A DNA stretch of 64,000 bases from Ascoidea asiatica JCM 7603. Taxonomy: Eukaryota > Fungi > Ascomycota. The stretch's first letter is position 1, and every line of letters begins with the position of its first letter. The notes below the pieces were generated by a model. It saw only the letters and a program-made list of their open reading frames with translations. It did not search any database and was not told the DNA's origin. The translations under genes and the position numbers were made by a program. The stretch covers positions 966,654-1,030,653 of the forward strand of contig BCKQ01000003.1 in the NCBI GenBank assembly GCA_001600695.1. The letters are read 5' to 3'. Shown here one piece after another: positions 1 to 64,000 of the stretch.

Positions 1-1137
1 TTTTTTAATAGTTTCTTCTAATGAAATTTCTTTATTCATATTTTCATCAAGTAATCTAACATCTCTAATTGTAATTAAAAATTGATTACCTTTTAAATCT
101 CCTAAACTTAATGGATTATCATTATATGAAAAAGATCCAAGTTTAATTCCTTTTAAAATTTTATTTAAAGAATTAACTCTTGCAACTTTCAATTTTTGAA
201 TACATGCTGCTTGAACTGTTACACCTCTTCTATCCTTTGTACCTGCATAACGAATAGATTTAGATGGAATTCTTAAAAATTTAGCAAGTAAATTTGCAAC
301 TTCCATTGTTTCTTTATTTTCCTTATATATTAAAAGATGTAAATAATTCTTTTGAGGACCTAAACCAAAATCATTCTCAGGTTTTACATTTTGCTTAGAT
401 CTTCTTGATTTTTCATTTGAAAGTCCAACTTTGAATGTATTTGAAGATGTTGTAATAGTTTCAAGTTTACCTTTAAAAACTTCTCTTAAAGTTTTATGAA
501 TTTCACTTCTTTTGGACTTTTCATTATATTGATTTGTTGTCTCAAAATTCGATCCATTTTGCAAAACTTCTAAAATTTTATTAAAGTTTTCTTCACCAAA
601 AAGTTCAATTACTTTTGATTTTTGTTCTTCAGGTATATCTATTGTTTTTTTGTCAGAAGTTTCAGGTTTCTCAGATTTCGATTCTTCTAGATCTTTTTTT
701 TCAACATTTTCACCATTTGCTTCTTCCTGTCTCTTCTTAAATTCCAATTGACGTCTTTCTGCTCTCTTTGTTTTGGAATTTTCAATAGGGAATCCATCAT
801 TGTCTAAATGAAGAACTTTATCATCAAGATCAATTTCATTGACTAAAAAATCATTATATCTTTGTTTCAAGATACCTGTGAAAGGAATAATATCATCAGA
901 TATGAATCGAGTAATTCCAACATCTTCTTCAAGGACTCCAATTGATGGATTTATTTTAAAGTCTGATTTTGTTTCTTCTCTTGAATTTAAAATAGTTTCA
1001 TCTAATTTTACTTTTTTAGTCTGTGGTTGATCATTATCGGTATCAGAATCTAGCTTACGTCCTGCCTGCACTATTTCAACTTCAGGTTTTTCCACTATGA
1101 CATCCTTCTGATGCTCTTCTTGGTCTAAATTACTCAT
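1..1137 (-). CDS. PUS7: TruD-family pseudouridine synthase Pus7 (3' end runs off the left edge; not in ORF track)
   Basis: Read by hand from ATG 1137: MSNLDQEEHQ...EEDVGITRFI...FTGILKQRYNDFLVNEID...IRYAGTKDRRGVTVQ, the latter being the TruD catalytic GTKD motif. Confidence 0.93.
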   Translation of the reverse strand, partial: MSNLDQEEHQKDVIVEKPEVEIVQAGRKLDSDTDNDQPQTKKVKLDETILNSREETKSDFKINPSIGVLEEDVGITRFISDDIIPFTGILKQRYNDFLVNEIDLDDKVLHLDNDGFPIENSKTKRAERRQLEFKKRQEEANGENVEKKDLEESKSEKPETSDKKTIDIPEEQKSKVIELFGEENFNKILEVLQNGSNFETTNQYNEKSKRSEIHKTLREVFKGKLETITTSSNTFKVGLSNEKSRRSKQNVKPENDFGLGPQKNYLHLLIYKENKETMEVANLLAKFLRIPSKSIRYAGTKDRRGVTVQAACIQKLKVARVNSLNKILKGIKLGSFSYNDNPLSLGDLKGNQFLITIRDVRLLDENMNKEISLEETIKK

Positions 1138-1229
1138 TGAAATGTTATGGAATCGAGTTATAAAGAATTCACCTCGATTTAAACTAGTTTCTTTTGATCT
1201 CTTTTCTTACAAATTCTGCAGAATCCAAT

Positions 1230-1259
1230 AAATTTTCAGTGGGCAAACTGAAAATTTTC
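1230..1259. promoter_or_regulatory. Two RRPE-like elements upstream of PUS7
   Basis: AAATTTTCA at 1230-1238 and TGAAAATTTTC at 1249-1259, about 100 bp upstream of an RNA-modification gene. AT-rich motifs can occur by chance here. Confidence 0.55.
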
Positions 1260-1590
1260 GATTTCTAGAAACAAGCATAAACACGCATGAGTGCAAAACC
1301 ATTTACGTGGGTCTAATAGACCCACGATAATTTCATTTGAATCAACAAATAACTTACAAAAACTATCAAGTAAAGTTATAATTTTATTTTTATTATTATA
1401 TATCCTAAATACGAAACCATTATTAATAAAACATTTAAACCCAGATAAAAAAGTTAGAAAATATGTAATTGAAAGTCAAAAAAATTGTTAAAAAGTTCAG
1501 AAAAAAGTAGAAAAAAATAAATAATGAAATAATTTAATAATGAAAGTCTATGAAAAATGAAAAAATGAAAAATAAAGAGTTGATAAAAAT

Positions 1591-4500
1591 TTAATATTGA
1601 TACTGGTAATTATTTACTACCCCAACAGTATTATATCTAACTAAACCTGGATTGTAGTTAGTATATGCAGTATTATAAGAACCAGGAACGTTTCCATATG
1701 CACCTGGTGGATAATAATTATTTTGAGGTTGAGCATATGAATAACCATTATTAGAGTAAGAAGGATTGAAATTGTTTGTTCCATAAGGATTGACATTGCT
1801 TGCACTATTGTATCTTCTTGCAAGAAGAATATCAACGTTATTATAATTTAAAGGTTGAGTAATAGAATTTGCTCTTGATGAGGCTCCTGAAGTTTTAGAT
1901 GAAAGAGAATGTAAATCTAGTTGCTGACTTAAAGTATCATAATATTGAGATGGTAAAGAAAGATTTTTTCCTTGATCAAGGATTGAAGGAGTCCTTGAGT
2001 TATTTAATGAATTGGTTATAGAATCAGTTAGTGAATTTGTTCTTGAATTTAATTTAGAATTTAATTTAGAATTAGTTATTGAGTTTGTTCTAGAGTTAGT
2101 TCTGGAATTAGTTCTTGAATTGGCCTTAGAATTAGCTCTAGAATTGGATCTTGAAGATTTCAAAGGTGCAAAATCTTCTTCTATGCTTAACATTGAAGAT
2201 ATTATTCTTTGTTGTTCATTAAAATTATCTTCATGATATTCAGGACTGATTAAAACAGAATTATTTCTTGAAACACGAGAAGCCTTTTGTTTTTGAATAA
2301 ATGATTCTCTTGACATTTGAGAGTCTGATCTTTTATTAATAGTTTTATAATTATAAGATTCTTGAAGTGATTCCCTTGGAATATATTCACTTTCTTGAGC
2401 TGAGGAGATTGTATGTAATGAATTTGCTTCATCAATAGTTGATTCTGAAGTATTTGAAAGAGATTTAGTAAGATCAGAAAAGCTAGATTCATAAGAAGTA
2501 TATGATGAAGGTGAATATTTTTCTTTTGAAACAGTTTGAGAAATATTTCTTGTATTGAAGGAGCTTGCTCTTGATTCACCTTTTTCATGACTAACAAATT
2601 CCGAGTCTGTTGAGAGGTCTCCAAGAATTGATGATAAAACTGACAATTTTCTTTCTAAATCAGCAGAATTTTTTCTGTAAACTTCATTCTGATCTATAGA
2701 ATCACTAGTATATTCTTTAGATGAAACTCTTGAAGGTTCTTCTTGAATCTTCGAAAGTCTCTTTTGTGAGATATACATTTTTTCTTCAGTTGCTTCTTGT
2801 GATTTTAATTTTAATTTAATTTCAGTTCTTTTTGCAACACTTCTTTTAAGATAAGAAGCCCAATAATTGCATAAAGCTTCATATTCTTGTTTAGCTGAAT
2901 TGTTAGTAGCATTATTAACATCATAATTTGAAGTAAATTGTTTTTCTTTAACAGCAATATCACCATCACTTCCATAAGAAAATTCTTGAGATTCTTTCAA
3001 GGATGTTTCATCTTTTAAACTTTCATTATACGTTTTCTTGGATAATTTCAAAGCTGTACTTGATAAGCTTTTACTCTTTTGTTGAACTGAAGTATCAGAA
3101 ATAATTTTTGAATTTGATTTTGAATTTGATCTAGATTTTATAAGTTGTGCGGCTTTAATTTTTTGATCATTAAGAAGAGATGATGATCTATATTCAGATG
3201 GTTTTTTAACACTAATTTCAATTGAAGGTGCAATACTATCTTGATAAGAAACATTTCTTGATCTTGGATTAAAGCCAGTTCTATTGTTATTATTATTATT
3301 ATTCATATCAGAATACAGATCATTATTGGCAATTATACTTGCTCTTAATCTCAATTCAATATCCTTTGAACTTTCATTAACATATCTTTCAATCATTTCT
3401 TTTTTAGGATGAATATAACCAGAATTTTCTTTGTTAATTGATTCATATAATTTATTATTCATTTCAATATTTGCTTGAGATAATTGAGAATAACTTGAGA
3501 AATCTCTTTCATTATTTTGACTTGTATGAGAATTTTGAGTTTGATTTAAAGCAGAAGAAAATGAATTACTTGAAGGAATAATTGGTTTACTTGAATTTTC
3601 TGATCTAATAACTTTAAGTAAACTAGAAGTATTAATATTTAAATTACTATTTGTATTATTATGATTAATAATTTTTTCAGAATTATTTGAATTATTAGAA
3701 TTATTACGACGATGATTATTTTTTTCAAAATGAGATAAATTTACAGGTAATAAAGTTGAACCAGCTTGAGATAAAATATGTTTATATTTATTTTCATAAT
3801 ATTTATTTTTAATTTTTTTATTTTGATTTAATTTTGGAATAATATCTTCAATAAATTCTTCTTCTTTTTCTTCTTTTAAAATTTCTAAATTACCAATTTG
3901 TTGAGTTTGTCTTCTTTGATATTTACCAGTTAATAAACTTAAAGAATTTGATCTTTGAATAATATTATTTGAATTATAAGTGAAAATTGAAGAATTTTTA
4001 GAAGAAGAAGTATTTGATCTTGAAATAGTTGTATTTTTATTATAAGATTGTTTAACAGAAACAGAATTATTACGATTATTATTAATAATTTTTTCAGAAG
4101 ATCCATTAAATATAAGATGTTTATTATTAATATTTGAATTTAAAATATGATTATTTCTTAATGAATTTTTTCTAATTAATTTTTTTGGTTTAATTTTAGA
4201 TTTATTAATAATTTTTTTTTTTGAAGATTTAAAAATTGGTCTTTTAAAAGATTTTAAATTTAATTTATTATTAACTTTAAAATAAAATAATTTTTTAAAA
4301 GATTTAAAAGAATATCTTAATTTTTTATTTAAATAATTAAATGGTTTAACTAAAAAACCATTTTTAATTTTAATTGCTTTTGAACGACGTAAATTTTTTG
4401 ATTTTGATTTTGATTTTGATTTATATTTACTTTTATTTTTATTTGAATTATTATTTGAATTTGAATTTGAATTTGAATTTAAATTATTATTTGAATTGAA

Positions 4501-5484
4501 ATCATTATAATTTATTGTATTTATAATATAATTTGATAAAGTTGAAGATTCAAAAGGTGAATCATTAATATTTTTATTATTATTATTAATAGTATGGATA
4601 TTATCATCAATATAATTATAAGATAAAGATAAAGCTTTTGGAGTTTGAGGAATTGAAGGAGATTTACTTGTTTTACTAATTTTTGATTTAAAAGATTTTG
4701 AAGATTTTAAAGAATTATTTGTATTAGTATTAGTATTAATTTGAATTTTATTTTGAATTAATGAATTTCTTTTATTTGATTGATCTTTTAAAACATTTTC
4801 AGTATTTGTAGAAGAATTTGAGATTGAATTAATTGAAGAAATTTTTGAGATTTTTGAAATTTTTGAAATTTTATTATTTAAAGTTTGTTTATTGTTATTG
4901 TTATTATTATTATTATTATCATTGTTATCAGAATAATAAGATGAAGAAGTTTTATAAGATTTATAAGTATTTGATCTTATTGGAGAATTATTATTATTAT
5001 TATTATTATTGATAATAATTTGATTAAGAGAATTAATTGAATTTTTTAATTTTAAATCATCAGAATTTGAATTTGAAATTTTATTTGAATTTGAATTTGA
5101 ATTTAAAATTTTATTTGAATTATTTGAAGATAAACGTAATTTCAGAGAAGATTTTCTTGAATTTGAATTTGAAATTGAATGAGATATTAAAGAAGATGAA
5201 GAATTTGAAGATAAATCAACTTCAATTTTAGTTATTGAATGAAAACCAGAAGGTAAAATATAATCATTACCTAAAAAATCATCATCATCATTAGATTTAA
5301 TTTTATTATTAATTTTATTATTATTATTAATATTAATATTTTGATTTTCTTTATGAAAAGTATCAACTAATTCATTAATTATAGATTGTTTACCAAAGAA
5401 TGAATCAGTTTTTTTTCTTTCATGAGAAGGAAAAGAATTTGAATTTGAATTTGAATTTAAATTTGAATTTTTAATTGAATTCAT
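1591..5484 (-). CDS. AIM44: Bud-neck polarity scaffold Aim44/Gps1-like protein, low-complexity N/S-rich, 1297 aa
   Basis: LRRSKAIKIKNGFL...KKLR and YWASYLKRSVAKRTEIKL resemble the conserved Aim44 blocks. The order AIM44(-), TGS1(+), KIP2(-) matches S. cerevisiae YPL158C/157W/155C. Confidence 0.72.
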   Translation of the reverse strand: MNSIKNSNLNSNSNSNSFPSHERKKTDSFFGKQSIINELVDTFHKENQNININNNNKINNKIKSNDDDDFLGNDYILPSGFHSITKIEVDLSSNSSSSLISHSISNSNSRKSSLKLRLSSNNSNKILNSNSNSNKISNSNSDDLKLKNSINSLNQIIINNNNNNNNSPIRSNTYKSYKTSSSYYSDNNDNNNNNNNNNKQTLNNKISKISKISKISSINSISNSSTNTENVLKDQSNKRNSLIQNKIQINTNTNTNNSLKSSKSFKSKISKTSKSPSIPQTPKALSLSYNYIDDNIHTINNNNKNINDSPFESSTLSNYIINTINYNDFNSNNNLNSNSNSNSNNNSNKNKSKYKSKSKSKSKNLRRSKAIKIKNGFLVKPFNYLNKKLRYSFKSFKKLFYFKVNNKLNLKSFKRPIFKSSKKKIINKSKIKPKKLIRKNSLRNNHILNSNINNKHLIFNGSSEKIINNNRNNSVSVKQSYNKNTTISRSNTSSSKNSSIFTYNSNNIIQRSNSLSLLTGKYQRRQTQQIGNLEILKEEKEEEFIEDIIPKLNQNKKIKNKYYENKYKHILSQAGSTLLPVNLSHFEKNNHRRNNSNNSNNSEKIINHNNTNSNLNINTSSLLKVIRSENSSKPIIPSSNSFSSALNQTQNSHTSQNNERDFSSYSQLSQANIEMNNKLYESINKENSGYIHPKKEMIERYVNESSKDIELRLRASIIANNDLYSDMNNNNNNNRTGFNPRSRNVSYQDSIAPSIEISVKKPSEYRSSSLLNDQKIKAAQLIKSRSNSKSNSKIISDTSVQQKSKSLSSTALKLSKKTYNESLKDETSLKESQEFSYGSDGDIAVKEKQFTSNYDVNNATNNSAKQEYEALCNYWASYLKRSVAKRTEIKLKLKSQEATEEKMYISQKRLSKIQEEPSRVSSKEYTSDSIDQNEVYRKNSADLERKLSVLSSILGDLSTDSEFVSHEKGESRASSFNTRNISQTVSKEKYSPSSYTSYESSFSDLTKSLSNTSESTIDEANSLHTISSAQESEYIPRESLQESYNYKTINKRSDSQMSRESFIQKQKASRVSRNNSVLISPEYHEDNFNEQQRIISSMLSIEEDFAPLKSSRSNSRANSKANSRTNSRTNSRTNSITNSKLNSKLNSRTNSLTDSITNSLNNSRTPSILDQGKNLSLPSQYYDTLSQQLDLHSLSSKTSGASSRANSITQPLNYNNVDILLARRYNSASNVNPYGTNNFNPSYSNNGYSYAQPQNNYYPPGAYGNVPGSYNTAYTNYNPGLVRYNTVGVVNNYQYQY

Positions 5485-6543
5485 TTAATTTATGGATTTA
5501 ATTTATTATTAATATTGTATACTATTATATTATTATATTATTATATTGATTATAGATTTATTTGAAAGTAATTTATCATAAAAAGAATTATAAAATAAAA
5601 ATGAGATAGAAAATGGATTATATTATATTATATTATATACTTTTTTATTTGAGTTGAGAATTGAGAAATGTTAATTGATGAATGAGAAATGATGAAGTTA
5701 TTTAAGCAAAATAAAAATATTAATATGATGTAAAGTTATAATATAAAAATATGTTAAGAATTGAAAAAAAGGAAAATTATGCTGGTTCTTATATTAAGAT
5801 ATGAAAAAAATAAATTAAAATAGACTAAGTTATAATTTGAACTAAGTTTATAGTCGAGATGAAAATTCTTTAAAGAGATTGGTTAATAATAATATTATTT
5901 TTAAAGAATCCTTTAAAGGAAGAATGTAATCTCAATTTGTAAAAAATGAGAAAAGAGAATTGAAGAACATAAATTGGTTACCAAGTGTGTGTGAATTCTT
6001 TTAGATTTCAAAGTAATTTTTAATATGTTTTCCTGTATATATTAGTATATATTAGTATATATTAGTATATATTAGTATATTTGGTCGAAATTTAAAGTAT
6101 TTTCCCTACAAAGGGGATAAAACAGCTTGTGAGGAAGGCGTCGAGAGATCTGGAGCAAGGTTTGTTTGCTGTTGTGTGTTGTGTGTTGCTTGTTGTTTGT
6201 TGTGTGTTGCTGCTAGACGGAGCCACTCGAGCCTAGACGGGCGGGAGACACGTGCAGTGCTGGGGCTGCTCTTGTCCTGTATAGTGCAGACACTCGTCCT
6301 AGATTAGTACTTTTTATAATCAGGATCGAGTCACGTGAATGGTGATAAATATACAGCAGCATTTCAGAATATATTTCTCAGAGTGTGCTGGAATAGGAAA
6401 TAATAATTATTTTACTTGATTATAAGTTTATTGATTACAGTAATCTCCATTACAATAATCATACTATTCAAATGATTGAATCAATTTTTCAATACAAACC
6501 ATTTTCCATTTGACTCTTGACTTTTAACTTTCTAGTATTTAAA

Positions 6544-7680
6544 ATGACTGAAGATTCAATAAAGTCTAATGATCAATTAGATTTATCATCTTTTGGATTT
6601 CCTGATTCATTTTCAGGTAAATCAAAATCAAAATCAAAATCAAAATCAAAATCAAAGAAAAGAAAATTTCAAGAAACAAATTCAAATGAAGATTATAAAA
6701 AAATTAATGAAAATGAAAATTATTATGTTAATGATAAAGATCAATATATTAAACAATTAATTGAAAGTAATTATAAAAAAATTTATAATTACCATTTAAA
6801 TAATTTAAAAAAATATAAAGAAGAAAATAATTTAAAAATTTCAAATAAGAACTTAGAAAATGAAAATGAAAATGAAGAAGAAGAAGAAGAATTATTAATT
6901 TATAATCCTCTTTGGGGTTCTGATATTAAAGAAGAATTAAATTATAATTTAAATTCTTTACCAAAAAATTGTAAAAAATATTGGTTTAAAAGATATTCAA
7001 TTTTTACAAAATTTGATAATGGTATAAAATTAAATTCAGAATTATGGTATTCTGTTACACCTGAATTTTTAGCAAAATATATTTCAATATATATTTCAAA
7101 TAATTATAAAAAAATTTTAAATAATCAAAATTTAAATATTTTAGATTTATTTTCTGGTGGTGGTGGTAATACAATTCAATTTTTATTAAATAAAAATTTT
7201 AAAAATATATTCTCATTAGATTTTAATCCTATAAATTTATTTTGTTTATCAAATAATATTCATATTTATTTATCAAAATTTAATAAAAATTATAATTATA
7301 ATTATAATTATATACCTTTTAAAAATAATTTTTTAAAATTAAATTTAAATCAATTTAAAATTTTAAAAAATTTTTATAAAATTAATATAATTTTTGCAAG
7401 TCCACCTTGGGGTGGTCCAAATTATATTAATAAATCTCAATCAAATTATTTTAATCTTGAAAAAGATTTATTACCTTTACCATTATCAAAATTATTATTA
7501 AATTTATTTAAAATTACTTATAATATTATACTTTATTTACCTAGAAATTCAAATTTATCTCAATTTAATAATATTATTCAAAATTTAAATTTAAAATTAA
7601 ATTTAAAAATTTTTGTAAAAATTCAATTTGTATCAATTTATTCTTATAATAAAGGTATTCTATGTTTCTTTAATCTTTAA
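6544..7680 (+). CDS. TGS1: RNA cap trimethylguanosine synthase
   Basis: KYWFKRYSIF, LWYSVTPE, LDLFSGGGGNTIQF, FASPPWGGP and YLPRNS motifs. True start is ATG 6544; the ORF track began at a TTG. Confidence 0.95.
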   Translation: MTEDSIKSNDQLDLSSFGFPDSFSGKSKSKSKSKSKSKKRKFQETNSNEDYKKINENENYYVNDKDQYIKQLIESNYKKIYNYHLNNLKKYKEENNLKISNKNLENENENEEEEEELLIYNPLWGSDIKEELNYNLNSLPKNCKKYWFKRYSIFTKFDNGIKLNSELWYSVTPEFLAKYISIYISNNYKKILNNQNLNILDLFSGGGGNTIQFLLNKNFKNIFSLDFNPINLFCLSNNIHIYLSKFNKNYNYNYNYIPFKNNFLKLNLNQFKILKNFYKINIIFASPPWGGPNYINKSQSNYFNLEKDLLPLPLSKLLLNLFKITYNIILYLPRNSNLSQFNNIIQNLNLKLNLKIFVKIQFVSIYSYNKGILCFFNL

Positions 7681-7696
7681 TCTTTAATCTATTTAA

Positions 7697-8106
7697 TTAT
7701 TTTTTTCGACTTTCATTTATAGTACTCAATAATGCATTTGTATTATATTTTAATTCCCTATCTCCATTAATCACATTATCACTCATATTATTACAATTAC
7801 TATTATTATTATTATTATTATAATGTTCAACTTCAAATCCAAATTCTCCCAGATTTTCAATATTTGGACTATTAATTGCACTATTATTTCCACTATTACT
7901 ACTCACCAAAATACTATTTCTAACTCTACTACTAGTTCTTAAAGCTTTTATTATTCGATCTTTACTTTTCATAGTTTCATGTAAATCCATAATATTATCT
8001 GCATAATCTTTAATTAAATCTTCTAATTCTTTAATTCTTTTTTTTTCATCTAAATTACTTATATTACTTAAATTACTATTCAAACTTTCTATATCATTAC
8101 CATTAC

Positions 8107-8140
<34 letters not shown>

Positions 8141-10496
8141 GGTAATTGTCTTAGAATTATTATTAGTTCCATTTCTAGATAATATACTAAATGAATCAAG
8201 TGTTTTATTCTCAGAATAATTATTATTAAATATATTATTTCCATTATTTATATTATTTTTATTAAGATTCATACTTGCATTCATTGTCAAACTTAATGGT
8301 GATATATTACTACCTCCACTAGCTGTAGCTGAATAATATGGACTTGAAATATAATTACTTAATATTAATGTATTTTCATGAATTGATCCAGAATCCGTAT
8401 TATTTGATAAAGTTTTTGATAAATTATTATCTGAATTTAAATTTAAATTTTGTATTGTTTTTTGATATTCAAATTTTTTTAATTCAATTTCTAAATGTGA
8501 TATATAACTTTTATATTCTTCAATTTCTAAAGATTGTCTTCTAAATAAATCTTCAAAATCTTTAGTTATAATTTCATTTTCTTGATTATTATTATTATTA
8601 TTATTTTTATTGATATTAGATTTAATATTTGATAAAAATTCAAGAATATTAGATTTTAATATAACTTGTTCAGTTCTTTTAACATCATTTAATCTATGTA
8701 AATGTTCAACTCTTTCCATTAAAATTCTATTTTCAGAAGTTAATATACCATTTTGATCTTTTAAATCATCAAAATCTTTTAAAGTTGAAGTTGATAAATT
8801 TGTAGATAAATTTGAAGAATTTTGTAAAGAATTTGAGGAAAATGTTGAAGAAGATGTTAATGAACTTAATGAAGAATTAGTACTATTATTACTATTACTA
8901 TTATTATTATTACTATTATTATTATTATTTTTAATAAAATTATCATTTCCTTTGAAATCAAAATTTTTTAAAGTTAATTTTAACATTTCAAGTTCTAAAG
9001 TTTGTTTTTCTAATTTTGAATTTAAATCATTAATTTTATTAATATTATCTAAATTAATTTGTTGATTATTTGAATTTTCAAAAATTTCATGTTTTGAAAC
9101 ATTTAAAGAAATATTTTTTGCTCTTGCTGCAAATCTTAAAGTATTTATAGTTTCAGTTAATTGTTGTTCACCCATATGAATTGTACAAAGTATTGAAACA
9201 ATTGAATTACCAGATAAAGCAGGTTGTAATAATCTTGTTAATTTTGAATCTCTATAATTTATATGATTTGATAAATTTGAAGAATTTAAAGAAAGTTTTG
9301 AAATTACAGAAGATAAAGCTAATAAAGATTTATTTATAAAAGAACCTTCTTTTCTTCTTTCAGATTGTTGAGTTGCTCTTTCAGAACCTGCTAAATCACA
9401 TAATGATAAAGTTGAAGTTATTGAAGAATTATTTAATAAATTTTTATTAATTAATCTAATTAATACAACAGCATGAGATCTTGAAGATCTTGAATTAAAA
9501 TCAGTTGAAGCAGTTTTTCTTGCTTGATCACCTTTTTTAATTAATTTTAATAATTGATCAGCAGAATCAACTAATTCTTCAGTTAAACCAATAACTTTTA
9601 CACCTAAAATTGGATCATCTCTAATTTTTAAATCATTTGGTTCTGGTAAAAATTGAGGTATAATTGTTTGTTGTTGAGGAGATAATAAATCATATAATTT
9701 TTCATTATAAATTTCAAGATATGAAACATTAATAATTATTTTATTATTATTATTTGAATTATTATTATTATTATTATTTGAGAATAAAGGATTATTAATA
9801 TTTTGAAAAATTTCATTAACTGCCAATGGTATAACACCAGGATCATTATCATTACCTTGCATTGAATAAGTTTTACCAGAACCAGTCATACCATAAGCAA
9901 AAACAGTTGAATTAAAACCATTTAATAATTTATTAACTAAAGATTTAACAATTTTTGAATATATATAAGAATTTGAAATATTTTGATTAAATACATTATC
10001 AAAAGTAAATTCACCAATATCATTATTTTTTATTGTATTTTGATTATCATCAATTTGCCAAACATTTAAATTTCTTAATGATTTCACAGGGTTATTATTA
10101 TTGTTATTGTAACGGTTATTATTATTATTATTATTGTTATTATTATTATTGGAATTGTTATTTATATTTATGTCAGGTCTTGGCCTTATAGAAACTGAAA
10201 TTGTTCCAGTATAAGTATCATTACTTATTGGATTTGAATTTAAAGGATTGATATTATTATTATTATTATTGGATATATTATTATTAGAATTTGAATTTAT
10301 ACTACCATTACTTAAATTTCTTAATCCAAGACTAGATTTTGATCTTGATCTTGAAAGTAAACTTGAACTTGGTCTTGAATTTTGTCTTGAAGTTGGTCTA
10401 GAATTTGATCTTGAATTTGGTCTTGATAAATTTCTGGGAAAATTTAAATCTTTTATTGGACTTGAATTTTCACTATATTCTATATAATTGTTATTA

Positions 10497-10534
<38 letters not shown>

Positions 10535-10729
10535 GAATAAATTTGAATTATCATTTAATTTTGGAGGTTTTCTTAAATTGAAAGAATTTAAAGAAGAAGA
10601 ATTTAAAGACAAATTTGAAGATTGTCTTCTCATTGAACGATTATTAGACGATAAAGGAGTGATGTTTCCTGATCTTGATGGAGGTCTTAATGAAGTTCTT
10701 CTTGAAGTTGGAGTTGTATATAAAGACAT
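7697..10729 (-). CDS. KIP2: Kinesin-related motor Kip2
   Basis: AYGMTGSGKT P-loop, NSRSSRSHA, DLAGSE and RDSKLTRLLQPALSG motifs; Ser/Arg-rich N-terminus; synteny with TGS1. Confidence 0.93.
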
Positions 10730-11753
10730 TGTATTACTGATTGTTATGAATATTGGTCATTATCTTGAATAATAAAGATATGATTTAATAAGGTAATTTG
10801 TATTATGAATTGAACTGAATTGAATTGAAATGAATCTGGTTATATTTATTTATGTTTATATTTGTATAAATCTTATAGATAGATATATGATTGAAATTAT
10901 GATCTGAATTGTAGTTTATCTATTATTAATAAGATTATAACTTTATGTATATTACGGTATCAAAACAAAAAAAGATAAAAAACAACAAAGCAAAAAGAAG
11001 TATTAAAAGTTAAAGGAATCTGTCCTTCCGTATAGAATTGAATATATTAAAAAAGAGAAAAAAAAAAAAAGATTTAAATGAATGATTGATTGATCTTGAT
11101 ATGTTGATAGAGAAATATTTATATATTTACTTGATTATTTACTTGATTATTTATTTATTTATTTATTTATTATTTATGCTTTATTTTTTAGGATTAGAAT
11201 GTTTCAGAGAAATTATGAAAATAAGAAATAAGAAATATCAAATATCAAATCACTTCTCTGTCTTCAGAAGAGTCGCACTGTCCAGTACACCGCCCGCAGT
11301 GCTGGCTGACCGCGGATTGATAATACAGCGCCTATGAATTAGGAGTCGACCGAGACTCGAACAGGCAGTGGTCGGGCCTCGATCAAGAGCCAGAAATAAG
11401 ACAAAAAAACCAAAATGCCAAATATTCAGAAAAAACAACAAAGTTCTGAACTTTTTAGCAGAAAATACAAAATAAATCTGAGACCAGACCAAAATATAAA
11501 AAATAAACAACACACGTGATTTTAAAATTCAGTCTTACGTAATAAGTTAGTCATAAATATGAAAAAAAAAAGTTTTATATAAAGTATTAGTTTTTTTTTA
11601 GATCCATTACAATGGTGCTTTTGAGTTTCTTTATATTTTATAGGATCTGGTAACTTTATTTTTAAAAATTTATCGAAAAATTGTTTATTGCAGAACTTAA
11701 TCCATTTTATGTTTTTAGTAAGATATAGAAATTATAGATATAAATATTATAAA

Positions 11754-12917
11754 ATGGTTAATTTCAAAGGTGCTTTAGTTCTTGCACCTATGGTAAGAGT
11801 AGGAGAATTACCAACAAGAATCTTAGCTTTAAAATATGGTGCAGATTTAGTTTGGGGTCCAGAAATAATTGATAAAAAATTAATAACATGTGAAAGAATT
11901 GAGAATAAGAATCTTGGAACAATAGATTTTTTATCAAGAAATAAAAATACTAAAATTCCTGGAATTACAAATCTTGTTTTTAGAACTTTTCCAAAACTTG
12001 AAAATAATAAAATAATTTTTCAAATGGGTACATCAAATGCAGAACTTGCAATAAAAGCTGCAAAAATTATTATTAAAGATGTTTCTGGTATTGATATCAA
12101 TGCAGGTTGTCCAAAACATTTTTCAATACATTCTGGAATGGGTTCTGCTTTATTAAAAACTCCTGATTTATTAGTTGAAATTTTATCAAAACTTGTTAAT
12201 GAAGTTGGTAAACCAAATAATAAACCAATTTCTGTTAAAATTAGACTCTTAGAATCAAAAGAATTATCAATAAATTTAATTTCAAAATTATTAAAAACTG
12301 GTATATCTAATTTAACTATACATTGTAGAACAACAAATATGAGAAATAGAGAAAATCCAATAAGAGATTATTTACCTGAAATTATTAAAAAATGTAGAGA
12401 TTCAAAAATTAATTGTATAATTAATGGTGGTATAAAAAATAGAAATGAATTTAATGAATTTCAAAAAATTTATGGTAATGATATTGGTTGTATGATTGCT
12501 TCAAATGCAGAATTAAATCTTTCTTGTTTTAATCAATCTCAAAAACATTGGTCAATTATTTCAAAGGATTATATAAAAGAATGTGAAATTTTTCAAAATT
12601 GGATTGGTAATACAAAATTTTGCCTTTCAAGAATTATACCTGGAAAATCTAAAATTTATCAAGAAATTGCAAAAGCAAAAACTCAAATTCAATTAAATCA
12701 TATAATTAATAAAATTGATAATCATGGTAATTTAATACAAGAATCTGAAAAACAATTTAAAAATGAAATAATTTTAGATTCAAATATTAATGAAAAACCA
12801 ATATCTAAGAAAAGATCAATTGATAATGATATTGATAATGATAATGAAAATGAAATCAATTTGAATGTTAAAAGACAAACAATAAAGCCTGAATTAACAA
12901 CTAATGTAACTGCCTAG
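11754..12917 (+). CDS. SMM1: tRNA dihydrouridine(20) synthase Dus2/Smm1
   Basis: VLAPMVRVGELPTR, GPEIIDKK, DINAGCPKHFSIHSGMG and SVKIR motifs. Start ATG at 11754. Confidence 0.93.
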   Translation: MVNFKGALVLAPMVRVGELPTRILALKYGADLVWGPEIIDKKLITCERIENKNLGTIDFLSRNKNTKIPGITNLVFRTFPKLENNKIIFQMGTSNAELAIKAAKIIIKDVSGIDINAGCPKHFSIHSGMGSALLKTPDLLVEILSKLVNEVGKPNNKPISVKIRLLESKELSINLISKLLKTGISNLTIHCRTTNMRNRENPIRDYLPEIIKKCRDSKINCIINGGIKNRNEFNEFQKIYGNDIGCMIASNAELNLSCFNQSQKHWSIISKDYIKECEIFQNWIGNTKFCLSRIIPGKSKIYQEIAKAKTQIQLNHIINKIDNHGNLIQESEKQFKNEIILDSNINEKPISKKRSIDNDIDNDNENEINLNVKRQTIKPELTTNVTA

Positions 12918-13439
12918 TAATAAAAATCTATAGTCATTTTTTCACCTTACTTTGAAAAAAAAGCAATGTCGAATGTTGATTCATAAGATAAACTCTGATA
13001 GGATCCACTTACTTGAAAAAACCAATTATAATTAAATAGTTAAATAATTAGGAAGTAGAACTCAATAATTATTTCATGATCATCTCTGGAACTGGTTGGG
13101 TTGTTTGATATGATATCTACTGTATTTGAAACTTCATATCTCTTGCCAACTTTCACTGTTAACCTGGCAGTAATAAACAATTTCATATTTCCGGCTCAGT
13201 TCCGACTCTGCTTCAAAATATTTCATTTGCTCAGTTTCCTTAAGAAATTTCATTTTTACTAAGTCGAGAGATCACATGACCCAGGGTGAAATATTAAAAA
13301 TTCTCATAAAGAAAAAGAAGCTTTATTTTTATTAATACAAGAAAGTTCAAGTGTGAAATACAAAATAATCAAATTCATTTTAGTCATATAAAATATATTA
13401 TACTTCTCTTTGAAAAGAAAAAAAAAACGAAAAAAAGAA

Positions 13440-14099
13440 ATGTCTTGGATATTTGGTGGTTCAAGTTCTCAAAATAAAACTTCAGTTGATGATGTTAAGG
13501 AAAAAAATAATACAAATTTACAAGAAACTTTAGGTTTTGATCCTGCTGCAGTTTCTGATGTTTCTACAATTTTATCAACACCAGGAGCTTTTGATACTGC
13601 TCGTTTACATCCTTTAGCTGGACTTGATAAAGGTATTGAATATTTAGATATAGAGGATGAAGCTTTAAGTACAATGGAAGGTGGTCAGACTGGTTTAATT
13701 CCTTCAAGAGGTTGGTCTGATGATATATGTTATGGTACAGGTGCTGTATATTTAATCGGTTTAGGTCTTGGTGGTGCTTATGGACTTGGTGAAGGTATAA
13801 GAAATATTCCACCAAATGCTCCTGGAAAATTAAGATTAAATACAATTTTAAATCATGTTACAAAAAGAGGTCCATTTTTAGGTAATAGTGCTGGTGTTTT
13901 AGCTGTAACTTATAATATTATAAATTCAATAATTGATAGTTTAAGAGGTAAACATGATGATGCAAATTCTGTTTTAGCTGGTGCAATATCTGGTGCAATT
14001 TTTAAAAGTAGTAAAGGAATTAAACCAATGGGAATATCAACTGTTTTAATGGCTTCTGCTGCTGGTGCTTGGTGTGGTATTAAACGTTTACTATCTTAG
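13440..14099 (+). CDS. TIM23: Mitochondrial inner-membrane translocase subunit Tim23
   Basis: MSWIFG start, LHPLAGLDKGIEYLD, PSRGWSDDICYGTG and LNHVTKRGPFLGN motifs. Confidence 0.97.
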   Translation: MSWIFGGSSSQNKTSVDDVKEKNNTNLQETLGFDPAAVSDVSTILSTPGAFDTARLHPLAGLDKGIEYLDIEDEALSTMEGGQTGLIPSRGWSDDICYGTGAVYLIGLGLGGAYGLGEGIRNIPPNAPGKLRLNTILNHVTKRGPFLGNSAGVLAVTYNIINSIIDSLRGKHDDANSVLAGAISGAIFKSSKGIKPMGISTVLMASAAGAWCGIKRLLS

Positions 14100-14714
14100 C
14101 TAAAATTTATTATGATTATTTAGTTTTATGATTTGTTTTTAATTTTATTCCATATTTTGTATATACTTTTTAACCCATGAATATTAATAATAATACAATC
14201 ATACTTATAAAACATAAATTATTTTAACTACATAAAATATCAAAATCAAATAATTTAATTTTGGGTATTAAAGAATGAGAGAAAAAAGAATCTATTTATT
14301 TCATACTTAAAATTAAAGGAATGCCAATAAATTAAAGAAAAAATTATTATGAATTTACTTATTGTTGTCAAAAGACAACTTTTTATAAAAATTTAAGCTG
14401 TAGAAATGAGTGTAAAAAAAAAAAAAAAGAACAAAAAGAAAAAATAGACAAAAGAAAAGCGTGCAAAAAAAAGGAAACAATCTAATTTTAAAAAAAATAA
14501 TCTAAGTTATAAAAAAGAAAATAGTAAAACAATCTTATAAAAAACAAAAAAAAAATTATTTAGAAAAAAAAATCAAAAGGAAATAACTTAAGACAAAATG
14601 AATTTTTTGAAATAAAAGAAGGAAACAAAAAAAAAAAATAAAAAGTCTAGAGAAGTTTTAAATAAATGACAGAAATTTTTTTACTTAGTTATATGCTTAA
14701 GTTGAAAATTTTAG

Positions 14715-16991
14715 TTATATTTCATTTAATAAATATTCAGAAATTTCTTTACCAAAAAATTCAAAAATATCTTTCTTTTGATAATCACCAATATCTTTAA
14801 GTTTTAAACATAAATCATAATTAATACTTTCAGTAATAATTGAATCTCTTTTATAATCTTTATGATTCATAACAAAATTTCTAATAAAAGTTGCCATTGT
14901 TGGAATTTCACCTTTTGCTCTTTTTGATAATAAATTAAAATACATTTTTAATCTTTTTGTATTTTTATTTTCAATATCATTCATTTCATTTGGATATTCT
15001 TGATTTAAAAATAAATAAACTAATGGAATTAAACCAATGAATTTATCATTACCATTAATGATTTCATTAATAGTATAATAACTTTGAATTTCACCAAAAT
15101 TGTCTTCCTCGGTAGTTCCATTCATAGTTCCATTCATATTTCCATTTACACTTCCATTCATATTTCCATTGATATTTCCATTAATGAGAGTGTTAATGTG
15201 AGAATTTCCATTGATATTTTTATTAATATTTGAATTAATTGAAGTTAAATCAAGATTTAAAAAATCAATATTTTTTCTAAATAAAAATTTATCATTTAAT
15301 AAACTATTACGTTTATGAGCAATTTTCATATTTTCATCAATACTTGAAATTGGAATATAAAAATTTGGTTTAAATTTTATAATTGATCTTGAAAGTAAAG
15401 CAATAAATACAGAAAAAGCAGCATTTTCAAAAGTTGAAATTTGAATATCTAAAGGTCTAAATTCAACTCTCCAACCAGGACCATTAGAATTATCATTATT
15501 TAAAATTGCAGGTTTAAATCTTAAAGTTTGCCAATTTGTTGATTGAATATTTTCAAAATGATCAGTTTCTATAAAATCATTTTGATTTATTCTTTCTTTA
15601 AATAAACTAATTGGATCTCTAATAAATAAATGAGCAAAATGTTTTGATAAATTTTCATCAAAATTATTTTTTAATAATTTTTTATAAATTTCATTATTAA
15701 TTGGAGAATTAATATTATTAAAATTTTTTAAATTATTTAAATTAAATTTATTATTAAATGAACTACCTAAATATGAATCAATTGAATCATATCTTGATTT
15801 TGGAATTTTAATCATTGAATTTATATCATTTAATTTCATACCACCATATAAATTATGATTTTTATCTAATGGAATTAAAGAAGATTCAAATGGAGTTCTA
15901 TCATCAACAGACATTGAGATTACATTCCATCTAACATCTTGATTTGATAAAATACCTTTAAAAATTGGAGAAGCAGCACTTAAAGATAATAAAATTGGAG
16001 TAAATGGAGCTAATGAATCATATAAATATCTTGAATAATTTAAATCAGGAGCTTGCATTGTAATTTGTAAACATGAACAACCCATACCAAAACCCATAGA
16101 ATCCATATAAATATTACCAATTTTTGCAGAACCTAAGAAATGTTCATTATTTTCAAAATTTTTATTTTTTTTATTAATTAAATTTAAATTTGGAATTGTT
16201 TGATCAATTAAATTTAAAGATTGAGTATTAATATCTTTAAAAATTGGTATATTTATTGAAACTTTTGAACCTCTTCTTGTTCTAATATTTTTTGTTAAAG
16301 TTGGAAATCTTACATGTCTATTAATAATTTCATCAGGTAAAAATAAAGAATGAGAAGCATCACCACCAATTTCATATTCAGGATCTGTAAAATTTCCACA
16401 ACCCATTCTTGGATATGAAGTTAAAGTTAATGGAACTATTAAATTATCATTATCATTATCATTGTCATTGTCATTGTCATTGTCATTGTCATAAGCGCCG
16501 GTATTATCAATATTATTATCAATATTATTATCATTAGCGCTAGGGTTAATATCTGTAGATTCTTTAAGATTTAAGAATTTTAAAGCAATTTTTTTTCTTA
16601 AATTCATATTTTCTTCAACATAAAGAAAATCATTAAATTTATTACCATTATAAGGATTTAAAGGAGTTGCTTCTAACATAAATCTACCATATTCTGGATG
16701 AAAAGAAATATTATTTTTTTTTGAATAAATTGAATATTTACCATTTGATTCAATATCTAAATCATTAATAATATAATCTTTATTTAAATTTAATTTTATT
16801 AATTTTTTTTTTTTATTTATTGAAATTATCATATATTCAATTTCTTCACCCCATAAAAAAATATCATTTTTTCTAAATTTATTTTTATTAAATAAATTAA
16901 TTAATTGAATTATACCATGATTTCTTACATGAGAAGAGAATTCTCTTGATTCATTAAATGGTAATGGAGTACCTTGAGATAATAAACCCAT
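14715..16991 (-). CDS. GSH1: Glutamate-cysteine ligase catalytic subunit
   Basis: MGLLSQGTPL, WGEEIEY, FHPEYGRFMLEATP, IYMDSMGFGMGCSCLQ, FENIQSTNWQ and WRVEFRP motifs. Confidence 0.98.
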   Translation of the reverse strand: MGLLSQGTPLPFNESREFSSHVRNHGIIQLINLFNKNKFRKNDIFLWGEEIEYMIISINKKKKLIKLNLNKDYIINDLDIESNGKYSIYSKKNNISFHPEYGRFMLEATPLNPYNGNKFNDFLYVEENMNLRKKIALKFLNLKESTDINPSANDNNIDNNIDNTGAYDNDNDNDNDNDNDNDNLIVPLTLTSYPRMGCGNFTDPEYEIGGDASHSLFLPDEIINRHVRFPTLTKNIRTRRGSKVSINIPIFKDINTQSLNLIDQTIPNLNLINKKNKNFENNEHFLGSAKIGNIYMDSMGFGMGCSCLQITMQAPDLNYSRYLYDSLAPFTPILLSLSAASPIFKGILSNQDVRWNVISMSVDDRTPFESSLIPLDKNHNLYGGMKLNDINSMIKIPKSRYDSIDSYLGSSFNNKFNLNNLKNFNNINSPINNEIYKKLLKNNFDENLSKHFAHLFIRDPISLFKERINQNDFIETDHFENIQSTNWQTLRFKPAILNNDNSNGPGWRVEFRPLDIQISTFENAAFSVFIALLSRSIIKFKPNFYIPISSIDENMKIAHKRNSLLNDKFLFRKNIDFLNLDLTSINSNINKNINGNSHINTLINGNINGNMNGSVNGNMNGTMNGTTEEDNFGEIQSYYTINEIINGNDKFIGLIPLVYLFLNQEYPNEMNDIENKNTKRLKMYFNLLSKRAKGEIPTMATFIRNFVMNHKDYKRDSIITESINYDLCLKLKDIGDYQKKDIFEFFGKEISEYLLNEI

Positions 16992-17145
16992 TTTTTATTA
17001 TTTTATTTTATTTTATGTTATTTTATATTATTTTATATTATTTTATATTATATACAATTAAATACAGTTAGTTATATACAGTTGAATATGGACAATTTTG
17101 AAAGCAAAATGAAATGATATTAAAAGAAATAAGCTAGTTAAGTAA

Positions 17146-17209
17146 ATAATATAATATAATATAATATAATATAATATAATATAATATAATATAATATAAT
17201 ATAATATAA
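17146..17209. repeat. (ATAAT)n pentanucleotide microsatellite upstream of GSH1
   Basis: About 12 perfect tandem copies read directly. Confidence 0.9.
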
Positions 17210-19244
17210 GTTTAAAAACTAGAGAATATGAATTATATTTGTAAGTTAAATTAATAATTACAAAAATGAATTAGTTAAGTTAAGTTGATAAGTTAATAAA
17301 ACAAGTTTTTTCAATATATTTTTATTTTGTTTAAAAAAGTAATATTAAAAAAATGGATCACAAATAAAGTATAAAGTATAGTGTAAAAATGAAGAGGTAA
17401 TTGTAAATATTTATAGTTTTGAATTATATTTGAGTTATATTTGATTGATATTTGCTTTTTTGAAGATTTTATTGTATCCATAGAATCAAAAACTGATAAA
17501 TGAATAAGAACAAGAATAAGCTCTTCTTCTTCTTCTTCTTCCACTACTTCTTTTTCTTATTATTGATACTGTTATTATCAATAATAGATATAAACTAAAA
17601 AAAAAGAAGATAATTTGAAAGTATTAACATGAGTATTAGTAATGAAGTGAATTTATTTTTCTGATTTTCTGATTTTCTGATTTTCTATTTTCTATTTTCT
17701 ATTTTCTCGATGTCTCTGCGCTTCATCAGCTCCAAACTCGACTTTTCACTTTATCGAAAGTGATCTGGAGAAAAAAAGAATCCGGTGCGGATTACGATGG
17801 ACCCGGAAACCCTTTCTAAAGACCCATCCGCGGTCTTCTCACTGCCAAAAAAAAAACATGCTCAAAAAATGATAGTGAAATTGATTACCGATGCCACTGA
17901 CAAGACGCCAAACTCCAATTGGTTCTTATTGTAATGGTTTTGATTCTGTTGAAATGGACTTGAAATGGACTTGAAATGGACTTGGTAATCTTGCAGCATA
18001 TCTACTCACTCCAAACACAATCAATGATCGATATTTATTAAAATGATGAAAAGTACCTAGGTTTGATTACTAATTGTTTTTTATTTTCACTTACCACTTT
18101 CTCAGTTTCTGTTTCTGTGTCTGTTTCTGTTTCTTCTTCTCTCGATTTTCTCTCGATTTTCTGTACTGTTTCTGGTCTCAGAAAATGTTCGCTAAAAGCA
18201 GTTATCATTTCCGATCTCGAGTTCTTTCCAGGCCTGTCTCAGGCTTCGTTGCCGGCTCGAGCCCTGCTTCTCGTTTCTGACTGCCCTCGTACGCGGAGAA
18301 GCAGCACTGGATAATATCGCAGGGAACTGGTGCAATTGCACGTGCTGGCGGGATGAAGCCCACTCGGTAACGTGACCTTTTTTGCTTTTCTTGTTCCAGT
18401 AATTTTATCGATAAGACAAAACACACGCATCACATGACTAGTGGCAAGCCAGTATTGTGGGTCTGATTCATCTTTTCATTTATTTCCATTGAAGTAAAGT
18501 GAAATTACCAAAATTACTAGTATTATTGTTTTGATGTTTTGATGTTTTGATGTTTGTAATATTGTATGTCATAATCTAAACCATGAAATACAATCTAAAT
18601 CAAAATTCTAAGTAGTGCAAGTAATAATTAATATTCTTTTAAGCAAGCTTGGCTTAAAATCACAGCCTTTAATTTATTTACTATTGTTCAGTACTTGATT
18701 AAAATTTATAAACATAATTTCACCAGTGTTTTCAATTTAATTAATCCTAGAAAAGTTTCAATTATCATTAAAAAATAAATTATTTTTATTTTTCCCGTTT
18801 TATTCATTATTCATTATTCATTATTTACTTTTTACCCTTTTAGGATCGTGTATATATCAAATAAACATCGGCAAATCAATTTTAATTGAAAAAAAGCTTA
18901 TTTAATCTAATTTAATCTATTTTAGTTTAACTTAATTTAAAATTAAAGGGTATAAACTAATATTTACTTATTTATTTATCTATAATCTTATGGTTTATTC
19001 TATTATTCTATTATTCTATTATTAAATGGGTTTCATTAAGAGAAAAAATACAATTAACTATTGTTTTGAAAATATGATTAAATTAAAAAAAAATTAATAT
19101 ATAAAGAGTTCATTTTACTTCTTTTTTAAAAATGTTTTTATTTAATTATTCATCATCAATTAACAATTAATAAATATATAAAATAATTTATAAAATAATT
19201 TATAAAATAATTTAAATCAAATAACTTCAAATAACTTTTTAATA

Positions 19245-20144
19245 ATGTCATTATTACCTACAATTTATTCAATTTCTTTAATTCCATCAATTACTTCAAT
19301 TTCTTCAATTTTATTATTTTCTTCTTTAGTTTATTCAAAAGATAGTGGTAGTTTAGATGATATTGAAGATTCTGATTCAACAAGTATAATTTCAACTAAA
19401 ATTGGTAAAACTACAACAACTTTAGAACCTTCAGAAACTAAAAATGAAAATGAAAATGAAAATGAAATTGCAACTTATTCTATTAATGAATTATCTGATT
19501 CAATTATTGAAACTATAATTTCAACTTCAAAAGGTAAAACAACTAAAGATAAACGTGCCACTACTACTAAAAGTGATGATGATGATGATGATTCTTCTAC
19601 TTCAACAACTGTATGGTGGACTCCAACTCAAACTGTTTGGTGGACTCCAGCAAGTGAATTATCTTCTTCAACTATTATTTCTACAACAAATAAAATTTCA
19701 ACAAAAACTAATTCAAATCATAAATCAATTTCAACTTCATATTCTGCTGAAAAATATTTATCTTCAAAATTTTCAAAAGATAAATCTAAATCTAATTCAG
19801 AAACTGATACTGATACTGAAACTGAAACTGAAACTGAAGGTTTATATGAAAATGATACTTATGATGATAATTTAACAGGTACTGAAATTGAAGATGAATA
19901 TATTACAAGTACTATTAATTCAATAATTTCAAAAAAAAAAACTACTTTTACAACTAAATTTAAAACTACAATTACAAATCAAATTAAAAATAAAAAAGAT
20001 TCAAGTGAAGAAACTGTAACTGAATCTTCTGGTTCTTATAAAATTTCAATTCCAATTATTCATAAAAATAATAAATCTTTTAAAACTTCAATTTCAATAA
20101 TTATTGGGTTTCTTACTTTTTCAATTTTAATTGGTTCCTTATAG
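19245..20144 (+). CDS. NCW2: Ser/Thr-rich, probably GPI-anchored cell-wall protein (Ncw2-like)
   Basis: Hydrophobic N-terminus followed by KDSGSLD, two TVWWTP motifs and a hydrophobic C-terminal tail. S. cerevisiae Ncw2, as recalled, has KDSGSLD and TVWWLP. Confidence 0.75.
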   Translation: MSLLPTIYSISLIPSITSISSILLFSSLVYSKDSGSLDDIEDSDSTSIISTKIGKTTTTLEPSETKNENENENEIATYSINELSDSIIETIISTSKGKTTKDKRATTTKSDDDDDDSSTSTTVWWTPTQTVWWTPASELSSSTIISTTNKISTKTNSNHKSISTSYSAEKYLSSKFSKDKSKSNSETDTDTETETETEGLYENDTYDDNLTGTEIEDEYITSTINSIISKKKTTFTTKFKTTITNQIKNKKDSSEETVTESSGSYKISIPIIHKNNKSFKTSISIIIGFLTFSILIGSL

Positions 20145-20157
20145 ATAATTAATTATC

Positions 20158-20192
<35 letters not shown>

Positions 20193-20699
20193 TAAAAGTT
20201 TTTTTTAAAAAAAATAAAAACAATTGCATTCGGTATTTTTATTTTTTACTCTTTTTTCTCATTTTTTTTTATCTTTCTCATTTCTTTTTTTTATTCATTT
20301 TTCTTCAAATTTTTAATCTTTGAGCTGGTCTCTTTTGGTGGTATTATTTCGGTCTCTAATAATAATGGTCTTTAATTAATTAAAAAAAAAAATAGGTTTT
20401 ATCCTTATAACAAAAAAAAAAAAAAAAAAAAACTTAAAAAAAAGTCTTTTCTAATATTTTTTTTCTCTCTCTTTTATATAGACTTTAATTTACAAATAAA
20501 CATTCATAAACTAATCAAATTAATATTTTCATCTTCAATTCTTAATATTATCTCTGTCTACATAAAGCATTTCGAAACTGAACTAAAATCCTTACCAAAT
20601 AGGTAATTTACTATTTGAATTTTAATCCAATCCGACCATAACCTGACATAATCCGACTGACGCGGTATTTGAACACAAAAACAAAAAAAGAATGAAAAA

Positions 20700-20790
20700 C
20701 ACGAAAATAGTTCTCATTCAATAAAGTTCACATAATAACATTAAAAGTTAACTCAAATTCAGTCTGAATTTTAATCAGATACAAACGCGT
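20700..20790. promoter_or_regulatory. SCB (CACGAAA 20700-20706) and MCB (ACGCGT 20785-20790) G1/S elements upstream of STB1
   Basis: Exact consensus matches about 390-480 bp upstream of a G1/S regulator gene. Confidence 0.6.
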
Positions 20791-21175
20791 AAATGAATAT
20801 ATTTAATATTTAATATTTAATATTTAAAATTTAAAATTTTCTTGTTTCATCTCATCTCGTCTCTTTTTCATGCCAATAAAACTGAATTCTGAGCCACCGC
20901 CGTGACTTTGAGAATTTCACCGTATTTTATATAAACGTAACAACGTCTCGTCTTCTTCTTCTTTTTTTTTTTTAATTTTTTTGTTATTTTTTGTTATTTT
21001 TTGTTTTTTGAATCTCCTGGGAAACAATCTCATTTTGGCACATAATAAACAAACCACAAATTTTATAACCCTAAAAGATAAATCCAGATAAATTTAGATA
21101 AATTGAAATAAATCAAGATCTTATCGAGATAAACAATAAGATAACCAAATCAAGTAAATAATAATAATTTCCTCA

Positions 21176-22345
21176 ATGGAACTGATAATCAATAAAAAAA
21201 AATCAAAGGAAGATTCAATCTCATTAGATAAAATTGGTGATAGAATTTTAAAAAATATTGAAATTGGTAAATTATCAAGAAGACTTAAAAATAATTTAAT
21301 CAAATTAGAAAAAACAATTAATAATGATAAAAAAAATAATAATATTAAAAATATTATTGAAAATAATATAAAAAATAATATAAAAAATAATATAAAAAAT
21401 AAATCTATAAATAATAATAAAATTAAAAAAAATAAATCTTCATTTGGTATTAAAAAAGAATTATATTTAAATAAAGATAAATTAAATAATAATAATAATA
21501 AAAATAGAATATTTTCCAAAGATGAATTAGAAAGTAGATTACCTAAAAAAAGTACTTTTATTATTAGAAAACCAGCTTCAAGTCCAATTAAACCAAAAAC
21601 AAATTATTTTAATTCTGATAATAATTTTAATAACTTAAATAATTTTAATAATTTTAATAATTTTAATTTCAATTCACTGAAATCTCCAAATGGTATTATT
21701 AATAGTTCACCATTAAGACAACATCCAATGAATTTTTTTAATGATAATAATAATAATAATATTAGTAATAAAATAAATGGTGAAGTTGAAGATGATAAAG
21801 AAGGTGCTAATTTATTAATGTATTTAGCATCATCACCAACTTCATCATCTAAAAGTGCTTTTAAAAGACATTCAAAAGAAAATTCATTTAATTTAAATAC
21901 TTTTTCTCCATCTTTATTCTTTCAATCAAATAATTTTGTAAACTCAAAAGATATCAATGAAAATAATGATAATAATGATAATAATGATAATAATGAAAGT
22001 TCAATTTCAGGTAGTATTTCAGGGAGTACTTTAGGTAGTACTATAAGTAATAATAGTCACAATAATAATGATATTAGTACTACTAATAATGATAATAATT
22101 TGAATGAACATTTAACTACAACTACAACTACAAAAAATTCAAATTCAAATACAATTTCAAATACAAATACTAATACTAATACTAATACTAATATTACTGT
22201 AAATTTAAATGAATATCTTAATATTAATATTTTTACACCAATTTCTTCTCCAATTAAATTCAATTCAAGACCAACAACTTCTCAAGATTCTATGAATAAT
22301 ATAGATATAATAAATCTGAGTAAGAAAATAATGGAAATTGAATAA
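21176..22345 (+). CDS. STB1: SBF/MBF-associated regulator Stb1-like
   Basis: N-terminal IGDRILKNIEIGKLSRRLKNNL helix, EGANLLMYLASSP motif and several SP/TP CDK sites. Confidence 0.72.
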   Translation: MELIINKKKSKEDSISLDKIGDRILKNIEIGKLSRRLKNNLIKLEKTINNDKKNNNIKNIIENNIKNNIKNNIKNKSINNNKIKKNKSSFGIKKELYLNKDKLNNNNNKNRIFSKDELESRLPKKSTFIIRKPASSPIKPKTNYFNSDNNFNNLNNFNNFNNFNFNSLKSPNGIINSSPLRQHPMNFFNDNNNNNISNKINGEVEDDKEGANLLMYLASSPTSSSKSAFKRHSKENSFNLNTFSPSLFFQSNNFVNSKDINENNDNNDNNDNNESSISGSISGSTLGSTISNNSHNNNDISTTNNDNNLNEHLTTTTTTKNSNSNTISNTNTNTNTNTNITVNLNEYLNINIFTPISSPIKFNSRPTTSQDSMNNIDIINLSKKIMEIE

Positions 22346-23444
22346 ATTTATTCAATTTTAATTTTTTAATTTGTATTTTTTAATTTGTATTTTTTTTTGT
22401 ATATTAGACTATTTAATTTATATAATACTCTTCTCAATGTCTTTTCTCAATGTCTTTTCTCAATGTCTTTTTGAATGTCTCTTCTTTTTATGTTCTCTCT
22501 ATGCTGTTTTCAACTTCTTTTACTTTCTATTCAGTTCTTTCTTATTCTCTTTCTCTTTCTCTTTCAATTACAACTGCAATTACAACTGCAATTACAATTT
22601 CCTTTAGTTTTAAATACAATTAATACCAATATCAAATGAATAATAAACAGCTCGTCCGTAAACAGAAATAAAACATCCGGTGCATTCCCACCGGAATACG
22701 CCACTCACCTGACCGTTCCGGCTGCTCAGGAAGTAAACAAAGAAACAAAGAAATAAACAAAGAAATCACCGAAAACAGCACCAGCAAATTCACATCCACA
22801 ATTTTATTAAACCAATCCAAAACAACAGCCAAATTTAAAAAAAAAAAAACAAGCTCAAATCATTTAATTTAATTAATCGTCCAAAAAAAGAATAATTATC
22901 TGAATATTTTTATTAAAATAGTAAAATATTTTAATTAAATATACTCTTTTGGTCAATATTTATTTTCAATTATTTTCCTTCAATTCAATTCAATTCAATT
23001 CAATTCATTTCATTTCATTTCAGCATCTTCAATAAATAGATATCATTTATCATTCATCCATTTATCATTTATCATCTTTAGAATATAAAGAAAATTCCAG
23101 ACAATATAAAAAAGTCAGTGGAAAAAAAAGGAAGAAAATAAAGGAAATAAAATTCATAATCTTTCAAATTTAGATCTAAAACTAGTTTCTCATTTATTAT
23201 TTGCTATCTTATTTACTCTCTATTTTTCTTTTATATTCCTTTAATTTAATCTAATTTAATTTAATCTCTTGAAATCAAATGAATGCATTTTAATTAATTT
23301 ACAATTAATCAATAAATTTTAAAAAAATATTAATAATCATAATATAAAAAAAGTCATTCATTTACTTTTAATATATAATCATATATAAATACATATATAT
23401 ATATATATATATATATGAAAATATTATCAAATAATTGAAGGAAA

Positions 23445-23558
23445 ATGAATCATAATTCTTTTGGGAATAATCCAATTAATTCTAAAATCAAAGATCAAAA
23501 AAGAAGTTTACTTAGAAGATCTTCTGCTCTTTTAAATTCAAGTTCAAATAACAATAAC

Positions 23559-23591
<33 letters not shown>

Positions 23592-23987
23592 TCAATTGAT
23601 AATTCTAATAACATTAATATGACTAATAATGAAAGAAATTTAAACAATAATGATACAAATATAAATTTAGATTATAATGATAATTCAAATTACAATAATA
23701 ATGATCAAAAAAATAATTCTCCAGGAATAAGATCAAAAAGAACTGTATCTAGAATTTATTCCAATTCTCCAAATAATTCTTCTATTTTTAATTTATCTTT
23801 ATCAAATGACAATTCTCAAAATATAAAAAATAATAATAATAATAATAATAAAAGTAATTCAAATAATAATAAAAATATCAATTCAAATCATTTACATCAT
23901 TCAAAATTATTTAGATACTCAAATTCTGTTAATAATTATTTTCATAATCGTATTTCAAATAAAAATTCTTCAAATAATATTAATAAC

Positions 23988-24024
<37 letters not shown>

Positions 24025-27000
24025 TTAATAATGGCTCTAATAATATTAGTAATAATAATTTAAAGAAAAATAATGAGGAAATTATACCAATATCAAATTC
24101 AAAATTAAATGCATATTCAAAATTAAATTTAAAACAAAAAAATAAAACTTTTAATAAAAATTCAATATTTAATAAAAGATCAAAATCTGATAATTATTAT
24201 TCAAAACATTCTTATTCTCATTCTCATCCACAACATTATCCAATATCACAACCAATTTCAAACTCAAATTTGAATTTAAATTTAAATTTAAATTCAAACT
24301 CCAATAATTTCTCAAATTCTCATTTAAAAACAAATTCAGTCTCAATAATTCAAAATTCCAACTCAAATATAAATACAAATTCAAATAAAAATTCAAATAT
24401 AAATTCAAATATAAATTGTTTTAAATATAATATTTCAAAAACTTCTTCAATTGATGATGATGTAAAATATTGGTCTCCATTTAATTCAATTAAAGAAAAT
24501 GATAAAAATATACTCTCAAATAATATCTCGAATAATTTCAATGATAAAAAATTCAATACTCCTTCTTCCGATTTTATACCTAATATTAATTCAAATAATA
24601 ATAATAATAATAATAATAACAATAACAATAATCTAAATATACTGAGTTTAGATCAATTAAATAATAATGATTTCAATACTATAAAGTTTGATGATAATTC
24701 TCCTATAAATAAATCAAATATTTTCAATAAAAGAGTAATAAAAGAACCAAGATCAAGATTAAAATCTTCAAAACAAATTTTTAAATCAAGTAATCTGAAT
24801 TCTAATAACTTTATTAATAATAATTATAATAATAATATAAAATCAGATTTATCTTCAACTCCAAATACATCCATAAATAGTATTTTTTCAAATAATAATA
24901 TAAATAATTCAATGAATTCTTCAAATGATACAACTTTTGATTCTTCATTTAATTTTTCTTTTAATAATATTTCAAAAGATTCTTCATCTCATCTTTTAAA
25001 TTCATATTCAATTCAAAATAAAAATTCTTCTTCTACTCCAACTATAAAAATGGTTACAAATAATAATTTTAATTCAAATAATCAAAATTCTTCATCACGA
25101 CCGACAAGTGTACCTTTAATAAAAAATTTATCATCAACTTCATCAACAAATTCGTCGTCTTTATCAAATGATAATAAATCTGCTTCTTATAAATTTGTAA
25201 AACCTTTACAAACTGCATTTGTTTCAACAGGTTTATTATCAAAATCATCAAAATTAAATAAAACCAAAATAAATAATAATATTTCAAATCCTATTATGAA
25301 TAAATTCACAAAACTACCTGTACCTCCTGAATCCCCATATATATTTAATAAGAATAAAAGAAATTTAAAACTGAATTTAGAAAGTATAAGTAATTTAAAT
25401 TCAAATTTAATACCAAAACTTCCTCCTGATACTCCTTGTAAAAAAAATTTATTGTCAAAAAATAATTTTATAAATTCTTCTAAAAGTAGAAGATCAAATT
25501 TATCTTCATATATTAATAATGATGATATAAAATATAAGAATGATTTCAATTATAATCAAGATAATGATATGGATATTGATTTAGAGCGTTTTGACCAAGA
25601 TCTTGAATTATCAGATTTCAATGCGCTGAATATAAAACCTTCTAAACCATTAGATTTTAATAAATTAAATGGTAGTTCTTCCTCTTTATCCTCGGATGCT
25701 TCATATTCCTCGATATCACCTTCTCCTTCAAAAAGGCCTTCAACTACTCCAACATCTGTTTTTCTAAGTACTTTGAAACTGAAAAACTCTCCTTTATCAA
25801 AAAGACCATTATCTAATTATTCAACAAATTCGAATTCTCATTTGATATCAAATCCTTCTCAATCTTCATTACTTGCTGGATCTATAAGACTAGTTACAAA
25901 TGATGATAAAATTGCCTCAAATTCTCGATCTTCTTTGATTTCTGCTTCTAAAAACTCTCCTTTATTAAGAGCATCGATTTTAAATAGCACTACTGATAAT
26001 AATTCAAGTAAACTTGATATTAATAACAAAAACTTACTCAGGCATGAATTTTCTAACTCTACTTTAACTACAGTAAGAAAAGTTCCTCAAAATGGAACTT
26101 CTGCTCATTCTTCTTCTTCCTCTTCTGCAAGATCTAGTCTAATAAATAGACATTCTGTTATGTATAATAATTTTGATAATGATATTAAAGAAAGTAGTCA
26201 TGTTCATAAAAATTTGGCTAAACAATTACAACAATTTGCGAAAACAAATGATCATTCAAATCATAATGGATATGACACCGATTCTAATTTAAATTTTGAA
26301 TATGATGATGAAGATGATGAAGATATGGATTATTCAACAACTCCAACTAAATTACCTCCTACTTCAATACCTAATGAAAGAACAGGAAGTTTAGTGGATG
26401 AAAATTCAATGAGTGCGGTAGTAGATGAAAAGAAAACAGATGTAAAATTAAAAAATATATTTACCTCTTTTAGAACTACAAATAATTGGAGTTTTAATAA
26501 TAATAATAGCAATTCTCCTGCACCTAAAACACCAGTTGAACTTTTTATGAGACGTTCTTCAGAATGCTCTGTTAATAATAAAGCCGTAATCAATGGAACA
26601 AAGAATATATTTAACAATGGAAAATCAGAAAACGTTGTTATATACCAAACCACACCTAATAATTCTAATACAAGCTTGAGCATTGAGACTCCATCCAAAG
26701 ATGCAACAACCCGACTGGCATGCTTAATGAGTGAATCATTTTCCAATTCTTTGATAAATACTAGAAAAAGAGGCGTGGATGATGAGTATTTAAATTCTAG
26801 ATTTCCAAATAATGTTCAACTTATTGGACAAGGTGAATTTTCAATTGTTTACGAAGTTGAATATAAAAACACAAAATATGCAGTGAAAAGAGCAAAAATC
26901 CCTACCTCCAAAATATTTAGAAAAGCAAGACAAGCCAAGTTGTCATTTAATGAAATCCAAGAGTACAAAAAAGATGATAAATACGCTTTAAGATTTGATA

Positions 27001-28487
27001 ATGAAAATGAAATAGAGGTGGTTTCAAAATTAGTTTCTGGAAATAAAAAATTGATAAATTTCAATCCAGATGAAGAAATTGAAATTCTTAATCTGTTGAA
27101 AAGAAATAGATCTAAATTTCAAGGATCTGATTATTTAGTAAATTATATTACTAACTTTAATTCGGATAATTTCAATTATATTGTAACAGAATATTGTGAA
27201 AATGGTTCGTTAGATAAATTTCTTGAAAAAAGTGGAACCAATGAAAAACTTGATGAATTTAGAGTTTGGAAAATAATGCTTGAAGTATTGGCAGGTCTCA
27301 ATTTTTTACATTGTAATAATATCTTACACTTGGATTTAAAACCTGCAAATATTTTTATAAATTTTGAAGGTTGGCTTAAAATTGGTGATTTTGGATTATC
27401 AACAAAATTAGATATCAAAGATCGAAATGAAAATTCAAACCATGATAGAATTATTAGATCTTCATTTGAAAAAGAAGGTGATCGAGAATATATAGCTCCT
27501 GAGATATTACTTCGAAGTGAATATGGAAAACCAGCAGATATATTTTCACTTGGATTAATGATGGTTGAAATTGCTGCGAATATATATTTACCAGATAATG
27601 GATTGAGTTGGCAAAAATTAAGATCAGGTGATTTATCTGATGCTGGAAGATTATCTTCAAGAGATTTAAATAATTCATTGAAGGTTTCTTCTACAATGTC
27701 AACAAGTCGTACCAGCAAAACTGGAAATGCAGGAAGTACTGGCTCTTTCTTAACAGTTAATAATCTAACTGATGATTCTAGTGCTGTTTTCAATTCTTCA
27801 AGTTATAATTTTAATTCTTTAGGTGATATAATTGAAGCTTCAAATGATGAGGGAAGTAAGAATATTATTTTGAGTCATTTAAACAAAAGAAACAACAGTG
27901 CTGGAGGAAATTCCAATAATTTAATCAATAAGAAGAAATTCTTGAGACAATTCATCAAAGATGGAGAAACTTTAGATTTAGTTGTTAAATGGATGATTGA
28001 GCCTGAACCTAAGAATAGACCAACTTGTGAAGGTTTATTGAACTTATATGAATTACAATGTGTTGAGATTAAACGGGCAGCAGGTGCAATAATTTATGAA
28101 GGAGATTATGGGCCATCGCTTGAAATTATTGATAACGATATTAAGTCAAGAAGAAGAAAAATTAATATTCGAGAAAATAGTATCAATGATTTATCAAGTA
28201 TACTCTCAAATGGAATTAATGATGAAGTTGAAGTTTCAGATATTTATGATTACTTAAATACATTTAAAAGTGCTGCTGATTCTTATCAGGTCAATAAATT
28301 TCAGAAAAATAATGGAAAAGGTAATGATGAAAGTCTGAATAATTATAATAATAATGAAAATATGGATCTTAATAATAATAATGGTACTGTACCATTATCT
28401 TATAATAAGTTATCATATAATTTATCTCATAACAATCTCTCATACAATAATAATAATGATTCTAATATTCCTACTCAAAATATGTGA
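23445..28487 (+). CDS. SWE1: Wee1-family Cdk tyrosine kinase, 1680 aa with a long Asn-rich N-terminus
   Basis: YKFVKPLQTAFVSTGLLSK, PPDTPCKK, IGQGEFSIVY, HLDLKPANIF, EGDREYIAPE and WQKLRSGDLSDAGRLSS motifs. Confidence 0.97.
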
Positions 28488-29301
28488 TTTGTTTTATCTA
28501 AAATACTTTTTTTTTTCTTTTATTTTCAATCTTTTTCTTTTGATTATTACTTAATTTCAAGGACTTTGTTTTAATTTCTAATTTTCTTTTATTCGCTTTC
28601 AAATTCTTGTTTCCTTTTTTCAAAAAAAATCTATGTTTTTCAAACTAATTTTATTTGGTGGTGGTATTTACAGATTATTTTTTTTTTTTTCAATTCTCTT
28701 TGTAATTTTTTTCTCGTCATGACCTTTTATTGGTTTTTTTTTTTAATTCAGCTGTTTTTTTTATTTATGTTCTCATTTTTATTAAATTTTGTTGCTTTTT
28801 GTTTTGTTTTGTTTTGTTATTGTGTACTCTGAAAGGATAAAGAAAAAAATATTTTTGTCTAATTATTTTATTTTCTAATTCTTTTTTTTATATATCTTTT
28901 TTGCTTTTTTTTCTAAGGGAGTTTTGTAATATTTAGATCTTTCATTTAATGGATATTTTTATTATTTTTTTTGACATACTTTTCAAAAACAATGAAGCAT
29001 CTCAATTATTTCAAATCTGTAGAATCTGAAGATTTTCGTACAGTTTTACACTAAAAATGTCTTAACTTACCATGTGAGTGGATGTTGGATGTTAATATTG
29101 GATTATTTTCTGAATTGAAATATTCTTTGAGTGATTAATTGATAAAATTAGTTGAATTCTCTTAAAGGTTTATTTAAAGCTTTGATGAGACTGTGATACA
29201 AATTTTATCATAGATATAATAGATATATTCAAGAAAAAACAATCTATAGTCTTACAAATTCATCAAGATATTAAATTATTAACTAATTAAGTAATTAAAT
29301 A

Positions 29302-29615
29302 ATGGAAAAGTTTTCAAACTGGAGAGACAAAGGAACAGGTATTGCACCTTTTATTCCAATTAGAGATATTGATAATTATGAAGATTCAAAATTTCTTAAA
29401 ATAATTTCAAATTGTTTTAAATGGATAATTTTTTTAATTAAATTACCAATTTTTATAATTTTTTTAATTTTATTTTGTTTAATTCCTATAAAGTTTATTA
29501 GAAATTTAATTATTTATTTTGGATTTGAAATTTTAATTTCAAATAATTTTTTTTTTGGAAAATTTAAATTTTTAAATTTAAAATTTGAAAAACAATTTAA
29601 TAAAAGAAAAAATAA

Positions 29616-29652
<37 letters not shown>

Positions 29653-30303
29653 TTATTTAATAAAGATGAAATTTATATTGTTAATTTCACAAGTCCATTA
29701 GATTTTTTAATTTTATATTATAATTGTTTAAATGAAAATATAAAATTTTTAATTAATGATAATAATGGAATTTTACATAATTATTCAATTTTCAAAGGAT
29801 TTAAATATGCAATTGAAATTCCAAAATTATTCAAGAAAGATAAATATAATGATAGTTATAATGATAATTATAATGAAGAAGATATTTTAAAAGATAAAAA
29901 GAATATTATATTTATATTTCCTGAAGGTACAACAAGTAATGGTAAAGCAATTTTAGGATTTAATAATGAAGAAAATAAATTACCAAATATTATTAAAAGT
30001 GATAGAGAAATTAAGATTATAAATATTAGAATTAATCCAAATAAATTGAATACACCAATTCCAATGAATTTATTTTATTATTTATTTAAATTATTAAGTA
30101 ATTTAAGTATGATAAATTTTAATTTAAATGTTCGTACAATTAAATTTGAAAATGAAAATGAAAATGAAAATGAAAATGAAAATGATTTTATTAGAAATGA
30201 AGAATTATGGGATAAGATTAGAATGGAATTTCGAGTAAATAAAGTGAGTAAGAAATTGAATATTTATGAAAAAATAGAATTTTTAAAAAAATATTTTAAA
30301 TAA
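29302..30303 (+). CDS. LOA1: Lysophosphatidic acid acyltransferase Loa1/Vps66
   Basis: MEKFSNWRDKGTGIAPF, NFTSPLD and IFPEGTTSNG motifs. Confidence 0.92.
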
Positions 30304-30359
30304 TGAAAATGATTGATTATATTAAGTTATTATTTATTATTTATTATTTATTATTATTA

Positions 30360-31079
30360 TTATTTTTGAATAAATTTTGGTAATTGATTTTTATGTTTTA
30401 AATAAATTAAATAATTAATTAAAATTTTATTAATTTTAAAATTTTGAATAAATTGTAAATCTAATTCAGATTTATTTAAAATTGAAGCAAATTTATTATA
30501 TTCACTAAATATACCAGCATATGACCAATTTTGTAAAAAAGATCTAATAATTCCAATTAAAACACCAATTCTATGTTTACCTTTATTTGAATGAATTAAA
30601 ATTGGATAATTTGATTTATTTAATATTATTAATAAACAATATGTTATAATAATTGGATTATTATTAATATTATTTATATTATTAAAGTTATTTATATTAT
30701 TTTCTTTTAAATTTTTTAAATTTTTTAAATTTTTTAATTTTTGAAAATTTAATGGATTAAAATAATAAAATTTTATTGAATTTTGAGATTTTATCCATTT
30801 ATAATATTGATAATTATCTTCTTTATCACCAATATAAATAATTGTTTTTAAATTTAATTTTTCTAAAAATTTAAAATTTATTGGTACTGGATGACCAGAT
30901 CTATAAATTGAATCTTCAACTATAGAGAAATTTAAAGGAGGAACATATAATGGAATTTTTCTTTTTATATTTATAGGTTTAATTATTTTATTATTATTAT
31001 TATTAATATCTGAATTAGTTTTATCCATTTCATTATTTTGAGAATTATAATAAATTTTTGAATCGATCTGCAACTCCAT
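30360..31079 (-). CDS. OCA2: Oca/Siw14-family pseudophosphatase Oca2
   Basis: YVPPLNFSIVEDSIYRSGHP and P-loop HSNKGKHRIG with Ser in place of the catalytic Cys, as in Oca2. Confidence 0.85.
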   Translation of the reverse strand: MELQIDSKIYYNSQNNEMDKTNSDINNNNNKIIKPINIKRKIPLYVPPLNFSIVEDSIYRSGHPVPINFKFLEKLNLKTIIYIGDKEDNYQYYKWIKSQNSIKFYYFNPLNFQKLKNLKNLKNLKENNINNFNNINNINNNPIIITYCLLIILNKSNYPILIHSNKGKHRIGVLIGIIRSFLQNWSYAGIFSEYNKFASILNKSELDLQFIQNFKINKILINYLIYLKHKNQLPKFIQK

Positions 31080-31350
31080 TTTTATAGTTTTTTTTTGGTT
31101 TTTTGAAAATCAATGTTTATGTTTGATAAGTATTATATTCATAATCCTTTCTGGTTATTCATAGAATCTTTAATATTTAATGAAAGCTTTTGAAGATTTA
31201 GTTATCAATATATCAATAACCATTTGAATATAAACATTTGAATATAAACATTTGAATATAATCAGTTTATATCCATTCGATTAGATTTTAATATGCACTG
31301 AAACAATAAAAAGATAAAAGATAAAGATAATAAAAAAGCAATAAAAAACA

Positions 31351-31422
31351 AGCTCACTCCCAGGTTCGAACTAGGGACCAACAGATTTGCAATCTGCTGC
31401 GCTACCACTGCGCCAAGTGAGC
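31351..31422 (-). tRNA. tRNA-Cys(GCA), intronless
   Basis: Reverse complement GCTCACTTGGCGCAGTGGTAGCGCAGCAGATTGCAAATCTGTTGGTCCCTAGTTCGAACCTGGGAGTGAGCT folds as a cloverleaf with anticodon GCA and discriminator U. A T6 Pol III terminator follows at 31343-31348. Confidence 0.98.
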
Positions 31423-31907
31423 AAATCTTTTTTCAAGAGCAATTTATTGTCTTTCTATGCATAAAATTATAGTACCCAATGTGTATTAATAATCATCAAT
31501 ACTTTTTTTATTAGTACCATTGTTTTGGTTTCTACAATATCTGGTCAGATGATTACTGTGAGTCCAGTTCCACGGCACTCTTATCATTACATAATCACTA
31601 CGATAATCACTACGATAATCACTACAGAAAATACAGTATGGTTGTTAACCAGTTTTTTGTTATTAATATTTATGATAATATGATAATATGATAATATGAT
31701 AATATGATAATATGATAATGCTATGAATATAAAATAAAAAAAAAAAAGATATATGCACTATTTCATTAGTAAAAGTAAGATAAATAGATATGAGAAATAA
31801 GAATGAGAATGAGAATGAGAATGAGAATGAAATTGAGAATGTGAATATAATATAATATATATTTTGGATATTAGTATAGAAAAATACTTTTTTTGCTTAT
31901 TTTTCTA

Positions 31908-32042
31908 TTAGCTTGTAATTATATTATAATATCTTCTATGACAATTACGACAAACAGCTATGCCTTCTTCATTCCAATATTCACAAAATGGACAAAATGT
32001 AAATTTAACAGTTTGTTGAGTTTCTTCTTCACCACTACTCAT
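31908..32042 (-). CDS. Unannotated 44-aa zinc-ribbon (RanBP2/NZF-spacing) microprotein
   Basis: MSSGEEETQQTVKFTFCPFCEYWNEEGIAVCRNCHRRYYNIITS followed by tandem TAA TAG. AAAATG start context and host-typical codons. Confidence 0.7.
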   Translation of the reverse strand: MSSGEEETQQTVKFTFCPFCEYWNEEGIAVCRNCHRRYYNIITS

Positions 32043-33626
32043 TTTAAAATTATATTTATTTCTTGATATAATGATAATTGATAATTGATAATTGATTGTT
32101 GATATAATTGAATATAAGTAAATATAATGAATATTTATATATAATATGTAAATTGAAAAGTAAATGATAATTTATTAATTAATAAAAGTAAAATTGACGG
32201 GAAGTTGATCATTTATATAATATTTGAAAATCATTTAATATTAGTTAGTATACTATTAACTTTTACAATAAAATTTACATTCATTTACAATTATATTTCA
32301 ATTATTTCAAATTTACATTTAAATTTACATTTAAATTTACATTTCTATCTTCATTTTCAATACAATTTTTATAATATATAAAATTCAATCTCAGAGTAAA
32401 AACTATATTAAATTTCAATAATAAATAAACAATCAAACAAAGGAATTAAAACAATAATAAATAATTTCAAGGATTAAATCGCCTATGAAGATTGTAAAAA
32501 AATAATTAAAACTAGAAAATACTTAGTCAAATATCACATATTACAAAAATCTAAGAGAAATATGTCGTGGGATATTAATTTAGTTGAATTAATCAAATTA
32601 ATTAGTATTAAGTATATTATTGAGTAAGTATATTGAATATATTGATTATATATTGAGAATTGAAGTAATGTAAAAAATTAAAATTATATATACCAAAAGG
32701 GAATTGAAGTAGAAACGTGGTTCCCGAAACGAGAGATGCCTTTCAAATAAATTTCATTTTTAAATAGTTTCTTTAAGTAATAAAGATCTGTCGACATTTT
32801 ATAACGACACAGGAAAAAAGACACCAACTAATACAAGTACTAATATTAGTACTAATATTAGTACTAATAAAAAAAATGACAAAGAGTTGTTTGTATTCGC
32901 TTATTTCAAGGGATATCTTCTCATTTTTTTTACTCTTTACAGCATTTTTCCAAAATCTTGAATATTACAATTAATCTATCACATTATTATTGATTTTATT
33001 ACTATTTTAAAAGAAAATAATAATAAATGAGCTTTTTAATTATCAATAAGCTCCCTCTTTATCAGGGTCTCCCTACAAATATTTCAATTGCAAAAAAAAA
33101 AAAAACATATTTAAACTACTTCTCTCAAAGACTTTCGTTAAATTTTGATTAAGAAAGGATTGAAATTTTTATGAAATTCTAATGATACATTTGTAAGACT
33201 TTTCTGAGACTTTTTTCACCACGGTTTTTATAATCTAAGACAAATTAAAAGGCCCGTTGTAACTTAAGTGTAACATTAAAAACCTTTCATCATATTCAAT
33301 TTCAAATATTCAATTGATGGGTGAATAATTATTGAATTGTTTGAATTGTTTGAATTGATTGATTAATTGATTGATTATAAATGGTGATGTGATTGAGTGA
33401 ATTGACTTGGATTTGCTTTGTGTTTTCAGTGCTTTTCTTGCTTTGTTTTATTTCTTCACTATTTCCTCAGTAGAACAAACAAGTCGGAAGAGGCGCGTGG
33501 TGTGGAAACAAAGAAAATCATAAAAAGTAAAGCAAGACCCGCAATTATGGACTCTACTATAAACTCCCGCAATTATGGACTCTTCTCTTCCACGTGCCGT
33601 TTTGTTTTCCTATTTTTTTTATTTTT

Positions 33627-33635
33627 ATTTGTGGC
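33627..33635 (-). promoter_or_regulatory. Middle sporulation element (Ndt80 site) GCCACAAAT upstream of SPS1
   Basis: Exact match to GNCRCAAAW inside the GC-rich island about 570 bp before the SPS1 ATG. SPS1 is an Ndt80-dependent middle gene in S. cerevisiae. Confidence 0.6.
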
Positions 33636-34202
33636 AGCACATGACCTGTTTTGTAGTTTCTGGGGGCAAAAGCAGCAAAAGCAGCAAAAGCAGCAGAGGC
33701 AGCAGAGGCAGCATTGAAACCATCGCTGGCTCCAAAACCATCAAAAGAACCATCTCTCTTACGCCCTCATTACTCTCTATCCATTCTTATTCTTTGGAAC
33801 AACTTAAACAGTCATTGATTCAATATACAAGAATTCAAATATTCATTCTCAATACCTTCTTTTATATTTTAAATTTAAATAATTATAGCTTTAAAAATAT
33901 ATAAATGCTTTCAAAAATTATCTAATCTCAAAAAAATCATATATCCATTAATATAATTTAATTTATATATATTTTAAAAACTTTTTTTATGCTCACTTTA
34001 CTAAATAATTTTTTAGCTTTATTTTAAAAAAAAAAAATTTTAATAATATTAATATAAAATTGCTAATTAAAATTCTATATATTGTATAAATTTATTATTT
34101 ATTTATTTACTTACTATATTAAATATCAATCAAGTAAAAAATTCAATTCATTTCATTTTTATGTATATACAATATAATTCATTAAATCATTAATTTTTAA
34201 TA

Positions 34203-35313
34203 ATGGAAAATCAAGAAATAAATCCATTTGATAAATATGATATTCATGAATGTGTAGGAAGAGGAAATTTTGGTGATGTTTTTAAAGCGTAAGAATTACC
34301 TTAAAATGATTATATTCATATCATATCATATCATATCATATTATATTATATTATATTATATTATATAATTGAATATCTAACAAATAATAAAAATAATAAA
34401 TTAAATAATAAATTAATTAATATTTAAATAAAGTGTTGAAAAAAAAACAGAAAAAATAGTTGCAATAAAAGTAATTAATTTAGAAACTTCAGAAGATGAA
34501 GTTAATGTTTTAATTCAAGAAATTGCTTTTTTATCTCAATTAAGATCTCAATATATAACTAATTATTATGGTACTTATATTCATGATGTTTCAATGTGGA
34601 TTGTAATGGAATATTGTGGTGGAGGTTCATGTGCAGATTTATTAAAATGTCATAAAAAATTAAATGAAGATATTGTTTCTTATATTATTAGAGATACTTT
34701 AAAAGGTTTAGAATATTTACATTCAGAAAAAAAAATTCATAGAGATATAAAATCTGCAAATATTTTATTAACAAATCATGGTCAAATAAAATTAGCTGAT
34801 TTTGGTGTAAGTGGACAAATTAGTGAAAATACAATTAAAAAAAATACTTTTGTTGGTACTCCATTTTGGATGGCTCCTGAAGTTATTACAAGAAAACTTG
34901 GTTATAATGAAAAAGCTGACATTTGGTCTTTAGGTATAACTACAATTGAATTAATTACTGGTTCTCCACCATATTCAGAATATGAACCAATGAAAATTTT
35001 ATTTCAAATACCAAAAAGACCTGCTCCAATTTTAGTTGGAATTAATTATAGTGAAAGTTTAAAAGAATTTATAAAATTTTGTTTAATTAAAGATCCAATT
35101 AAAAGACCTTCTGCAACAAATTTATTAAAACATAGATTTTTAAAAGTTTGGAAAAGAAATATAAATTTAATTAATTTAATTGAAGAAAAAAATCAATGGA
35201 TGTTAAAACATAGATCTGGTAATAAAAAACCAAGATATCCAATTGAAATTTATAATAGTAAATCTGAAAAAAGTCCAAGAAATCCAAATTATTTTAAAAA
35301 AAAAAATATTTTA

Positions 35314-35373
<60 letters not shown>

Positions 35374-36138
35374 TATATAAAAAATTCAAATAGTGGATCA
35401 AGTGAAGATTATAATAAAGAAAATGATTTTAATTCAAAACAAATAATTTGGTCGTTTAGTGTAAGAAATAAATCATTTAAAAGTTATAATAATAATAATA
35501 ATAATAATAATAGTAATAAAAATTCTTCAAAAGATGGATATTCAGATTGTAAAAGTAGTCCAATGACAGGAATAACAAATTCTGAAGTTATTAGTGCTTC
35601 TACAGTTAAAACAAGTCCAAGTCCACATATTCTTCAAGATTTTGAATTAAATTTAGAAAAAAATCCATATTTATGTTTAATTGAACAAGAAAAAAAAATA
35701 TTATCTAAATCTATAATAGAAAATGGTGATAAAAGTAATGATAACAATAATGATAATGACAACAATAATGATAATGAAATGAAAATTTCAATGAAAAGAG
35801 AAATAAATAGTGAAGAAAGAATAAATAAATCAATATCGGATATTGAATCACCAAAGATATCAGAACTTTCAATTGAAAATGGATATACTTGTGAGAATGG
35901 TAATACTGGCAATTCTGGTGAAAATGAAGAAGCTGATGAAAATGAAATTGATTATTTAAATGATATTCTTTTATATTGCTTTAAAAGAGTGGCAAATAGA
36001 GCTAAAACTTTAGAAACTAAAACAACAGTATTGAAATTAAGAAAAATATTTATTGAATATGAAATGGAACAACCAGGATTAAGTGAAGCTATAATTGAGG
36101 AATTGTGGTTACGTATGAAGTCTTTAAAAGGAGGTTAA
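34203..36138 (+). CDS. SPS1: Ste20/GCKIII-family sporulation kinase Sps1; two exons (34203-34288, 34434-36138), 596 aa
   Basis: Exon 1 encodes the Gly-rich loop (VGRGNFGDVFKA). Exon 2 continues in frame with VAIKVINLE, HRDIKSAN, DFGVSGQ and FVGTPFWMAPE. The C-terminal DYLNDIL...RAKT...PGLSEAIIEELWLRM block is Sps1-like. Confidence 0.88.
34289..34433 (+). other. Spliceosomal intron in SPS1 (145 nt)
   Basis: GTAAGA donor, ATCTAAC branch-like site at 34375-34381, first downstream AG is AAG at 34431-34433. Removal restores the kinase reading frame. Confidence 0.88.
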
Positions 36139-37080
36139 TTACAAAATAAATGTTTAATGATTGTTCAATGATTGGTTATTGTGTTTTATTCTCTAGAAAA
36201 ATTCAAGAAATAAAGCTTTTTAAAATACACATTTATTCAATATTTATTATTGTACGTATTGAAAAATGAAATCAGACGAGGAACCGATATAGAGACCAGA
36301 TTTACGGGTCTAAAACAAGTTTACTTAACTGCGCCTTTTGAGTATCTGAATATGGTATTTTTGAGGCTGATTAACCATTCGCAGATCTGAGTGTGGCCAG
36401 GTGTTTTTAACGCCAATTAATTTCAAAATGGGAGCCACCAACAGCCAGAACACAACCGGAACTTGAAAATTCCCCGAAATGGCCATCAACCCCCGGCTTT
36501 TCCCGTGACCGTCTCTTCTTTTTCCGGCTGCCGCCCCCGTGCAACCAGGCTCTTTGCTCTGTTTCTGCTCGTGCCCAAAGTACTGCGTTGTTAAAGCTGC
36601 ATTAAATCTATGGCAGAACCCTCTCCTCTTTGCACTGTTTGTACAGTGCTGTATTGGTGTATTATTTATTAAAGCCAATTTCAATCTTACTTCAAAGGTG
36701 AAAATCTTAAAGATTATATTGAACAAGACACCAAACAAAACAGAAATCAATAATCAATTCAAAATATTCATAAAAAAAATATTATATTTGAAAATATATA
36801 TAAAATATATTAAAATATTCAAACAAATATAATATATTTTCCAAGTTGAAAGAAGTAATCCTTGTGAGCTTCAATTATAATTATAACTTTCATTTTTTTT
36901 TTTATCGAAAATTGAATTACTCGATCTAATTCAGATCAAATTTAGATCAAATTTGAATCAAGTTTAACTCTTAAAACACAAACAATTAATCTCATAAACT
37001 GAAATAAAAACAAAACATAAAGTATTGAAGATTAAATATATATATATATATATATATAAGACACATTACATAATATAATA

Positions 37081-38400
37081 ATGGATTCAGATAGAATATA
37101 TTATAAATCAAAATATTATTTTGATTATTTCATTTATCTGTTAAAAAGAAGTAAACCATTAAGATATTCATTTTCAATTTTATCAATATTATTTACTTAT
37201 TATTTATTTGCATCAATTAAAAATCTTTTATTTGGTAATCAATCAATTAATTCATTTTCAAATGAAGAATTAAATTCAATTCTTGGTGGTGATTCAAAAA
37301 ATTTAAAAATAATTAAAAAATTTGAAAATGATAAATTTAAATTATCTTCTCCATATTTAAAAAATGATTTAAGTGGTGAAGCTTCTCCAAATTGGAAATT
37401 TGATGGTGATATATTAATTAGAAATGATAAATATGTTAGATTAACAAGTGAACAAAGACATCAATCTTCAAGATTATATTCAAATAATAAAATTAATGAA
37501 ACTTCTTTTGAATTAGATTTTTATTTTTCTATAAATGGTAAAGGTTTAGTTAATGGTTTACATGGTGATGGTATGGCAATGTGGTTAACTGTTGATCCAT
37601 TAAAACCTGGAAATGTAATGGGTTCTCATGAATGGTTTAATGGTTTAGGAATTCTTTTTGATACTTATAAAAATGGTAAATCTGGTGTATTTCCATATGT
37701 TCAAGCTTGGAGAAATACTGGTCATGAAAAATATGATAAAGATAATGATGGTAAATCAAATGAAATTGCAGGTTGTGTTGCAAGAAGTTTATGGAATCCA
37801 AAATCTGGTGTAATTAAAGGTAGATTATTTTATGTTCAAGATGGTTATATTTCTTTAGATTTTGATTATAAAAATGATGATAATTGGAGAAATTGTTTTA
37901 CTTTACATGATACTCATTTACCAAAAGATTTACATCTTGGTTTTTCTGCTGCAACTGGTGATTTATATGAAAATGTTGATATTAAAGAAACTCATCTTTA
38001 TAGTCTTTATAAATTTAATGATGAACCAATTGATGAATTTAATGATTTAGTACAAATTATGAGTGATCCTGATCCAAATTCTCCTGATAAATTTGAAGAT
38101 GCAATTGAAGAAGTTATTATAGATAAACAAACTAAAAGATCAAGAAGAATTCAAAAAAAAAGATCAACAAGACAACAAAGAAGAACTTTAAGAAGGTTAC
38201 AAGCTTCTGAAAGAAGAATTAAAAAACAAGCTTCTTTACAAAAAGAAATTAGAAATAAAAAATTAAAATCTTTTTTTGGTTATATTAAAAAATTCTTTTA
38301 TTCTTTAATTATTTTATTCTTAATTTATGTGGTAATTGTTTATGTAAGAGTTCAATTAAAAAATAAAAAAAGAGAAGATAAGAAATATGGTTTATTATAA
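37081..38400 (+). CDS. L-type (legume-like) lectin of the VIP36/ERGIC-53/Emp47 family, Uip5-like topology
   Basis: YVRLTS, GDGMAMW, GLGILFDTYKN and GFSAATGDL motifs; N-terminal hydrophobic anchor, C-terminal TM segment and an LL C-terminus. Confidence 0.88.
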   Translation: MDSDRIYYKSKYYFDYFIYLLKRSKPLRYSFSILSILFTYYLFASIKNLLFGNQSINSFSNEELNSILGGDSKNLKIIKKFENDKFKLSSPYLKNDLSGEASPNWKFDGDILIRNDKYVRLTSEQRHQSSRLYSNNKINETSFELDFYFSINGKGLVNGLHGDGMAMWLTVDPLKPGNVMGSHEWFNGLGILFDTYKNGKSGVFPYVQAWRNTGHEKYDKDNDGKSNEIAGCVARSLWNPKSGVIKGRLFYVQDGYISLDFDYKNDDNWRNCFTLHDTHLPKDLHLGFSAATGDLYENVDIKETHLYSLYKFNDEPIDEFNDLVQIMSDPDPNSPDKFEDAIEEVIIDKQTKRSRRIQKKRSTRQQRRTLRRLQASERRIKKQASLQKEIRNKKLKSFFGYIKKFFYSLIILFLIYVVIVYVRVQLKNKKREDKKYGLL

Positions 38401-38956
38401 AAATAAATAAAATGAATTCAAAAATATCAAAAATATTAAAAATATTAATAATTAGTAATTAAAATTATGTAATGTTAAAAGTATTTTTTCTAAGGATTTT
38501 TTTTTTTTTTTTCAATTATTTATCGGGTGTTTGTTTTCTTTATAGGTGAATAAAAATTTATTTTCCTTTTTTGTCAATTGAAGCTACGTAAATTTTATTT
38601 TAAATTCTATTAAATAAGAAAAAGATATTCATTATTTATCACTAACTAGATATATATGTATGGAATTGTGTGTATATTAAAAGCATACCAAAAAAAAAAG
38701 ACACAAAAAAGACAAATGTTAGAAAGAAATAAAAAATATGAGAATCTATAAAAAAAAAACCAAAAAAATTGAATATTATCATCATCAAGATTAATTGTAT
38801 GTAAAATAAAATAAAAAAAAAAATAAGTATAATTGTTAAATTTAAGATAAAAAAAGAAAATTTTGATAAAAGAAATTCACTATCAGTATACAACGAAGAA
38901 AATTGAATGAAGAATGAAAAAAATTAAATACATCATTAGAAATATTAATTTGAAGA

Positions 38957-40339
38957 TTAAATAAAACTATTCAAAGGATCAAATTGATGATTAGAATCAT
39001 TTTCATTATTATTAATATTATTGTTATTATTATCATTATTTGAAGTTTGATTATAAGTTTGATTTGAGATTCCAGGAATATTTGTAAAGTTTGAAATGTT
39101 TGAAGAAGTATTATTTGATGGATTATTATTATTATTATTGTTGTTGTTATTGTTATTGTTGTTATTATTGGATGTAGACTGATTATAAGTGGGAAAATAA
39201 GAAGAATATTTTGCTTTTTGTTGATTATTTGTAGAAGATTGAGAATTTTGAATTTGATTTGAATTATTTTGTAAATTATTTGACTGATTTGGATAAGAAT
39301 TTGGAAAATTATTTAATAAACTATTGAAATTATTTGAATTTGAGTTTGGAATATTGTTTGTATTTGGATTTAAATTTTGATTATCAGATAATGAATTATT
39401 ATTTAAACTATTATTAATAGTATTATTTAAACTATTATTGATAGTGTTATTGATAGTATTATTAATGGTATTATTAATTGTAGCATTTAAATCATTGAAA
39501 TTATTTAAAGAATTAATGTTATTCATAACATTATTATTTAATGAAGTTTGACGATTATTATTATTGTTATTGTTGATATTATTATGATTATGCTGAGTAT
39601 GTTGATTATGATGAGAATGTTGATTATGATGAGAAGTTGAAGATCTTTTTGGTTTTTCTTCTTCTCTTGGTACAATATCAATTAAAAAATCAAACATATC
39701 AGATTTTTGTAAAGCAGCACTAACATCAGATTTTTGTAAAGTTCTTCTTTTATTTTCTTCAGCATGAACCCAAGCTCTCATTGTTAATTCAGTTATAAAA
39801 ATATCACAACCTTTTGCAAAAAGAATTGGAGCTTCTGCACTTATCATTCTAACATCTTCATCAGTTTTCATAACTCTTTTAATTCTAGCTAATGGTAATT
39901 GATGATTTTTGAAATCATGTTCATCTCTTTCTATTGAATTGATAGTTTCTTGCCAATATTGCATCATTAAATTTTTATAATTACCTACTAAACCTTGACC
40001 AACATTATTGAATACATCACTTTCAGATTCTTCATTTGGTTGTTGATCTTGTTGTTCTTGCTCATCTTGTTGGTCTTGTTGATCGAGTTGATCATCATCT
40101 TGTTGATTTTGAAGTTCTTCTTGATCTTGTTGAATATCCGACAAAGAAGGTTGTTGAAACTGTTGCTGTTGCTGATCAGTAGGGGCTCCCCTAGGAATAG
40201 ACTGCTGATGAACTAATTGATCATTTGTTGGTAACTGTTGTGAGGATTGAGGCAAGGCTTGCGACAGCAGAGGTAGTTCTTGTGGTTGTTGTTGTTGTTG
40301 ATTATAGAGATCATAGCTGGTTGCGCCAGATGAATTCAT
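38957..40339 (-). CDS. HAP5: CCAAT-binding factor subunit Hap5 (NF-YC)
   Basis: [49 protein letters not shown]...[10 protein letters not shown] histone fold. First ATG is at 40339; 40342 is a GTG. Confidence 0.97.
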
Positions 40340-42511
40340 CACTTGTTTGAAGAATAAGAAGAATATAAAGAAGTAAGATAATAAATAATAAGTTGACTTT
40401 GTTGTGAGGCAGCTTGTTGATATGGATAGAGTGTGGAGTGCTTGTATCTTATTGGTTGATGAATGAATCTAAAGGCTATTGGTTTAAATATATATGATTT
40501 CTGACTTTATTTGAGTTGGCTCTGCTGGAGCAGAAAAAAAGCAGAAAGAAATGCAACCTGCAAGAAAAGCGACGAGGGTAACGTAAAGACCAGCCAAAAA
40601 GTAAACGACAAACGCCACTCCGCAAACGCCACTCTGCAAACTGCAAGTTAACAATAAGAAAACCATGGTTGTGGGACCATTCCATAGTCCCATGTAAGAC
40701 TTCAATATTATTAACGTTACTGAATAACTCTTTTTATATAAGAATCTTCAATTACAGATTGAACATGTTTAATGGATTCTAATGAACAAAGTACAAATAC
40801 TTATTTGATCTGAAAATTTAGAAAACAATGTCAGCCCTCTATTCATCTTGAAATCCTAAAAAGGAACTATCTTTAGTTTACTTAACATTGTTAAGGATAT
40901 TCCCCCAATTTGATCTAAACAAGTAAAATCAAACCATAGAAAAAAAACATTATTTGTAAACTTTTCAGACTTCCATTTTTATCCATCCTATAAATTCTCC
41001 ATCCGAAAAAGTTTGTAATAAAGGATTGAAATCATTGCTCCTTTCCCAACATATCAACAAAATTGAATATCTTTCCAAACGAAAGGAAAACTGAACAAAG
41101 ATATCCAGAGCACGAAAGGGTAACAGATAAACTAATTGAAACTCCCATTCAATGGATATAATGAGTTACATCTCATCATCCAAGTTGGATTTGACAGCTG
41201 TTTTGAAAAATCAAAGAGAGATGGGACCTATAGAAATGATCCTATTATTGAACGTGTTAGTAATGCTGATAACCTTCTTGAATTGAAACAATTAAATCTT
41301 TGAAACCATATAAGTAAGTTAGTTACTGAAGTACTTCAACGAAAAAAAAAAAAGGGGTTTTAAAACAATAAAAAAAAGATAATTCACAGAGTACTTTTAT
41401 AACACCAAATAATTAACTTTGCAAAAACGATTGCTTTCCAATTTTGGCTTATATAAGTTGAGTTAATGTTTGTGGTTGGTGTTTTTACTTCTTTCTACAT
41501 TTAAATGCACATATAGACATACGTCTGCTTTTTCTGGAATAGGATTCTAAAATTTTAGGTTTCTGCTTATACGAAGTTTCGAGATATTTCATTTTCTCCT
41601 GAGCAGAAAATTCGTCTCCTGTCTCACTATTATGAGCTCAAAATCTTTTAGCATATGAATAATTGTAAAAAAATGCTTTGTTTCTTTTTTTGTTTTCTAT
41701 AAATCCATAAATACATTACTGTCGTTGAATAATCACTTTATCCTTTTTACTGTGTTATATTTTCCCATTCAGGTTGCACAATCCGAAATTTTGGCCTCGT
41801 TTCTCCCTAAACTATCATGATTATGTAATCTTGAATATTAGACACTAAAAATGGTGCCGGGCCCGTTTGTGCCCCATTCTGCTGTTTTTTCGGGTTAAAA
41901 TCTTGTTTTTGGAACAAGTTTTAACAACTTTAACAGTGTTAACACGCTTTTTAAGGTCATCTTCGGATTTAATCCTCTCTTTCAGTCCGCCCCGATATTT
42001 TATATGAGAATATTAATATTTTCATCTACCCTCCTGCACCAGATTTTTATTCGAAATTTACACCTGGTGAAATATTGGTATTATATCTGAATAATTTACT
42101 CTCATTATCACCTCATATTTTATTTAACTAGTATTAATTCACTTTTTAATTACGGTATATTTATTCATTTGATAAAATTTCATCTCGTTTCAAAAAAAAC
42201 AGAATTATTAGTTTACTGGGATTCATCTTAATATCTAATTGAAAAATTATAATTATTTTAAGAACATACCCTTTATCGGTTTTGAAAGAATTCATTTCGA
42301 TTCATTTCAGTTTTTATCTTTATTTTTATTTTAAAAAATTGATAGAACTAATTTTACATTTGATTTAAAGAATTGTCAATTAATAAAATTATAAATTTTC
42401 CGCTATTTCTCTCTTTTTTCTTGAATTTTCAATAAGTTTTAAGTTAATAATAATTAATAATAATCAACTATAAATAATTAATAATAAATAATCGTTAATC
42501 AATTTCAAAAA

Positions 42512-43471
42512 ATGGAGAATGTCGATAACAAAAATAAAAGTATCCGTGAAAAAATGGAAGCCTTAATTCGTTTAAAGCAAAAAGAAATCGTTAAAGGTTT
42601 AGAATCCGTTGAAACAAAAAAATTTCATGCTGATTCTTGGGAAAGAGGTAATAATGGTGGAGGTGGAACTTCATGTGTTCTTCAAAATGGTACAACTTTT
42701 GAAAAAGCTGGTGTAAATATTTCTTTAGTTTATGGTACTTTACCACCAAAAGCAATTGATAGAATGAGATCTGATCATAAAAAATTAGGTTCAAATTCAG
42801 AAAATGGTTCTGTCAAATTTTTTGCAGGTGGTTTATCAATGGTTATTCATCCAATTAATCCTCATGCTCCAACAACTCATTTAAATTATAGATATTTTGA
42901 AACTTGGAATAATGATGGTTCTCCACAAACTTGGTGGTTTGGCGGTGGAGCTGATTTAACTCCAAGTTATTTATATGATGAAGATGCAAAATTATTTCAT
43001 CAAACTCATAAGTTAGCTTTAGATAAATATGATAAATCTTTATATCCAAAATATAAAAAATGGTGTGATGATTATTTTTATATTCTGCATAGAAATGAAA
43101 CAAGAGGTATTGGAGGTATTTTCTTTGATGATTTCGATGATAGAGATCCAAATTTAATTTTAAAAATTATTGAAAGTTGTTTTGATGCATTTTTACCAAG
43201 TTATTTACCAATTATGAAATTAAGAAAAGATATGCCATTTACTGAAGATGAAAAAAAATGGCAATTAGTTAGAAGAGGTAGATATGTTGAATTTAATTTG
43301 GTTATTGATAGAGGTACTCAATTTGGTTTATTAACTCCAGGTTCAAGAGTTGAAAGTATTTTAATGAGTTTACCTTGTCATGCAAGTTGGTATTACGATT
43401 ATCATCCTGAACCAAATACAAGAGAAGCAAAATTAATTGAAGTATTACAAAATCCAATTGAATGGGCATAA
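42512..43471 (+). CDS. HEM13: Oxygen-dependent coproporphyrinogen III oxidase
   Basis: [40 protein letters not shown] and [10 protein letters not shown] motifs. Confidence 0.98.
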
Positions 43472-43812
43472 TTTATCTTCTAATAACCAGTTTCTTTTTT
43501 ATTTTTCATTTATCATTTATCATTTTTCATTTTTGTTTTTTTGTCTTTTTTTATGACCTTTTAATGAATAAATTTATATACTGTAATTATTTTAATACTT
43601 AACTTTTAGATAATAAAAAAAACTTAGAGAAAATTGAATTTTAAAATATAATAAATTATTTAACTTTTATTTCTAAAATTCTTCCTATTTACATTATACA
43701 CATTAAAATTAAATCAATTTAATTTAGTTTGAATTTTTTATTCCCTAATAGATAAAATTGAAAAATTTATTCTTTTTGAGCAAAATTTCAACAAAGTTCA
43801 CTAATTTAACTT

Positions 43813-44232
43813 TTAAAAATAGTTTTTGAACAATTTACTAATTTCTTCAACAAAATCTCCTTTTATAACAATTTTTTTACTATCTGGTAATACTTTAATA
43901 GTTTTTCTATCTATTTCTGGAAATAATTTTATTAAATCCAATTTTAACAAATTTGAATTTCCTTTAATCTTGCATATTTCTGTATAAACAACTTTTTTTT
44001 TGTATGCTGTATAAATAGGTAAGTTTCCTAAACTTGATCTTTCAATAAAATAGTTATCTGTACCAAATGAACTAGATTTTGATGGTAAATCTTTAGCTGT
44101 TACTTGATCTCGAGATAAAAATATTGGTTCTTTAACACCTATATTTTGAGAACCGCTAACAAATGGTTTAATACCTGAAGCTATACTTGAATTATATCTT
44201 ACAAAACTTTTCATCAATCCACATCTAAACAT
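43813..44232 (-). CDS. IMG2: Mitochondrial large-subunit ribosomal protein mL49
   Basis: YFIERSSLGNLPIY, TEICKIKGN and IVIKGD motifs; mitochondrial presequence-like N-terminus; adjacent to RSA4 as in S. cerevisiae. Confidence 0.88.
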   Translation of the reverse strand: MFRCGLMKSFVRYNSSIASGIKPFVSGSQNIGVKEPIFLSRDQVTAKDLPSKSSSFGTDNYFIERSSLGNLPIYTAYKKKVVYTEICKIKGNSNLLKLDLIKLFPEIDRKTIKVLPDSKKIVIKGDFVEEISKLFKNYF

Positions 44233-44640
44233 TTTTTTATATATTGTATATTTCAGTTAATTCAATTATAGTATGACCCTCTTAAATTTACACTTGATAA
44301 AAAGAAATAATATACTTGAATATTCTTTTTAATAATATATTCAATAAATACACTTTAGATTAGAAATTTCAATTTTATCTTCTGGTTTTTCAAAATTATT
44401 CTTTTTTGTTTTTCAAGAATCGGCATGAAGCAATAAATCAAATTCATAGTTAAAATATATATGTCACGTGCTTATTTTGATTTTTCATAAAAATTAATTT
44501 TTTTTTAGATATTTCAAATGTTTTTGATTTTTTTTTTATGGAGATTTAAAATAAAATTCTGTTAAAAATATTTTTAAAAGTATAAGATTATAATTTTTTG
44601 ACATTATAATCACTAAATTTTTTTCTTGTAACACATCACA

Positions 44641-46215
44641 ATGTCAACTTTACTTCCACCATCTTCTAAAAGACAAAAAAGACAAGCACAACAACCAAGA
44701 GAGATAGATATAGTTCCTGATCAACTTCCTAATGTTTTAATCAAATTTCAAGCATCAGATACTGGCGAATCAATAGGTGGAAATATAAGAGTTCCTGGTG
44801 GATCAACAACCAAACAATTAGAACAATTGTTGAATCAGCTTAATAATAATTCAGATGATCCCCTTCCTTATACCTTTTCGGTATTGGTCGACAAAGAAAA
44901 TTCACCAAATTCACTCATTGATATTTCTGATAATATATATTCTTCGGTGCTAAAACCTGGATATAAATCAACAGAAGATTTTTTAACAGTAGTATTTACT
45001 CCTCAAGCAATTTTCAAAGTAAAGCCGGTTACAAGAAGTAATACAGCAATAGCTGGTCATGGTTCTACTATATTAAGTTGTCAGTTTGCTCCTTATACTA
45101 GTTCTAGATTTGTGACGGGTTCTGGTGATTCAACAGCAAGAATTTGGGATGCTGATACTAACACGCCTCTTGCAACATTAGAAGGTCACTCTAATTGGGT
45201 TCTTTGTGTTTGCTATTCTCCAGATGGTTCGGTTATAGCCACTGGGTCGATGGATAATACAGTTAGATTATGGGATTCAGTAAAAGGTACTCCAATCGGT
45301 GGAAATCCAAATAAAAATATTCTCAAAGGTCATCAAAAATGGATTTCATCTATGTCTTGGGAGCCATTACATTTGTTAAAGGATGAAAATCAAGCATCAA
45401 AATTATGCACAGGGTCAAAAGATACAACAATAAAAATTTGGGACACTGTTAATAGAATAGTAATCATGACTTTAAGCTCCCATACATCAGCTATTTCGTG
45501 TGTTAAATGGAGTGGAACTAATCGAATATATTCAGCTTCTCATGATAAAACAATTAAAGTTTGGGATGCAAGAAATGGTTCATGTATTGCTAATTTGAAA
45601 GCCCATGCTCACTGGGTTAACCATTTGTCATTATCCACTGATTATGCTCTAAGAGCTGGACCTTTTGATCACACTTCAAAAGCAAATTCATTTAAACAGA
45701 ATACTCAAAATCGAAAGGATTTAATTGAAAAAGCTAAATTAAATTATAAAAAAGTAGGTTACAAAAATGGTCAGCCTGATGAAAGAATAGTAACAGCTTC
45801 AGATGATTTTACAATGTATTTATGGAATCCTTTAAAGTCAACAAAACCTGTTTGTAGAATGGTTGGTCACCAAAAATTAGTTAATCATGTTGCTTTTTCT
45901 CCAGATGGAAGACTTGTAGCTTCTGCCTCCTTTGATAACTCAATTAAAATTTGGGATGGTTTATCTGGAACATTTATAGCTTCATTAAGAGGCCATGTTG
46001 CACCGGTTTATCAGGTTGCTTGGAGTTCAGATTCACGTTTAATAGTAAGTTGTTCTAGAGATTCTACTTTAAAAGTTTGGGATGTAAAAACTAGAAAATT
46101 AAGTGTTGATTTACCTGGCCATGTAGATGAAGTTTACGCTGTTGATTGGAGTGTGGATGGAAAAAGAGTTGCGAGTGGAGGAAAGGATAAAAAAGTTAGA
46201 ATTTGGACTCATTAA
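44641..46215 (+). CDS. RSA4: 60S biogenesis WD40 protein Rsa4/Notchless
   Basis: MSTLLPPSSKRQK start, NLE domain, WD repeats, TASDDFTMYLW and DLPGHVDEVYAVDWSVDG motifs. Confidence 0.98.
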   Translation: MSTLLPPSSKRQKRQAQQPREIDIVPDQLPNVLIKFQASDTGESIGGNIRVPGGSTTKQLEQLLNQLNNNSDDPLPYTFSVLVDKENSPNSLIDISDNIYSSVLKPGYKSTEDFLTVVFTPQAIFKVKPVTRSNTAIAGHGSTILSCQFAPYTSSRFVTGSGDSTARIWDADTNTPLATLEGHSNWVLCVCYSPDGSVIATGSMDNTVRLWDSVKGTPIGGNPNKNILKGHQKWISSMSWEPLHLLKDENQASKLCTGSKDTTIKIWDTVNRIVIMTLSSHTSAISCVKWSGTNRIYSASHDKTIKVWDARNGSCIANLKAHAHWVNHLSLSTDYALRAGPFDHTSKANSFKQNTQNRKDLIEKAKLNYKKVGYKNGQPDERIVTASDDFTMYLWNPLKSTKPVCRMVGHQKLVNHVAFSPDGRLVASASFDNSIKIWDGLSGTFIASLRGHVAPVYQVAWSSDSRLIVSCSRDSTLKVWDVKTRKLSVDLPGHVDEVYAVDWSVDGKRVASGGKDKKVRIWTH

Positions 46216-46699
46216 TACAATTTTTATTTAATTCATATAGAATTTCAACTTTAATAATAATTCTTCAAGCTTACAATTTATATTTATTTATGTGCTATAA
46301 CGAAAAAAAAGGACAATTGAACTCTGTTAATTAGATACATATTTTATTTGAACCTTAGAAAGAAGGCGAACTCAATTTTTTAAATTGTAAAAAAGAAAGT
46401 TAAGCTAAACAAAAAAAATCTTTTTCATAAAAAACATCAAGTGAAATAATCTTAAAGTTTTTCATGTATCGCCTTTCAGAGTAAACATTATATCTGAACT
46501 CTCTGTTAAAATCAAATAACCCATGAAAGCTACATATTTCTATTTTTTAGCAAAATTAAAAAAGAAATCAAACTTCTTGCTGATTTTTAGCCAAATTTCG
46601 AGAAATTTGATTTGAATTGCATGCACATTAAGATTCCTTCTGATTATTTACTAAGTTCCAGAATTCCCAACACAATCAATTATACATCATAAAAAGAAA

Positions 46700-49600
46700 C
46701 TATCTTACTGGACTATTACTATTCTCAGTTTCTTCAGCTATAACGTTAATATCGTCATTGCTGTATGTATTATTATTATTATCATCGCGCGTATAGCTAT
46801 CGCCGAGATCAGTTCGATTATTTGAGTCAGCAATTCTCAAAGAATGCAACTGATGATTCAATTCATTGCTACTTTCTTCATTAGTACTTTCTTCATTACT
46901 TTCTTCATTAGTACTTTCTTCATTATTATTTTCTTCATTATGACCTTCATGGTTATTACTTCCATTATTATCATTTAATCCATAATTTTCTTCACTATCC
47001 TCTTCAGATACTTCTACAAGTCCTTCAGAAGAAAAATTGGGATTTCCTTTATCTCTTGAACCATTATCATCATCATCATCATCATCGTCTGAAAATAGGT
47101 TTTGGATATCGACCAACCAAGGATCAACAAATAATTCCCGTGCAGTAGGTCTTTCATTAGGATTTTGTATAAAACATTTTTTAATGAAATCAATACCAAG
47201 TTTACTAAATTTATCTTCAGTTGGAACACTTGGTGGTAAGCCCTGCCCTATTCTATACAAGATAGCCCATTGATTATCCAATTCTGCCCATGGCCTAAGA
47301 CCTGTCGACATTTCTGCAACTACACATCCCAAAGACCAAATATCAGCAGCAAAAATTGGTGGCACTTCACCGTTTCTTGGAACTTTTACGGCTTCAGGTG
47401 CCATATAAATAGGAGTTCCTTGTTGTTGACCAGATGATTTGGTACTTTTTCCGGTCAAAAGAAGAGATGCTGTTTTTGTCCCATAAGAGAAAGTTTTTTG
47501 ATCCGAATTAAGCATTTTTGCTGCTCCAAAATCTCCAATTTTGATTACAGCATCTCCAGTTAGTAAAATATTATCAGGCTTTATATCTCTATGAGCAATA
47601 TTTTGATCATGCAAATGAATTAAACCTTTCAAAATAGAGCACGTATAAAATTGAATAATTTGTTCCCAAGGTTTTCCATCTCCTCTTGTAACTCCTACAC
47701 CTTTGTCGATATATTTGCTCAAAGCACCATTTTCGCAAAATTCCATAAAAAGATAAGCTTTATCACCAGCGACTTGTAATCCGTAATATGTAACAATATT
47801 TTTATGATGACATTTTTCTAAAATTTCAACTTCACCTTCAATCATGGACAATACATCAGGCACAAATTCGCTCTTTGGAAAACATATTTCTTTGATCGCA
47901 ATTTGTTCGTTTGTTTCTTCATCAATTCCTGCATAAACAGATCCAAAACTTCCGCGACCTATTAAAACTCTCTTTTTCCAGCGATGAGAAAATAATTTAA
48001 AGTTAGTTTGTAGAGAATCAACATATTTCATTACCGGTAATTCCTTGTCTAAAACTCTTCCAAGTTCATTGCGTTCCTTTTGTTTTTTCTCTAAAAGAAG
48101 GTCAATTTGTTTAACCTTCCTTTCTATGGTTATTGATTTATCGTGAACCATATTTGCTGCTTTATTAGAACTGTTTTTCCTTCTTACCTGTTCAATATTT
48201 ACTAATCTTCTGTTATAATCTGCCTTAATTCCAAGAACATCGAAATGCAAAATGAGTATGGAACAACATCCCCCCATCTTTTCCTTATAAAGATTGAATT
48301 TAGCATCAGATAAACGATGTATTCCATAATGTTGAAGAAACCAATGAGCAAATTCAATAGTCGAAATCGCCCAAGCAAAAGTTCTTTTTTGACTCCCATC
48401 GCAATCATCGACTATAAAACATAACCAATCTAAACTTACATTTAAAAGAAGTTCTAATATTAAAGTCCTTTTACCTGGCTTTATCTCTTTGAATCCGTTT
48501 AATACGTACTTTTTAGCAAAAACAAATAGAGACTGAATGAGTCTTTTATCTGGGCAACTACCATATTTTTTTCTAAGTAAAGGAATGCTTTTTAAAAGTT
48601 GAATCATCATAACAGAAAAAATTTTTGTTGCAGAGTCAAATTCGGTTTGTATTTTATTGATACTGCAACATTTTTGATTTGTAGATTCAAGAAAACAAAC
48701 CTTAACTGGCTGCTCTTTGAATATTAATTGCTTCAAATGATTCTCATTTAGTTGAATATTCATCTTTTTATTCTTCATATATTTTAAAAACTCGAAGAAA
48801 AAGCAATATTTTGCGGATTTAAACAAGTCAACATGGCCATCTGTAATCAATAAACATGTTCCGGGCTTTATCGGTATTAAATCAGGCAACGAAAGTTCTG
48901 TTTTACTAAAAAAAGCAACATTATCGAGATTAATAGTGAATTCTTCTCCTTTCCATTTGAAGCTTTTATGTAATGGAACTGCTAATATATAATTCTGGTC
49001 TTCATTAAAATCCATTTCACCTCCTATAGGGTCTTTTTTAATTGATTCTTCATTAGGAATTTGGAAGTTTGGAACATCTAGAAAAACGGGGTTCTTCCCA
49101 GAACAGCAAATATTAGAACCTATTAAAGTTCTTATTATTGAAATATAAGAGCTACGCGATATCTTGCGAGTAAAACAATATAGCGAAAAACTATTTTGAT
49201 CGTTGAATCTCAGGTCGATATACTCAATATTGATTTCTTTTGAAGATTCAAATTTGATTAATTTATGCTTTGAACTTTCTAAAAAAGAAATGAATTCTTC
49301 AATTTTATTATCCGATATATCAACAACTGTAGAATTGTCTAGCGCCAAATGCAAATTTTTGTCTACTTCATCTAGTGTTTGCTTACACTTCCTAAAGGCT
49401 TCAACTACAGATCCATACCTAGTAATTAATTCTTTCTGTAGCCTTTCCTCTGGACTGGACGTCACTTCTTTTTTCTTCTCTTTTTTTTTACTTTCTTCTA
49501 AAAGACGAAGTTTTTTTGGAATCATTGATTCACTCAAAAACCTGCCTTTTGAAGATTCTTTAAAGGCAAGAAAAGAAGAATCAAAAGGGTCTAAGTCAAA

Positions 49601-51895
49601 TAATTGATTTTTCAAAAATAGCGATAATCTTAAAGAAATATCTGAAAACAAACTAACATAAGGGTATATAACATCATTCGCGCTAACAAGATCAAAAGCA
49701 TAACCGATATCTTTGAAAAACCTCCATTCTTGATTTAAATCATCACATTCCTTAAAGGTGTTGAAAGTATCCAATTTTTTCGAACTATCTAATAACTTTT
49801 CTCGTAACATTCGATAATAGGTTTTGATTGTATTAGATATCGTTCTTTCATAATTATCATCAATAAATGATGATATTAGCCAATTTTTTTCAGGTAAAAA
49901 AAAGCTATTCATCATTCCTTTGATTTCTATAGCTAATCGTGTAAATGATTTTATATCAGTTGTTAAAGAATCAAACCCTGCAACATTTCTAATTCCATGT
50001 TTTTTATTTCTTTCTGTAAATTTTTCAAAAGACCCAATTCTTAATGCTAATAATTCCTTTAAAATTTTGGCTGGCAATGTAATAAAATCAAGGAATTCAT
50101 CTAAAGTATTTGGCAAGTTCATTTCGTTATAAACTCCTTTGTATTGAATATAAGATTTTTTTGTTTCCACTGCCCAATGACCTAAAAACCTTGAGATTTT
50201 ACCTTGAAATCTATGATAAGTACCTGAATTGAAAAAATCAGTTTCATTACCTTCAACCAATAGTGACAATACCTCAATGCTTGGACCATGATTAGAGTTG
50301 AAAACCAATTTTTTTGCATCCTCCCCACCTAACCATCTTTTAAGTACTTTTTGTTCTTCTTCAAATCGATAATAATTTGTACACCAAGACCTCATACCAT
50401 TTAATTTACTTATAAAAAGATCTGAATTTACTATGGGTTTTTCAACAATCATATCTTTATGATTTTGCCATAATTCTGTACAGTTATCATAATTCTCTAA
50501 CATTCTTTTGATTTGAGTTAATGCTTCTTTACGATATTCATCCAAACATGGTTGACGTCTGTTATTTTCAAAAACTATATCTTCAATTTTCTCTAAATCA
50601 TCTGTCTCTTGAAAGTAATCGTTTATATGAGGATTATCACATTTGATAAATAATTTTGATTTATTCACTTTTCCGGGTATATCTTTTCGTTTTGAGTTGG
50701 AACTAGGATTTTGATTTTTGCTTGCATTGATAGAACGCTTATTAGAATTCCTTGATACTTTAACTCTTGAAGTATATTGTTTTGTTTGTTTGTTTTTTGA
50801 TTGTATCGTTAATTCATCTTCATTTGTGACATTATCTGATGTTGCTTTTGTTGTTGTTGTTAAATTATCTGTTGAATCAATCAAGTTCGATTTCGAATTA
50901 TTCATTTTGGTATTTCTGATTTTTTTTTTCGGAGAGGGTTGATTTGCAATTGAGGCATCTGAGATATTTAAGTTTGTATCAATCATGGTACTTAATTTTT
51001 TATTTTTATCACTTTTTTTAATTTGATTATCTTTGTTTATTTCTAAATCAGAATTACCAGTTTTATCGGAGGTATTATAATTATTTGAATTCGGTTGAAA
51101 AGTATTATTTATTTTACTAAAATTATCAAATTTATTATTATTCATTTGAAAGATATTATCATTATCATTATCATTGAAATTATCATTGAAATTATCATTA
51201 TAAATAGTATCATCTTTTTTAGTATAATTATCATAATCATTATCATAATTAACATTTCGTGAAATACCTCTTTTAAAAGCTTGTGTTGATTCTTGATTAT
51301 CTAATTTAACTTTTGTTAAAGTAGTTTTAAAATCAGGATTATTTTTAGGTATAAATTTATATTTTAAAATTTTTTCAAAAATTGGATCAGATTGATCTTT
51401 TTGAATTTGAGATAATTCAAGATATTTTGCAGCTGATAATTCAAGTCTTTGAGCTTTTAATTCAGCCCAAAATTGAGAATTTAATGAAGCTCTAAGCATC
51501 AATTTTTCATCATCTAAAACTTTAACAATTTTATTTTTTTCTAAAGAAATTACATGACCAGTTACTATAGAATGAACCATTGCTTCCCATTCGAATCTTT
51601 CTTTAATTGAAGGATTTTCGGAAGGATCTTGTTGAAAAACAACAGGTTCAACATCATATAAAATATTATAATTATAAGGATGTTCTTTATTTATTGTTGA
51701 AGCACTTACTGAATTATTAATTTGATTAATATTTAATTCATTTTGGTCATTTTGATCATAATCATGAGAATTATTTTCATCATTATTAGTAAAAATTTGA
51801 TTATATTTTTTATAAGTAGTATAATTTTGATCCATTGGATCTAAAAATTCATAACTAGGTTTATTTTCACTCTTCCTTCTACTTATTTCCGACAT
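46700..51895 (-). CDS. SSK2: HOG-pathway MAPKKK Ssk2/Ssk22 homologue (divergent)
   Basis: C-terminal MEKK kinase domain (IGRGSFGSVY, HRDIKPDN, DFGAAK, GTPIYMAPE, GLRPWAELDNQWAILY). Ssk2-type ERFEW..M and WLCFIVDDC...TFAWA blocks. IMG2-RSA4-SSK22 synteny. Confidence 0.88.
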   Translation of the reverse strand: MSEISRRKSENKPSYEFLDPMDQNYTTYKKYNQIFTNNDENNSHDYDQNDQNELNINQINNSVSASTINKEHPYNYNILYDVEPVVFQQDPSENPSIKERFEWEAMVHSIVTGHVISLEKNKIVKVLDDEKLMLRASLNSQFWAELKAQRLELSAAKYLELSQIQKDQSDPIFEKILKYKFIPKNNPDFKTTLTKVKLDNQESTQAFKRGISRNVNYDNDYDNYTKKDDTIYNDNFNDNFNDNDNDNIFQMNNNKFDNFSKINNTFQPNSNNYNTSDKTGNSDLEINKDNQIKKSDKNKKLSTMIDTNLNISDASIANQPSPKKKIRNTKMNNSKSNLIDSTDNLTTTTKATSDNVTNEDELTIQSKNKQTKQYTSRVKVSRNSNKRSINASKNQNPSSNSKRKDIPGKVNKSKLFIKCDNPHINDYFQETDDLEKIEDIVFENNRRQPCLDEYRKEALTQIKRMLENYDNCTELWQNHKDMIVEKPIVNSDLFISKLNGMRSWCTNYYRFEEEQKVLKRWLGGEDAKKLVFNSNHGPSIEVLSLLVEGNETDFFNSGTYHRFQGKISRFLGHWAVETKKSYIQYKGVYNEMNLPNTLDEFLDFITLPAKILKELLALRIGSFEKFTERNKKHGIRNVAGFDSLTTDIKSFTRLAIEIKGMMNSFFLPEKNWLISSFIDDNYERTISNTIKTYYRMLREKLLDSSKKLDTFNTFKECDDLNQEWRFFKDIGYAFDLVSANDVIYPYVSLFSDISLRLSLFLKNQLFDLDPFDSSFLAFKESSKGRFLSESMIPKKLRLLEESKKKEKKKEVTSSPEERLQKELITRYGSVVEAFRKCKQTLDEVDKNLHLALDNSTVVDISDNKIEEFISFLESSKHKLIKFESSKEINIEYIDLRFNDQNSFSLYCFTRKISRSSYISIIRTLIGSNICCSGKNPVFLDVPNFQIPNEESIKKDPIGGEMDFNEDQNYILAVPLHKSFKWKGEEFTINLDNVAFFSKTELSLPDLIPIKPGTCLLITDGHVDLFKSAKYCFFFEFLKYMKNKKMNIQLNENHLKQLIFKEQPVKVCFLESTNQKCCSINKIQTEFDSATKIFSVMMIQLLKSIPLLRKKYGSCPDKRLIQSLFVFAKKYVLNGFKEIKPGKRTLILELLLNVSLDWLCFIVDDCDGSQKRTFAWAISTIEFAHWFLQHYGIHRLSDAKFNLYKEKMGGCCSILILHFDVLGIKADYNRRLVNIEQVRRKNSSNKAANMVHDKSITIERKVKQIDLLLEKKQKERNELGRVLDKELPVMKYVDSLQTNFKLFSHRWKKRVLIGRGSFGSVYAGIDEETNEQIAIKEICFPKSEFVPDVLSMIEGEVEILEKCHHKNIVTYYGLQVAGDKAYLFMEFCENGALSKYIDKGVGVTRGDGKPWEQIIQFYTCSILKGLIHLHDQNIAHRDIKPDNILLTGDAVIKIGDFGAAKMLNSDQKTFSYGTKTASLLLTGKSTKSSGQQQGTPIYMAPEAVKVPRNGEVPPIFAADIWSLGCVVAEMSTGLRPWAELDNQWAILYRIGQGLPPSVPTEDKFSKLGIDFIKKCFIQNPNERPTARELFVDPWLVDIQNLFSDDDDDDDDNGSRDKGNPNFSSEGLVEVSEEDSEENYGLNDNNGSNNHEGHNEENNNEESTNEESNEESTNEESSNELNHQLHSLRIADSNNRTDLGDSYTRDDNNNNTYSNDDINVIAEETENSNSPVR

Positions 51896-53840
51896 ATTAA
51901 TGAGTTAATATTGATAAATTGATATTAATATAAAATTATAATAATAATAATCAAAAAAAATGAAATTAATTTGATTTTTGAGTAATAAAGAGTATGCGAT
52001 AAGGAGAAGATTTATTAATGATGATTATTCAGTTTATATATCTATTGAATACTTTTTTGTTTGTTAAATACAATATATTGTAAATGTTAATTAAATTAAA
52101 TAAATAATATTGAGAATTAGAAATTAATTTGAAACGAGGATATTGAGACTAATAATTGGATCAAAAAAAATAATAAAAGATGAAACTAGATTGAAATTAT
52201 ATGAATATGAAGTATGATATTTAAAAGTAATTATTCATAAATTGATTGAAATATGAATTGTGTTATCTTTTTATAATTATTATTTTTTGATATTTGTTTT
52301 GATTATTTGATTTATTTTATCAAGTAGTTTACTTTTTACCGCTTTTTTGAATGATAGTTTAATGATTGTATAATAGAAACAGAAATAGAAATAGAAATAG
52401 AATTGAAAGAAGTTGATTTCAGTTTTGATTAGATAAATTAAAAGTTGAATATAATAAATTAAATTAATGGATTATTATTCTTTTTTTTCAAAAAAAAATG
52501 AGAGAATTGTAAAGAGTAGTGAAATATGATTAAATTTTGAAAGAGTTAAAATTTTTAAATTGAATTTTTTTTTTGTATGTAAAAGTAAATTTAGTTTCCG
52601 TAGATTTACTTACCTTTTTGAAAAATTGTCTTAAATTTGTGTTTCAAATTAAATAAGGAATTGAAATTAGATGAATTATTTTAGATTGAGTAAATTACAA
52701 AAAAAAGAGAACGGAAAGTAATTAAGTTACAACAATGTATTAATAAAATATATTGTATATTATTCTAGTTAAGAGTGATATTGAATGTGATTGAAATTAA
52801 AATTATGAAAGAGAGATGTTTTGTTTTAATAAACTAATGTTTTTTTAAAATCTTTGAATGAATTGTAAAACTTTTATAGGAATTATGGAATTAAAAAAAA
52901 AATTTATTAATTTGAAAAGTGTAAAAGTGTAAAAGTTAATTATATTTTTTAAGAAAATTATGAAATTTTTGAGAAAACTTTGTTTTCAGAATTTGATAAA
53001 ATAAAATAAAATTCTTCAAATTTTTATATGGTTATTGAAGTGTAATTTTAATGAAAATTTATTCTGATGTTAAGAGTAACTTCTTTTTCGAAAACTTTTA
53101 AGTTAATGTGAATAAATGAATTTATTGAAGAATAAAAAGAGAATAATATTTAAATATTTCTTTTAGATAAAGTAATTTTTTTCAAGGTAGCCAAACAAAG
53201 ACCTTTAACTGACAGCCCTATATTAATGCTTGGGAAGTTTTTAAAGTAGTAGTGTATTGAAGTATTGAAGTATCAGTAACGTTGAAGGTGATGGTGATGG
53301 AAACAGCGATAGTATTTAGGTTAGCACTCAACTGAGAAATAATCCAATCCCAGCTCTGGCTCTGGAACAAAACCAGATTCAAATTCTTCATTTATTGCCG
53401 ATGCTAAAAAAAAACGGGCATTCTGGGACAAGCGCCACTTCTGGGACACGCTCAGAATTTGGGAAATTCCGACTCAATAAAAAAGCACGTGATAAAGTAT
53501 TAATATGCATTTAAAGGTATGAAGCAATCTCAGGTTGTAATTTGTACAGCTAAGTAAAAAAGACATCTAACTGCATTTTATGGTCGGAATAGTCGATAAT
53601 GTCCGGAATTGACACTTGGAACAAATTCCACTGACACAAACCAATCTGAAATCTATGTGAAGTCTGTAAAAGAATTAAAAAATTATTGAAGAATTGAAAC
53701 AGCTGAGATTATTTTTTTTTTTTTTGTTTTTATTAACAGCCATTGATGTTTTTGTACTTTGTTTCAAGAAACTTCGAGAAAATTCTCTTAAAGTATTGGA
53801 ATATTTGATTATTCACTTATTCTAAAATACGAGTATTCAT

Positions 53841-54525
53841 TCATGAAAAAAAATCTTTCCAAGTGATATTGGTTCTAACAGCATTGGTGAATCCTTCATG
53901 ATATTTAACCCAAATTCTATTTTCTCTATTGAATTTCTTTTTCTCCTTTTGTTTTTGAGTGGAATCAAATCCATCATCATCTTCCTCATCTTCTTCTTCT
54001 AGATTATTATTTACTTTTCCATCTTTATTTTCTAAACTTGTTTCATTTATCTCTTTGGCTTTATTTTTTTGATCTAATTTATATGAATTTTTAAAAAAAT
54101 CCATTGCACTTATTACTTTTCTTCTTTTTTTATTTTTTTCTTCATCTTCTTCATCTTCATCATCATCATCTTCTTCTTCTTCTATTCCATTTTCCGTTAA
54201 TCTTCTTTTCTTATTATTACCATTTTTATACTGATTTTTAAATTTTTTTTTAATTAATCTAATTTCTTCATTTTTTTTACGAATTTCGTTATAAATTATT
54301 CTTAAAATTTCTTGATTCATTATTTTAAATTGTTGAATTGGTATACTATCCATTCTTGAATTATTTTTATTCAAATTATCATTTTCTTTACTATTAAAAT
54401 TTTCAAATTTTGTAATTGGTTTAAAATCAGGTTCAAATTTTAATTCTCCTTCATTATTAAATTCAATTTTTATATTAAATTTTATTAATAATTCCATAAT
54501 TTTCTCTAATTTAAAATTTCCTCCA

Positions 54526-54557
<32 letters not shown>

Positions 54558-56819
54558 TTCATCATTTTCTAAAATTGTTTTTTTATCTTTGATTTCTAAC
54601 ATGAAATTAATTAAATTTGGTAAAATATCTAAAATTATATCTCTTTTTTTAATTTCATTCAAATAAATATTCCCACAACTTGAAAATATCTCAATTAGAT
54701 TATTATTTCTTTTAATAATATTTCTATTTTCCCATTCATCTTCATAATTAACTTTATTACTACTAAATCTTTTATTATTATTTTCATTAATAATATTTTC
54801 AATATTTGAATCATAATTGAAATCATTAAAAATTTCAAAAAATATAAATGGTATTTCAAATAAATAATCACCATTTATTTCTTTTATCATATCATTAAAA
54901 TATAACCAATCAAATAATTTATTTATTTCTCCTTTTAATAATTTATCTTTAAATTGCATATTATTATTTAAATTATATTTAATATAACTACTAAATAATT
55001 TCAAAATTAAATTATTTATATTTAAATTTTTATTATTATTTAAATTTATAATACTTTTAATTTTTTCAAAATTTTTAAATTTACTTAATTTTGAATTTCT
55101 TTTGAGTATTAATTTAACTATTCTATAAATTGGTACATTTGAATCTTTACCATTTGAAAGATTTTTTTCACCATTTTTCATAATTTCATTATTTTTTTTA
55201 TCTAGTTTATGAAATTGTAATGAATTTAAACAATTTCTTAAATCATGATTACTTGATTCTATAATTTCATCTAAAATATTATTAATATTATTTGAATTAG
55301 AATGATATTCATTAGAATTTGAATTTGAAATATCATAATTATCTTCAATTGATAATTTTTCTAATTTACATATATCTTTTAATCTAACTTTTAATAATCT
55401 ATTTGGAATTTTATTAAAATTTATAATTTCAGATACACTTCTTAATTTTTCTAAAACTGGTGAATATAAATCATTACAAATTGCAATTATTGGTCTTGTT
55501 AATAAATTTTTTTTCTTAAATTTTTTTTTCCAATTTTTATTTTTATTTTTATTATTAAAATTAAAAGATTTAACTAATTTATCATCATTTTTAATTAAAT
55601 TTGTTAAAATATTTATAAAACCAAATTCAGTTGCACCATCAATTTCATCTAAAATTAAACAAACTGGTTTATCTTGTTTTTTAGAATTAGATGAAATTAT
55701 ATTTGTATTTAAAGAATTTAAAATTTTATCCTTTATTTTATTACCTGACCTTTCATCACTTGCATTAATTTCAATAGATTGATAACCTAATTGATTTGAA
55801 AGTAATTGAGACATTGAAGTTTTACCAATTCCAGGTGGTCCATTAATGAGTAAAATTTTTTTTAAAGGTCTACTTAAAGGATCTTTAATTTCATTATCAT
55901 TATCAGAATTATTATTATGATTATTAATACTGTCAATTTGATCTTTAAAAATTCGATTATTATTATTAAAAGTTGTTTTATTATGAAAAACACAATCATT
56001 CCACTGACTTAACCATTTTAAAACAGCTCTTATTGATCTTTCATTTCCTATTAAATCAACAAATTTTTGTGGTTTATATTTATCAACTAATAAATCATTG
56101 TCATTGTTTTCAATTTTAATCTCATGATTTATATTATTGAATTCTTCTACTTGATTATTATTTTCAAATTGAATTTGTTTACCTCTTTCTGATAGTTTTT
56201 TTAATTCTATTTTTCGAAATAAATAATCAATATCAATTCCATAAAGCCCCTTTTTTTCATGAACAGGTTTAAAAGCATTATTTGAATTTGAAATTAAGGT
56301 GAATTCTTTTGTATTATTACTCAATATTGAACTTTGATGAATTTTTAAATTTAGTTTTGGATCTAAAAAAATTTCAGTCTCATCAAATAATTTAACTTTT
56401 TTAGATTTACCCAAAGGATTAATTGAATTAGTCATGAAATCCATGGGACTTTCAAAAGCATTTGATCCAGTGGTGGAGTTGATTTTTGTACTAGTTTCTT
56501 CATTGGAGTTTGAATTGGAGCTATTATCATTACCTTTTTCTTGGATTCGTATATCATTTAATTCCAAATCAACTGTTGTTATATTTTTTGTAGGCTCAAT
56601 GCTCGAGTTTGAATTCTGCTGATCATTTGGAATATCTACTATTATTTGTTTGGAACTTTCTACTGGTTGTTTATTTATTTCTTCACTCGGTTTTTTCTCT
56701 GAATTCTTATCAGGTTCATTCAGTGGATTTTCATTTATTGTCAGATTATCTGGAACTAAGTTCTTTTTATTGAATAGGAAACTTTGACTCAAGCTAGGTA
56801 GTTTAAAAGGAAATTCCAT
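53841..56819 (-). CDS. CTF18: Alternative RFC clamp-loader large subunit Ctf18
   Basis: VDKYKPQKFVDLIG, GPPGIGKT, EINASDERS, LILDEIDG, RPIIAICNDLY and the C-terminal WVKYHEGFTNAVR...W Dcc1/Ctf8-binding motif. Confidence 0.96.
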
Positions 56820-56976
56820 AATGACTTAGCTAGATGAATCTTTTTTTAAACTAAGCTCTCTTTATAGTAATAAGAGAAGAGAAATTGAAATCATTTTGCT
56901 TGATTTCAGTCACTCAGAAACTTTCCCTCTCTTCTTTTGACAATACTTTTCAAAACAAATCGATGCTCAAATACAG

Positions 56977-57028
56977 ACGCGTAATAAAAACAAAAGTTTA
57001 TTATTGTTTTTACATTCTTTTTACGCGT
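56977..57028. promoter_or_regulatory. Two MCB elements (ACGCGT at 56977-56982 and 57023-57028) upstream of CTF18
   Basis: Two exact GC-rich consensus sites 160-210 bp upstream of an S-phase gene. Confidence 0.78.
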
Positions 57029-57848
57029 TGTTCTTTTCAAAGGTGCTCCACAAAACCAGCCTCAAATTGGTATCCTCGGCCAGAGAGCCTCCTCTACCCG
57101 AAATGGGTAAAAATCGGCCAAACGGTCCGCTTTCTCGGTCAATTTCCATTTGGCTCTCTTTCTTCTCAATCAAACATAAATCAGGTTTTTCCTCCATAAG
57201 GTTTTTTTTCACTTATTCATGGTTTACGAATAATAATAGTATGATTTGATCAAATTGAATATATTCACTTTTTCAATAGATAATCTCTTTTTTCAATGAA
57301 TCAAAATCAAATTCAAATGAAGTTTTGAAATGATTATCCTGCTAATAAACCTTGCTGTAAAAGTATTAAAATATAATGCATTTAAGTGAATACTGAATTG
57401 AGCAAAATTAAAAAAATTTATAAACACAAAAAAAATAAAAGGCAAATAAATAATGCAAGATACTTTTTCTCATTTCTTGGGTATGTGTTGAAGTTGATTA
57501 TCTATGGTAATAATTGAGTAAATGATGCAAACGTGATATATCCAAATGTTAGACTTTTTAGTAAATTGTCTTTAATCCATATCACAGAATAATCCAGCAA
57601 AAAGTTTTTTTTTTGGCTTTCATATTATGTTTTAAAATTTCAATCATGAATTGCATAAATCATTACCATTCTTTTTTTTGATTGAATTAAGTCATTATCA
57701 AATATGTTTAAATACAGTATATATAAATCTGGAAATTTCCAATGAAATTTTTATTAATTGTTATGTCAAATATATATTATATATATATATATTTAGTTAT
57801 AAATTATAAACTCAAAAAAATTAAAAAAAAAGTGGAAGATAAGTAAAA

Positions 57849-58880
57849 ATGAGAAGAGAAACAAATTTTTATTTAAAGAAAGAATGTAATCCAAATGATT
57901 TAAATTTATATTTAAAATATGTAAATATTAGTGATTATCAATTATTTTGTAAAAAGAATAAATTTAAATTAAATTCTACAAACAATAATAAATCAATATT
58001 TACAAAATTATATGAAATTAGAGATATAATAAGATTAAATTCATTATTTTTTATTAAAGTATTTATATTATCAAGTATAACTGGATTAAATGGTTTACTT
58101 GAATATTGTTATCAGAATAGTAAAAATAAATATTTATTTGATAGTTTTATTAAACCAAATTTTATCAATATTAAAGAAAATAAAAATGAGAATGAAAATT
58201 ATGATGATGACAATGAAAATAAGAGTAAATATTTGAAAAAAGAGGAAATGAGTATTGAATTATTAAGTATAATAGGTCACTGTATTTTAAGAGTTTTACC
58301 CAATAAATTTTCTTTAGTTGAATCAATAAGATCACAACTTGGATTCCATGACATATTTGAAATTACAGATGAATTAATTTCGAATGAAAGACTTAAAAAA
58401 GACTGTGAAAGTATAGATGAAGATAATAAAGAGGATAAAGATTATAATCGATTAAAATTACTTATAAATTTTCAAAAATGGGCAAGAATTATAGAAAATA
58501 AGTTTTTAATTAAAAAACAAGATTCAATTGATATTTTAAGATTAATTTTATCAAATTCAGATCATGAAATTATTGATATTTTGATTAATAAAAATTTATC
58601 ATTAAAATTATATCCTGTAAGATTTTTATTTACTGGAAAATCATTATTTAATTATTATATTTCATTTTTTGAAATTGAGAAATTTCTTAATTCAAATTTA
58701 CTTGTTGATAGTATTATTATTGCTAATCCAAGAGTTTGTCCAATTGATTATTCTTCCAAAAAAAAAAAATTGGAAAAGATTAGAATCAGATTAGTGGAAT
58801 TATTACAAAGCTTAGCTCATGGATCAAATATGATTCGACATGAACAACCACCACCAGGGAGTTATAGATTAAACTATTGA
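57849..58880 (+). CDS. Hypothetical protein, 343 aa, no family recognised
   Basis: Long ORF in very AT-rich DNA, AAAATG context, upstream TATA-like element near 57718, mostly non-repetitive sequence. Confidence 0.75.
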   Translation: MRRETNFYLKKECNPNDLNLYLKYVNISDYQLFCKKNKFKLNSTNNNKSIFTKLYEIRDIIRLNSLFFIKVFILSSITGLNGLLEYCYQNSKNKYLFDSFIKPNFINIKENKNENENYDDDNENKSKYLKKEEMSIELLSIIGHCILRVLPNKFSLVESIRSQLGFHDIFEITDELISNERLKKDCESIDEDNKEDKDYNRLKLLINFQKWARIIENKFLIKKQDSIDILRLILSNSDHEIIDILINKNLSLKLYPVRFLFTGKSLFNYYISFFEIEKFLNSNLLVDSIIIANPRVCPIDYSSKKKKLEKIRIRLVELLQSLAHGSNMIRHEQPPPGSYRLNY

Positions 58881-59486
58881 GGCTTACCACAATACTTCCT
58901 TTACTTATTACTTAATCATTTGGTATTTATCATTCACTTCTGTTCCCTTTATTTCCTGTTTATATTTTGATATTCCCTTTCATTACCAGTTCCAAGTAAA
59001 ATTAAATTAGATTAGATTAGATTATATTCACTTCTTCGTGTTTCAACGAGCGAAACGTTTTTTGCCCGGTATTCACGGCTCTTTATCTTCCGAGACAGTT
59101 CACGGTTGATTAAATCCCGTGCCAGCACTGTGGATCTACTTTTAAGAACCACTCCACTGGTTCCTGTCACCTGCTTTTTCATAAGCGATGCGAATAAACT
59201 TTAATTGCCGAACTTTTCCGCTGCTGTTTTAAATTGTTTTTTTTTCTTTCTCGTTTCCTGCCATTCTTTTTATTTTTTAGTCGAGATTATTGAAAACTTT
59301 TCATCTCACTTCAGTCTTGAGGATATTATTTTCTTTTATTGAAACCTTTTGTCTCACATATTTCTATTTTTCTGCAATATCTTTTCAACTCTAAGACAAA
59401 TTTATTTCATCATCATTAAGAATAAGAATAATATCAATATAATATCAGTATATGTATATATATATCAAAGAAATCAGGGTTTCAAA

Positions 59487-60458
59487 ATGTTTAATGCTCC
59501 ATTACCTCCATCTTTTATAATTGATGCAGAAGCAGTTAGTAGTATAACTGGATCAATATCAATAACATGTTGGATAATTGTATTTTTACCACAAATTTAT
59601 GAAAATTTTTATAGAAAAAGTGCAGATGGATTATCATTATCATTTATAATATTATGGCTTTTAGGTGATATATTTAATGTAATTGGATCAATATTACAAA
59701 AAGTTTTACCAACAATGATAGTTTTAGCAATTTATTATACATTTGCAGATTTATTATTATTATATCAATTTATAATTTATAGAAATAATAATAATATTGA
59801 TAAAATTCATTTTAATCCAATAAATCCAATTAATGGAGAAGAAGATTTAATTGAAGAAGCTTTAATTGATAGTATAATTTTAAAAAAAGATTCAAATTCT
59901 ATAAAAATTAGAAAATTTTTTATAAATTTTTTAATGATTTTTTTAGTTTTAATATCTGGAATTATTGGATGGTATTTTTCAGATAATTCAAATCATCATG
60001 ATAATGATAATGATAATGGCAATAACAATAACAATAACAATGATAATGAATTGAAATTTAATTTAATTGCACAAATTTTTGGATATTTATGTGCAATATT
60101 ATATCTTGGATCAAGAATTCCACAAATTTTTTTAAATTTTAAAAGAAAATCATGTGAAGGAATTTCATTTATGTTTTTTTTATTTGCATGTTTAGGTAAT
60201 TTAACTTATGTTATAAGTATATTATCTGTAAATAAAGCAAATTTTAATTATATTTTAATTAATTTAAGTTGGATTATTGGTAGTGTTGGTACATTATTTT
60301 TAGATTTTATTATTTTTATTCAATTTTTTGTTTATAATGAATTTGATAAATCAATAATTATTGATAATGATGATGAAAGTCCATTAATTCAAAATTATAA
60401 TAATATTAATAATCAAGAAATTAGAATATCTGAAAATTATGGTGGAATTTCAGAATAA
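59487..60458 (+). CDS. PQ-loop vacuolar basic amino-acid transporter (Ypq1/Rtc2 family)
   Basis: Two PQ loops (IVFLPQIYENFYRKSADGLS and LGSRIPQIFLNFKRKSCEGIS), multiple TM segments and a C-terminal DDESPLI acidic dileucine-like signal. ATG at 59487. Confidence 0.93.
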   Translation: MFNAPLPPSFIIDAEAVSSITGSISITCWIIVFLPQIYENFYRKSADGLSLSFIILWLLGDIFNVIGSILQKVLPTMIVLAIYYTFADLLLLYQFIIYRNNNNIDKIHFNPINPINGEEDLIEEALIDSIILKKDSNSIKIRKFFINFLMIFLVLISGIIGWYFSDNSNHHDNDNDNGNNNNNNNDNELKFNLIAQIFGYLCAILYLGSRIPQIFLNFKRKSCEGISFMFFLFACLGNLTYVISILSVNKANFNYILINLSWIIGSVGTLFLDFIIFIQFFVYNEFDKSIIIDNDDESPLIQNYNNINNQEIRISENYGGISE

Positions 60459-63400
60459 TCATTAATGAATATACTCATTTTACTTTATTCTCAATATAGT
60501 AGAGAATATATTGAATTATTATTAATTGATTATTGTATAAGATTTGGTTCATTGGTATAATCAATATTCAATAGAATGAATATATTTTCCAATCAATTTT
60601 AGTTATATTATTAAATTTATCTATAAATCTAATCACATTTCATTTCATTTGATACAAAAATTTATTCATTTATTCTATTGAACTATCAGTTATTCATTCA
60701 AATTATTCATTGAAGTGTTAAGTATTTTGTACTTCAAAATATAAATAATAAACGCTTAATCAGTACTTCCTATGTTACCATAGTAATATATAATAAATAA
60801 ATAATCATATCACCACTTAACATAACATTAAATACTTTCCTCATTGAAATATTATTTAATTGTGAAATATATGTAAAGTTACTGTAGAGTTTCTGTAAGG
60901 GTATTATTTAAAAAAAAATTATTGAATTATTTAATTAAATTGAAAAATTAAGCTTAAAGATGCCCAATTGGGATTACGGGATCCGGCAGTAATAGCCGGT
61001 GAAGGTCGGTGAGAGTCGGTATAGGATAGGAAATAAGCGCAGGCAAGGCGACTGCTGACATAATCCGGAACCTTTTTTTCAGAAAAGGGTTCCGGCCTTA
61101 GCCGTGCACGGAGCCAGTTGAAACTGCGGAACACCCTCGGAACAAAAAAAAATAAAAGTATTACAGTCACGTGCTTATAAACACGTGAAGACATATTCTG
61201 CTAAGAGTTGTGTACCAAAGGGATGGGTGTCTTGGGCTGCAGTGCTTAAGTATGGAGTAAGAGTGCACAGTGGTTGTGTAAAGTTACAGTACAGAAACAG
61301 AGGCAGATAGGTAACAAAGTTAACTGTAAAGTTACTGCTAAATTCATTTCTCGTAATGTTATTATAAAATAAAAGTAATTTGAAAGTAATTTGAAAGTAA
61401 TCTGATAGCTTTTTGAAAGTATTCATCTTTAAAACTCGTATCAATCAATATCTTTTATTAATATTCAAATGTTCAATTTGGGTGATTGACTGCTTCAATT
61501 GAAGAAGAATATGAAAAATGAATTCAAAAATGATCAAAAAATGGCTTTGCTTTGTGTAATCTCATAATGGGTTATGGGTTTTCTGCTTTCATTTTTTATG
61601 ATTATACTGTATATTATTATTCCACTCTTACAATACTCAAAATAACTGGCCTATTGAATGAATTATTTCTAATCAATGCCAATCGTAATTAACTTAAAAG
61701 AAAAAATCGCCATATACCAAATACTAAAATATTTTAGTTCAGCTAATTTAGTCCATGAATAATATTTTGAGAACTATTTAAGATACTTTACCCTTTAATG
61801 TCAAATATATTCAAATACAATCACAATTACAAATACAATGGAAAGTAAAAGTAAAGGTCAAAGCGAGATTTGAAGTGAGAGTAAAAATGAATGTGAATAT
61901 CAATCTACACGACTATTACAGTTCCGTAATATTTCTCATGTTGATCTTTACTTTAATTTTTTATTTTATTTACCATTTCTTACCCAGTGCAATTGGTAAA
62001 ACTTTCCACTTTCCACTTTCTACTTTCCACTCTTCAAAGTTACTTCTCTATTATTTTAATCTCTTTCATTTAATGTACAGAAAAGGAGTACTATCGTTAT
62101 TTAAGACTAATTCTTTATTTATCTTTTAATTTCTTTTTCGGTTATAAATAAGGTTAATTTATATTAAAGCCTCAATATCAAATTTCTAGGAATTAAAATA
62201 CATCTTGATTTATAAAAAAAAAAACAAAAAAAAAAATTGATCGACGAGTATTATTTTTATTCTTCTTGATCTTCTTTTCTATCCTTGATCTTCAATTCAT
62301 TGAAATTGTTAATCATTGTTCTTTTCAATAACAATTTCGGAAAAAAAAAAAAAGGGAATAAAAAAATGGAAATCAAAACAAAAGTAAAAAAAAAAGAAAT
62401 CTAATCTGTTTACCTAATTTTACCGGCACTGTACAATAATAATTTATAAATTTACTTAATTATTAAAATATTTAACAAATGATTAAACTCAATCATTATG
62501 ACCAATCTTGTTCTGACAATACTGACCGTACATTTCTTTTGAATTCTACAGTTACATTTTTTTTTTCAAAGTAACGTAATTTTAATTACATCGTGCTAAT
62601 TATGAATAGCCAATCAAGTGAATTTGAATAAAATATATCTCATTCATTTCAATTCATTTCGATATATTCCAAATTATCTCACTTCATTTTTAAAAGGGGG
62701 TTCAACACAATATTCAAAAAAATAGGGGGGAATATAAAAAATAAAACAAAAATAAAACAAATGTAAAATCAAACATTAACGTTAACGTTATCAATACTGT
62801 ATGTAAAATGTACAATTTAATCCAAACGTAATACTTACTTATTATTTTTAATAATTTTGAAGAATAAAAATACTTTTAACAAATAAAAAATCTATAAATT
62901 TGACTATGGAATGGAATATAAAAAAAGGAAACAACAATAAGCACAACATCAAAAAAAATAAAAATAAAAATAAAAATAAAAATAAATAATACGGAACAAA
63001 ATGCAAAAAAAGAACAAAGCAAAACGATAAAAATAAATTTGAAACTGAAATTGAAAAGGAAATTGAACAAAAGGTAAAAACAAAACAAAATAGAAGAAAA
63101 GAAGTAAATCAGAAGAATATATAGAAGTAGAAACAGAAGCAATTGTAGAAATAGAAGAAAATAAAAATAAAAACAAATAGAAAAAGAAAAGCTAGACATA
63201 ATAAAACCCCCAAATTTGTAAATAGAACAGCGTAAACTAATTAAATTAAAATAATAATTATATGCTTATACAATACAATATTATATATTTCAATTAATTC
63301 ATTCATTTATAACTCATCCAGGCAAATTTTATTGAATCTTGGATCTTTCTTTCAGGAAATTGAAAAGGTCATCAGGAAAAACGTTAAAAAGTTTTTTTTT

Positions 63401-63470
63401 TTTTTTTACGTATTATATGTATACATTTGTAACAATTAACACTTAAAAACAAAAACTAAGAGAAAATGAA

Positions 63471-64000
63471 TCAAGAAATTGAAGATATCTGATAGTAATC
63501 AACTATAAAGCTAACCTTTTGAGAATATGAATAAGTATCATTTAATAAATAATTATGAAATATTATATTTGATTGAATTTCATTTGAAATTATAGCTAAA
63601 AAACTTTGTGGAATATCTTTATTTAAAATCATTTTCATTACTAAATCACTTGCAATTTTATAAAGTTCTCTACTTTGTTTTAATTGATTACTTAATGCTT
63701 CTAAAGTAGCTTCATATTTTTCTTTCAATTGTGAAGAATTTCCTGAATTTAAATTTGAAGTAAAATTAGGTTTAGATATTCTTGAATTATTTGGTGCTGT
63801 ATATTTTTCATGAATTATTCCAAGACTTGGACTTTGTGTAAAATCGGTCGAATAATAAGGATTAGAAAAATTAGTTATATCAGATTGAATATGTTGATTA
63901 TTTAATAAACTATTACTATTATTGTTATTACTGATATTATTATTATTATTATTATCCATATTACTAAAACTGTTCAATCCATTAGCAAAGGAATTAACCT
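63471..64000 (-). CDS. 3' end of an unidentified gene running off the right edge
   Basis: The frame stays open past the TTG at 63977 to the window end (VNSFANGLNSFSNM...). An Asn-rich segment precedes a helical C-terminal region, and a T-rich 3'UTR-like stretch follows. Confidence 0.7.
   Translation of the reverse strand, partial: VNSFANGLNSFSNMDNNNNNNISNNNNSNSLLNNQHIQSDITNFSNPYYSTDFTQSPSLGIIHEKYTAPNNSRISKPNFTSNLNSGNSSQLKEKYEATLEALSNQLKQSRELYKIASDLVMKMILNKDIPQSFLAIISNEIQSNIIFHNYLLNDTYSYSQKVSFIVDYYQISSIS

Follow-up and report, generated by a model that had tools for sequence, protein, structure and literature searches.

Does an open reading frame of only 44 codons, which in the yeast Ascoidea asiatica lies in the spacer that separates the SPS1 kinase gene from a tRNA gene, encode a protein that is maintained by selection and, if so, what kind of protein is it? 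Genes shorter than 50 codons are routinely missed, and this one lies in a stretch of 64,000 nucleotides (the whole of the DNA analysed here, referred to below as the window) with a GC content of only 24%. From the sequence of the window, the initial annotation had put forward an undescribed, free-standing zinc-finger microprotein, perhaps of the RanBP2/NZF type. Below, the frame is considered together with its setting, its counterpart in a second Ascoidea species, its predicted fold and its possible relatives.

The reading frame and its setting

The microORF occupies positions 31908-32042 on the reverse strand (31905-32042 with both of its tandem stops) and encodes 44 residues. The ATG stands in an AAAATG context (ttttAAAATGa), and the TAA at 31908-31910 is followed directly by a TAG at 31905-31907, all of which agrees with the initial annotation. 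The cysteine spacing that had been described, C-x2-C-x3-N-x6-C-x2-C, is likewise exact, with cysteines at residues 17, 20, 31 and 34 (codons 31992-31994, 31983-31985, 31950-31952 and 31941-31943 on the reverse strand) and an asparagine at residue 24 (codon 31971-31973). The first four residues (32031-32042) are followed by an acidic stretch formed by residues 5-7. Upstream of the ATG the open frame of the window continues into what reads as Ile/Tyr/Asn-rich junk. There is no in-frame CTG codon in the microORF or in its A. rubescens counterpart (see next section), and the reading is thus independent of the way in which the clade decodes CUG.

The position between a tRNA-Cys gene and a divergent SPS1 gene is also as first described. 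The tRNA-Cys(GCA) gene (31351-31422, reverse strand) is the downstream neighbor on the same strand, at a distance of 486 bp, and the two-exon SPS1 gene (34203-36138, forward strand) is the divergent upstream neighbor, its start at 34203 lying 2.16 kb from the microORF. Microsatellites are present on either side, (ATGAGA)n and (AATAT)n at 31790-31859 on the 3′ side and (TTGATAA)n with a 10-mer array at 32063-32134 on the 5′ side, and no tandem repeat was found inside the microORF, which therefore does form an island of complex sequence among repeats. It also forms a small GC peak, with a GC content of 0.23-0.27 compared with 0.12-0.20 alongside. In the 20.3-Mb genome the microORF is single-copy, also as judged by read depth, and a paralogue search of that genome with the single sequence and with a two-species profile returned no other locus at E≤10. 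The microORF is identical in a second strain (X3), an identity that is uninformative because divergence in the vicinity is only ~0.4%, with approximately six SNPs and three indels over 1.65 kb. Two other organisms, B and C, gave no alignment over the microORF at 80% similarity. The gene lists of both Ascoidea genomes hold no model at the site, and look-ups of the exact products of both ORFs found nothing on record.

The frequency with which such a frame would arise by chance was estimated using a third-order Markov model trained on the intergenic DNA of the window, from which 20 Mb were simulated. ATG-initiated ORFs of at least 40 aa containing CxxC-x10-CxxC appeared at a rate of 0.05 per Mb, and those containing the looser pattern CxxC-x6-20-CxxC at 0.25 per Mb. 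The latter rate corresponds to a few loose look-alikes per 20-Mb genome, and hence the motif alone is no proof of a gene. Codon usage is suggestive. Consistent with the earlier remark that host-preferred codons are used, the codon log-odds score of the microORF is the third highest among the 69 intergenic ATG-ORFs of at least 30 aa in the window; gene status is not decided by this rank. The first rank is taken by a real gene, a 139-aa ORF at 43813-44232 on the reverse strand, which fell under the 150-aa threshold for listing; it has the best codon score in the window and is an ordinary gene for an Img2-like (PF05046) mitochondrial ribosomal protein, with a counterpart in the corresponding position in A. 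rubescens.

Regulatory sequence in the 2.16-kb spacer adds little. TATA-like elements had been offered as support for the gene, but 32 TATA-like heptamers are seen where 27.8 are expected, and these elements carry no weight. The single MSE-like core of each species lies closer to SPS1 (~550 bp) than to the microORF (over 1 kb away), and such cores occur at chance frequency. The proposal that the microORF is co-regulated with SPS1 is neither supported nor refuted.

Conservation in Ascoidea rubescens and selection on the protein

The best database relatives of the proteins encoded by neighboring genes of the window are those of Ascoidea rubescens DSM 1968. Identity is 60% for OCA2 (30360-31079) and 83% for the kinase domain of SPS1, which indicates that the host yeast is quite distant from A. 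rubescens. When the 44-aa sequence was compared by tblastn with the 2.5-kb spacer upstream of the A. rubescens SPS1 gene, one strong match was obtained (L008:8262-8378(-), where L008 is the A. rubescens locus; E 3e-17, 61.5% identity over 39 residues). The counterpart ORF, L008:8274-8381(-), contains 35 codons and encodes 35 aa. All four cysteines and Asn24 fall in the same columns in the two proteins, and most of the aromatic residues are kept. There are 24 invariant columns in total, which also include Phe14, Thr15, Pro18, Phe19, Tyr22, Trp23, Gly27, Ile28, His35, Arg36 and Tyr38.

The A. rubescens ORF is nine residues shorter. Its ATG, in a poorer context with a T at −3, aligns with residue 5, such that the N-terminal four residues are absent from A. 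rubescens, and its stop comes five codons early, at the position of residue 40, the coding of the C-terminal tail (residues 40-44, 31911-31925, reverse strand) not being conserved. The ends are therefore free, with residues 11-39 (31926-32012, reverse strand), which hold the predicted Cys4 zinc ribbon and its flanking aromatic residues, as the constrained unit.

The tRNA-Cys gene, the microORF and the divergent SPS1 gene form a block that has the same order, orientation and spacing in both species. In A. rubescens the tRNA-Cys(GCA) gene, detected by ARAGORN at L008:7714-7785(-), lies 489 bp beyond the ORF. The interval from stop to tRNA (31423-31907 in the window and L008:7786-8273 in A. rubescens) measures 486 bp and 489 bp, respectively, and its sequence is microsatellite-rich and at background similarity. 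Downstream of SPS1 the gene order is identical in the two species, with genes for a lectin, HEM13, Img2, a WD40 protein and so on. On the tRNA side synteny is broken. OCA2 adjoins tRNA-Cys in the window and is on another scaffold in A. rubescens, where the tRNA-Cys side is adjoined by a metacaspase gene (L008:5864-7489); the OCA2 locus of A. rubescens contains no homologue of the microORF.

A forced alignment of ~950 bp places the microORF in sharp relief. The ORF is 69% identical and the tRNA 90-98%, while the remainder, on both flanks, is 46% identical, which is background for AT-rich DNA. In blastn the microORF ranks above every other block of the spacer (E 1e-16), and besides the tRNA it is the only alignable island. 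Among the 34 codons that align, 12 are the same in both species, a further 11 show synonymous differences only and another 11 show nonsynonymous ones, and the differences at codon positions 1, 2 and 3 number 7, 7 and 17, respectively (binomial P 0.011). The resulting dN/dS is 0.12 by NG86 or 0.22 by LWL85, values that come from a comparison of two species in which dS is saturated. The sense frame is the only one that is open across the segment in both species, and it encodes proteins with 66% amino acid identity; antisense frame 0, which is nearly open, shows 34% identity. Such a substitution pattern is the one expected of a translated, constrained protein under purifying selection and not of a regulatory element or a decaying fragment. 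A very slow decay of the A. rubescens copy, with its shorter ORF, poorer start and early stop, is improbable but conceivable.

In A. rubescens an in-frame TAA precedes the ATG by six codons, the intervening sequence contains no AG, and neither ORF contains a GTAAGT- or GTATGT-like splice donor, which argues against a spliced exon. That the microORF might be a decayed fragment of a larger gene is opposed both by the evidence for purifying selection and by the absence of a paralogue. Thus, as far as can be judged from comparative sequence, the microORF is very probably an unannotated single-exon gene for a microprotein of 44 aa (35 aa in A. rubescens), and the initial idea of a free-standing, undescribed microprotein gene gains from the synteny and low dN/dS in A. 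rubescens the comparative backing that had been called for.

The alternative that there is no gene at all, and that the segment is either a chance ORF or a conserved noncoding element linked to the tRNA or to SPS1, is in our judgment unlikely. It would be in keeping with the few loose CxxC...CxxC ORFs expected per genome and with the oddly constant distance between ORF and tRNA, but it does not explain why the frame is open and all ligands are kept in a segment whose flanks are at background similarity, why differences are in excess at third positions with a dN/dS of 0.12-0.22 or why conservation is so much higher in the sense frame than in the antisense frame. Moreover, no Rfam family covers the microORF; apart from the tRNA, the Rfam search gave a single chance match, which is below threshold and overlaps the microORF 3′ end.

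The second-best conserved block of the SPS1 spacer is a GC-rich island at 33420-33830 (core 33672-33720), ~480 bp upstream of SPS1, with a GC content of 0.39-0.47 compared with 0.24 for the window. This island carries a (GCAGCAGAG)-type repeat and has 23 consecutive bases that are identical in A. rubescens (L008:9524-9570), where they lie ~430 bp upstream of SPS1.

Predicted fold and relation to known zinc fingers

An AlphaFold2 model computed on the two-row alignment has a mean pLDDT of 75.6, with residues 11-40 at 83-86, and contains two short strands, formed by residues 14-16 and 23-25. A Foldseek search of the PDB with this model gave weak matches, all with E≥0.45, which is no surprise for a chain with ~30 ordered residues. 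At the top are fingers of the RanBP2/NZF type, namely ZRANB2 ZnF2 and HOIP NZF1 (rmsd 0.8 over 24 columns), and the other weak matches include the fingers of RanBP2 and Nup153, TRABID NZF1, MDM2 C4, RYBP, TAB2 and Npl4, as well as the FUS ZnF and the ZRANB2 ZnF2-RNA complex. With VIA-align, MDM2 C4 (Z 3.8) and the TAB2 NZF (Z 3.6) are followed by archaeal and eukaryotic eL40 ribbons, all at Z<4. The nearest shapes in the ESM Atlas are Zn_Ribbon_1/3 modules at the N termini of prokaryotic proteins (query-based TM 0.63-0.74), and the language-model neighbors are small zinc-ribbon proteins. The safe statement from these models is that the microprotein is predicted to be a two-knuckle Cys4 zinc ribbon, a fold of which the RanBP2/NZF finger is the eukaryotic form. 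In the model, residues 11-39 would fold into the two-knuckle ribbon and hold a single Zn2+ via Cys17, Cys20, Cys31 and Cys34.

Three groups of known ribbons invite comparison. The prokaryotic zinc ribbons (PF13240 Zn_Ribbon_1, PF13248 and PF12773/PF18912 DZR) have the same CP-x-C ... C-x2-C arrangement with 10 residues between, and they supply the best Atlas and language-model neighbors; they are usually N-terminal modules of longer, often membrane-associated bacterial proteins. Profile scores against them are 11-17 bits relative to cut-offs of 25-27, and homology is not demonstrated. Specifically, the window protein is sub-threshold for PF13240 (11 bits compared with 25) and for PF18912 (16.8 compared with 27), and the A. 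rubescens protein matches neither. Pfam scans of both orthologues gave only such sub-threshold generic zinc-finger matches, with no RanBP, RPB12 or ArfGAP domain. The second group, Rpb12/Rpc10, eL40 and eS29, subunits of eukaryotic machines, belongs to the same size class (44-70 aa) and consists of single Cys4 ribbons whose role is docking onto a larger assembly. Two of these, eL40 and eS29, are among the weak structure or sequence matches, with no significant match in sequence; in contrast to the microprotein, which is acidic and found only in Ascoidea, the members of this group are basic and universally conserved. The third group, the RanBP2/NZF fingers (PF00641; ZRANB2, Nup153, TAB2, HOIP, Npl4 and MDM2 C4), resembles the predicted microprotein in having ~30 residues and four cysteines around one zinc ion, and it has the very same spacing, C-x2-C-x3-N-x6-C-x2-C. 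In statistically weak structural matches, the predicted ribbon aligns with solved members at an rmsd of 0.8-2.6 over 24-36 residues. However, these fingers sit in large proteins, whereas the microprotein stands alone.

A ribbon of this kind could bind nucleic acid, either RNA, as ZRANB2 and FUS do, or the ribosome, as a mini ribbon resembling eL40. Such a function, the RNA-binding form of which had been raised in the initial annotation, would fit the presence of the ZRANB2 ZnF2-RNA complex, the FUS ZnF and eL40 among the structural matches and the weak sequence similarity to eS29/uS14 around the second knuckle. All of these matches are weak, though, and both orthologues carry a net negative charge, about −2 and −3 by count. 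ZRANB2-type RNA-binding fingers carry an Arg-Arg pair, and the inter-knuckle loop of the microprotein, Asn-Glu-Glu/Met-Gly-Ile, is devoid of it. Because of this acidity and this loop we rank RNA binding low, and nucleic acid binding of either form strikes us as quite unlikely.

The RanBP2/NZF assignment itself, and with it the suggestion that the microprotein is a stand-alone finger serving as a ubiquitin decoy or adaptor, has some points in its favor. The spacing is exact, and HOIP NZF1, TRABID NZF1, TAB2 and Npl4 are among the best structural matches. However, PF00641 does not match either orthologue at E≤10 (its gathering cut-off is 27 bits), and a genome-wide PF00641 scan that returned five candidate places did not return the microORF locus. 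RanBP fingers encoded elsewhere in the genome all have the W-x-C signature; the microprotein does not and instead has a conserved Trp three residues after the second Cys. The initial annotation had placed a Phe in the position of that tryptophan, two residues before the first Cys, but position −2 is Thr15 in both species, with Phe in the window protein at −1 and −3; across the two species, position −1 is Phe or Tyr. An hhalign comparison with the four RanBP-like fingers of the same genome reached only 43% probability over 20 columns.

The residues needed for ubiquitin recognition differ as well. NZF domains are defined by a Thr-(Phe/Tyr) motif, in which Tyr is allowed at the second position, and by a hydrophobic residue inside the second CxxC; both features together bind the Ile44 patch of ubiquitin (PMC11372445). 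In the microprotein the defining Thr after the second Cys is replaced by Glu in the window protein (Glu-Tyr) and by Asp in the A. rubescens protein (Asp-Tyr), and the second CxxC reads C-R-N-C and C-Q-N-C, respectively, with Asn, preceded by Arg or Gln, at the hydrophobic position. The microprotein thus shares the spacing, and probably the fold, of the RanBP2/NZF fingers, its nearest solved neighbors at weak scores, but demonstrable membership and the ubiquitin-binding signature are absent, and a role as a stand-alone NZF or RanBP2 finger acting on ubiquitin seems very unlikely.

If the predicted ribbon is not a canonical ubiquitin-, Ran- or RNA-binding finger, what might it do? Six conserved aromatic residues on ~30 ordered residues exceed the need of a mini-core, which suggests a hydrophobic docking face and a partner-bound protein. 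This face would comprise Phe14, Phe/Tyr16, Phe19, Tyr22, Trp23 and Tyr38, together with the His-Arg that follows the last Cys. The microprotein may accordingly be pictured as a small zinc-stabilized protein-binding module, a subunit or adaptor that would dock on a larger partner. We have low confidence in this docking role, which would resemble that of other tiny Cys4 subunits. Taken as a whole, the account that we consider likely is that of a genuine gene, apparently restricted to Ascoidea, whose residues 11-39 would form a one-zinc ribbon that may serve as a noncanonical partner-docking module.

Range of the family and its significance

Searches outside Ascoidea found no homologue. An exhaustive phmmer search of 1.84 billion protein representatives revealed none, and a word-index protein search gave no candidate. 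In the PDB, neither the single protein nor the two-species profile found a sequence match below E 0.01. In Saccharomycopsis crataegensis and four other yeasts the SPS1 locus contains no homologue of the microORF, and the upstream neighbor of SPS1 in these five yeasts is an AGE1-like BAR-PH-ArfGAP gene. Literature on zinc-ribbon microproteins of yeasts or of Ascoidea yielded nothing relevant. The family appears, from these sequence searches, to be restricted to the Ascoidea lineage, which is a lower bound on its range, as small ORFs are rarely called.

Several candidates were considered and set aside. Three phmmer hits with E-values from 7e-5 to 5.5e-4 are multi-repeat Cys-rich proteins and not homologues. 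One protein matched by phmmer, P0003 (121 aa), has three tandem ribbons of the form CP[FY]C-x3-N-E-x-[GT]-A-L-x-C, which come near to the first knuckle and loop of the window protein; it was rejected as a homologue and is read as convergence of a common motif. A metagenome profile scan gave four matches, all of them radical-SAM enzymes in which only the CPFCEYW stretch is aligned, and these were rejected as chance. The PDB matches to the KIAA1045/PHF24 finger, eS29 and eL42 rest on Cys.

The A. asiatica genome contains other fingers of related spacing. The initial annotation knew of no free-standing yeast member among RanBP2/NZF fingers, a statement that is weakened by the presence in this genome of further short ORFs that encode a finger and stand alone. 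One is a 45-aa ATG-ORF (L006:1450-1587(+), equivalent to G000:C6:202062-202199) with the pattern W-x-C-x2-C-x3-N-x6-C-x2-C, which scores 18.9 bits with PF00641 (cut-off 27) and 19.6 bits with PF13240 and is not accompanied by any long ORF within 1.4 kb in either direction. Another is a 38-aa ATG-ORF (L005:1471-1587(+), equivalent to G000:C22:132945-133061) with the pattern W-x-C-x2-C-x11-C-x2-C and a sub-cut-off PF00641 score of 21.5 bits, which stands alone in its locus. Both are unrelated in sequence to the microORF. The bona fide PF00641 protein of the genome is a 961-aa open frame (L003/L004, G000:C5:705830-706459(-)) in which two canonical RanBP2 fingers, scoring 48.6 and 37.8 bits, are combined with an RRM-like region; we take this protein to be Nrp1-like.

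That the microORF is instead the relic of a larger gene, either a RanBP2-finger protein or the ArfGAP finger of the AGE1-like gene that precedes SPS1 in other yeasts and in which the pattern W...G-[IV]-x-[IVL]-C-x2-C...H-R likewise occurs, is highly improbable given that the microORF has no PF01412 match, that six intact ArfGAP genes (two of ~1140 aa) are present elsewhere in the genome, that the BLASTP match to the ArfGAP protein has an E-value of 6.2 and lies outside the finger, that the orientation is opposite, that the genome holds no paralogue at E≤10 by sequence or profile and that purifying selection speaks against decay.

The microORF is missing from both Ascoidea annotations and from the 1.84 billion protein cluster representatives, yet the comparative evidence shows that it is maintained. 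For now its practical impact is modest, pending evidence of expression and of a partner. A predicted Cys4 zinc ribbon that stands alone in a eukaryote and lacks detectable relatives, it offers a clean, testable case for studying the origin of orphan miniproteins and the partners to which they bind. A more far-reaching version, to which we give only a small chance, is that the microprotein is the founder of an Ascoidea-restricted family, forms a fixed unit with tRNA-Cys and SPS1 and is one of a larger, lineage-specific set of zinc-finger microproteins that serve as small regulators, in this case possibly of sporulation in concert with SPS1. At a more general level, the finding suggests that a hidden set of zinc microproteins may exist in this little-studied and extremely AT-rich yeast lineage.
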